From a virus (Duplodnaviria > Heunggongvirae > Uroviricota > Caudoviricetes): a stretch of 4,366 bases of DNA. Below the pieces are notes generated by a model. The model saw only the letters and a list, made by a program, of their open reading frames with translations. It searched no databases and was not told where the DNA came from. The position numbers and the translations under genes are program-made. Numbering within the stretch: position 1 is the stretch's first letter; each line of letters opens with the position of its first letter. Positions 1 to 4,366 of this stretch are shown here, one piece after another. The stretch is taken from IMG/VR virus record IMGVR_UViG_3300029253_000163; one strand, written 5' to 3'.

Positions 1-135
1 ACAGTTACCGGGAATTTTCTGTTCGGTTGCTGCAGTCACACACTCCTGCATTGTCCTGTGAACACTGACTGCAATATCAACTGGCTCTCCGGAAACAAGA
101 AAAACTGTCAGAACAAGTGCAAATGCTGTATTCAT
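1..135 (-). CDS. ydfD: YdfD-like small membrane (lysis) protein; first 45 codons only, gene continues past the window start
   Basis: Minus-strand ATG at 135..133 overlaps the dicB stop (ATGA). Translation MNTAFALVLTVFLVSGEPVDIAVSVHRTMQECVTAATEQKIPGNC... has a hydrophobic N-terminal segment and matches my recollection of E. coli Qin-prophage YdfD. Frame is open to the window edge. Confidence 0.7.
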   Translation of the reverse strand, partial: MNTAFALVLTVFLVSGEPVDIAVSVHRTMQECVTAATEQKIPGNC

Positions 136-320
136 TGCCAGCATCCTTTTTGTATCGGACGTAAACGGGCCAGCATTGAAAGAATGCATATTTTATTTAA
201 TAGCTCCCGTTCGTGTTTTCTCTTGTTAATGGCATCTTCAGTAAATACAGGGTTACTGATAGTGACACCAATTTCAAAACAACCTTCAGANNNNNNNNNN
301 NNNNNNNNNNNNNNNNNNNN
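132..320 (-). CDS. dicB: DicB cell-division inhibitor; start codon and first ~10 codons lie inside the masked N run, so 320 is inferred
   Basis: Minus-strand translation of 290..135 gives SEGCFEIGVTISNPVFTEDAINKRKHERELLNKICILSMLARLRPIQKGCWQ, then TGA at 134..132. I recognise this as the C-terminal 52 aa of the 62-aa DicB. Ten missing N-terminal codons place the ATG near 320. The ORF track's plus-strand ORF 58..372 is its antisense shadow. Confidence 0.85.
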   Translation of the reverse strand, partial: XXXXXXXXXXSEGCFEIGVTISNPVFTEDAINKRKHERELLNKICILSMLARLRPIQKGCWQ

Positions 321-351
321 NNNNNNNNNNNNNNNNNNNNNNNNNNNNNNN
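291..351. other. Masked or unknown bases (61 N); hides the dicB start codon and RBS
   Basis: Run of n in the sequence. Confidence 0.95.
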
Positions 352-487
352 GTGCCTGGTGCCTCCAGGTGACGTTAACCAGTTAACAATTAACGCCGGA
401 TACAGAGAATCCACCCATAACACTGTTTTTGGTTTTAACTGTTCCGCGTGCGCTCAGCCGCATTCACCACATCACAAAATTCACTTT

Positions 488-530
488 AAAAAGGGCGGCA
501 GAGCAGTCACGGAGTAAAACTGATACCGCC
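488..530 (-). terminator. Intrinsic terminator forming the DicF 3' end (GC stem plus U5)
   Basis: On the minus-strand RNA, GGCGG (530..526) and CCGCC (498..494) can pair, followed by UUUUU (492..488). Read-through would be needed for dicB expression. Confidence 0.55.
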
Positions 531-545
531 AAACGTCACCAGAAA
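488..545 (-). ncRNA. dicF: DicF small regulatory RNA (Hfq-dependent antisense sRNA targeting ftsZ and other mRNAs)
   Basis: Minus-strand sequence UUUCUGGUGACGUUUGGCGGUAUCAGUUUUACUCCGUGACUGCUCUGCCGCCCUUUUU matches the DicF sequence as I recall it. It lies between the upstream ORFs and dicB, as in the K-12 dicB operon. Exact 5' end is set by processing and is approximate here. Confidence 0.85.
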
Positions 546-676
546 ATTGATAACAGAGGGCGTTGCAGCGGGGTTGTCACTTAAGCGTATGGTCAACCTG
601 ACAACTCGGTGTCCTCAACGGGGAAGGAATAACCCCGCCATACTTACCGCCGCGCCATTTCGCGGGTTGCCACAAC

Positions 677-744
677 CGGAAGCGCACGGTCGAATTAAAT
701 TTAACGACACCGTACAGTGAGACGAACTTCGCCGTGCGCTTTCG
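677..744. repeat. Long imperfect inverted repeat (about 14-bp arms, 40-nt spacer) in the untranslated leader upstream of dicF
   Basis: Positions 677-690 (ccggaagcgcacggt) pair with 731-744 (gccgtgcgctttcg): 12 Watson-Crick plus 2 G-T/U pairs. Shorter GC hairpins lie nearby at 650-665 (CCGCG/CGCGG) and 621-637 (GGGG/CCCC). Confidence 0.6.
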
Positions 745-820
745 TGTTGTGTGCCTGCTTTTAACCACGTCAGGCGAGGTGGTATCCTTCTTATCCCGAA
801 TAACCAAGAAGGAAATCTAT

Positions 821-1021
821 ATGACTAAAGAAGAATTTGTCTCTTATATTTTTGATAAAACGGTTGAAATGTATGCCGCTACTTACGGGTCCTGTAATCC
901 TCTGAATAAACCAGAGGGGAAAGATGATTTCGACAAAATTTACCGCTTCTTGGAGGACCGCTATATCAAAAGGTTAGAGGACGCAGGGATCAAATCCCCA
1001 GTGAAGTCACCATTGTCCTGA
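821..1021 (+). CDS. Hypothetical 66-aa hydrophilic protein encoded antisense to the dicB operon
   Basis: ATG at 821 preceded by AAGGA (7-nt spacing); the ORF track's 734 start is an upstream alternative-start extension. Translation MTKEEFVSYIFDKTVEMYAATYGSCNPLNKPEGKDDFDKIYRFLEDRYIKRLEDAGIKSPVKSPLS. Overlaps the 3' end of the convergent 121-aa ORF by 32 nt. No homolog recognised and no clear promoter found. Confidence 0.4.
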   Translation: MTKEEFVSYIFDKTVEMYAATYGSCNPLNKPEGKDDFDKIYRFLEDRYIKRLEDAGIKSPVKSPLS

Positions 1022-1355
1022 GAACTTGCAGGACGTCATGATCGTAACTTCCATCCAAACCGCGACGGCAAATTGCTTCTCGTATTACCGGAAGCAGTTC
1101 GCTGGAAATCTCGGTGCATATTTCACCTGATAATACGCCTGGCTCAAGTGAGAATATTGGTGAACTTACGGTCTTGGTCTCGACAGTTTCAGAGTCAGTG
1201 CCAACATTATAAAGCTCAACGAAAGCGGTCTTGATTTTCCGGGCCAGATCTTTTGCTGGCTCGCTTGCAATATCTTTCCCGATTTCTCGCAGCACAGAAT
1301 GCAATGTATGAGCTGCTGTTTTCTGTACATCAGACGGTAAATCTTTAAATTCCAT
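990..1355 (-). CDS. Hypothetical 121-aa protein in the K-12 ydfB/ydfC position
   Basis: ATG at 1355 with GAGG 6 nt upstream; the track's 1367 start lacks an SD. Translation MEFKDLPSDVQKTAAHTLHSVLREIGKDIASEPAKDLARKIKTAFVELYNV... The N-terminal half looks like a helical soluble protein. Same strand as dicA and dicB, so presumably part of the leftward early operon. Confidence 0.55.
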   Translation of the reverse strand: MEFKDLPSDVQKTAAHTLHSVLREIGKDIASEPAKDLARKIKTAFVELYNVGTDSETVETKTVSSPIFSLEPGVLSGEICTEISSELLPVIREAICRRGLDGSYDHDVLQVLRTMVTSLGI

Positions 1356-1383
1356 CGTCAGCCTCATCAGTCAGTGTTTCTGG

Positions 1384-1521
1384 CTAACCAGCAACGCGCG
1401 CCAGATTCGGTTTNNNNNNNNNNNNNNNNNNGGTATATGTCATCGCGGTGAACGTACCGTCCTGGTTGGGGAACACGCCACATACCAGAGATTCGCTGTT
1501 GCCAAGATCGATAGTATCCAT
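1384..1521 (-). CDS. Hypothetical small protein (about 45 aa) in the ydfA position; 6 codons masked by N
   Basis: ATG at 1521 with GAGG 6 nt upstream. Translation MDTIDLGNSESLVCGVFPNQDGTFTAMTYT-(6 masked)-KPNLARVAG, stop TAG at 1386..1384. The track's 1575 start is a GTG extension without an SD. First ORF downstream of the OL-like operators. Confidence 0.5.
   Translation of the reverse strand: MDTIDLGNSESLVCGVFPNQDGTFTAMTYTXXXXXXKPNLARVAG
1414..1431. other. Masked or unknown bases (18 N) inside the ydfA-position ORF
   Basis: Run of n in the sequence. Confidence 0.95.
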
Positions 1522-1599
1522 GCTGACCTCATTTCCCCTTAACGCCGGGGTAGCGGAACTGTTTGCTGAGAACACCGTGCGGTGTCTTGATGGAAAGTA

Positions 1600-1653
1600 A
1601 TTTAGAATAACCTAACATGAGAGGCAAGTGTTTTTTGTTAGATTGATCTAACA
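1600..1653. promoter_or_regulatory. OL-like region: perfect operator TGTTAGA-N4-TCTAACA (1636-1653), a degenerate copy (1600-1617) and a candidate leftward promoter for the ydfA-dicF-dicB operon
   Basis: 1636-1653 is TGTTAGAttgaTCTAACA, extendable to a 26-bp palindrome (1632-1657). 1600-1617 is aTTTAGAataacCTAACA (5/7 and 6/7 half-site matches). On the minus strand TTGCCT-17-TAAATT (about 1624..1596) overlaps the degenerate operator. Same half-sites as the OR operators. Confidence 0.55.
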
Positions 1654-1689
1654 AAAAGGGTGGGCGCAACTAATCACTTGAAAAGAATG

Positions 1690-2097
1690 TTATTTTATTG
1701 ATTTATTTTTACGCGCTTTAAGCATTTCTTCGAAGAGTTTGTTGAAGTTTTCTACTCTTGCGCGCATTTCAGACAGCAAGGCTTCCTGCTCGGAAGATGG
1801 AAGAGCATCGAATAATTCGATCAATTCTTTGTGGTTGGGAGTTAGCTCTGTTTCCACATGAAGTTCTTGTGCAGGCACTGGTGCCTTGTCTTCGTCACCA
1901 AACATTAGCCATGTAGGTGAGCACTTCAGAGCATCCGCTAAAGCAAACAATCGTTTTCCGACTGGCTGGGTTTCGTCTCTTTCCCATTGTGAAATTGTGA
2001 CGTGAGCAACTCCAGCGAGGCGCGCAGCTTCTCGTTGTGTTAAGCGTAATTCTTTTCGTCGCGCCAGAACTCGCTGGCCTAGGGTTCTTGTATCCAT
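1690..2097 (-). CDS. dicA: DicA-type immunity repressor: N-terminal XRE/Cro-C1 HTH, short C-terminal domain, no LexA-like peptidase domain
   Basis: 135-aa ORF with HTH segment LRLTQREAARLAGVAHVTISQWERDE. The C-terminal part (LFALADALKCSPTWLMFGDEDK...NFNKLFEEMLKARKNK) matches recalled E. coli DicA. Divergent from a cro-like gene with palindromic operators on both sides. Confidence 0.9.
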   Translation of the reverse strand: MDTRTLGQRVLARRKELRLTQREAARLAGVAHVTISQWERDETQPVGKRLFALADALKCSPTWLMFGDEDKAPVPAQELHVETELTPNHKELIELFDALPSSEQEALLSEMRARVENFNKLFEEMLKARKNKSIK

Positions 2098-2164
2098 AGT
2101 TAGGTAATTCTAATTTTTCTTGACTTAGGTATCCCGCGCACAATAATGTTAGAAAAGTCTAACA
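2098..2164. promoter_or_regulatory. OR-like divergent control region: perfect operator TGTTAGA-aaag-TCTAACA (2147-2164) and a degenerate operator (2098-2115)
   Basis: 2147-2164 is a perfect inverted repeat over the dicC -10 and start site. 2098-2115 is aGTTAGGtaatTCTAAtt, directly upstream of the dicA ATG and overlapping a minus-strand TAGAAT -10-like hexamer (2112..2107), which would make the dicA transcript nearly leaderless. Confidence 0.6.
2120..2147 (+). promoter_or_regulatory. Candidate sigma70 promoter for dicC (TTGACT -16- AATAAT)
   Basis: -35 TTGACT at 2120-2125, -10 AATAAT at 2142-2147. The start site would fall inside the perfect operator. SD AGAGGGGG at 2165-2172 precedes the ATG at 2178. 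Confidence 0.5.
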
Positions 2165-2177
2165 AGAGGGGGCTTTG

Positions 2178-2405
2178 ATGCTTAAAGTTGACGCAATTAC
2201 TTTTTTTGGCAGCAAAACAAAGCTTGCCAATGCCGCAGGAGTGAGACTGGCAAGTGTTGCTGCTTGGGGGATACTGGTTCCTGAAGGTCGCGCGATGCGT
2301 CTACAGGAGGCATCTGGCGGGGAGCTTCAGTATGATCCCAAAGTTTATGACGAATATCGTAAGACGAAGCGGGCGGGGCGGTTGAACAATGAAAATCACT
2401 CCTGA
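2178..2405 (+). CDS. dicC: DicC, Cro-like regulator
   Basis: ATG at 2178 (the track's 2175 start is TTG) with SD AGAGGGGG. The 75-aa product MLKVDAITFFGSKTKLANAAGVRLASVAAWGILVPEGRAMRLQEASGGELQYDPKVYDEYRKTKRAGRLNNENHS matches recalled DicC. Divergent from the repressor. Confidence 0.85.
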   Translation: MLKVDAITFFGSKTKLANAAGVRLASVAAWGILVPEGRAMRLQEASGGELQYDPKVYDEYRKTKRAGRLNNENHS

Positions 2406-2910
2406 ACAGGCTCGTGAGGCTCTGGATGCCTGGATATGTCGACCAGGAATGACACAGGAGCAGGCGACGATATTAATCACTGAAGCATTCTGGGCTTTGA
2501 AAGAGCGCCCGAACATCGATGTTCAGCGTGTCACATATGAAGGTGGCGCGGTTGATCAGCGAGCGCTTAGCGTTAATCGAGTGAAGATATTCGAACGCTG
2601 GAAGGCTATCGACACCAGGGATAAGCGTGAAAAGTTCACAGCGCTAGTGCCTGCAATTATGGAGGCTATCCGGATTAGTGATTTCAGGTTGTATCGTGAG
2701 ATCAGTGATGGAAAAAGTATTACGTACATGATCGCCGGGTTAAATAAAGAATATGGCGATGTGGTGGAATCCGGACTGCTTTTTGCAGATCCTGCCGTTG
2801 TAGATCGTGAAACTGACGAACTTATAGAAAAAGCAATTGCTTTCAAGCTTGCGTATCGACAGCAATACCAACAAAAAGCTGGATGGAATTATGAGTCTTC
2901 TTTTTGCTGA
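2389..2910 (+). CDS. YdaT-family (CII-like) early regulatory protein
   Basis: 173-aa ORF whose start overlaps the dicC stop by 17 nt. N-terminus MKITPEQAREALDAW... and the internal LVPAIMEAI motif resemble Rac-prophage YdaT as I recall it. It sits in the cII position between cro and the replication gene. Confidence 0.7.
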   Translation: MKITPEQAREALDAWICRPGMTQEQATILITEAFWALKERPNIDVQRVTYEGGAVDQRALSVNRVKIFERWKAIDTRDKREKFTALVPAIMEAIRISDFRLYREISDGKSITYMIAGLNKEYGDVVESGLLFADPAVVDRETDELIEKAIAFKLAYRQQYQQKAGWNYESSFC

Positions 2911-3856
2911 ACGCCCACTGGTTATAAACACGCAGCTGGCAATGAAAATCGGCTTAAACGAAGCCATTGTTTTGCAACAACTGCACTACTGGTTGAGAGA
3001 TACCAACTCCGGTATGGAATGTGATGGTGTTCGCTGGATTTATAACACAACGGAACAATGGCTGGAACAGTTCCCATTCTGGTCAGAGTCAACGTTAAAG
3101 CGCGCGTTTGCAAGTCTGAAAACGCTGGGGCTTTTGCGTTGTGAAAAGCTCAATAAATCAAAGCGCGATATGACCAATTTCTACACGATCAACTATGGGA
3201 GCGAGCTTTTAGATGGTGGCAAATTGAACGAATCCATCGGTTCAAAATGCGCCGCTCCATCAGGTCAAAATGACACGATGGAAGAGGTCAAAATGAAACG
3301 CTCCATTGGTTCAAAACGATCCAATGTCATCGGGTCAAAATGGCCTGATGATCTTACAGAGAATACAACAGAGATTACTACAGAGAATAAAAACACTTTT
3401 CGTCCGGAAGCTTCGCAACCGGACCCGCAGACGACTGAACAGGATTTTTTAACCCGGAACTCCGACGCGGTTGTGTTTAGTGCGAAAAAACGCCAGTGGG
3501 GTAGCAGGGAGGATTTGGCGTGTGCGCAGTGGATCTGGGGGCGGATCGTGGGTCTCTACGAACAGGCAGCCAGTGATGATGGCGAGATCATGCGACCAAA
3601 AGAGCCTAACTGGACTGCCTGGGCCAATGACGTGCGCACAATGCGGATGCTGGATGGCAGAAGCCACAGACAAATTTGCGAAATGTTTGGTCGGGTTCAG
3701 CGAGATCCATTCTGGGTAAAAAACATCATGAGCCCGTCAAAGCTCCGCGAAAAATGGGACGAACTGGTCATCCGCCTGGGACGTTCACCTGTACAGCGTT
3801 GTGTTAATCATATTTCTGAACCGGATACAGAAATTCCGCCTGGTTTCAGAGGATAA
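2891..3856 (+). CDS. Phage replication initiator (O-like): N-terminal winged-HTH domain, iteron-encoded linker, C-terminal domain
   Basis: ATG at 2891 (the track's 2837 start is TTG), overlapping the upstream gene by 20 nt. The N-terminal segment LVINTQLAMKIGLNEAIVLQQLHYWL...FPFWSESTLKRAFASLKTLGLL has the pattern of phage replication-initiator HTH domains. Five iterons sit inside the gene, as in lambda O. Family assignment is by recall. Confidence 0.8.
   Translation: MSLLFAERPLVINTQLAMKIGLNEAIVLQQLHYWLRDTNSGMECDGVRWIYNTTEQWLEQFPFWSESTLKRAFASLKTLGLLRCEKLNKSKRDMTNFYTINYGSELLDGGKLNESIGSKCAAPSGQNDTMEEVKMKRSIGSKRSNVIGSKWPDDLTENTTEITTENKNTFRPEASQPDPQTTEQDFLTRNSDAVVFSAKKRQWGSREDLACAQWIWGRIVGLYEQAASDDGEIMRPKEPNWTAWANDVRTMRMLDGRSHRQICEMFGRVQRDPFWVKNIMSPSKLREKWDELVIRLGRSPVQRCVNHISEPDTEIPPGFRG
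3233..3342 (+). repeat. Origin-like iteron array: five direct repeats (core GGT(T)CAAAAYG) at about 23-bp spacing inside the replication gene
   Basis: tccatcggttcaaaatg (3233-3249), tccatcaggtcaaaatg (3256-3272), gaagaggtcaaaatg (3281-3295), tccattggttcaaaacg (3302-3318), gtcatcgggtcaaaatg (3326-3342). They are followed by an A-rich stretch with three ACAGAGA(A/T)T copies (3355-3388). Confidence 0.7.
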
Positions 3857-3896
3857 GTGTTGATTTCAGGTCATGAGGTAATTTTAAGGGGGAGTT

Positions 3897-4366
3897 GTGG
3901 CAAAAGTTTTTACACAAGAAGAGCGGGAAAAAATTAAAGGGCAGGTGGTGGAACTCGTGCGCCAGAGCGGTCGTGAGACGTTACGGCAACTGGAAGCTAA
4001 AACAGGTGCGACTAGATATCTGATGAGCGTTCTTGCCAGAGAGCTGGTAGCCAGTGGCGATGTATACAACTCCGGCTACGGGTTATTCCCGTCTGAACAG
4101 GCGCGTAAGGACTGGCAAAACGCCCGCAAAAAACTCTCGAGGGCAAAGGTGAAGAAACCTGCTGTGGTTGATCCGGACCTTATCTGGTCATTACCTGATG
4201 GAGAAATACGCCGCTACGACAGTCGTCTAAACATAATCTGTCGCGAGTGCCGGAAGAGCGAAGTTATGCAGCGTGTTCTGACGTTTTATCGTAAGCGTAC
4301 AGCGAGGGCCGTATTGACGGGGATGTGTTATTCAGCTGGCAGTGCTATGCGCCACGGAAGCAGTTC
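3897..4366 (+). CDS. Hypothetical protein with GTG start, 3' end beyond the window; occupies the slot after the replication initiator
   Basis: SD AAGGGGGAG (3886-3894) then GTG at 3897. The frame is closed by in-frame stops at 3861, 3879 and 3885 and open for 156 codons to the window end. Translation VAKVFTQEEREKIKGQVVELVRQSGRETLRQLEAKTGATRYLMSVLARELVASGDVY... No Walker A motif in the visible part. Absent from the ORF track because no stop occurs within the window. Confidence 0.55.
   Translation, partial: MAKVFTQEEREKIKGQVVELVRQSGRETLRQLEAKTGATRYLMSVLARELVASGDVYNSGYGLFPSEQARKDWQNARKKLSRAKVKKPAVVDPDLIWSLPDGEIRRYDSRLNIICRECRKSEVMQRVLTFYRKRTARAVLTGMCYSAGSAMRHGSS

What the first reader, a model, noticed from the sequence alone, without database searches (positions are those of the whole stretch)
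546..820. Structured, apparently untranslated leader upstream of dicF with a 14-bp long-range stem
About 275 nt of the operon transcript upstream of DicF has no convincing sense-strand ORF (only a TTG-start, Arg-rich 76-aa frame with no SD). It contains a 677-690/731-744 stem of 12 Watson-Crick plus 2 G-U pairs and further GC hairpins at 650-665 and 621-637. DicF is known to be cut out of a polycistronic precursor by RNase III and RNase E, so these stems are candidate processing determinants. On the plus strand the long stem is followed by TTTCGTGTTGTGTG, so it could also act as a weak terminator for antisense transcription.
Basis: partly seen in the sequence, partly recalled or inferred. Interest (0 to 1): 0.45.

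Follow-up and report, generated by a model that had tools for sequence, protein, structure and literature searches.

The report
Conserved structured RNA upstream of DicF
The untranslated stretch in front of the phage small RNA DicF is a real folded RNA: a long double-stranded stem that matches the known RNase III cutting site, followed by a 115-base four-helix knot that many phages keep in their early operons and whose job has not been described.

Summary
The features exist and are not chance. The window is a Qin-like prophage with its early-left operon on the minus strand (DicF at 544-493).

1. On the dicF strand its two "G-U" pairs are A-C mismatches. Relatives keep the duplex, some with different sequences. 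The published RNase III-dependent 190-nt DicF precursor should begin near 682, inside it. This part is already known biology.

2. The two small hairpins are helices P1 and P2 of a 115-nt domain (676-562): closing helix P0, P1, P4, P2, P3 and a loop pseudoknot. Covariation supports it (17 of 36 pairs changed on both sides; shuffles 6.2±1.5). No Rfam 15 family matches.

3. The domain occurs once per element in 61 phage records (lambdoid, Stx, P1/P7, one Actinobacillus phage) and 511 plasmids. It lies in the repressor-controlled early operon, and a terminator hairpin follows in all but one subtype. Here that hairpin is DicF.

4. GUUGUG is shared by the long stem and P0, so RNase III cleavage is predicted to let the domain close.

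No reading frame is conserved. The proposed antisense terminator is not supported. The domain's own function is unknown; a role in cis on transcription is my leading guess.

The parts
728..751 (-). 5' arm of the long duplex. CACAAC (751-746), unpaired A745, CG (744-743), A742 mismatched, AAGCGCACGG (741-732), CGAA (731-728).
   Evidence: MFE folds (pair probabilities 0.84-1.0 in the precursor). RNAalifold on an unfitted MAFFT alignment of 20 relatives recovers 18 of the pairs. Duplex scan across the family.
695..727 (-). Apical part of the long hairpin. It is hypervariable in sequence and length between relatives.
   Evidence: Alignments. At least five unrelated apical sequences sit between conserved arms.
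671..694 (-). 3' arm of the long duplex: UUCG, bulged A690, CCGUGCGCUU, C679, CG, GUUGUG. The inferred RNase III cut that makes the 190-nt DicF precursor falls at about 682. GUUGUG (676-671) is also the 5' strand of P0.
   Evidence: The cleavage position is inferred from the published 190-nt size, the K-12 alignment and the K-12 model coordinates. It was not mapped in this window.
562..676 (-). Conserved 115-nt domain.
- P0: 676-669 with 569-562.
- P1: 665-661 with 654-650.
- P4: 649-646 with 610-607.
- Pseudoknot: GUAUGG 643-638 with CCAUAC 592-587.
- P2: 637-633 with 623-619.
- P3: 606-599 with 579-572, closing a 19-nt loop (598-580) that varies at only about three positions in the sample.
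   Evidence: Covariance model R1 scores 141.6 bits here. Covariation counts on the fitted alignment and on an unfitted MAFFT alignment. RNAfold of the 190-nt species gives P0, P1, P4, P2 and P3 with no input from the alignments.
534..561 (-). Linker plus the first bases of DicF. Hairpin 555-548 (UGUUAUCA) with 541-534 (UGGUGACG). Its AU-rich loop 547-542 holds the DicF 5' end at 545, the RNase E product end. In the precursor the DicF 5' seed is paired.
   Evidence: Folds. The RNase E dependence of the 53-nt 5' end comes from PMC10448788.
493..545 (-). DicF sRNA, whose 3' half is the intrinsic terminator that follows the domain.
   Evidence: Rfam RF00039, 544-493, 76.7 bits, E=2.5e-16. The K-12 annotation is 53 nt.
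752..820 (-). Spacer carrying two local hairpins (776-757 and 815-781). Only 752-762 is shared with other DicF loci. The rest is specific to this prophage type and is antisense to the 5' leader and Shine-Dalgarno sequence of a predicted plus-strand ORF.
   Evidence: The PGAP annotation of the near-identical E. coli strain 142 is.

Best explanation
Window about 762-546 (minus strand) is the non-coding 5' part of the DicF precursor RNA. It is a conserved three-piece module.

(a) A 22-bp imperfect duplex (751-728 with 694-671) is the RNase III site that gives the known 190-nt DicF species.

(b) A 115-nt domain (676-562) is built from a closing helix P0, three further helices around a junction, an extra hairpin and a loop pseudoknot.

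(c) A short hairpin (555-534) presents the RNase E site in its loop and keeps the DicF seed paired.

Proposed order of events:
1. While the operon RNA is being made, the long duplex forms first and holds GUUGUG.
2. RNase III cuts near 682. The upstream piece leaves, and GUUGUG pairs with GCUGCAAC (569-562) to close the domain.
3. The compact 190-nt RNA now has a 5' monophosphate. RNase E cuts it in the AU loop at 546/545 and releases the 53-nt DicF.

Status of the steps:
- Shown here: the structures, their conservation and covariation, and that the two pairings of GUUGUG exclude each other.
- Taken from the literature: the dependence on RNase III and RNase E, and the 190-nt and 53-nt sizes.
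- Inferred: the refolding step and its role in guiding RNase E.

The domain is not specific to DicF. In every member examined, a repressor-controlled early promoter lies upstream of an RNA of roughly 165-195 nt made of domain, linker and terminator. The domain therefore probably has a further function of its own, still unknown, most likely acting on transcription through the terminator that follows it.
For: - Orientation and identity: DicF at 544-493(-). DicA-like repressor, DUF1391 gene, dicB and ydfD lie in the same order as in Qin.
- Long duplex: MFE and pair probabilities. Energy -36.8 kcal/mol against -19.4±3.3 for shuffles. RNAalifold on an unfitted alignment finds 18 pairs, 3 with changes on both sides and several C-to-U changes opposite G. 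L166 turns the A742-C679 mismatch into G-C. The cdtI, L141, L195, L204, L214 and L253 types have different arm sequences but the same duplex ending in GUUGUGG.
- RNase III link: PMC10448788 reports that the 190-nt species is lost in an rnc mutant, accumulates in rne-ts, and is mapped by primer extension. 190 nt back from the K-12 DicF end is 6 nt 5' of P0, which is window about 682.
- Domain: the covariance model gives one hit in each of 98 of 100 loci. 97.5% of cells are paired, and 17 of 36 pairs change on both sides against 6.2±1.5 in shuffles, 0 of 500. On an unfitted MAFFT alignment, 12 of 31 pairs against 4.8±1.4.
- Strand: 177 G-U against 42 A-C cells in the domain. For the long stem and its upstream flank (108 nt ending at P0), the sense strand is the more stable in 66 of 80 family members.
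- Switch: P0 probability is 0.00 in the precursor. P0 is in the MFE of the 190-nt RNA, with probability about 0.25.
- P1 control: the unit starts about 28 nt after the Pban start site and has no transcribed RNase III stem. The primary transcript there already looks like the processed form.
Against: - The exact cut site was not visible in the text I could read. It rests on the 190-nt size, with an uncertainty of a few nt.
- P0 has only about 0.25 probability in the 190-nt ensemble.
- P4 and the pseudoknot each rest on one position that changes on both sides. Each change is probably a single event, in P7-like and P1-like lineages respectively, plus a few G-U intermediates.
- In this particular window the plus strand folds slightly better (-44.2 against -43.4 kcal/mol for the stem region; z -4.43 against -2.29 overall).
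- The loci were collected with patterns that required either DicF or the P3-loop motif, so the near-invariance of that loop is partly built in.
- Nothing here shows that the domain is needed for DicF production. Plasmid-borne dicF alone is functional (PMC6582626).
- Strong conservation in phages that have no DicF argues that processing cannot be the domain's only role.
Confidence: 0.72

Rival explanations
1. The 115-nt domain is a cis-acting antiterminator RNA that works like HK022 put or Bacillus EAR. It would fold on the nascent transcript, stay with RNA polymerase, and let it read through the intrinsic terminator that follows (here DicF) and through later terminators. This would replace an N protein for the early-left operon. 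It is compatible with the processing module above and would add a function to it.
For: - The domain always lies in a repressor-controlled early operon, upstream of the operon's genes and of a canonical terminator.
- In phages cdtI and Ayreon, the promoter, about 280 nt of leader, the domain and the terminator all precede every early-left gene, and no N-like gene is found.
- In P1 it sits between Pban and a strong terminator (GCCCAUC-UUCG-GGUGGGC followed by U6), ahead of the tRNA genes, tciABC and ban.
- Its size, pseudoknot and near-invariant loops are typical of an RNA that binds a conserved host machine. Hosts range from Escherichia to Actinobacillus.
- In K-12, dicB is expressed from dicBp through the DicF terminator in a prophage that lacks most phage functions (literature).
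- The domain shares short motifs with putL: GCGCGGCGG, UCAGGNUGA and ACCAUGCG.
Against: - No functional data exist.
- There is one copy per phage, whereas nut and put sites come in left and right pairs.
- The model finds nothing in HK022. The architecture differs from put's two stem-loops, and the shared motifs occur in a different order and may be chance.
- A leaky terminator would explain downstream expression without any antiterminator.
- In the window and in K-12 the domain lies about 0.9 kb downstream of the promoter, after two or three ORFs.
Confidence: 0.25
2. The product that matters is the free RNA of about 135-190 nt, cut out or terminated at both ends. It would be a stable phage non-coding RNA that acts in trans by binding or mimicking a host component. 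DicF would be an add-on found in one subfamily.
For: - Every member yields a discrete unit. In P1 it runs from promoter to terminator, about 180 nt. In lambdoid members it runs from the RNase III stem to the terminator. In L183 and L204 the domain lies between two long duplexes with no nearby terminator.
- The linker ("seed") differs or is nearly absent between subfamilies (cdtI type), while the domain is constant.
- The 190-nt species accumulates in vivo.
Against: - No target or partner is known.
- The domain shows no similarity to tRNA (ARAGORN) or to YrlA, 6S or any other Rfam family.
- The stability of the domain fragment left after RNase E cleavage is unknown.
Confidence: 0.15
3. The domain is a ligand-sensing aptamer (a riboswitch-type attenuator) that sets the efficiency of the terminator behind it.
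For: - The layout is that of a riboswitch: a conserved, pseudoknotted junction RNA, then a variable linker, then an intrinsic terminator, all in a 5' leader.
- In the precursor fold, GCGGCGGUAAGU of the domain can pair with the 3' arm of the DicF terminator.
Against: - That alternative pairing is not shared across the family. The P1 terminator is unrelated.
- The linker is long and variable.
- No downstream gene set suggests a ligand.
- No Rfam riboswitch matches.
Confidence: 0.06
4. The structure belongs to the plus strand, as a 5' leader or terminator of an antisense transcript that feeds the predicted 66-aa ORF at 821-1021.
For: In this window the plus strand folds better (z -4.43 against -2.29). 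The two non-Watson-Crick positions of the stem are G-U on the plus strand. PGAP annotates a plus-strand ORF that starts at 821.
Against: - Across the family, G-U outnumbers A-C 177 to 42 on the dicF strand, and the sense strand is more stable in 66 of 80 members.
- The P0 wobble pairs (GUUGUGGC with GCUGCAAC) would be C-A mismatches on the plus strand.
- The module is conserved in K-12, cdtI and P1, none of which has the plus-strand ORF.
- No promoter or terminator is found by the scan.
Confidence: 0.03
5. The region encodes a small protein: the 76-aa TTG frame, which matches phrog_8854.
For: The frame matches phrog_8854 at E=2e-27.
Against: - The frame has no Shine-Dalgarno sequence and a TTG start.
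- No frame is consistently open in 182 relatives.
- Length changes of 1, 2, 4 and 5 nt occur in P2.
- Substitutions are compensatory for RNA pairing.
- The PHROG is most simply explained as repeated ORF calls on a conserved RNA. Pfam finds nothing.
Confidence: 0.02

Closest known systems
[quoted passage not shown] 1990; Ragunathan et al. 2023, PMC10448788)
   Same: It is the same locus type. From about window 692 down to DicF the sequence is nearly identical to K-12. The long stem explains the RNase III-dependent 190-nt species, and the linker loop holds the RNase E-dependent 5' end.
   Different: The papers I could read describe sizes and nucleases. They do not describe the duplex, the 115-nt domain, its pseudoknot, the shared GUUGUG strand, or its presence in phages without DicF. 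The upstream genes also differ here: there is no ydfB or ydfC, and a 121-aa gene plus an antisense ORF take their place.
HK022 putL/putR antiterminator RNAs (PMC9378689)
   Same: Both are structured RNA in the early operon of a lambdoid phage without N, upstream of terminators. A few short motifs are shared.
   Different: put is about 70 nt with two stem-loops and a triplex, and occurs in both early operons. This domain is 115 nt, with helices P0, P1, P4/P2 and P3 around a junction plus a pseudoknot, and occurs once per phage. The model has no hit in HK022. No antitermination has been shown.
Lambda PL leader (nutL plus the RNase III-sensitive N-leader hairpin); from general knowledge
   Same: Both are early-left leaders that contain a long RNase III hairpin and an RNA element acting on the transcript.
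   Different: No boxA/boxB pattern was seen by eye in the cdtI leader and no N-like gene was found. Here the RNase III hairpin lies upstream of the element and shares a strand with it.
EAR (eps-associated RNA) of Bacillus; from general knowledge
   Same: Both are pseudoknotted, conserved RNAs of about 120 nt lying inside an operon.
   Different: The sequence, hosts and context are unrelated. EAR function is experimentally shown, and this domain's is not.
Leader-derived phage RNAs C4 (P1/P7) and CI (P4), Rfam RF01695
   Same: Both are small RNAs cut out of the leader of a phage operon by host nucleases.
   Different: There is no similarity. RF01695 hits a different place in phage cdtI and not this domain. 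[quoted passage not shown]
P1 'dicF-like region' (misc_feature 68791-68892 in AF234172)
   Same: It overlaps the 3' half of the P1 copy of this domain and its terminator. The sequence similarity had therefore been noticed.
   Different: It is annotated only as a similarity to dicF. No structure, family or function is given.

Membership tests
DicF RNA (Rfam RF00039) | Match to the 52-nt covariance model at or above the gathering score of 48 bits. | tested here: met
   544-493(-), 76.7 bits. The model covers only DicF. None of 546-820 is part of it.
RNase III processing site | About two helical turns (20 bp or more) of mostly uninterrupted double-stranded RNA. | tested here: met
   22 pairs in segments of 6+2+10+4 separated by one-base defects. 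The duplex is conserved with compensatory changes.
RNase III processing site | An rnc-dependent RNA end mapped inside the duplex. | not testable with these tools
   The literature reports a 190-nt species lost in an rnc mutant, with its 5' end mapped by primer extension in K-12. By size it falls at about window 682. It has not been measured for this prophage type.
HK022 put antiterminator RNA | Sequence and structure homology to putL/putR: two stem-loops, about 70 nt. | tested here: not met
   The model has no hit in HK022. BLAST of putL against all loci finds only HK022 itself. The architecture is different.
HK022 put antiterminator RNA | One copy in each early operon (left and right). | tested here: not met
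   Exactly one hit per locus. The loci generally extend several kb to either side of the hit, and where annotation was checked they include the immunity region.
HK022 put antiterminator RNA | Factor-independent suppression of terminators through binding to the RNA polymerase beta-prime zinc-binding domain. | not testable with these tools
   This needs in vitro transcription or rpoC mutants.
Lambda-type nut site | boxA (CGCUCUUA-like) followed by a boxB hairpin, with an N-family protein encoded downstream. | tested here: not met
   Neither the window nor the cdtI leader shows such a pattern by eye. The first genes downstream are PHROG families of unknown function or Kil, not N.
Transcriptional riboswitch or attenuator | A conserved aptamer whose 3' strand competes with the terminator through a conserved alternative pairing. 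| tested here: inconclusive
   The conservation is aptamer-like. An alternative pairing with the DicF terminator exists in this window, but the P1 terminator is unrelated.
tRNA or tRNA-like element | Cloverleaf recognised by tRNA search tools. | tested here: not met
   ARAGORN finds nothing in the window. Rfam tRNA, tmRNA and YrlA do not hit the domain.
Any curated RNA family (Rfam 15) | A cmscan match to the domain at E of 1 or less. | tested here: not met
   There is no hit on window 562-676, P1 L131 2493-2599, cdtI L132 2501-2615 or Actinobacillus phage L133 2486-2604.

The most novel reading that the evidence does not exclude
The 115-nt junction-and-pseudoknot domain is a new class of cis-acting RNA that makes RNA polymerase resistant to terminators, working like put or EAR. 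It would supply N-independent antitermination to the early-left operons of a large group of lambdoid and Stx phages and to the ban operon of P1/P7. The DicF hairpin would be the first terminator it overrides, and RNase III cleavage of the flanking duplex would be the step that lets the domain close.
Probability: 0.25. Interest if true: 0.85.

Novelty: new variant of a known kind. Interest (0 to 1): 0.58.

Why it matters
DicF is one of the oldest known bacterial small RNAs and is present in most E. coli genomes (4558 of 5426 complete genomes match this region). Its precursor has so far been described only by sizes and nucleases.

This analysis gives the 190-nt precursor a concrete structure that can be tested. 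It explains where RNase III acts and predicts a refolding step triggered by cleavage.

It also shows that the leader is a conserved RNA domain shared with the P1 ban leader and with the early-left leaders of lambdoid phages that have no N protein, including Stx-converting phages. If the domain controls read-through of the terminator behind it, it would be a third kind of phage RNA antiterminator. It would also explain how these phages express early-left genes such as dicB, kil, recombination functions and int/xis.

Separately, phage annotations that call a "hypothetical protein" over this region (phrog_8854) are probably wrong.

Tried and rejected
- Rfam at E of 1 or less, on the window and on the P1, cdtI and Actinobacillus copies: only DicF and sub-threshold STnc100-like hits downstream. 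Nothing on the domain.
- ARAGORN: no tRNA-like call.
- Promoter and terminator scan of 400-1700: no terminator on either strand, and only one weak promoter-like site, inside the plus-strand ORF.
- P2-loop pairing. The loop is pyrimidine-rich (UCCUU/CUCC) and the following junction is GAGGA. I looked for a conserved pairing between them. Some subtypes fit and others do not (L167, L179, L181), so I dropped it.
- CCA-like 3' tail after P0: not conserved.
- boxB-like reading of CCCUGAAAAG upstream of the K-12-type stem: the motif is absent from this window type, so I dropped it.
- Homology to HK022 putL: only short shared motifs, in a different order, and no BLAST or model hit. I keep it as a lead only.
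- Antiterminator pairing between the domain's GGCGGUA and the terminator: present here but not in P1.
- Literature. Faubladier & Bouché 1994 (PMC205167) and the P1 genome paper (PMC523184) are not held. Full-text searches for a named motif in the ydfC-dicF region found nothing. The transcriptome-wide RNase III papers cite DicF only as an example.
- The single genome-contig scan returned only 8 loci. The metagenome scan was not used.

Full report
**Context**

The window is a Qin/mEp460-like lambdoid prophage segment.
- Rfam places DicF at 544-493 on the minus strand (76.7 bits).
- On the same strand lie a DicA-like repressor (2097-1690), a DUF1391/YdfA-like gene (1575-1384) and a 121-aa gene (to 990). 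dicB and ydfD lie downstream in the near-identical E. coli strain 142.
- The finding (546-820) is therefore RNA of the early-left (dicBF-type) operon, just upstream of DicF.
- PGAP also annotates a plus-strand 66-aa ORF at 821-1021. The sense-strand untranslated stretch therefore runs from 989 to DicF.

**Observation check**

The stem 677-690/731-744 and the hairpins at 650-665 and about 619-637 are present. Three corrections are needed.
- The two "G-U" pairs are G-U only on the plus strand. On the dicF strand they are A-C: A742-C679 is an internal mismatch, and A690 is bulged.
- The duplex is longer than described: 751-746:671-676, 744-743:677-678, 741-732:680-689 and 731-728:691-694, 22 pairs in all.
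- TTTCGTGTTGTGTG is part of the stem and not a tail. No terminator-like site is found there on either strand.

The duplex is stronger than chance: -36.8 kcal/mol against -19.4±3.3 for shuffled partners. In this window the plus strand folds slightly better. Across the family the sense strand is more stable in 66 of 80 distinct sequences for the stem region, and G-U outnumbers A-C 177 to 42 in the domain's pairs. The RNA structure therefore belongs to the dicF strand.

**No coding frame**
- The 76-aa TTG frame hits phrog_8854.
- No frame is consistently open in 182 relatives.
- The P2 segment varies between 25 and 31 nt.
- Pfam finds nothing, and the substitutions are compensatory for RNA pairing.
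- The PHROG is most simply explained as ORF calls made on a conserved RNA.

**The long stem and RNase III**
- K-12 is nearly identical from about window 692 to DicF, partly conserved to about 762 and unrelated beyond.
- Ragunathan et al. 2023 (PMC10448788) confirm Faubladier et al. 1990. A 190-nt DicF species is lost in an rnc mutant and accumulates when RNase E is inactivated. The 53-nt form needs RNase E. The 190-nt 5' end was mapped by primer extension within the sequence that spans the apical loop and the 3' arm.
- Counting 190 nt back from the annotated K-12 3' end gives a position 6 nt 5' of the domain. That is window about 682, inside the perfect 10-bp segment.
- An unfitted MAFFT/RNAalifold analysis of 20 relatives recovers 18 of the pairs. 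Three pairs change on both sides, and several C-to-U changes lie opposite G.
- One relative (L166) converts the A-C mismatch to G-C. The cdtI, L141, L195, L204, L214 and L253 types have different arm sequences but keep a duplex of -25 to -47 kcal/mol that ends in GUUGUGG.
- The apical 33 nt are hypervariable.

**The domain**

A distant BLAST search showed that about 100-125 nt just upstream of DicF recur in phages that have no DicF. These are cdtI, Ayreon, Stx2c phages, 2H10, an Actinobacillus phage, and P1/P7, where part of the region is annotated "dicF-like region".

I collected 255 loci and parsed 104 distinct variants. They give a 115-nt model at window 676-562:
- P0: GUUGUGGC with GCUGCAAC.
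- P4: CGGU with ACCG.
- P3: GGUUGUCA with UGACAACC, closing a 19-nt loop that varies at only about three positions in the sample.
- A pseudoknot between GUAUGG, which follows P4, and CCAUAC in the P3 loop.

Evidence for the model:
- A covariance model built from 15 sequences hits once in each of 98 of 100 loci. The window scores 141.6 bits. There is no hit in HK022 or in a Salmonella DicF locus that lacks the domain.
- On the resulting alignment, 97.5% of cells pair. 17 of 36 pairs change on both sides, against 6.2±1.5 in shuffles (0 of 500) and 0-4 in slid controls.
- On an unfitted MAFFT alignment, without P2, 12 of 31 pairs change on both sides against 4.8±1.4.
- RNAfold of the 190-nt RNA alone returns P0, P1, P4, P2 and P3.

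Caveats:
- P4 and the pseudoknot each rest on one doubly changed position, in P7-like and P1-like lineages, plus G-U intermediates.
- The collecting patterns required DicF or the P3-loop motif, which inflates the apparent invariance of that loop.

**Family context**
- The domain is found in 61 phage records and 511 plasmids, mostly P1-like, one copy each.
- It always lies in the repressor-controlled early operon. In P1 it starts about 28 nt after the Pban start site. In cdtI and Ayreon it starts about 280 nt after the promoter that follows cI. In the Actinobacillus phage it follows dicA and precedes kil.
- In almost all types, 10-30 variable nt and then an intrinsic terminator follow, usually starting UUUGGCGG. 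Here that is DicF itself.
- L183 and L204 have a second long duplex in place of the terminator.
- In cdtI and Ayreon the terminator precedes every early-left gene, and no N-like protein is found.
- In P1 the apparent "long stem" is the C1 operator palindrome, which lies upstream of the start site. The P1 primary transcript therefore already resembles the RNase III-processed 190-nt form.

**Mechanism**

Shown here:
- GUUGUG (676-671) belongs both to the long duplex and to P0.
- In the precursor the long duplex has pair probabilities of about 1 and P0 has 0. In the 190-nt RNA, P0 is in the MFE, with probability about 0.25.
- The linker forms a hairpin (555-534) whose AU loop holds the DicF 5' end and whose stem covers the DicF seed.

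Inferred:
- RNase III cleavage releases GUUGUG, the domain closes, and the 5'-monophosphorylated compact RNA is cut by RNase E in that loop. This frees DicF and unmasks its seed.

The domain is kept in phages without DicF, so it probably has a function of its own. My leading guess (about 0.25) is action in cis on RNA polymerase at the terminator that follows, in the manner of put or EAR. Alternatives are a free trans-acting RNA (about 0.15) and a ligand-sensing attenuator (about 0.06).

**Comparison with known systems**
- The stem and the nuclease pathway are already known for Qin.
- The domain fails the membership tests for put (no homology, a single copy, a different architecture), nut (no boxA/boxB, no N), tRNA-like RNAs and every Rfam 15 family.
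- Short motifs shared with putL (GCGCGGCGG, UCAGGNUGA, ACCAUGCG) occur in a different order and remain only a lead.
- I could not read Faubladier & Bouché 1994 or the P1 genome paper. Either may mention the sequence similarity.

**Verdict**

Noticed in passing
window 821-1021 (+), with 781-816: PGAP annotates a 66-aa plus-strand ORF (WP_000159335.1, phrog_34441). It is antisense to the operon and overlaps the 3' end of the 121-aa gene by 32 nt. On a plus-strand transcript its Shine-Dalgarno sequence AAGAAGGA (809-816) could be sequestered by CCTTCTT (785-791). All copies found are about 99% identical, so coding could not be tested.
   Followed up: partly
window 352-467 (-); L133 2758-2942; L131 3842-3961: Sub-threshold matches to Rfam STnc100 (28.8, 39.1 and 33.4 bits; gathering score 47). 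In the window and in the Actinobacillus phage they lie just downstream of the terminator and before dicB or kil. In P1 the match lies about 1.2 kb further downstream. This may be a second conserved RNA piece of the same operon, and it may contain the reported 3' RNase III site that gives the 72-nt DicF.
   Followed up: no
window 752-788 (-); second copies in L018, L034, L035, L045, L115 and L130: A 37-nt piece just upstream of the long stem recurs, 100% identical, 0.2-1 kb upstream of the module in other DicF loci. AAAAGCAGGCACACAAC here resembles AAAAGUCAGGGCAUAAC in K-12-type loci. It looks like a repeated joint at which ydfC-type gene cassettes are exchanged.
   Followed up: partly
window 646-657 and 493-505 (-): GCGGCGGUAAGU in the domain resembles the 5' arm of the DicF terminator (GGCGGUAUCAG). 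In the precursor MFE it pairs with the terminator's 3' arm. This is a possible antiterminator pairing, but the P1 terminator is unrelated, so it is not family-wide.
   Followed up: partly
L005 (Salmonella enterica) 3639-3815: This Salmonella DicF locus has DicF and a match to window 734-789, but only about 74 nt lie between them. The 115-nt domain is absent and the covariance model finds no hit. DicF can therefore exist without the domain.
   Followed up: no
window 291-351 and 1414-1431: Runs of N (masked sequence) interrupt the dicB region and the DUF1391-like gene.
   Followed up: no
window 580-807 (-); phage records: Several phage genomes annotate "hypothetical protein" ORFs across the conserved RNA, on either strand, and phrog_8854 groups one set of them. 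These are probably spurious gene calls.
   Followed up: partly

What the first reader, a model, noticed from the sequence alone, without database searches (positions are those of the whole stretch)
821..1021. Small ORF with a strong RBS encoded antisense to the dicB operon
Between the 121-aa ORF and dicF the sense strand has no convincing ORF, but the opposite strand carries a 66-aa ORF with AAGGA 7 nt before the ATG. Its end overlaps the convergent 121-aa ORF by 32 nt. I do not recall any annotated gene on this strand in the K-12 dicB operon. If expressed, it would be convergent with the DicA-repressed operon and a candidate for antisense interference or a prophage cargo gene.
Basis: partly seen in the sequence, partly recalled or inferred. 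Interest (0 to 1): 0.6.

Follow-up and report, generated by a model that had tools for sequence, protein, structure and literature searches.

The report
Small prophage gene antisense to dicBF
The 66-codon reading frame is a real, selection-maintained small prophage gene that databases already list as "hypothetical"; it sits backwards inside a repressed prophage operon behind a promoter-like block shared with other small genes, and its function is still unknown.

Summary
ATG 821 to stop 1021 on the + strand gives 66 aa, AAGGA lies 7 nt upstream, and the ORF overlaps the convergent 121-aa ORF by 32 nt. The window is the Qin-like prophage of E. coli B/BL21, not K-12. K-12 has ydfB/ydfC in place of window 763-1431.

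The ORF is already annotated (WP_000159335.1, hypothetical; phrog_34441, unknown function). It is a genuine gene:
- It is intact in 57 of 60 sampled loci.
- Length is kept down to 42-57% identity in other enterobacterial prophages.
- dN/dS is 0.08-0.28, the lowest of the six frames.
- Substitutions are enriched at third codon positions.
- A strong ribosome-binding site is present in every lineage.

AlphaFold gives a soluble two-helix hairpin with no informative fold or family match.

Two findings are new. First, an identical 36-nt promoter-sized block (753-788; TTAACC, 16 nt, TGgTATCCT) precedes at least four unrelated + strand cargo ORFs, and 38% of complete E. coli genomes carry it. Second, the gene travels with the C-terminal domain of the convergent 121-aa protein, whose N-domain is conserved while its C-terminus is polymorphic.

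My best reading is an independently expressed antisense cargo gene in the position that sieB holds in lambda, possibly a cognate partner of that C-domain. Expression and function are inferred, not shown.

The parts
753..788 (+). 36-nt promoter-sized block GCCTGCTTTTAACCACGTCAGGCGAGGTGGTATCCT. Proposed elements are -35 TTAACC (761-766), a 16-nt spacer, TG (780-781) and -10 TATCCT (783-788).
   Evidence: The block is identical upstream of at least four unrelated + strand cargo ORFs, whose start codons (three cargo types measured) lie 32-34 nt after it. In L079 the sequence differs on both sides of the block. The block is present in 2,059 of 5,426 E. coli genomes and never lies under an annotated feature. 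Divergent homologue loci keep only GGTG(G/A)TA(T/C)CCT, which fits an extended -10 and not the small hairpin. Promoter activity is inferred, not shown; the simple scanner did not flag it because it matches 8 of 12 hexamer positions.
809..813 (+). Shine-Dalgarno sequence AAGGA, 7 nt before the ATG
   Evidence: Read directly from the sequence. Strong SDs are kept in every lineage even where the leader differs: GGGAGG in L004, AAAGGA in L003/L006, GGAGGA in L011.
821..1021 (+). 66-aa CDS including the stop codon (7.7 kDa, pI 5.3, soluble two-helix hairpin)
   Evidence: PGAP annotates it as WP_000159335.1. It matches phrog_34441 at 1.5e-50. dN/dS is 0.08-0.28 in this frame and substitutions concentrate at third positions. 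It is intact in 57 of 60 loci. AF2 gives pLDDT 82.8 with helices 3-22 and 31-54.
990..1021 (.). 32-nt 3' overlap of the two convergent CDSs
   Evidence: The geometry is the same in 90 of 92 loci and is 26 nt in the other two. The overlap is about 56 nt in L003/L006 and 35 nt with an unrelated partner in L011.
990..1355 (-). Convergent 121-aa CDS ('Ybl81', WP_001320327.1). The N-domain is aa 1-49, the linker is disordered, and the C-domain is about aa 69-121 (window 990-1151).
   Evidence: The N-domain is nearly invariant across proteins with at least five different C-terminal parts. The C-domain co-occurs with the 66-aa gene. The AF2 model is poor, with pLDDT 58.
763..1431 (.). Cassette that is absent from K-12 Qin, which carries ydfB/ydfC instead
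   Evidence: blastn of the window against K-12: homology covers 352-762 (95%) and resumes at 1432.
493..544 (-). DicF sRNA (context only; part of the operon to which the ORF is antisense)
   Evidence: Rfam RF00039, 76.7 bits.

Best explanation
The ORF is a genuine small-protein gene and forms a self-contained expression unit, placed backwards inside the repressor-controlled early-left operon of lambdoid prophages of the DicA/DicB type. It occupies the position that sieB holds next to gene N in phage lambda.

Shown here: the frame is under purifying selection, and its length, start codon and ribosome-binding site are kept in distant relatives. Also shown: an identical 36-nt block precedes several unrelated cargo genes at a fixed distance from their start codons.

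Inferred: that block is a sigma-70 promoter of the extended -10 type. It would give a leader of about 25 nt. Because it faces the repressed lytic operon, it would let the gene be expressed in the lysogen, independently of DicA.

The product is a soluble 7.7-kDa two-helix hairpin, so it most likely acts by binding another protein. My preferred target, at roughly 35-40% on its own, is the C-terminal two-helix domain of the convergent 121-aa early protein, with which the gene is co-inherited as one cassette. On this reading the 66-aa protein is a cognate neutraliser or modulator made in the lysogen. Convergent overlapping transcription would make the two genes reciprocally expressed, which is the gene architecture of pore-forming colicin operons and their opposite-strand immunity genes.
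For: Real gene:
- PGAP annotates it, and it belongs to phrog_34441.
- 420 of 5,426 E. coli genomes carry it, and it is intact in 57 of 60 loci.
- Homologues of 42-73% identity keep 65-67 codons.
- NG86 dN/dS is 0.08-0.28, the lowest of the six frames.
- Differences by codon position are 10/10/25 against Cedecea and 16/11/29 against L003. The single indels are whole codons.
- An SD is present in all lineages.

Independent unit:
- The 36-nt block is identical before four cargo types, with start codons 32-34 nt downstream.
- In L079 both flanks of the block differ.
- The extended -10 core is kept in divergent loci although the small stem is broken in L008.
- L011 has a different leader with a consensus TATAAT.
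- GC content drops from 54% to 41% at the ORF.

Position:
- The gene always opposes the early lytic operon beside the immunity region, with three repressor types (DicA-HTH, CI-S24, RacR-like).
- Lambda sieB (+) abuts N (-) in the same way.

Partner coupling:
- Every C-domain locus examined has the 66-aa gene or a remnant of it, and 60 of 62 loci ascertained through the C-domain have it intact.
- 388 E. coli genomes have the pair versus 390 with the ORF.
- N-domain proteins with other C-termini lack it (L198, L199, L200), whereas L201, on a similar prophage backbone to L198, has both.
- In Cedecea the pair moved to the cro-cII interval. There the C-domain is a separate ORF with its own AGGAGA SD and ATG, and dN is 0.26 with synonymous sites saturated.
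- The C-domain and the 66-aa gene share a recent history (dS 0.13-0.25), unlike the N-part (dS 1.26).

Colicin architecture: PMC9517006.
Against: - There is no expression evidence of any kind. Promoter activity, a transcript and translation are all untested, and no literature mentions the gene.
- The consensus scanner did not flag the block (8 of 12 hexamer matches), and no intrinsic terminator follows the gene.
- Partner coupling could be passive. The 3' ends overlap physically, and mosaic exchange at the conserved N-domain and at the promoter block would move both genes together.
- The most distant homologue (L011/L012) pairs with an unrelated 63-aa gene.
- Two loci (L227, L232) lost the block and codons 1-51 while keeping the 121-aa gene. 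IS1 interrupts the ORF in three others. The protein is therefore not indispensable in a repressed prophage.
- Other cargo genes behind the same block show no such partner.
- No toxicity or activity is known for the 121-aa protein, and its model is poor (pLDDT 58).
- No fold or family match gives a functional hint.
Confidence: 0.5

Rival explanations
1. The gene is a stand-alone lysogenic-conversion cargo. It is real and independently expressed, but its target is a host or incoming-phage component (exclusion, defence or host modulation, as for sieB or DicB). Its association with the 121-aa C-domain is only physical linkage within a mosaic block.
For: - The same promoter block carries unrelated cargo with no partner: a 106-aa 3-TM protein, the ECs_2282 Zn-ribbon protein and a possible wHTH protein.
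- A related prophage has a 148-aa 2-TM protein in the same slot.
- The L011 homologue has an unrelated convergent neighbour.
- The gene can be lost while the 121-aa gene stays.
- Among close relatives, changes cluster in residues 17-29 and are mostly non-synonymous, as might be expected of a surface in a host-phage conflict.
Against: - The Cedecea relocation kept a complete C-domain with a new SD and ATG under purifying selection, not just the 10 overlapping codons.
- Co-occurrence is strict in samples ascertained from either gene.
- There are no hits to any defence-system model (PADLOC), and the protein has no membrane segment, unlike SieB-type excluders.
Confidence: 0.33
2. One reading: the important product is the + strand transcript. 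Convergent transcription or antisense pairing would dampen leaky expression of the DicA-repressed dicBF operon, and the peptide would be incidental.
For: - The gene is convergent with the early operon in every locus, within about 0.3-1 kb of the early promoter.
- The 3' ends always overlap by 26-56 nt, even with an unrelated partner in L011.
- No terminator follows the ORF, so a transcript could run antisense into the 121-aa and ydfA-like genes.
Against: - Protein-level purifying selection and a conserved SD and start codon show that the peptide matters.
- An RNA-only function would not preserve a 66-codon frame at 50-73% DNA identity.
- The gene occurs in prophages for which no dicB was called or annotated downstream, and in the rightward operon in Cedecea.
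- The predicted RNA fold is unremarkable (z = -1.2).
Confidence: 0.1
3. The ORF is a chance open frame or a decayed remnant that annotation pipelines have merely propagated.
For: - There is no experimental evidence and no known domain.
- The family is tiny, with about 10 clusters at 50% identity among 1.84 billion representatives.
- Almost all E. coli copies are at least 99% identical, so within-species conservation is uninformative.
Against: - dN/dS is well below 1 in this frame only, apart from the expected mirror effect in one antisense frame.
- Whole-codon indels, a conserved start and a nearly conserved stop, and an SD are seen across lineages down to 42% identity.
- No minus-strand ORF in the window could cast it as a shadow ORF.
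Confidence: 0.03

Closest known systems
Phage lambda sieB (also Rac sieB): a lysogen-expressed gene on the opposite strand inside the pL operon
   Same: The position and orientation match. Lambda sieB (34482-35036, +) is convergent with, and abuts, the first pL gene N (35037-35438, -). Here the ORF is likewise convergent with an early-left gene just downstream of the repressor gene. That sieB is expressed from its own promoter in the lysogen is from my own knowledge (Ranade and Poteete 1993) and was not checked here.
   Different: There is no sequence or family relationship (no Pfam hit). SieB is a membrane protein of about 160-190 aa, whereas this is a 66-aa soluble hairpin. Exclusion activity is untested.
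Morons of lambdoid phages (Juhala/Hendrix definition: promoter, gene and terminator inserted between conserved genes)
   Same: The gene is inserted between genes that are otherwise arranged differently in relatives (K-12, L007, L078, L079). It has a lower GC content than its flanks, a candidate promoter of its own, and alternative cargo genes occupy the same slot.
   Different: No factor-independent terminator was found. The unit overlaps and co-varies with part of the neighbouring gene instead of lying cleanly between genes.
Pore-forming (ionophoric) colicin operons with an opposite-strand immunity gene
   Same: The architecture matches. A stress- or repressor-controlled operon encodes a protein with a variable C-terminal domain. 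A small gene on the opposite strand with its own promoter lies directly behind it, and lysis or division-inhibiting genes lie further downstream (PMC9517006).
   Different: No homology was found. Those immunity proteins are integral membrane proteins, whereas this one is soluble. No toxic activity is known for the 121-aa protein, and the setting is a prophage early operon rather than a Col plasmid.
ECs_2282-family putative zinc-binding protein (NCBIfam/PGAP name): another 66-aa gene behind the same block
   Same: It has the same 36-nt upstream block, the same strand, the same kind of prophage slot and the same length.
   Different: The sequence is unrelated: a CxxC...CxxC zinc ribbon versus a helical hairpin. 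The weak Pfam Zn_ribbon_16 hit of the window ORF (E 0.04, below cut-off) is not supported, because the ORF has no cysteine pairs.

Membership tests
Protein-coding gene (versus chance ORF) | Purifying selection in this frame across diverged homologues | tested here: met
   dN/dS is 0.08-0.28 in frame +0, the lowest of the six frames. Differences concentrate at third positions.
Protein-coding gene (versus chance ORF) | Start, length and ribosome-binding site conserved; indels in whole codons | tested here: met
Protein-coding gene (versus chance ORF) | Evidence of transcription and translation | not testable with these tools
   No literature or accessible dataset was found.
Moron (Juhala/Hendrix) | Insertion between genes that are arranged differently in related phages | tested here: met
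   K-12, L007, L078 and L079 have other content in this slot.
Moron (Juhala/Hendrix) | Own sigma-70 promoter | tested here: inconclusive
   A 36-nt block with an extended -10 is conserved and shared by four cargo types. It falls below the simple scanner's threshold, and activity is untested.
Moron (Juhala/Hendrix) | Own factor-independent terminator | tested here: not met
   No terminator-like sites were found on either strand in 350-1700.
Moron (Juhala/Hendrix) | Base composition distinct from the flanks | tested here: met
   GC is 40.8% in the ORF versus about 54% in 545-788.
SieB superinfection-exclusion family | Sequence membership and membrane-spanning segments | tested here: not met
   No Pfam, NCBIfam or PADLOC hit. 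GRAVY is -0.68 and the protein has no hydrophobic helix. Only the genomic position is shared.
Colicin-type effector/immunity pair (polymorphic toxin logic) | Conserved N-terminal part with a variable C-terminal domain in the putative effector | tested here: met
   The N-domain (aa 1-49) is nearly invariant across at least five C-terminal variants.
Colicin-type effector/immunity pair (polymorphic toxin logic) | Small adjacent gene co-varies with the C-terminal domain | tested here: met
   plus the Cedecea relocation. Caveat: physical overlap could produce the same pattern, and L011 is an exception.
Colicin-type effector/immunity pair (polymorphic toxin logic) | C-domain is toxic or active, and the small protein binds and neutralises it | not testable with these tools
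   No multimer prediction or assay was available. The single-chain model of the 121-aa protein is poor.
Type II toxin-antitoxin system | Co-transcribed two-gene operon with recognisable toxin or antitoxin domains | tested here: not met
   The genes are convergent, not co-transcribed. No TA or defence family hits.
cis-antisense regulatory RNA (such as lambda oop or P22 sar) | Non-coding, short, structured transcript with a terminator | tested here: not met
   The frame is under protein-level selection. There is no terminator, and the fold z-score is -1.2.

The most novel reading that the evidence does not exclude
Lambdoid prophages of enterobacteria carry a polymorphic two-gene module in their early operons. 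The first or second early protein has a conserved N-domain and an exchangeable C-terminal effector domain. Each C-domain type comes with its own convergent, overlapping, lysogen-expressed small gene, of which the 66-aa hairpin is one. That small gene would neutralise the C-domain. This would be a colicin-like effector/immunity logic operating inside the lysis-lysogeny switch, driven by a portable 36-nt promoter found in 38% of E. coli genomes.
Probability: 0.22. Interest if true: 0.7.

Novelty: new member of a known kind. Interest (0 to 1): 0.42.

Why it matters
About 8% of complete E. coli genomes carry this gene, including the B/BL21/REL606 laboratory lineage. About 38% carry the 36-nt block that appears to drive it and several other unstudied small genes, all antisense to the dicBF operon. 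That operon is toxic when derepressed.

If the block is an active promoter, three things follow:
- It defines a widespread, swappable slot for lysogen-expressed small proteins in cryptic prophages.
- It points to at least one cargo ORF that PGAP misses (the 106-aa membrane protein).
- It gives simple constructs for testing what these proteins do, whether exclusion, control of early-gene leakage or modulation of the partner protein.

If the partner model holds, it would add an effector/neutraliser pair to the regulatory region of lambdoid phages. If neither holds, the result is still useful: the finding is a correctly annotated hypothetical gene, not an overlooked one.

Tried and rejected
- Family searches for the 66-aa protein found nothing at significance in Pfam (single sequence and all alignment members), NCBIfam or PADLOC. 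The only hit was PHROG 34441, of unknown function.
- A profile search of PDB sequences gave nothing better than E 0.07.
- A profile search of 1.84 billion representatives found about 10 true relatives and no annotated ones.
- The weak Pfam Zn_ribbon_16 hit was rejected because the ORF has no cysteine pairs and is unrelated to the ECs_2282 protein.
- Literature searches by accession, locus tag, 'ybl' names, ECs_2282 and dicBF antisense terms found nothing. The BL21 Ribo-RET preprint has no held supplements.
- The idea that the conserved upstream motif is an RNA hairpin (ACCAC...GTGGT) was rejected. L008 breaks the stem without compensation, while the TGnTAyCCT core stays.
- The idea that the ORF is a shadow of a minus-strand gene was rejected because the window has no such ORF.
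- The 63-aa partner in L011 was tested for remote homology to the C-domain by BLASTP and hhalign, with no result.
- The AF2 model of the 121-aa protein was too poor (pLDDT 58) to justify a fold search.
- The RNA fold of the putative mRNA is unremarkable.

Full report
**1. What the window is**

Window positions 600-1400 are 100% identical to E. coli B-lineage chromosomes (BL21(DE3), REL606, C41/C43 and others) and to some wild isolates. In BL21(DE3) NC_012971.2 the neighbourhood is a Qin-like cryptic prophage. Converted to window coordinates, the genes are:

| Feature | Window coordinates | Strand |
|---|---|---|
| ydfD, then dicB | dicB 130-318 | - |
| DicF | 493-544 | - |
| 66-aa ORF | 821-1021 | + |
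| 121-aa ORF | 990-1355 | - |
| DUF1391 / ydfA-like gene | about 1367-1519 | - |
| DicA-like repressor | 1690-2097 | - |
| Cro/DicC-like gene | 2175-2405 | + |
| YdaT-like and replication genes | 2389 onward | + |

Rfam confirms DicF (76.7 bits). Pfam confirms the HTH_3 repressor, P22_Cro and DUF1391 assignments.

Its homology with the window covers 352-762 and resumes at 1432, with ydfB and ydfC in between. Neither the 66-aa nor the 121-aa protein has a tblastn match in the K-12 region.

**2. The observation**

Every stated detail is correct: ATG at 821, stop ending at 1021, 66 aa, AAGGA at 809-813 with a 7-nt spacer, and a 32-nt overlap (990-1021) with the convergent ORF.

The ORF is not unannotated. 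PGAP calls it hypothetical protein WP_000159335.1. RAST-style annotation of phage mEp460_ev081 also calls it. It matches PHROG 34441, of unknown function, end to end (E 1.5e-50). It is the only ATG ORF of at least 60 aa in the window with a strong SD 4-14 nt upstream.

**3. Is it a real gene?**

- Within E. coli it occurs in 420 of 5,426 complete genomes, almost always at 99% identity or more. That level of identity says little about selection.
- Wider searches found full-length relatives at 88-91% identity (E. coli-like and Enterobacter prophages), 73% (Cedecea), 54-57% (two metagenomic prophages) and 42-47% (a further prophage group). All have 65-67 codons from the conserved MT(K/N)E(E/Q)FV start.
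- The family is tiny: about ten clusters among 1.84 billion representatives.
- Nei-Gojobori dN/dS in the ORF's frame is 0.08-0.28 for all pairs, the lowest of the six frames. Only the antisense frame that shares third positions comes close.
- Differences by codon position are 10/10/25 (window against Cedecea) and 16/11/29 (against L003) outside the overlap. The two length differences are single whole codons.
- Each lineage keeps a strong SD even where the leader is unrelated: AAGGA, GGGAGG, AAAGGA and GGAGGA.
- Of 60 sampled loci, 57 are intact. The exceptions are IS1 insertions after codon 15 (L076 and L077, plus L169 from a later scan) and one rearranged locus, L075. Two further loci carry a deletion (L227, L232).

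I conclude with about 0.9-0.95 confidence that this is a protein-coding gene.

**4. The protein**

It is 7.7 kDa with pI 5.3 and GRAVY -0.68. AlphaFold2 on a 7-sequence alignment gives a two-helix hairpin (helices 3-22 and 31-54), mean pLDDT 82.8, with a floppy tail. That tail, PVKSPLS, is encoded by the overlap. Its conservation is probably imposed by the partner's C-terminus, MVTSLG.

Among close relatives, changes cluster in residues 17-29, at the end of helix 1 and in the loop, and are mostly non-synonymous.

**5. Expression signals: a shared promoter-sized block**

Comparing other prophages with the same dicF-proximal sequence showed that the slot is variable:

| Locus | Content of the slot |
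|---|---|
| K-12 | ydfC on the operon strand |
| L007, a RacR-type prophage | a + strand 148-aa two-TM protein |
| L078 | a + strand 106-aa three-TM ORF that PGAP does not call |
| L079, O121:H19 | a + strand 66-aa 'ECs_2282 family putative zinc-binding protein' |

In L078, L079 and the window, the 36 nt GCCTGCTTTTAACCACGTCAGGCGAGGTGGTATCCT (window 753-788) are identical, and the sequences diverge immediately after TATCCT.

Pooled with the loci already fetched, these fall into four cargo types behind it:

| Cargo behind the block | Loci | Start codon after the block |
|---|---|---|
| 66-aa hairpin | 82 | 32 nt |
| 106-aa TM protein | 57 | 34 nt |
| Zn-ribbon protein | 35 | 33 nt |
| wHTH-like ORF | 1 | not determined |

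In L079 the sequence upstream of the block also differs, so the shared unit is just the block itself.

The block reads as -35 TTAACC, a 16-nt spacer, then TGgTATCCT, which is an extended -10. Divergent homologue loci keep GGTG(G/A)TA(T/C)CCT at 31-38 nt from the ATG. The small ACCAC/GTGGT stem is broken in L008 without compensation, which favours a promoter over an RNA structure. L011 has a different leader with a consensus TATAAT.

The block occurs at 2,804 places in 2,059 of 5,426 E. coli genomes and never lies under an annotated feature.

Limits: the consensus scanner did not flag it (8 of 12 hexamer positions; TG is not scored), and no terminator follows the ORF. Promoter activity is therefore an inference. 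I put it at about 0.6.

**6. Genomic position**

In every locus the gene opposes the early lytic operon, close to the immunity region:

- It lies downstream of DicA-type repressors (window, L009), CI/S24-type repressors (L003, L006, L008, L201) and a RacR-like repressor (L011).
- In Cedecea (L004/L005) it sits in the rightward operon between cro and a cII-like gene, pointing toward the repressor gene.

Several of these prophages have no dicB called or annotated downstream, so the gene is not tied to dicBF. The arrangement mirrors lambda, where sieB (+) abuts N (-) inside the pL operon.

**7. Link to the convergent gene**

The 121-aa protein ('Ybl81' in one UniRef name) has a nearly invariant N-domain (aa 1-49). 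Related proteins carry that N-domain with at least four other C-terminal parts. AF2 suggests two N-terminal helices, a disordered linker (52-84) and two low-confidence C-terminal helices, with mean pLDDT 58.

The window-type C-domain and the 66-aa gene go together:

- All 92 loci with a detectable C-domain have the gene, convergent, with a 32-nt overlap in 90 loci and 26 nt in 2.
- Of 62 loci found through the C-domain alone, 60 have the full gene.
- 388 E. coli genomes have the pair, against 390 with the ORF.
- N-domain proteins with other C-termini lack the gene and have other convergent ORFs (L198, L199, L200). L201, on a similar prophage backbone to L198, has both the window-type C-domain and the gene.
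- Synonymous divergence shows that the C-domain and the 66-aa gene share a recent history (dS 0.13-0.25), whereas the N-part is old (dS 1.26 for window against L009). Recombination in the linker therefore swaps the C-domain and the antisense gene as a cassette.
- In Cedecea the pair has moved to another operon. The C-domain alone persists there as an ORF with its own AGGAGA SD and ATG, at 59% identity, with dN 0.26 and synonymous sites saturated.

Against a functional link:

- Physical overlap makes some co-transfer inevitable.
- The L011 homologue has an unrelated 63-aa partner.
- The gene can be deleted or IS-disrupted while the 121-aa gene remains.
- Other cargo behind the same block has no such partner.

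**8. Mechanism**

Shown: this is a conserved protein-coding gene with a strong SD. An identical upstream block is shared among unrelated cargo genes. The gene is always antisense to the early operon. It is co-inherited with the partner's C-domain.

Inferred: the block is a constitutive-type promoter, so the protein is made in the lysogen, when the opposing operon is repressed. The hairpin acts by binding a protein.

My preferred target is the partner's two-helix C-domain. This would give a neutraliser/effector pair whose convergent, overlapping transcription makes the two genes reciprocally expressed. The architecture is that of pore-forming colicin operons, whose immunity gene lies on the opposite strand with its own promoter (PMC9517006).

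The main rival is a stand-alone lysogenic-conversion function, such as exclusion or host modulation. A chance ORF is essentially excluded.

**9. Comparison with known systems and novelty**

It works like a moron or a sieB-type lysogen gene. It fails the terminator criterion for a canonical moron and is not a SieB family member. It resembles colicin immunity only in gene architecture.

The gene itself is already in databases as hypothetical, so on the safest reading it is a new, uncharacterised member of a known kind. The shared 36-nt block with swappable cargo and the polymorphic N-domain/C-domain protein with co-varying antisense genes are, as far as my searches show, not described.

**10. 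Verdict**

Interest is moderate (0.42). The ORF is a solid, testable small-protein gene with an intriguing genomic design, but there is no expression or functional evidence, and its arrangement has clear precedent.

Noticed in passing
window 753-788; also L078 2409-2444 and L079 2234-2269: An identical 36-nt block (TTAACC, 16 nt, TGgTATCCT) precedes at least four unrelated + strand small ORFs, with start codons 32-34 nt downstream. It occurs at 2,804 places in 2,059 of 5,426 complete E. coli genomes and is never annotated.
   Followed up: yes
L078 2479-2799 (+), NZ_OX460322.1: A 106-aa ORF with three predicted membrane helices and a TAAGGA SD lies behind the same block. It is found in 57 pooled loci but PGAP does not annotate it in this genome. 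It replaces the 3' end of ydfB and all of ydfC.
   Followed up: partly
L079 2303-2503 (+), O121:H19 STEC: A 66-aa 'ECs_2282 family putative zinc-binding protein' (two CxxC pairs) lies behind the same block and next to a ydfC remnant. No paper mentions ECs_2282.
   Followed up: partly
L007 2759-3205 (+), RacR-type prophage: A 148-aa two-TM protein occupies the same antisense slot. Its leader contains a consensus TATAAT. It has a weak, sub-threshold resemblance to SLATT_4 (E 0.053), which hints at an exclusion or abortive-infection cargo.
   Followed up: partly
window 990-1355 (-) and proteins P0072-P0075: The 121-aa early protein belongs to a polymorphic family. The N-domain (aa 1-49) is nearly invariant, and there are at least five unrelated C-terminal parts in Escherichia, Enterobacter and Serratia prophages. 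PHROGs 9419, 1363 and 2151 share the N-domain. Function is unknown.
   Followed up: partly
L004 3568-3897 (-), Cedecea: The relocated C-domain mini-ORF has lost the usual stop. It runs on for 55 more codons, antisense through the whole 66-aa gene, giving a 109-aa ORF. Whether this extension is translated is unknown.
   Followed up: no
window 869-907 (codons 17-29 of the ORF): Among close relatives (88-91% identity), amino-acid changes cluster at the end of helix 1 and in the loop (MYAATYGSCNPLN, TYAAVQQTCNPLD, TYAALHQSSNSLN). The rest of the protein is nearly invariant, so this may be a specificity surface.
   Followed up: no
L076, L077, L169; L227, L232: Natural knock-outs exist. IS1 is inserted after codon 15 of the ORF in three viral contigs. 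In two others a deletion of about 365 nt (window about 610-973) removes the block and codons 1-51 but leaves the 121-aa gene intact.
   Followed up: partly
window 352-467 (-): There is a sub-threshold Rfam match to STnc100 (28.8 bits against a gathering score of 47, E 0.0016) in the dicF-dicB spacer. It is probably the conserved dicBF leader rather than a separate sRNA.
   Followed up: no
window 291-351 and 1414-1431: Two runs of N mask the start of dicB with its upstream region and part of the ydfA-like gene. The BL21 record has ordinary sequence there. This does not affect the finding.
   Followed up: no
LR597641.1 (phage mEp460_ev081) 29891-30091: This is the only one of 50,697 deposited phage genomes that encodes the protein, and it carries the whole dicB/121-aa/66-aa/repressor region. 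The module is therefore compatible with a viable phage, although it is mostly seen in prophages.
   Followed up: no

What the first reader, a model, noticed from the sequence alone, without database searches (positions are those of the whole stretch)
990..1575. Cargo between dicA and dicF may differ from K-12 ydfA-ydfB-ydfC
K-12 has three short ORFs here (ydfA 51 aa, ydfB 42 aa, ydfC 72 aa, from memory). This window has one small ORF and then a single continuous 121-aa ORF, roughly the combined span of ydfB plus ydfC. Either the K-12 pair are two fragments of a gene that is intact here, or this prophage carries different cargo. Genes in this slot of lambdoid phages are often host-takeover or exclusion functions.
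Basis: inference. Interest (0 to 1): 0.5.

Follow-up and report, generated by a model that had tools for sequence, protein, structure and literature searches.

The report
Swapped accessory genes upstream of DicF
Between the repressor gene and the DicF small RNA, this prophage carries two uncharacterised small genes facing each other instead of the K-12 genes ydfB and ydfC; this is ordinary mosaic variation in a prophage, and K-12 has not split a larger gene.

Summary
On the minus strand there is a ydfA-like DUF1391 ORF (1367-1521, partly N-masked) followed 11 nt later by a 121-aa ORF (990-1355).

The "K-12 fragments" reading is refuted:
- The 121-aa protein shows no similarity to YdfB or YdfC by DNA, BLASTP or profile comparison.
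- ydfB and ydfC are separate genes kept together in 2280 of 5426 complete E. coli genomes.
- ydfB sits next to the 121-aa gene in some prophages.

The "different cargo" reading is right. Window 763-1335 is a hypervariable slot with fixed junctions. This version occurs in E. coli B/BL21/C (391 genomes) and in phage mEp460_ev081.

A conserved 66-aa gene (821-1021, plus strand) converges on the 121-aa ORF and overlaps its 3' end by 32 nt.

The 121-aa ORF is a chimera:
- A 52-aa N-terminal module is shared by many proteins in this slot.
- A C-terminal module travels with the 66-aa gene in three different early-operon contexts, and always faces it.
- A conserved TGnTATCCT element lies 40-47 nt before each 66-aa gene start.

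Function is unknown. My best inference is an antagonistic pair expressed in opposite prophage states, which also brakes read-through into DicF/DicB. Both genes are already annotated as hypothetical proteins. Interest is modest.

The parts
990..1355 (-). 121-aa ORF (UniRef name Ybl81; WP_001320327.1). It is the second cistron of the DicA-controlled dicBF-type operon.
   Evidence: ORF list. BL21 annotation. Full-length match to phrog_33007 at 1.2e-82. Homologues. Purifying selection.
1200..1355 (-). N-terminal module, residues 1-52 (MEFKDLP...AFVELY), predicted as a helical hairpin. It is shared by a family of proteins of different lengths that occupy this slot.
   Evidence: Alignment A1. phrog_9419/1363/2151/6937 match residues 1-52 only. 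Variants of 52, 97, 124, 198 and 212 aa. AF2 helices 8-25 and 32-51 at pLDDT about 75. dN/dS 0.09.
1116..1199 (-). Linker, residues 53-80, predicted disordered. It is the most variable part of the ORF.
   Evidence: pLDDT below 50 for residues 54-86. dN/dS 0.48.
990..1115 (-). C-terminal module, residues 81-121, two predicted helices. It co-occurs with the 66-aa gene in every context found.
   Evidence: 36% identity to the 129-aa protein in L085 (E 5e-7). 60% identity to the Cedecea ORF P0036. DNA homology to L086 starts at window 1112.
821..1021 (+). 66-aa ORF (WP_000159335.1, phrog_34441). It converges on the 121-aa ORF, and the 3' ends overlap by 32 nt.
   Evidence: Homologues of 54-73% identity with the same length. 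pN 0.17 against pS 0.68. AF2 helical hairpin at pLDDT 81.
764..813 (+). Putative promoter and RBS of the 66-aa gene. It has a CCAC-N10-GTGG palindrome (764-782), an extended -10-like TGgTATCCT (780-788) and a GAAGGA Shine-Dalgarno (808-813).
   Evidence: Conserved across three unrelated contexts (A3). TGnTA[T/C]CCT is present 40-47 nt before the ATG in 141 of 141 occurrences, representing 11 distinct upstream sequences. The generic promoter scan did not call it.
1367..1521 (-). ydfA-like DUF1391 ORF, the first cistron. It is N-masked at 1414-1431.
   Evidence: Pfam PF07151 at 5.2e-14. BL21 WP_000379591.1. Mask length against BL21.
1356..1366 (-). 11-nt intercistronic spacer containing GAGG, the Shine-Dalgarno of the 121-aa ORF.
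   Evidence: Read directly from the sequence.
545..762 (-). Conserved DicF leader block. Its upstream edge at 762/763 is the fixed left junction of the variable slot.
   Evidence: 94.7% identical to K-12, and homology stops at 762. The same boundary is seen in the 212-aa and 52-aa types.
493..544 (-). DicF small RNA.
   Evidence: Rfam RF00039, 76.7 bits against a gathering score of 48, E 2.5e-16.
1690..2097 (-). DicA-like repressor, 57% identical to K-12 DicA. The operon promoter and operator region lies in 1522-1689.
   Evidence: Pfam HTH_3. BLASTP against K-12 DicA.

Best explanation
**What is shown.**
- Window 763-1335 is a mosaic accessory slot in the DicA-repressed early-left (dicBF) operon of Qin-like lambdoid prophages.
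- K-12 fills this slot with ydfB and ydfC. This E. coli B-type prophage fills it with unrelated cargo.
- That cargo is a 121-aa ORF co-directional with the operon, plus a convergent 66-aa gene that overlaps its 3' end.
- The 121-aa ORF is a chimera. Its first 52 residues are the slot's resident N-terminal module, which occurs alone or fused to other tails in other prophages. Its last ~41 residues belong to a small mobile cassette made of the C-terminal module, the 66-aa gene and that gene's upstream element.
- The cassette also sits one or two genes downstream of an early promoter in two other phage backgrounds. In all three, the 66-aa gene points against early transcription.

**What is inferred about expression.**
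- The 121-aa protein is made only when DicA repression is lifted, as the second cistron after ydfA.
- The 66-aa gene is driven by its own extended -10 promoter and can be expressed in the repressed prophage.
- No terminator separates the two genes. Transcription of one therefore runs antisense through the other.

**Most likely mechanism (inference, about 25% for the specifics).**
- The two small acidic, soluble, helical proteins form an antagonistic pair tied to prophage state. The 66-aa protein acts in the lysogen.
- On induction or infection, the 121-aa protein counteracts it through the C-terminal module, and convergent transcription switches it off.
- In the repressed state, 66-aa transcription dampens leaky read-through into the toxic DicF/DicB/YdfD genes.

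**How the confidence value is built.** It is about 0.95 for different cargo and a mosaic slot, about 0.8 for the chimera and cassette, about 0.5 for the expression logic, and about 0.25 for the antagonistic-pair mechanism.
For: **Different cargo.**
- DNA similarity to K-12 stops at 762 on one side. On the other it runs from dicC/dicA into ydfA, up to the N-mask at 1432.
- There is no protein or profile similarity to YdfB or YdfC.
- The proteins belong to different PHROGs.

**Hypervariable slot with fixed junctions.**
- The 212-aa type and both 52-aa types (with and without ydfB) lose homology at 762/763 and at about 1336; K-12 shares the 762/763 junction.
- At least eight arrangements occur among 80 ydfA loci.
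- Counts in 5426 genomes are DicF 3944, ydfB+ydfC 2280, the 212-aa type 597 and this type 391.

**Real genes.**
- Purifying selection acts on all three modules.
- Both are annotated CDSs.
- Both are present in the intact phage mEp460_ev081.

**Chimera and cassette.**
- The N-terminal module is shared with proteins of 52-212 aa.
- The C-terminal module faces the 66-aa gene in 63 of 63 loci that hold a full-length 66-aa homologue. These include L085 (a different N-terminus, after an S24 CI-like repressor) and L086/L087 (C-terminal module only, between cro and a cII-like gene).
- DNA homology to those loci covers window 765-1112.
- The cassette is found with at least four dicA/dicC immunity types.

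**Own promoter.** TGnTA[T/C]CCT lies 40-47 nt before the ATG in 141 of 141 occurrences, in three otherwise unrelated upstream contexts.

**Other points.**
- No terminator-like site lies between the genes.
- Both proteins are soluble and acidic, with no transmembrane segment.
Against: - There is no expression, interaction or phenotype data of any kind.
- The promoter is a conserved motif only. The generic sigma-70 scan did not call it, and its -35 region is poor.
- Linkage of the C-terminal module with the 66-aa gene could be purely physical, because their 3' ends share DNA.
- Only three independent contexts exist, and two of them rest on one or two contigs.
- In Cedecea the C-terminal-module ORF has lost its stop codon and reads through the 66-aa gene on the opposite strand, so it may be decaying there.
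- The AF2 model of the 121-aa protein is poor (pLDDT 56).
- No fold or profile match gives a functional hint.
- There are no hits in Pfam, NCBIfam or PADLOC.
Confidence: 0.6

Rival explanations
1. K-12 ydfB and ydfC are two fragments of an ancestral gene that survives intact here as the 121-aa ORF.
For: Only two things fit. The combined span is similar (377 against 366 nt), and the position after ydfA is the same.
Against: - No DNA similarity, no BLASTP similarity and no profile similarity.
- ydfB and ydfC are kept as separate genes in 2280 genomes and also occur singly.
- ydfB and the 121-aa gene are neighbours in L039 and L146.
- ydfB also precedes the 52-aa N-module gene in L049 and L059-L061.
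Confidence: 0.01
2. The 121-aa and 66-aa genes are functionally independent accessory genes. They travel together only because their 3' ends share 32 nt of DNA and recombination moves the block as a unit.
For: - The overlap links them physically.
- The slot is a recombination hot spot with many unrelated occupants.
- In L042 the two genes differ in divergence (98% against 83% identity), which indicates breakpoints inside the block.
- In Cedecea the C-terminal-module ORF looks degraded while the 66-aa gene is intact.
Against: - The pairing persists down to 36% (C-terminal module) and 57% (66-aa) identity.
- It persists across three different insertion contexts and with three different N-terminal arrangements.
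- Both partners remain under purifying selection.
- The orientation relative to the early promoter is the same in all three contexts.
Confidence: 0.35
3. The main role of the 66-aa locus is in cis. Its promoter fires against the early operon and limits leaky expression of DicF/DicB by transcriptional interference or antisense RNA. The protein itself is secondary.
For: - The geometry is convergent and has no intervening terminator.
- A conserved promoter-like element is present.
- The downstream genes are highly toxic when the operon is induced (PMC5069750).
- The same opposing orientation is seen in three contexts.
Against: - Strong purifying selection acts on the 66-aa protein sequence itself (pN 0.17 against pS 0.68), and its length is conserved. 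A pure cis element would not need this.
- Most DicF-bearing prophages do without the cassette.
Confidence: 0.15
4. The cassette is a toxin-antitoxin-like addiction or abortive-infection module. One of the two products (the C-terminal module or the 66-aa protein) is toxic and the other neutralises it.
For: - The pair is compact and obligately linked.
- A palindrome lies in the promoter region and could be an autoregulatory operator.
- The location is a prophage.
Against: - There are no matches to PADLOC, Pfam or NCBIfam toxin or antitoxin models.
- The layout is convergent, not the co-directional operon of type II systems.
- Neither protein has a recognisable toxin fold or a membrane segment.
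Confidence: 0.1
5. One or both ORFs are not real genes. They would be chance ORFs in the long untranslated leader of DicF.
For: - Neither has a known domain.
- K-12 literature describes a long untranslated region before dicF (PMC5069750).
Against: - Purifying selection is seen in the annotated frames.
- ORF length is conserved in homologues down to 45-57% identity.
- Both have good Shine-Dalgarno sequences.
- PGAP calls both.
Confidence: 0.02

Closest known systems
K-12 Qin prophage dicBF operon (ydfA-ydfB-ydfC-dicF-dicB-ydfD)
   Same: - The operon skeleton and order are the same: a DicA-like repressor, a DUF1391 first gene, the DicF leader, DicF, then dicB and ydfD.
- The DicF block is 94.7% identical to K-12.
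   Different: - The ydfB-ydfC segment is replaced by unrelated genes.
- One of the replacement genes lies on the opposite strand.
- The repressor is only 57% identical, so this is a different immunity type.
212-aa (phrog_2151) and 52-aa proteins at the same slot in other dicF-bearing prophages, including those of O157:H7 strains
   Same: - They share the N-terminal 50-residue module.
- They start at the same position 11-15 nt after ydfA (or after ydfB).
- The slot junctions are the same.
   Different: - The C-terminal parts are unrelated.
- There is no convergent 66-aa gene.
Morons and mosaic accessory genes of lambdoid phages (general concept from the phage-genomics literature; recalled, not tested here)
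   Same: - These are small genes of unknown function inserted between conserved blocks with sharp junctions.
- They have a different GC content (0.44 against 0.51-0.53 in the flanks).
- The 66-aa gene appears to have its own promoter.
   Different: - No flanking terminator was found.
- Half of the cassette is fused in frame to a resident gene and is not autonomous.
P22/lambda sieB-esc-sas arrangement in the early-left operon (recalled from the literature; an analogy of logic only)
   Same: - A lysogen-expressed function and an early-operon-encoded counter-function are encoded in overlapping DNA near the start of the pL operon.
- Antisense transcription is involved.
   Different: - There is no sequence similarity.
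- SieB is a larger membrane protein. The 66-aa protein is soluble with no transmembrane segment.
- Here the two reading frames lie on opposite strands and are not nested in one frame.
Face-to-face promoters with transcriptional interference (coliphage 186 pR/pL) and 3'-overlapping convergent type I toxin-antitoxin pairs (recalled)
   Same: The transcription units are convergent and their transcripts must overlap.
   Different: - Both partners here encode conserved proteins.
- No small antisense RNA and no toxin has been identified.
- None of this was tested.

Membership tests
YdfB (phrog_2061) | Sequence similarity to K-12 YdfB | tested here: not met
   BLASTP finds nothing at E<=100. hhalign probability is 0.1%. 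The proteins fall in different PHROGs.
YdfC (phrog_1744) | Sequence similarity to K-12 YdfC | tested here: not met
   BLASTP finds nothing at E<=100. hhalign probability is 0.4%. The proteins fall in different PHROGs.
phrog_33007 (function unknown) | Full-length profile match | tested here: met
   Residues 1-121 match profile positions 1-121 of 121, E 1.2e-82.
N-terminal MEFKDLP module family (phrog_9419/1363/2151/6937) | Match confined to the first ~52 residues, with the gene placed directly after ydfA or ydfB | tested here: met
   E 4e-15 to 7e-3 over residues 1-52. Alignments A1 and A4. Position in 80 loci.
phrog_34441 (66-aa protein, function unknown) | Full-length profile match | tested here: met
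   Residues 1-66 match profile positions 1-66 of 66, E 1.5e-50.
DUF1391 / YdfA | Pfam PF07151 above the gathering score | tested here: met
   52.1 bits against a cut-off of 27.3. The C-terminal part is hidden by the N-mask.
DicF RNA (RF00039) | Covariance-model score above the gathering score | tested here: met
   76.7 bits against 48, full length 1-52.
dicBF-type early-left operon | Gene order repressor - ydfA - variable genes - DicF - dicB - ydfD on one strand | tested here: met
dicBF-type early-left operon | A single DicA-repressed transcript covering the 121-aa ORF | not testable with these tools
   Inferred from the 11-nt spacing, the shared strand and the K-12 literature (PMC5069750).
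Moron (autonomous prophage-expressed gene) | Own promoter | tested here: inconclusive
   A conserved TGnTATCCT lies 40-47 nt before the ATG in all contexts. The generic scan did not call it, and no transcript data exist.
Moron (autonomous prophage-expressed gene) | Own terminator | tested here: not met
   No terminator-like site lies downstream of the 66-aa ORF.
Known anti-phage defence or toxin-antitoxin systems | Match to a PADLOC or Pfam toxin, antitoxin or defence model | tested here: not met
   No PADLOC hits. No Pfam or NCBIfam hits.
SieB-type superinfection exclusion | Membrane protein with sequence similarity to SieB | tested here: not met
   No Pfam or PHROG hit with that annotation. 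The maximum 19-residue hydropathy is 0.31 for the 66-aa protein and 1.04 for the 121-aa protein.

The most novel reading that the evidence does not exclude
The C-terminal module and the 66-aa gene would form a previously undescribed mobile "state-switch" cassette of lambdoid phages. It is a convergent gene pair with overlapping 3' ends that inserts one or two genes downstream of an early promoter. The lysogen-expressed partner (66 aa) would provide a host or exclusion function and would silence leaky early transcription. The early-operon partner would dock onto resident proteins by in-frame fusion and neutralise the 66-aa protein on induction. In-frame capture of cassette tails by the 52-aa N-terminal module would be a general way in which this slot diversifies.
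Probability: 0.2. Interest if true: 0.55.

Novelty: new member of a known kind. Interest (0 to 1): 0.3.

Why it matters
- **K-12 annotation.** ydfB and ydfC are bona fide separate accessory genes, not a broken gene.
- **Strain differences.** E. coli B/BL21/REL606 and C strains carry a different, uncharacterised gene pair directly upstream of DicF. Results on the dicBF operon from K-12 cannot be transferred to B strains without checking. This applies especially to anything that depends on transcription reaching DicF and DicB, because the B-type cargo includes a gene and a probable promoter pointing against the operon.
- **Material for phage-host studies.** The slot has fixed junctions, a shared 52-aa N-terminal module and swappable tails. 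It is a compact natural library of small early phage proteins that could be screened for host-takeover, anti-defence or exclusion activity.
- **Limits.** This is expected mosaicism in a lambdoid prophage. Variation of the genes flanking dicF has already been noted in print (PMC5069750).

Tried and rejected
- **Fragment hypothesis.** Tested at DNA, protein and profile level and rejected.
- **Function from domains.** Pfam, NCBIfam, PADLOC and PHROG annotation gave nothing for the 121-aa or 66-aa proteins, or for the 52-, 124-, 198- and 212-aa relatives.
- **Function from structure.**
  - AF2 of the 121-aa protein is low confidence (pLDDT 56).
  - AF2 of the 66-aa protein is a plain helical hairpin (pLDDT 81).
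  - Foldseek against PDB and BFVD gave no match with E<=0.001.
  - Profile searches against PDB sequences gave only a non-significant archaeal-histone hit (E 0.055; also NCBIfam E 0.047). I discard this hit as chance.
- **N-terminus of the L085 protein.** A relation between the N-terminus of the L085 129-aa protein and the N-terminal module was tested and not supported (hhalign probability 0.15%).
- **Widening the C-terminal-module family.**
  - The alignment was too divergent for a pattern scan.
  - The profile search of 5.8 billion proteins returned nothing at E<=0.01.
  - The metagenome scan with the 66-aa profile found only near-identical copies.
- **First dN/dS attempt.** Close relatives had too few substitutions to separate frames. 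More distant homologues were needed.
- **Literature.** Searches for the accessions, PHROG ids, 'ybl81' and DUF1391 found nothing relevant.
- **Source genome.** It could not be pinned down. The best matches are E. coli B/C-type strains at about 99% identity over 352-4290.
Full report
**What is in the window.**
- The window is the immunity and early region of a Qin-like lambdoid prophage of the E. coli B/BL21/C type, read in the opposite orientation to the K-12 map.
- It is 99.5% identical to BL21(DE3) over window 352-4193.
- On the minus strand, in order, lie a DicA-like repressor (1690-2097; HTH_3), a DUF1391/YdfA-like ORF (1367-1521), a 121-aa ORF (990-1355), the DicF RNA (493-544; 76.7 bits against a gathering score of 48), and dicB and ydfD at the left end.
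- On the plus strand lie a dicC/cro-like gene, a YdaT-like gene, a replication gene and a DUF977 gene.
- RefSeq annotates the 121-aa ORF as WP_001320327.1, a hypothetical protein. UniRef calls it 'Ybl81'.
This is a 66-aa ORF on the plus strand (821-1021, WP_000159335.1), whose 3' end overlaps that of the 121-aa ORF by 32 nt.

**Checking the observation.**
- The description is correct: a small ORF is followed by a continuous 121-aa ORF.
- The 121-aa ORF starts 11 nt after the ydfA-like stop codon and has a GAGG Shine-Dalgarno. An in-frame ATG four codons upstream would give 125 aa.
- The ydfA-like ORF looks frame-shifted in the window only because the N-run at 1414-1431 is 18 nt long. BL21(DE3) has 16 nt at this place, and the ORF has the same 150-nt length in the other relatives examined.
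- The other N-run (291-351) is 61 nt where BL21 has 63.

**Is it ydfB plus ydfC?** No.
- Against K-12, DNA similarity runs from dicC/dicA into ydfA (window 2668-1432, 76%) and resumes at window 762 (762-352, 94.7%). Nothing aligns between those blocks.
- BLASTP of the 121-aa protein against YdfB and YdfC gives no alignment at E<=100.
- A 15-sequence family profile against each gives hhalign probabilities below 1%.
- The proteins fall in different PHROGs: 33007 against 2061 and 1744.
- ydfB and ydfC are in different frames and 29 nt apart.
- The K-12-type segment is at least 80% covered in 2280 of 5426 complete E. coli genomes. Variants carry only ydfB or only ydfC.
- ydfB lies immediately upstream of the 121-aa gene in L039 and L146, and upstream of a 52-aa relative in L049 and L059-L061.
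- The "fragments of one gene" reading is therefore refuted, and the "different cargo" reading stands.

**The slot.**
- The 212-aa type and the 52-aa types with and without ydfB all lose homology to the window at two places. One is 762/763, a junction K-12 shares. The other is about 1336, just after the first seven codons, MEFKDLP.
- Between these junctions the content varies freely. Among 80 IMG/VR loci retrieved with YdfA, at least eight arrangements occur. The ydfA-to-DicF distance ranges from 694 to 1203 nt.
- In complete E. coli genomes, DicF is present in 3944. The ydfB+ydfC type is in 2280, the 212-aa type in 597 and the type seen here in 391.
- Variation of the genes flanking dicF among prophages has been noted before (PMC5069750). 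That paper also states that ydfA, ydfB and ydfC have unknown function.
- The cargo seen here also sits in an apparently complete lambdoid phage genome, mEp460_ev081. That genome has an intact integrase, excisionase and full-length exonuclease VIII gene.

**Anatomy of the cargo.**
- The 121-aa protein has two conserved parts joined by a variable linker that is predicted to be disordered.
- Residues 1-52 (MEFKDLP...AFVELY) are predicted as a helical hairpin at pLDDT about 75.
  - These residues are shared by a small family restricted to the Enterobacteriaceae and close relatives.
  - Only 29 clusters match among 1.84 billion representative proteins.
  - Family members are 52, 97, 124, 198 or 212 aa long and have unrelated tails.
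  - In most of the 80 prophage loci examined, the family gene starts 15 nt after a ydfA or ydfB homologue.
- Residues 81-121 have a different history. They recur in a 129-aa protein with an unrelated N-terminus (L085; 36% identity, E 5e-7). They also recur in a Cedecea ORF that consists of this module alone (L086/L087, P0036; 60% identity).
- In both of those loci the module faces a homologue of the 66-aa gene (57% and 73% identical).
- Across all loci fetched with the 66-aa protein, 63 of 63 full-length copies face the C-terminal module.
- Nucleotide homology to the two foreign contexts covers window 765-1112. This is exactly the C-terminal module, the 66-aa gene and about 55 nt upstream of it.
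- The unit that moves is therefore that cassette. The 121-aa ORF is an in-frame fusion of the slot's resident N-terminal module with the cassette's C-terminal module.
- The cassette is found with at least four different dicA/dicC immunity types.

**Are they genes?**
- Comparisons with close relatives had too few substitutions to decide.
- With more distant homologues the signal is clear:
  - 66-aa gene: pN 0.17 against pS 0.68.
  - C-terminal module: pN 0.22 against pS 0.78.
  - N-terminal module: dN/dS 0.09.
- ORF lengths are conserved at 45-57% identity.
- Both proteins are acidic (pI 5.0 and 5.3), soluble and lack transmembrane segments.

**Expression logic (inferred).**
- The 121-aa ORF is the second cistron of the operon that DicA represses in K-12 (PMC5069750). 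It should be made only on derepression.
- Upstream of the 66-aa gene, three otherwise unrelated contexts share a block CCAC-N10-GTGG followed by TGgTATCCT. This fits an extended -10 promoter (TGn plus TATCCT).
  - The motif TGnTA[T/C]CCT lies 40-47 nt before the ATG in 141 of 141 occurrences, representing 11 distinct upstream sequences.
  - The generic sigma-70 scan did not flag it, and its -35 region is poor.
- No terminator-like site lies between the two genes. Transcripts from the two promoters must therefore overlap, and polymerases must collide.
- In all three contexts the cassette lies one or two genes downstream of an early promoter (after ydfA; after a CI-like S24 repressor; between cro and a cII-like gene). 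In each, the 66-aa gene opposes early transcription.

**Most likely mechanism, and its rivals.**
- I commit to the following as the best guess, at roughly 25% for the specifics.
  - The 66-aa protein is made in the repressed prophage.
  - The 121-aa protein is made on induction. Its C-terminal module counteracts the 66-aa protein while convergent transcription shuts the 66-aa gene off.
  - In the repressed state, 66-aa transcription dampens leaky read-through into DicF/DicB/YdfD, whose expression is highly toxic (PMC5069750).
- This is the logic of the P22/lambda sieB-esc-sas arrangement, which occupies the same part of lambdoid genomes. That comparison rests on recalled literature. There is no homology, and the 66-aa protein is not a membrane protein.
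- The main rival is that the two genes are independent and linked only by their shared 3' DNA (0.35).
- Lesser rivals are a purely cis-acting brake (0.15, weakened by selection on the protein) and a toxin-antitoxin-like module (0.10, with no model hits and an atypical layout).
- None of these can be separated without experiments.

**Comparison with what is known, and novelty.**
- The locus is a member of the dicBF-type early-left operon. Order, DicF, DUF1391 and the repressor were all tested and met.
- The cargo proteins belong to PHROGs of unknown function and to no Pfam, NCBIfam or PADLOC family.
- No solved or predicted structure gives a lead.
- No paper in the searched library mentions these proteins.
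- The headline finding, different cargo from K-12, is ordinary prophage mosaicism in well-sequenced laboratory strains, and both genes are already annotated as hypothetical proteins.
- What is new is modest. It comprises the chimeric nature of the 121-aa ORF, the obligate convergent pairing of its C-terminal module with the 66-aa gene in three contexts, the conserved promoter-like element, and the fixed junctions of the slot.
- I rate this as a new member of a known kind, with interest 0.3.

Noticed in passing
window 3235-3350: Five iteron-like direct repeats of 23 nt (CATCrGGTCAAAATG...) lie at 23-nt spacing inside the 322-aa replication-initiator-like ORF (2888-3856, plus strand). This is probably the prophage replication origin, arranged as in the lambda O gene.
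   Followed up: partly
window 291-351 and 1414-1431: There are two runs of N. The first hides the dicB start codon and RBS, with 61 N where BL21 has 63 nt. The second lies inside the ydfA-like ORF, with 18 N where BL21 has 16 nt. The second makes ydfA look frame-shifted. The length differences (-2 and +2) suggest the mask lengths are not literal.
   Followed up: partly
window 1690-2097 and 1522-1689: The DicA-like repressor is only 57% identical to K-12 DicA. The intergenic region carries its own palindrome, ttgttagattgatctaacaa (about 1636-1655). This prophage is probably heteroimmune to K-12 Qin.
   Followed up: partly
window 352-467 (minus strand): A sub-threshold Rfam match to STnc100 lies in the spacer between DicF and dicB (28.8 bits against a gathering score of 47, E 0.0016). 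This stretch is also conserved in K-12.
   Followed up: no
L086 3568-3897 (Cedecea prophage): Here the C-terminal-module ORF has lost its stop codon. It reads for 109 aa through the whole 66-aa gene on the opposite strand (P0036). One of the two frames there may be decaying, or the overlap may be tolerated.
   Followed up: no
P0037 (204 aa, from the representative search): One family member carries two tandem copies of the 52-aa N-terminal module (residues 1-50 and 117-168). This suggests the module is an independent folding unit.
   Followed up: no
NZ_AP028869.1 2532827-2534234 (hit H58): In E. coli JBEHAAB-19-0176 an IS1B element is inserted within the cassette region. The match to window 770-1400 is split into two pieces.
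   Followed up: no
L090 (JAGZPX010000007.1) and L092 (DAINBV010000046.1): Contigs labelled as Veillonella parvula and Geobacteraceae MAGs carry this enterobacterial prophage segment at 91-100% protein identity. These are most likely binning contamination.
   Followed up: no

What the first reader, a model, noticed from the sequence alone, without database searches (positions are those of the whole stretch)
1600..2164. Four copies of a TGTTAGA-N4-TCTAACA operator bracket the repressor gene
Two perfect sites (1636-1653, 2147-2164) and two degenerate sites (1600-1617, 2098-2115) share the same half-sites and 4-bp spacer. One pair lies in the dicA-dicC divergent region and one pair downstream of dicA ahead of the leftward operon, as expected for OR and OL. 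The left perfect site extends to a 26-bp palindrome. Site strength and position suggest DicA binds the dicC promoter most tightly while the degenerate site at its own start could give autoregulation.
Basis: seen in the sequence. Interest (0 to 1): 0.4.

Follow-up and report, generated by a model that had tools for sequence, protein, structure and literature searches.

The report
DicA/DicC prophage operators flanking dicA

Summary
Observation confirmed. Perfect TGTTAGA-N4-TCTAACA dyads lie at 1636-1653 and 2147-2164, and weaker copies at 1600-1617 and 2098-2115. The shared core TTAG-N6-CTAA occurs exactly four times in the window (0.06 expected) and nowhere else in 40.5 kb of the matching BL21 region.

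The window is the Qin-type immunity region of E. coli B/BL21: dicA (-), dicC (+) and the leftward dicBF operon with DicF RNA. K-12 Qin has the same sites at the same places. Its Oc (TTGTTAGTCATAACTAACAA) binds DicA in vivo, represses dicC and is needed for dicA transcription. About 160 related loci keep the half-sites invariant while the centre varies, so the conserved motif is TGTTAG-N6-CTAACA, not 7-N4-7.

The OR/OL-like layout holds. The weak right site covers the -10 and start of the leaderless dicA transcript, so it is OR3-like. However, K-12 DicA did not bind the equivalent site alone, and DicC (Cro-like) is the likelier ligand. Nothing in the sequence ranks the dicC operator as the tightest. 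All mismatches in the weak sites fall in the outer two bases. A second repressor class uses CCTTAG/CTAAGG with a nearly unchanged DicC. Known system, low interest.

The parts
2147..2164 (.). Right perfect operator (counterpart of K-12 Oc), TGTTAGAAAAGTCTAACA. Starts at the last base of the dicC promoter -10 and covers the predicted dicC start. Centred about -55.5 from the inferred dicA start.
   Evidence: K-12 Oc binds DicA in vivo and one A-to-C change abolishes binding (PMC3441716). Half-sites are invariant in 46 haplotypes while the centre varies.
2098..2115 (.). Right weak site (counterpart of K-12 Oa), AGTTAGGTAATTCTAATT. Abuts the dicA ATG and contains the putative dicA -10. OR3-like position.
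   Evidence: Found at -18 (window class) or -17 (second class) from the ATG in every related locus. K-12 Oa was not bound by DicA alone.
1636..1653 (.). Left perfect operator, TGTTAGATTGATCTAACA. It is the core of the 26-bp palindrome 1632-1657. It lies 36 nt after the dicA stop and about -45 to -62 from the predicted dicBF promoter start.
1600..1617 (.). Left weak operator, ATTTAGAATAACCTAACA (TGTTAGGTTATTCTAAAT on the - strand). It fills the spacer and overlaps the -10 of the predicted dicBF promoter.
   Evidence: Its TTAG and CTAA are the only invariant columns in an 11-locus stack. Its second base switches to C in the loci whose main operator is CCTTAG..CTAAGG.
1599..1627 (-). Predicted dicBF promoter (dicBp): -35 TTGCCT at 1627-1622, 17-nt spacer, -10 TAAATT at 1604-1599. 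Predicted start at about 1591, the A of a conserved CATCAA.
   Evidence: Read from the sequence. The same TTGMCN-17-TAAWYT layout is seen in K-12, Citrobacter, Buttiauxella, Enterobacter and Pantoea loci. It is below the threshold of the scan and is not mapped experimentally here.
2120..2147 (+). dicC promoter: -35 TTGACT, 16-nt spacer, -10 AATAAT.
   Evidence: The K-12 counterpart TTGACT-17-TATCTT has a start mapped by 5' RACE (PMC3441716).
2107..2112 (-). Putative dicA promoter -10, TAGAAT, with the inferred start at 2100, 3 nt before the ATG (near-leaderless mRNA).
   Evidence: TAGAAT (TAGCAT in K-12) is conserved 8-9 nt before the ATG in all loci. The K-12 dicA start is 3 nt upstream of the ATG (supplement of PMC4681348). 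There is no Shine-Dalgarno sequence.
1690..2097 (-). dicA, a 135-aa HTH repressor without a peptidase domain.
2178..2405 (+). dicC, a P22 Cro-like protein.
1367..1521 (-). ydfA-like DUF1391 gene, first gene of the leftward dicBF operon. It is interrupted in the window by the N mask at 1414-1431.
493..544 (-). DicF small RNA gene, a downstream member of the operon controlled by the left operator pair.
   Evidence: RF00039, 76.7 bits.

Best explanation
The four sites are the operator set of a P22-type immunity switch in a Qin-like cryptic prophage.

Shown or strongly supported:
- Dimers of the HTH repressor DicA recognise the dyad TGTTAG-N6-CTAACA.
- The right perfect site begins at the last base of the dicC -10 and spans the dicC start. 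Bound DicA therefore blocks dicC and the genes downstream of it. In K-12 the same occupancy is required for dicA transcription.
- The dicA promoter is weak. Its -10 (TAGAAT) and its start lie inside the right weak site.

Inferred:
- The dicA promoter interdigitates with the dicC -35. DicA at the perfect site may therefore help dicA by removing RNA polymerase from dicC, or by contact from about -55.
- The left pair controls the dicBF operon. The weak site lies in the spacer and -10 of the predicted promoter, and the perfect site lies just upstream of the -35 (about -45 to -62). The strong site probably loads DicA onto the weak site, and may also hinder upstream RNA polymerase contacts or read-through from dicA.
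- DicC (Cro-like) reads the inner core TTAG/CTAA, which all four sites keep. DicA also needs the outer TG/CA. The two 'degenerate' sites would then be good DicC sites and poor DicA sites. That gives the opposite affinity orders a bistable switch needs: DicC at the right weak site shuts off dicA.
- Derepression does not go through RecA cleavage, because DicA has no peptidase domain. It goes through the Rem antirepressor, which the same prophage encodes in BL21.
For: - Identity of the locus: the window matches E. coli B/BL21 over 100% of the query, 98.4% identity with the N masks counted. The BL21 annotation lists dicB, ydfD, a DUF1391 gene, the HTH repressor, a Cro/CI protein, YdaT and rem.
- Non-random sites.
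- Orthology with K-12: the half-sites are the same at the same four places, although DicA is only 57% identical.
- K-12 experiments on Oc and Oa: DicA binds Oc in vivo and one base change abolishes binding. Oa and Om are not bound. DicA represses dicC and is needed for dicA transcription (PMC3441716).
- K-12 experiments on dicBp and DicC: dicBp rises 22-fold on dicA deletion and 165-fold on Rem expression (PMC10448788). DicC ChIP-seq peaks lie on either side of dicA, the motif is TT(A/C/T)G..C(G/A/T)AA, and dicA falls 48-84 fold on DicC induction (PMC11430063).
- dicA start: it lies 3 nt before the ATG in K-12.
- Cross-species footprint: there are four sites at fixed offsets in Citrobacter, Buttiauxella and 79 viral contigs.
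- Footprint within the window allele: among 46 haplotypes the half-site columns vary in at most a few haplotypes, against 13-19 at centre positions 8-9. The mean is 1.9 per intergenic column.
- Covariation: loci with DicA helix 2 SQAALGK have CCTTAG-N6-CTAAGG at the Oc place and xCTTAG at the promoter-proximal left site. Their DicC is 92% identical to the window's.
- Structural relatives: the P22 C2 N-terminal domain and P22 Cro. P22 repressor binds an 18-bp dyad whose central 4 bp it does not contact (PMC4267663).
Against: - No binding data exist for this allele.
- K-12 DicA failed to bind Oa alone in vivo (data not shown in the paper). DicA occupancy of 2098-2115 is therefore doubtful unless binding is cooperative.
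- Centre-to-centre spacings are 36 bp (left pair) and 49 bp (right pair). These are not whole numbers of helical turns, which argues against simple side-by-side cooperativity.
- The dicBF promoter and its start are predicted, not mapped. Reg-Seq notes that the DicA site for dicB is low-evidence and its location unknown.
- The two weak sites lie in blocks that are wholly invariant within this allele. There, conservation cannot separate operator function from promoter function.
- The split readout (DicC reads the core, DicA reads the outer bases) rests on two lineages and one overexpression ChIP motif.
Confidence: 0.85

Rival explanations
1. Only the two perfect dyads are operators. The two weak copies are promoter elements: the -10 of dicBp, and the -10 plus start of dicA. 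They resemble half-sites through shared ancestry or A/T-rich -10 composition and bind no regulator.
For: K-12 Oa did not bind DicA in vivo. Both weak sites overlap -10 hexamers. Within this allele they are invariant across the centre as well, as expected for promoter constraint. 2098-2115 is not significant on its own.
Against: TTAG in the left weak site lies in the promoter spacer, where no promoter constraint applies. Yet it and CTAA are the only invariant columns across 11 diverged loci. The second base of that site switches from G to C together with the main operator class. The core occurs only at these four places in 40.5 kb. K-12 DicC ChIP shows binding on both sides of dicA with exactly this core motif. 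K-12 dicBp is strongly repressed although both of its sites are imperfect.
Confidence: 0.12
2. The 26-bp palindrome at 1632-1657 acts as an RNA hairpin, a terminator or stabiliser at the 3' end of the dicA transcript, and not as a protein-binding site.
For: It lies 36 nt after the dicA stop. No other terminator-like site lies between dicA and dicBp. The region folds better than shuffles (-19.2 kcal/mol, z = -3.9).
Against: The stem is A/U-rich and is followed by AAAAAAC, not a U run. The same half-sites recur at the dicC promoter, where the dyad straddles the start. The K-12 site at this place is not a good palindrome (TGTTAGCTATAGCATACA).
Confidence: 0.03
3. The matches are chance similarities in A/T-rich intergenic DNA.
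For: The intergenic regions are A/T-rich. One site has 3-4 mismatches.
Against: 0 of 200 shuffles reach the observed counts. The sites are conserved at fixed positions in more than 150 loci from several genera.
Confidence: 0.01

Closest known systems
E. coli K-12 Qin prophage dicA-dicC operators (Oc, Om, Oa) and the operators at dicBp (Bejar et al. 1986/1988 as cited in PMC10448788; Yun et al. 2012, PMC3441716)
   Same: Orthologous genes, gene order and intergenic layout. The half-sites TGTTAG/CTAACA are identical. The perfect site overlaps the dicC -10. A weak site abuts the dicA ATG. Two sites lie before the dicBF operon, and the distance from the right perfect site to the left distal site is the same 511 bp.
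   Different: DicA is only 57% identical. Here the left distal site is perfect and part of a 26-bp palindrome, whereas in K-12 both left sites have 2 mismatches. No counterpart of K-12 Om was recognisable here. This allele has not been tested experimentally in any paper I found.
Phage P22 immunity region (C2 repressor, Cro, OR/OL operators)
   Same: The DicA N-terminal domain matches the P22 C2 N-terminal domain (E 1e-18). DicC matches P22 Cro. The dyad is 18 bp with a central part that is not sequence-constrained. Repressor and cro are divergent, with a second operator cluster at the leftward promoter.
   Different: The half-site sequence differs. Only two recognisable sites occur per region, 36 and 49 bp apart, not three closely packed ones. 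DicA has a short helical C-terminal part and no S24 peptidase domain, so no RecA-mediated cleavage is expected. P22 residue N46, which reads the centre, is V here (alignment).
Phage lambda OR/OL switch (cI, Cro, PRM/PR/PL)
   Same: The logic is the same. The repressor blocks the rightward and leftward lytic-type promoters and is needed for its own leaderless transcript. A weak site over the repressor promoter is placed like OR3. A Cro-like protein represses the repressor gene.
   Different: The proteins and operator sequences are unrelated at sequence level. The site number and spacing differ. There is no evidence here for cooperative tetramers or OL-OR looping.
Rac (RacR/YdaS/YdaT) and CP-933P (PaaR2/YdaS) cryptic prophage switches
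   Same: A short repressor with a leaderless mRNA sits divergent from a cro-like plus ydaT-like operon, with several operators in a roughly 100-bp intergenic region (PMC11879457, PMC8630535).
   Different: The repressor families and operator sequences are different.

Membership tests
Qin-type DicA/DicC operators | Inverted repeat with half-sites TGTTAG / CTAACA separated by 6 bp, as in K-12 Oc (TTGTTAGTCATAACTAACAA) | tested here: met
   Two perfect copies. The K-12 Oc sequence comes from PMC3441716 and from L002.
Qin-type DicA/DicC operators | Sites at the homologous positions: over the dicC -10, at the dicA ATG, and two between the dicA stop and ydfA | tested here: met
   Pairwise alignment with K-12. 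Fixed offsets of -67, -18, +36 and +72 in 70 or more loci.
Qin-type DicA/DicC operators | Flanking genes are dicA and dicC orthologues, with dicF and dicB downstream | tested here: met
Qin-type DicA/DicC operators | Sequence-specific binding by DicA, with repression of dicC and dicBF | not testable with these tools
   Known only for K-12 Oc (in vivo assay) and K-12 dicBp reporters.
P22-type lambdoid operators | Repressor DNA-binding domain and Cro homologous to P22 C2 and P22 Cro | tested here: met
P22-type lambdoid operators | 18-bp dyad whose central bases are not specified | tested here: met
   The centre (positions 7-12) varies freely while the half-sites are fixed. P22 geometry is from PMC4267663.
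P22-type lambdoid operators | Three adjacent operators per control region, about two helical turns apart, bound cooperatively | tested here: not met
   Only two core matches occur per region, 36 and 49 bp apart centre to centre. Cooperativity is not testable here.
P22-type lambdoid operators | Repressor with a RecA-cleavable C-terminal S24 peptidase domain | tested here: not met
   The 135-aa protein has Pfam hits only to HTH families. The same is stated for K-12 DicA in PMC10448788.

The most novel reading that the evidence does not exclude
The DicA family has at least two operator specificity classes. They differ only in the outer dinucleotide of each half-site (TG..CA versus CC..GG) and in helix 2 of the repressor. 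The Cro-like DicC and the inner core TTAG/CTAA stay the same. If DicC reads only the core and DicA reads the core plus the outer bases, two things follow. First, the 'degenerate' sites are full DicC sites. Second, one DicC could flip the switch of prophages from either repressor class, while repression itself stays class-specific. A second, weaker possibility concerns the perfect site 36 nt after the dicA stop. It may double as a protein roadblock that keeps the terminator-less dicA transcript out of the toxic dicBF operon.
Probability: 0.35. Interest if true: 0.4.

Novelty: already known. Interest (0 to 1): 0.15.

Why it matters
These sites set the threshold at which a cryptic prophage releases DicB and DicF, which block cell division and change phage and sugar uptake. 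They do so in widely used B strains such as BL21, among others. The layout was worked out in K-12 decades ago, so finding it here mainly confirms the annotation. Three small gains come from this work:
- a cleaner motif, TGTTAG-N6-CTAACA;
- placement of the weak right site on the -10 and start of the leaderless dicA mRNA;
- a testable idea that DicA and DicC read different parts of the same dyad.

Tried and rejected
- Terminator reading of the 26-bp palindrome: rejected. The stem is A/U-rich with no U run, and the scans find no terminator-like site there.
- Chance: rejected.
- More copies in the prophage: none. The motif at up to 2 mismatches, and the core alone, were searched in 13.1 kb around the locus and 27.4 kb beyond it. 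Only the four sites appear.
- A third 'middle' operator like K-12 Om: none recognisable between 2115 and 2147 by eye or by the core search.
- OL-OR looping suggested by the identical 511-bp separation in K-12 and the window: not supported. The distance is 517-518 bp in Citrobacter and Buttiauxella and about 550-565 bp in the second class. It simply tracks gene length.
- The genome-contig search also returned Campylobacter loci that match only a 34-residue C-terminal stretch. They were ignored as unrelated to the operators.
- Phage phiES15 (DicA 52% identical) has different sites and was not used.
- Bejar et al. 1986 (PMC311701) is not held, so the original operator names for dicBp could not be checked.
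- Whole-genome motif frequency in a B strain could not be computed with these tools. About 0.34 perfect 12-base sites are expected per 4.56 Mb from base composition.

Full report
**What is in the sequence.**
- 1636-1653: TGTTAGATTGATCTAACA
- 2147-2164: TGTTAGAAAAGTCTAACA
- 1600-1617: ATTTAGAATAACCTAACA
- 2098-2115: AGTTAGGTAATTCTAATT

The first two match TGTTAGA-N4-TCTAACA exactly. No shuffle out of 200 gives even one exact match. At up to three mismatches only 1600-1617 is added.

The four sites share the inner core TTAG-N6-CTAA. It occurs exactly four times in the window against 0.06 expected. It occurs nowhere else in 40.5 kb of the corresponding BL21 chromosome, where 0.78 is expected. The left perfect site is the centre of a 26-bp perfect palindrome, 1632-1657.

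**What the locus is.**
- The window is essentially identical to the Qin-type cryptic prophage of E. coli B strains (BL21, REL606 and others). Coverage is 100% and identity 98.4%, the difference being the N masks.
- The BL21 annotation and family searches give the gene content: a 135-aa HTH repressor at 1690-2097(-), a P22 Cro-family protein at 2178-2405(+), and YdaT-like and replication-type genes to the right.
- To the left lie a DUF1391 (ydfA-like) gene, an unnamed ORF, DicF RNA at 493-544(-), then dicB and ydfD.
- The repressor is 57% identical to K-12 DicA, and the Cro-like protein is 86% identical to K-12 DicC.
- The DicA N-terminal domain resembles the P22 C2 DNA-binding domain (E 1e-18), and DicC resembles P22 Cro.
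- DicA has no peptidase domain. The Rem antirepressor gene is present in the BL21 prophage.

**Relation to what is published.**
K-12 Qin has sites at the same four places:
- a perfect TGTTAGTCATAACTAACA over the dicC promoter;
- a weak site abutting the dicA ATG;
- two imperfect sites between the dicA stop and ydfA.

Yun et al. (PMC3441716) call the first one Oc (TTGTTAGTCATAACTAACAA). They report the following:
- Oc titrates DicA when cloned on high-copy plasmids.
- Chromosomal or plasmid DicA represses a reporter through Oc, and one A-to-C change in CTAACA abolishes this.
- Oc overlaps the dicC -10, with the dicC start mapped by 5' RACE.
- dicA transcription needs DicA.
- Two further sequence-predicted sites in the dicA promoter region, Om and Oa, did not bind DicA in the same assay.

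Other K-12 results:
- Ragunathan et al. (PMC10448788) show 22-fold derepression of dicBp on dicA deletion and 165-fold on Rem expression. They liken dicCp to PR and dicBp to PL.
- A DicC ChIP-seq study (PMC11430063) finds the strongest DicC signal on either side of dicA. The palindromic motif is TT(A/C/T)G..C(G/A/T)AA, and dicA falls 48-84 fold on DicC induction.
- Reg-Seq recovered the DicA site at dicC. It notes that the DicA site for dicB is low-evidence and of unknown location.

The finding therefore rediscovers a described system in a second allele.

**Comparative evidence gathered here.**
Loci encoding DicA relatives were fetched from one-genome-per-species contigs, from phage records and from viral contigs.

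- *Fixed positions.* Wherever the repressor has helix 2 TQR(E/S/Q/D), there is a perfect TGTTAG-N6-CTAACA 67 nt before the dicA ATG and an xxTTAG-N6-CTAACx at -18. In nearly all of these loci there is also a perfect or near-perfect site 36-41 nt after the stop and a weaker one 35-36 bp further on. This holds for Escherichia, Citrobacter, Buttiauxella and 79 viral contigs.
- *Variation within the window allele.* Among 72 loci (46 distinct haplotypes), the half-sites of the two perfect operators differ in at most a few haplotypes. Centre positions 8 and 9 differ in 13-19. The average intergenic column differs in 1.9, and third codon positions of dicA in 2.4.
- *Meaning.* This is the footprint expected of a dimeric HTH protein that reads two half-sites and not the centre.
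- *The left weak site.* In an ungapped stack of 11 diverged loci around it, the only invariant columns are its TTAG and CTAA. The TTAG lies in the promoter spacer, where no promoter constraint applies.

**Promoter geometry.**
- *dicC promoter.* TTGACT-16-AATAAT (2120-2147). The right perfect site starts at the last base of the -10 and spans the start, as in K-12.
- *dicA promoter.* K-12 dicA mRNA is one of five E. coli mRNAs with a leader under 10 nt. Its start is 3 nt before the ATG (PMC4681348 and its supplement). That puts a -10 of TAGCAT (K-12) or TAGAAT (window, 2112-2107 on the - strand, conserved in all loci) six bases upstream of the start.
  - The weak site 2098-2115 therefore covers about -16 to +3 of the dicA promoter. 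This is an OR3-like position.
  - The corresponding -35 would be GGGATA, which is poor. The dicC -35 lies inside the dicA spacer, so the two promoters cannot be occupied together (inference).
- *dicBF promoter.* I predict TTGCCT-17-TAAATT (1627-1599, - strand) with the start at the A of a conserved CATCAA, at about 1591. The same layout is seen in all compared loci, but no experimental start was found.
  - On that reading, the weak left site occupies -9 to -26 and the perfect one -45 to -62.

**How it most likely works.**
Shown in K-12 and inferred here by orthology: DicA at the right perfect site blocks dicC and permits dicA, and DicA represses dicBF.

Inferred:
- Repression of dicBF acts through the weak promoter-proximal site, helped by the strong distal one.
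- The weak sites are the preferred or at least adequate targets of DicC. All their mismatches fall in the outer dinucleotides, while the core that matches the DicC ChIP motif is intact.
- DicC at 2098-2115 shuts off dicA.

A second operator class supports the split readout. Loci whose DicA has helix 2 SQAALGK (as in P22 C2) carry CCTTAG-N6-CTAAGG at the Oc position and xCTTAG at the promoter-proximal left site, in about 75 viral contigs and four genomes or phages. Their DicC is 92% identical to the window's, with a nearly unchanged HTH.

**Caveats.**
- There are no binding data for this allele.
- The negative K-12 result for Oa was for DicA alone and was reported as data not shown.
- The 36- and 49-bp spacings are not integral helical turns.
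- Two lineages make a thin basis for covariation.

- The OR/OL-like arrangement and the identity of the repressor are right.
- 'Tightest at dicC' is not derivable from the sequence.
- Autoregulation through the weak site is positionally sensible. It is contradicted for DicA alone by the only experiment available, and DicC is the better candidate.
- K-12 autoregulation is positive, through the perfect site.

**Novelty and score.**
The system is already known. This is its copy in B-type strains, with identical half-sites. The increments are incremental and partly speculative: the corrected motif, the weak right site placed on the leaderless dicA promoter, the core-versus-outer-base idea, and the two specificity classes. 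Interest 0.15.

Noticed in passing
window 493-544 (-): DicF small RNA gene (Rfam RF00039, 76.7 bits against a gathering score of 48). The leftward operon controlled by the left operator pair is therefore dicBF.
   Followed up: yes
window 291-351 and 1414-1431: Two runs of N. The second is 18 N where BL21 has 16 bases (the coordinate offset changes from 4651 to 4649 across it). The ydfA-like ORF (1367-1521, -) is therefore out of frame in the window. By BL21 coordinates, the first run hides the start of dicB.
   Followed up: partly
window 1521-1591 (-), dyads at 1572-1585 and 1535-1550: The predicted leader of the dicBF operon is almost identical in K-12 and the window, although the operators just upstream differ (columns 1-95). 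It contains two dyads, ACACCG-TG-CGGTGT and CCCC-N8-GGGG, the second preceded by CGCTAC. This could be a nut-like or other RNA element. It was not investigated.
   Followed up: no
window 1642-1647 and 2153-2158; loci L030-L099: Among prophages with 99-100% identical DicA, the centre of both perfect operators takes many forms: at least 5 at the right site and at least 11 at the left. The half-sites stay fixed. This may be neutral drift of unread bases, or tuning of affinity as in P22.
   Followed up: partly
L008-L010, L026, L110-L189: A second DicA class (helix 2 SQAALGK, as in P22 C2) uses CCTTAG-N6-CTAAGG operators at the same positions. Its DicC is 92% identical to the window's.
   Followed up: partly
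window 1654-1689: No terminator-like site lies between the dicA stop and the dicBF promoter, here or in K-12. It is unclear how dicA transcripts are kept out of dicBF. A DicA roadblock at 1636-1653 is one possibility.
   Followed up: no
window 1599-1616 versus 2099-2116: The two weak sites are 89% complementary to each other over 18 nt (I1). They are closer to each other than to the perfect sites, and both contain TTAGAAT. This could reflect a DicC preference or the -10 role at dicA. It remains unexplained for the left site, where TAGAAT is on the non-promoter strand.
   Followed up: no
window 821-1021 (+): A 66-aa ORF on the opposite strand sits inside the leftward operon. It is annotated as a hypothetical protein in BL21 (WP_000159335.1) and has no Pfam hit.
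   Followed up: no

What the first reader, a model, noticed from the sequence alone, without database searches (positions are those of the whole stretch)
3233..3400. Replication origin embedded in the initiator gene: five iterons plus an A-rich ACAGAGA repeat
Five direct repeats at about 23-bp spacing, followed by an A-rich segment with three ACAGAGA(A/T)T copies, match the lambda-type ori layout of iterons plus a DNA-unwinding element inside the initiator gene. The same DNA encodes a repetitive low-complexity linker (IGSK...IGSK...IGSK, TENTTEITTEN). This suggests the prophage keeps an intact ori, unlike a fully decayed Qin remnant.
Basis: partly seen in the sequence, partly recalled or inferred. 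Interest (0 to 1): 0.45.

Follow-up and report, generated by a model that had tools for sequence, protein, structure and literature searches.

The report
Phage replication origin inside initiator gene
The repeats are real and are most likely the replication origin of a lambda-like prophage, written into the middle of the gene for its own initiator protein; this layout is well known, but the same 23-base repeat spacing and a 12-base repeat turn up in thousands of related phage genes across distant bacteria.

Summary
Observation confirmed. There are five 23-nt dyad-symmetric repeats (3235-3350, core GGTCAAAATG) and three 12-nt (T/A)ACAGAGAWTAM units (3355-3390). They lie inside a 321-aa O-like initiator gene (2891-3856) of a Qin-locus prophage.

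The repeats act at the DNA level. Period 23 puts the same core in all three reading frames. In the 12-mers, synonymous sites are invariant across homologues while neighbouring non-synonymous sites vary.

The repeats sit between a predicted winged-helix N-domain and a C-domain 34% identical to lambda O, at the same relative position as ori-lambda. The 12-mer block is the least stable 40 bp of the gene.

In 62 of 76 homologues, from Enterobacterales to Firmicutes, the best repeat period at this spot is 22-24 bp. Repeat sequence follows the N-domain, not the C-domain.

An unbiased IMG/VR scan for the 12-mer pair returned 120 loci. All 96 with a strong upstream repeat had period 21-24.

K-12 Qin lacks this gene. 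A phage record with a 99.4% identical protein keeps the same array.

The lambda-type origin reading is supported by comparison, not by experiment. It is not an O-P replicon: no helicase-loader gene follows, and the initiator ends in a DnaT-like tail.

Verdict: new member of a known kind, moderate interest.

The parts
2120..2147 (+). pR-like promoter (TTGACT-16-AATAAT). It drives cro, the YdaT/cII-like gene and the initiator, so rightward transcription runs through the origin.
   Evidence: Consensus scan, (10 of 12 matches). Position between the divergent repressor (1690-2097, minus strand) and cro (2178-2405). Promoter function is inferred.
2891..3856 (+). Initiator gene (321 aa), O-like. RefSeq annotates it as 'hypothetical protein' WP_000054497.1.
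   Evidence: PHROG 391 'replication initiation O-like', E 1.4e-91. No Pfam family. Residues 142-294 are 34% identical to lambda O 130-270, E 1e-26. BL21 annotation.
2891..3220 (+). Coding region of the N-terminal winged-helix domain (about aa 1-110), the presumed iteron-binding domain.
   Evidence: AlphaFold2 model, mean pLDDT 83, pTM 0.74, with H-H-b-b-H-H-b-b topology. Foldseek against PDB returns winged-helix DNA binders, including the plasmid initiator N-domains 4pql, 5kbj and 4pt7 (E 7e-3 to 9e-2, TM 0.5-0.6). The profile hits 15,488 50%-identity clusters.
3235..3257 (+). Iteron 1: CATCGGTTCAAAATGCGCCGCTC
   Evidence: D2
3258..3280 (+). Iteron 2: CATCAGGTCAAAATGACACGATG
   Evidence: D2; arm of I1
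3281..3303 (+). Iteron 3: GAAGAGGTCAAAATGAAACGCTC
   Evidence: D2
3304..3326 (+). Iteron 4: CATTGGTTCAAAACGATCCAATG
   Evidence: D2
3328..3350 (+). Iteron 5: CATCGGGTCAAAATGGCCTGATG, the best palindrome of the five.
   Evidence: D2; arm of I1
3355..3400 (+). Presumed DNA-unwinding element: three 12-nt units (TACAGAGAATAC / AACAGAGATTAC / TACAGAGAATAA) followed by an A-run.
   Evidence: It is the least stable 40-bp window of the gene (3354-3393: dG -44.3, against a window mean of -54.1 with sd 3.9), 72% A+T and 50% A. Synonymous sites are invariant across homologues.
3443..3790 (+). Coding region of the C-terminal domain, homologous to the lambda O C-terminal half.
   Evidence: No solved relative by sequence.
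3791..3853 (+). C-terminal tail VQRCVNHISEPDTEIPPGFRG, which resembles the C-terminus of host DnaT.
   Evidence: NCBIfam NF002770, positions 160-179. PDB phmmer matches to 2ru8, 6aep and 9zbt_D over the last 21 residues. Both matches are weak (E 0.005-0.04) because they are short.
3897..4366 (+). DUF977 / Ren-like gene directly downstream, running off the window. It sits where lambda has P; no helicase-loader gene is present.
   Evidence: Pfam PF06163, E 7e-27. PHROG 142 'Ren-like exclusion protein'. The same gene order occurs in phage PhiR42_1.

Best explanation
This is the vegetative replication origin of a lambdoid (Qin-locus) prophage, embedded in the linker-coding part of its own initiator gene.

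Proposed mechanism:
- Shown by sequence: dimers of the winged-helix N-domain would have five dyad-symmetric 23-bp iterons to bind, spaced about 2.2 helical turns apart.
- Inferred by analogy with the lambda O-some: the resulting nucleoprotein complex stresses the adjacent A-rich block of three 12-nt CAGAGAnTAC units, which melts.
- Inferred: rightward transcription from the pR-like promoter passes through and assists opening.
- Most speculative step: the host helicase is brought in by the C-terminal domain and its DnaT-like tail, because no phage P, DnaC or DnaB gene follows.

The 12-mer is a conserved DNA element, not just an A+T-rich stretch. It is probably recognised in a sequence-specific way, possibly as single-stranded DNA by the initiator.
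For: The repeats are real and non-random.

They are under DNA-level constraint:
- Period 23 is not a multiple of 3, so the same core GGTCAAAATG is read as G-S-K, G-Q-N and V-K-M.
- In the 12-mers, synonymous third positions are fixed. A appears in 122 of 122 units. G appears in 119 of 122 and is never the synonymous GAA. T appears in 122 of 129.
- The adjacent non-synonymous position is nearly random (0.27 bits).
- In L048, L041, L056, L061 and L064, 11-nt spacing puts copies in different reading frames.

Position and layout equal ori-lambda: iterons in mid-gene followed by an A-rich tract (PMC7466680; PMC3349717). The C-half is homologous to lambda O. The N-domain is a winged helix. The 12-mer block is the least stable part of the gene.

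Conservation:
- 62 of 76 homologues (100-45% identity, Gram-negative and Gram-positive) have their best self-period of 22-24 bp exactly at this spot. Only 7 of 76 do so in the N-domain DNA and 8 of 76 in the C-part. The cores differ among clades.
- Klebsiella phage L003 has the same N-domain with a different C-domain and keeps the same iterons. Shigella phage L004 has the same C-domain with an unrelated N-domain and carries 15-bp repeats instead.
- Iteron similarity tracks the N-domain (Spearman 0.48, Mantel p<=0.001) more than the C-domain (0.14).

Unbiased motif scan: 120 IMG/VR loci were found by the 12-mer pair alone. Of these, 112 lie inside ORFs of at least 200 aa. All 96 with a strong upstream period have period 21-24. 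In 111 of 114, the N-parts fall in one BLASTP cluster.

Natural hints of function:
- Phage record PhiR42_1 carries a 99.4% identical gene and the same array.
- A 15-kb circular plasmid has a homologue next to parA as its only replication candidate, with two iterons and a degenerate 12-mer / AT tract.
Against: - There is no experimental test of binding, unwinding or replication for this element. No paper in the searchable library describes it.
- No helicase-loader or helicase gene follows, so the helicase-delivery step is unknown.
- The DnaT-tail match covers only about 20 residues (E 0.005-0.04). The role of that tail in DnaT is not settled in the papers read (PMC4132743, PMC13377028).
- In BL21 the prophage is defective (frameshifted integrase, truncated exonuclease, an IS element, no virion genes), so the origin may never fire in situ.
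- Iterons 1, 3 and 4 are imperfect palindromes.
- 14 of 76 distant homologues show no clear period-23 array.
- Correlation of iterons with the N-domain could partly reflect physical linkage.
Confidence: 0.8

Rival explanations
1. The repeats merely encode a repetitive, low-complexity, disordered linker between two protein domains. Under this reading the DNA periodicity is a by-product of a protein repeat or of replication slippage and has no cis-acting role.
For: The region does encode a linker predicted to be disordered (pLDDT below 50 from residue 110). The 12-nt units are in frame and give the peptide TE-x-T repeats. The codon phase of the 12-mer is the same in 118 of 120 loci. Copy number varies slightly among close relatives.
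Against: A 23-nt period rotates the reading frame, so the iteron core is translated three different ways. Synonymous sites of the 12-mer are invariant and go against usual codon preference, while non-synonymous sites vary. Some homologues carry 12-mers in different frames. The spacing is kept at 22-24 bp across phyla while the encoded peptides differ completely.
Confidence: 0.03
2. The array is a relic or a regulatory or exclusion site rather than an active origin in this element. The initiator binds it, for example for autoregulation or titration, or to interfere with related superinfecting phages as described for cloned ori-lambda iterons. Replication cannot start because the replication module has lost its helicase-loading partner.
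For: No P, DnaC or DnaB gene is downstream. The BL21 prophage is heavily decayed. Cloned lambda iterons together with oop inhibit rep-lambda phages (PMC3349717). Deletion alleles with a single iteron persist in some E. coli.
Against: The phage record PhiR42_1 has the same gene order with no loader. So does a 43.7-kb circular lambdoid element, so the absence of a loader looks like the native state of this module. 83 of 87 close relatives keep the full 5+3 layout. The 12-mer / unwinding block, which is not needed for titration, is the most strongly conserved part.
Confidence: 0.12
3. The dyad repeats act at the RNA level. They would form hairpins in the cro-to-initiator mRNA that modulate translation, stability or termination.
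For: The RNA fold of 3225-3400 is more stable than its shuffles (-43.9 against -31.9 kcal/mol, z = -3.0), with one hairpin per iteron for units 2, 4 and 5.
Against: Hairpins follow automatically from the dyad symmetry of protein-binding sites. All units within one array share the same core sequence, which an RNA helix does not require. Spacing is fixed near two helical turns across phyla. No Rfam family matches there. The unstructured 12-mer block is the best conserved part.
Confidence: 0.03
4. The conserved 12-mer block is kept mainly as a recombination joint, that is, a short shared sequence at a module boundary that lets phages swap C-terminal domains. It would not be an unwinding element.
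For: C-domains change immediately after the 12-mers, while the N-domain, the iterons and the 12-mers travel together. Lambda's annotated hybrid junctions (misc_recomb at 39157 and 39165) lie just after its A-rich tract.
Against: A recombination joint would not need tandem copies at 12-nt phasing, an A-rich strand bias, or minimal helix stability. It would also not need to persist between phages of hosts too distant to recombine. The two roles are not mutually exclusive.
Confidence: 0.05

Closest known systems
ori-lambda within gene O of phage lambda (and the six-iteron origins of Stx phages 933W and P27)
   Same: - The origin sits in the middle of the initiator gene, downstream of pR, cro and a cII-like gene.
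- It has 4-6 dyad-symmetric iterons with a central CAAAA, about 20-24 bp apart.
- An A-rich, purine-skewed, easily melted tract follows.
- The C-terminal half of the protein is homologous (34% identity).
- The lambda tract (ACAAAAGAC...TACAAAAGAA...TCAGAGAATTC) looks like a degenerate version of the 12-mers.
- In-frame iteron deletions arise by recombination between repeats.
(PMC7466680, PMC3349717)
   Different: - The N-terminal DNA-binding domain is not detectably related to the lambda O N-domain (no Pfam hit; only the C-half aligns).
- The iterons are 23 nt with a different sequence.
- The unwinding block consists of three well-defined 12-mers rather than a diffuse AT tract.
- No P gene follows.
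- The protein carries a DnaT-like C-terminal tail that lambda O lacks.
RepA_N-type plasmid initiators (PDB 4pql, 5kbj, 4pt7)
   Same: The winged-helix N-domain is among the best structural matches to the predicted N-domain. From my own knowledge, not tested here: these plasmids also place iterons inside the rep gene between the N- and C-domains.
   Different: The fold-level similarity is weak (E about 1e-2, 15-20% identity). Generic winged-helix regulators score almost equally well. There is no sequence relationship and the genetic context differs (plasmid rather than phage).
Phage 'replisome organiser' and DnaD-like initiators (for example SPP1 G38P with oriL)
   Same: PHROG labels for relatives of the N-domain include 'DnaD-like helicase loader' and 'replisome organizer'. 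Some superfamily members carry a DnaB_2 / DnaD-type C-domain. From my own knowledge: the origin lies inside the initiator gene.
   Different: No Pfam replisome-organiser family is hit by this protein. Here the C-domain is lambda-O-like. Relatedness to G38P itself was not tested.
E. coli DnaT (primosomal protein i)
   Same: The last 20 or so residues match (DnaT ...VNTVSEPDSQIPPGFRG; here ...VNHISEPDTEIPPGFRG).
   Different: Nothing else aligns, so this is a shared terminal peptide and not family membership.

Membership tests
Lambda-type phage origin (iterons plus unwinding element inside the initiator gene) | Located within the initiator ORF, between the DNA-binding N-domain and the C-domain | tested here: met
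   The array lies at aa 115-167 of a 321-aa protein. The N-domain model ends at about residue 110. The lambda-O-like region starts at about residue 142-185.
Lambda-type phage origin (iterons plus unwinding element inside the initiator gene) | Four or more direct repeats of about 18-23 bp with internal dyad symmetry, spaced about two helical turns apart | tested here: met
   Five 23-nt units at spacing 23, 23, 23 and 24. Units 2 and 5 are 78% self-complementary. The count is more than chance would give.
Lambda-type phage origin (iterons plus unwinding element inside the initiator gene) | An adjacent A+T-rich region of low helix stability on the promoter-distal side | tested here: met
   3354-3393 is the least stable 40 bp of the gene, 72% A+T with 50% A on the top strand.
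Lambda-type phage origin (iterons plus unwinding element inside the initiator gene) | Iteron sequence follows the specificity (N-terminal) domain of the initiator, not the C-domain | tested here: met
   Comparisons of L003, L004 and L005. 76-locus survey. Mantel test 0.48 against 0.14. Physical linkage is a caveat.
Lambda-type phage origin (iterons plus unwinding element inside the initiator gene) | The initiator binds the iterons and the fragment supports initiator-dependent replication | not testable with these tools
   Indirect evidence only: a phage record with the same module, and a 15-kb plasmid whose only replication candidate is a homologue with two iterons.
Lambda O-P replicon | A P-type (or DnaC-type) helicase-delivery gene immediately downstream of the initiator | tested here: not met
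   The next gene is DUF977 / Ren-like. The same holds in PhiR42_1 and in L290.
Lambda O protein family (Pfam Phage_rep_O N-domain) | N-terminal domain matches the lambda O N-domain | tested here: not met
   No Pfam family at E<=0.01. BLASTP against lambda O aligns only residues 142-294.
Lambda O protein family (C-terminal domain) | C-terminal domain homologous to lambda O residues about 180-270 | tested here: met
   34% identity over 153 aa, E 1e-26. tblastn hits to lambda and Stx phages.
DnaT | Full-length similarity to DnaT (N-domain, linker and three-helix C-domain) | tested here: not met
   Only the last 20-21 residues match, 16 bits against a cut-off of 201. A profile of the C-domain finds no DnaT.
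Qin cryptic prophage | Same chromosomal locus and dicB-dicF-dicA-dicC immunity region as K-12 Qin | tested here: met
   In BL21 the element lies between rspB and ydfJ and carries dicB, ydfD, hokD, rem and pinQ. DicF is at 493-544. K-12 Qin aligns to window 1-2668 at 77-95% identity but lacks 2669-4366.

The most novel reading that the evidence does not exclude
The 12-nt CAGAGAnTAC repeat is not just an A+T-rich spacer. It would be a sequence-specific origin-opening or helicase-loading signal, comparable in role to DnaA-trios or the 13-mers that plasmid Rep proteins bind as single strands. It has been co-inherited with about 23-bp-spaced iterons and a Pfam-less winged-helix initiator domain in phages and some plasmids of Proteobacteria, Firmicutes and other phyla, and it is held constant at synonymous codon positions. 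In the enterobacterial branch, the initiator would recruit the host helicase machinery through a DnaT-mimicking C-terminal peptide, without any phage-encoded loader.
Probability: 0.35. Interest if true: 0.65.

Novelty: new member of a known kind. Interest (0 to 1): 0.42.

Why it matters
For this window, the result turns a 'hypothetical protein' present in about a third of complete E. coli genomes into an annotated initiator with a mapped origin. 1745 of 5426 genomes hold at least 80% of the 2800-3900 query, including the B/BL21 laboratory strains. It also shows that the B-lineage Qin-type prophage retains a replication module that K-12 Qin has lost. That matters for prophage induction, for local over-replication of the surrounding chromosome, and for strain engineering.

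More generally, the survey defines a simple DNA signature for locating origins in a very large, Pfam-less initiator superfamily (15,488 50%-identity clusters). The signature is a 22-24 bp iteron period followed directly by CAGAGAnTAC 12-mers inside an ORF. The survey also gives a cleanly testable case of DNA-level selection overriding codon choice. Finally, the missing loader gene together with the DnaT-like tail offers a concrete hypothesis for how such phages engage the host helicase.

Tried and rejected
- Pfam and NCBIfam gave no family for the initiator except the short DnaT tail. Pfam on six superfamily members was also largely empty.
- A PDB sequence search with a profile of the C-domain found nothing useful.
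- Literature searches returned nothing relevant: 'Qin prophage' plus iterons, PhiR42, and the 12-mer sequences themselves (primers only).
- The Eru1-3 'non-lambdoid' Stx replication types (PMC8044961) were checked and are different modules.
- The papers read on DnaT do not assign a partner to its extreme C-terminus, so the mimicry idea stays a lead.
- My first, narrow N-domain HMM suggested that 44 of 115 motif-bearing viral loci lacked the domain. Inspection and clustering showed they are remote members of the same superfamily, so I dropped the idea that the 12-mer is independent of the initiator family.
- I did not test whether presence of the tail anticorrelates with phage-encoded helicases. 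Several tail-bearing Pantoea loci are followed by ORFs of 435-484 aa that I did not identify.
Full report
**What is in the window**

The window is the early-right region of a lambdoid prophage at the Qin locus of E. coli.
- Positions 352-4193 are 99.5% identical to BL21(DE3). There the element lies between rspB and ydfJ and carries dicB, ydfD, hokD, rem and pinQ.
- Gene order in the window:
  - dicB and DicF RNA (493-544, minus strand; Rfam 76.7 bits);
  - a DicA-like repressor (1690-2097, minus strand);
  - Cro (2178-2405);
  - a YdaT/cII-like protein (2389-2910);
  - a 321-aa protein (2891-3856);
  - a DUF977 / Ren-like gene (3897 onward).
- A sigma-70-like promoter (TTGACT-16-AATAAT, 2120-2147) sits where pR would be.

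**The observation**

- Five 23-nt direct repeats start at 3235, 3258, 3281, 3304 and 3328. Three 12-nt units fill 3355-3390 and are followed by an A-run.
- The core GGTCAAAATG (at most 1 mismatch) occurs four times, only in the array. 0.41 occurrences are expected, and 0 of 200 shuffles reach four.
- Each unit is an imperfect palindrome (CATCnGG-TCAAAATG-nCCnGATG). Units 2 and 5 are 78% complementary to each other.

**DNA-level or protein-level?**

The evidence points to DNA-level constraint.
- 23 is not a multiple of 3, so the same core is translated as I-G-S-K, S-G-Q-N and E-V-K-M in successive units.
- The 12-mers are in frame (TE-x-T), so they needed a separate test. I used homologues chosen by their N-domain only, and a pattern that leaves the third codon positions free. 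Results:
  - the Thr third position is A in 122 of 122 units;
  - the Glu third position is G in 119 of 122 and never A;
  - the next third position is T in 122 of 129;
  - the neighbouring second codon position is almost random (0.27 bits).
- In several homologues (L048, L041, L056, L061, L064) an 11-nt spacing puts successive copies in different frames.
- Clustered CAGAGA is essentially absent from the flanking DNA: 9 hits in 692 kb.

**The protein**

- Pfam has no family for it. PHROG 391, 'replication initiation O-like', matches at 1.4e-91.
- Residues 142-294 are 34% identical to lambda O residues 130-270 (E 1e-26). The N-terminal 110 residues do not align with lambda O.
- An AlphaFold2 model of residues 1-115 (14-sequence alignment, pLDDT 83, pTM 0.74) is a winged helix.
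- Its best PDB matches are winged-helix DNA binders, including the N-domains of plasmid initiators (4pql, 5kbj 'Rep-DNA complex', 4pt7 'initiator'). The scores are weak (E about 1e-2, TM 0.5-0.6).
- A profile of this domain hits 15,488 clusters (at 50% identity) in the 1.84-billion-protein library.

**Comparison with lambda**

- In lambda the annotated iterons lie at O residues about 117-145. They are followed by ACACAAAAGACACTATTACAAAAGAAAAAAGAAAAGATTATTCGTCAGAGAATTC.
- This is the published anatomy: four 18-bp iterons joined to a 38-bp AT-rich sequence in the middle of O (PMC3349717). Stx phages have six iterons (PMC7466680).
- Here the iterons lie at residues 115-153, followed by the 12-mers.
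- Block 3354-3393 is the least stable 40 bp of the gene (dG -44.3, against a window mean of -54.1 with sd 3.9), 72% A+T with 50% A on the coding strand.
- The layout therefore matches point for point.

**Relatives**

- *Same N-domain, same iterons.* Phage record PhiR42_1 has a 99.4% identical protein annotated 'DNA replication protein O' and the same five iterons. Klebsiella phage vB_VIPKPNMC05 has the same N-domain (72%) with an unrelated C-domain. It has six 23-bp AGGTCAAAATG units plus three ACAGAGA 12-mers.
- *Diverged N-domain.* SopranoGao (N-domain 54%) keeps the 23-bp spacing but has a GGGCAAAATGCCCC core.
- *Different N-domain, different repeats.* Shigella phage VIT_AJPSC has the same C-domain and tail with an unrelated N-domain. 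It has 15-bp repeats instead.
- *Survey of 76 loci.* These came from a scan of one genome per species with the N-domain (100-45% identity). They span Enterobacterales, Pantoea, Pseudomonas, Acinetobacter, Bacillus, Staphylococcus, lactobacilli, clostridia and others.
  - The best self-match period in the linker DNA is 22-24 in 62 loci. The figure is 7 for the N-domain DNA and 8 for the C-part.
  - Printed in register, the arrays show 3-7 dyad units of the form GGnCAAwwTGnCC whose sequence differs by clade. They are followed at once by 2-5 copies of (T/C)ACAGAGAnTAC.
  - Array similarity follows N-domain similarity (Spearman 0.48, Mantel p<=0.001) more than C-domain similarity (0.14).

**An unbiased check**

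I scanned IMG/VR for CAGAGANTACNNCAGAGANTAC alone. Findings:
- 118 have the motif in the same codon phase;
- 112 lie inside an ORF of at least 200 aa;
- 96 have a strong repeat in the 150 nt upstream, and in every one of those the period is 21-24 (exactly 23 in 85);
- in 111 of 114, the N-terminal parts fall into one BLASTP single-linkage cluster.

A narrower HMM had found the domain in only 71 of 115 loci. The remainder are remote members with other iteron sequences and varied C-domains, some of the DnaB_2 / DnaD type.

So the N-domain superfamily, iterons at about 23-bp spacing and the 12-mers travel together as one module.

**Natural variation and hints of function**

- Among 87 close relatives, 83 keep the 5+3 layout, one has a fourth 12-mer, and one has lost 93 bp.
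- The 290-aa alleles (P0016-21) are an exact in-frame deletion from iteron 1 to iteron 5 that leaves one hybrid iteron. From my own knowledge, this is the same kind of event as the classical in-frame ori-minus deletions of lambda.
- A 15,074-bp circular plasmid of Candidatus Paracaedibacter acanthamoebae has a homologue next to parA/copG as its only visible replication candidate. That homologue carries two CGACAAAATGTCGGAAT units 22 bp apart, then TACAAAGAATACAGACAATTC and an AT-rich tract. Two iterons plus the AT tract are the reported minimum for unwinding in lambda (Dodson et al. 1986, as cited in PMC7466680).
- K-12 Qin aligns with the window only up to 2668 and has no initiator gene.

**Mechanism**

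- *Shown:* the anatomy and its evolutionary constraint.
- *Inferred by analogy with lambda (PMC7466680):* N-domain dimers bind the iterons, the complex distorts the DNA, the 12-mer block melts, and transcription from the pR-like promoter helps.
- *Speculative:* helicase delivery.
  - No P, DnaC or DnaB gene follows in the window, in PhiR42_1, or in a 43.7-kb circular lambdoid element with a 69% identical initiator.
  - The protein ends in VNHISEPDTEIPPGFRG, which matches the last residues of host DnaT.
  - A P.GF[RK] tail occurs in 19 of 76 homologues on several different C-domains.
  - In DnaT, residues 154-179 add to cooperative ssDNA binding (PMC4132743), and the C-domain docks on PriA (PMC13377028). 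Neither paper assigns a partner to the extreme tail.
  - Lambda O binds AT-rich single strands (PMC7466680). That makes initiator recognition of the 12-mers as ssDNA a reasonable and testable idea.

**Rivals**

- *Purely protein-level repeat.* Excluded by the frame and synonymous-site data.
- *RNA hairpins.* They are predicted (z = -3.0), but they follow from the dyad symmetry and do not explain the shared cores, the fixed spacing or the 12-mers.
- *Relic or exclusion site without origin activity.* This remains possible for this decayed prophage. It is unlikely for the module, because intact phage records share the loader-less order.
- *Recombination joint at the 12-mers.* Plausible as an additional role, but it does not explain the tandem phasing or the low stability.

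**Verdict**

The finding is correct and well placed. It is a lambda-type, initiator-embedded origin of a family that is unannotated here but very widespread, so it is a new member of a known kind.

The most interesting by-products are two. One is the phylum-spanning 12-mer held at synonymous sites. The other is the loader-less initiator with a DnaT-like tail.

Noticed in passing
window 3791-3853 (aa 301-321 of the initiator): The C-terminal peptide VQRCVNHISEPDTEIPPGFRG matches the extreme C-terminus of host primosomal protein DnaT. A P.GF[RK] tail recurs in 19 of 76 N-domain homologues on several unrelated C-domains. Lambda O lacks it.
   Followed up: partly
window 3857-4366; L002 5007-5782; L290 6990-8137: No P-, DnaC- or DnaB-type gene follows the initiator. 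The next gene is DUF977 / Ren-like or PerC, then a methyltransferase, including in a complete phage record and in a 43.7-kb circular lambdoid element.
   Followed up: partly
L167 1380-2252 (alleles P0016-P0021): The 290-aa alleles carry an exact 93-bp in-frame deletion from iteron 1 to iteron 5, leaving one hybrid iteron. This is probably a natural ori-minus variant made by recombination between repeats.
   Followed up: yes
window 493-544 (minus strand): DicF small RNA, Rfam RF00039, 76.7 bits, full length.
   Followed up: yes
window 291-351 and 1414-1431: There are two runs of N (masked sequence). By alignment with BL21, the first covers the start of dicB and the sequence just upstream of it. 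The second lies inside the DUF1391 (ydfA-like) gene. The underlying bases were not read.
   Followed up: partly
window 1-290 and 4194-4366 versus L001: The window is not BL21 itself. The first 290 nt are only 95% identical to BL21 and the match ends at 4193. The DUF977 ORF here is still open at 156 aa at the window end, against 119 aa annotated in BL21.
   Followed up: no
P0121-P0150: Many of the best profile hits are proteins of 400-880 aa with two separate matches to the N-domain, that is, tandem winged-helix initiator domains.
   Followed up: no
L289 5736-6992 (plasmid NZ_CP008942.1): A 15-kb circular plasmid of an Acanthamoeba endosymbiont carries a homologue next to parA/copG as its only apparent replication gene. 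The gene contains two 22-bp-spaced iterons and a degenerate 12-mer / AT tract.
   Followed up: partly
L007, L008, L053; L061, L063: DNA nearly identical to this E. coli prophage sits in metagenome bins labelled Veillonella, Bacillota and Collinsella. Two identical 41,200-bp contigs with a Staphylococcus-phage-like initiator are filed under Nocardioides and Micromonospora. These are probably binning or contamination errors.
   Followed up: no
window 3219-3326: On top of the 23-nt period, alternate iterons resemble each other more closely. The right arms alternate between CGCTC and CGATG, giving a 46-nt super-period. Many homologues also show 46-nt spacings of the best k-mer.
   Followed up: no
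L018, L022, L023, L029, L031, L033, L039, L042, L043 (downstream ORFs): In Pantoea-type loci the tail-bearing initiator is followed by an ORF of about 140 aa and then one of 435-484 aa. I did not identify these ORFs. The larger one could be a phage-encoded helicase, which would bear on the DnaT-tail idea.
   Followed up: no
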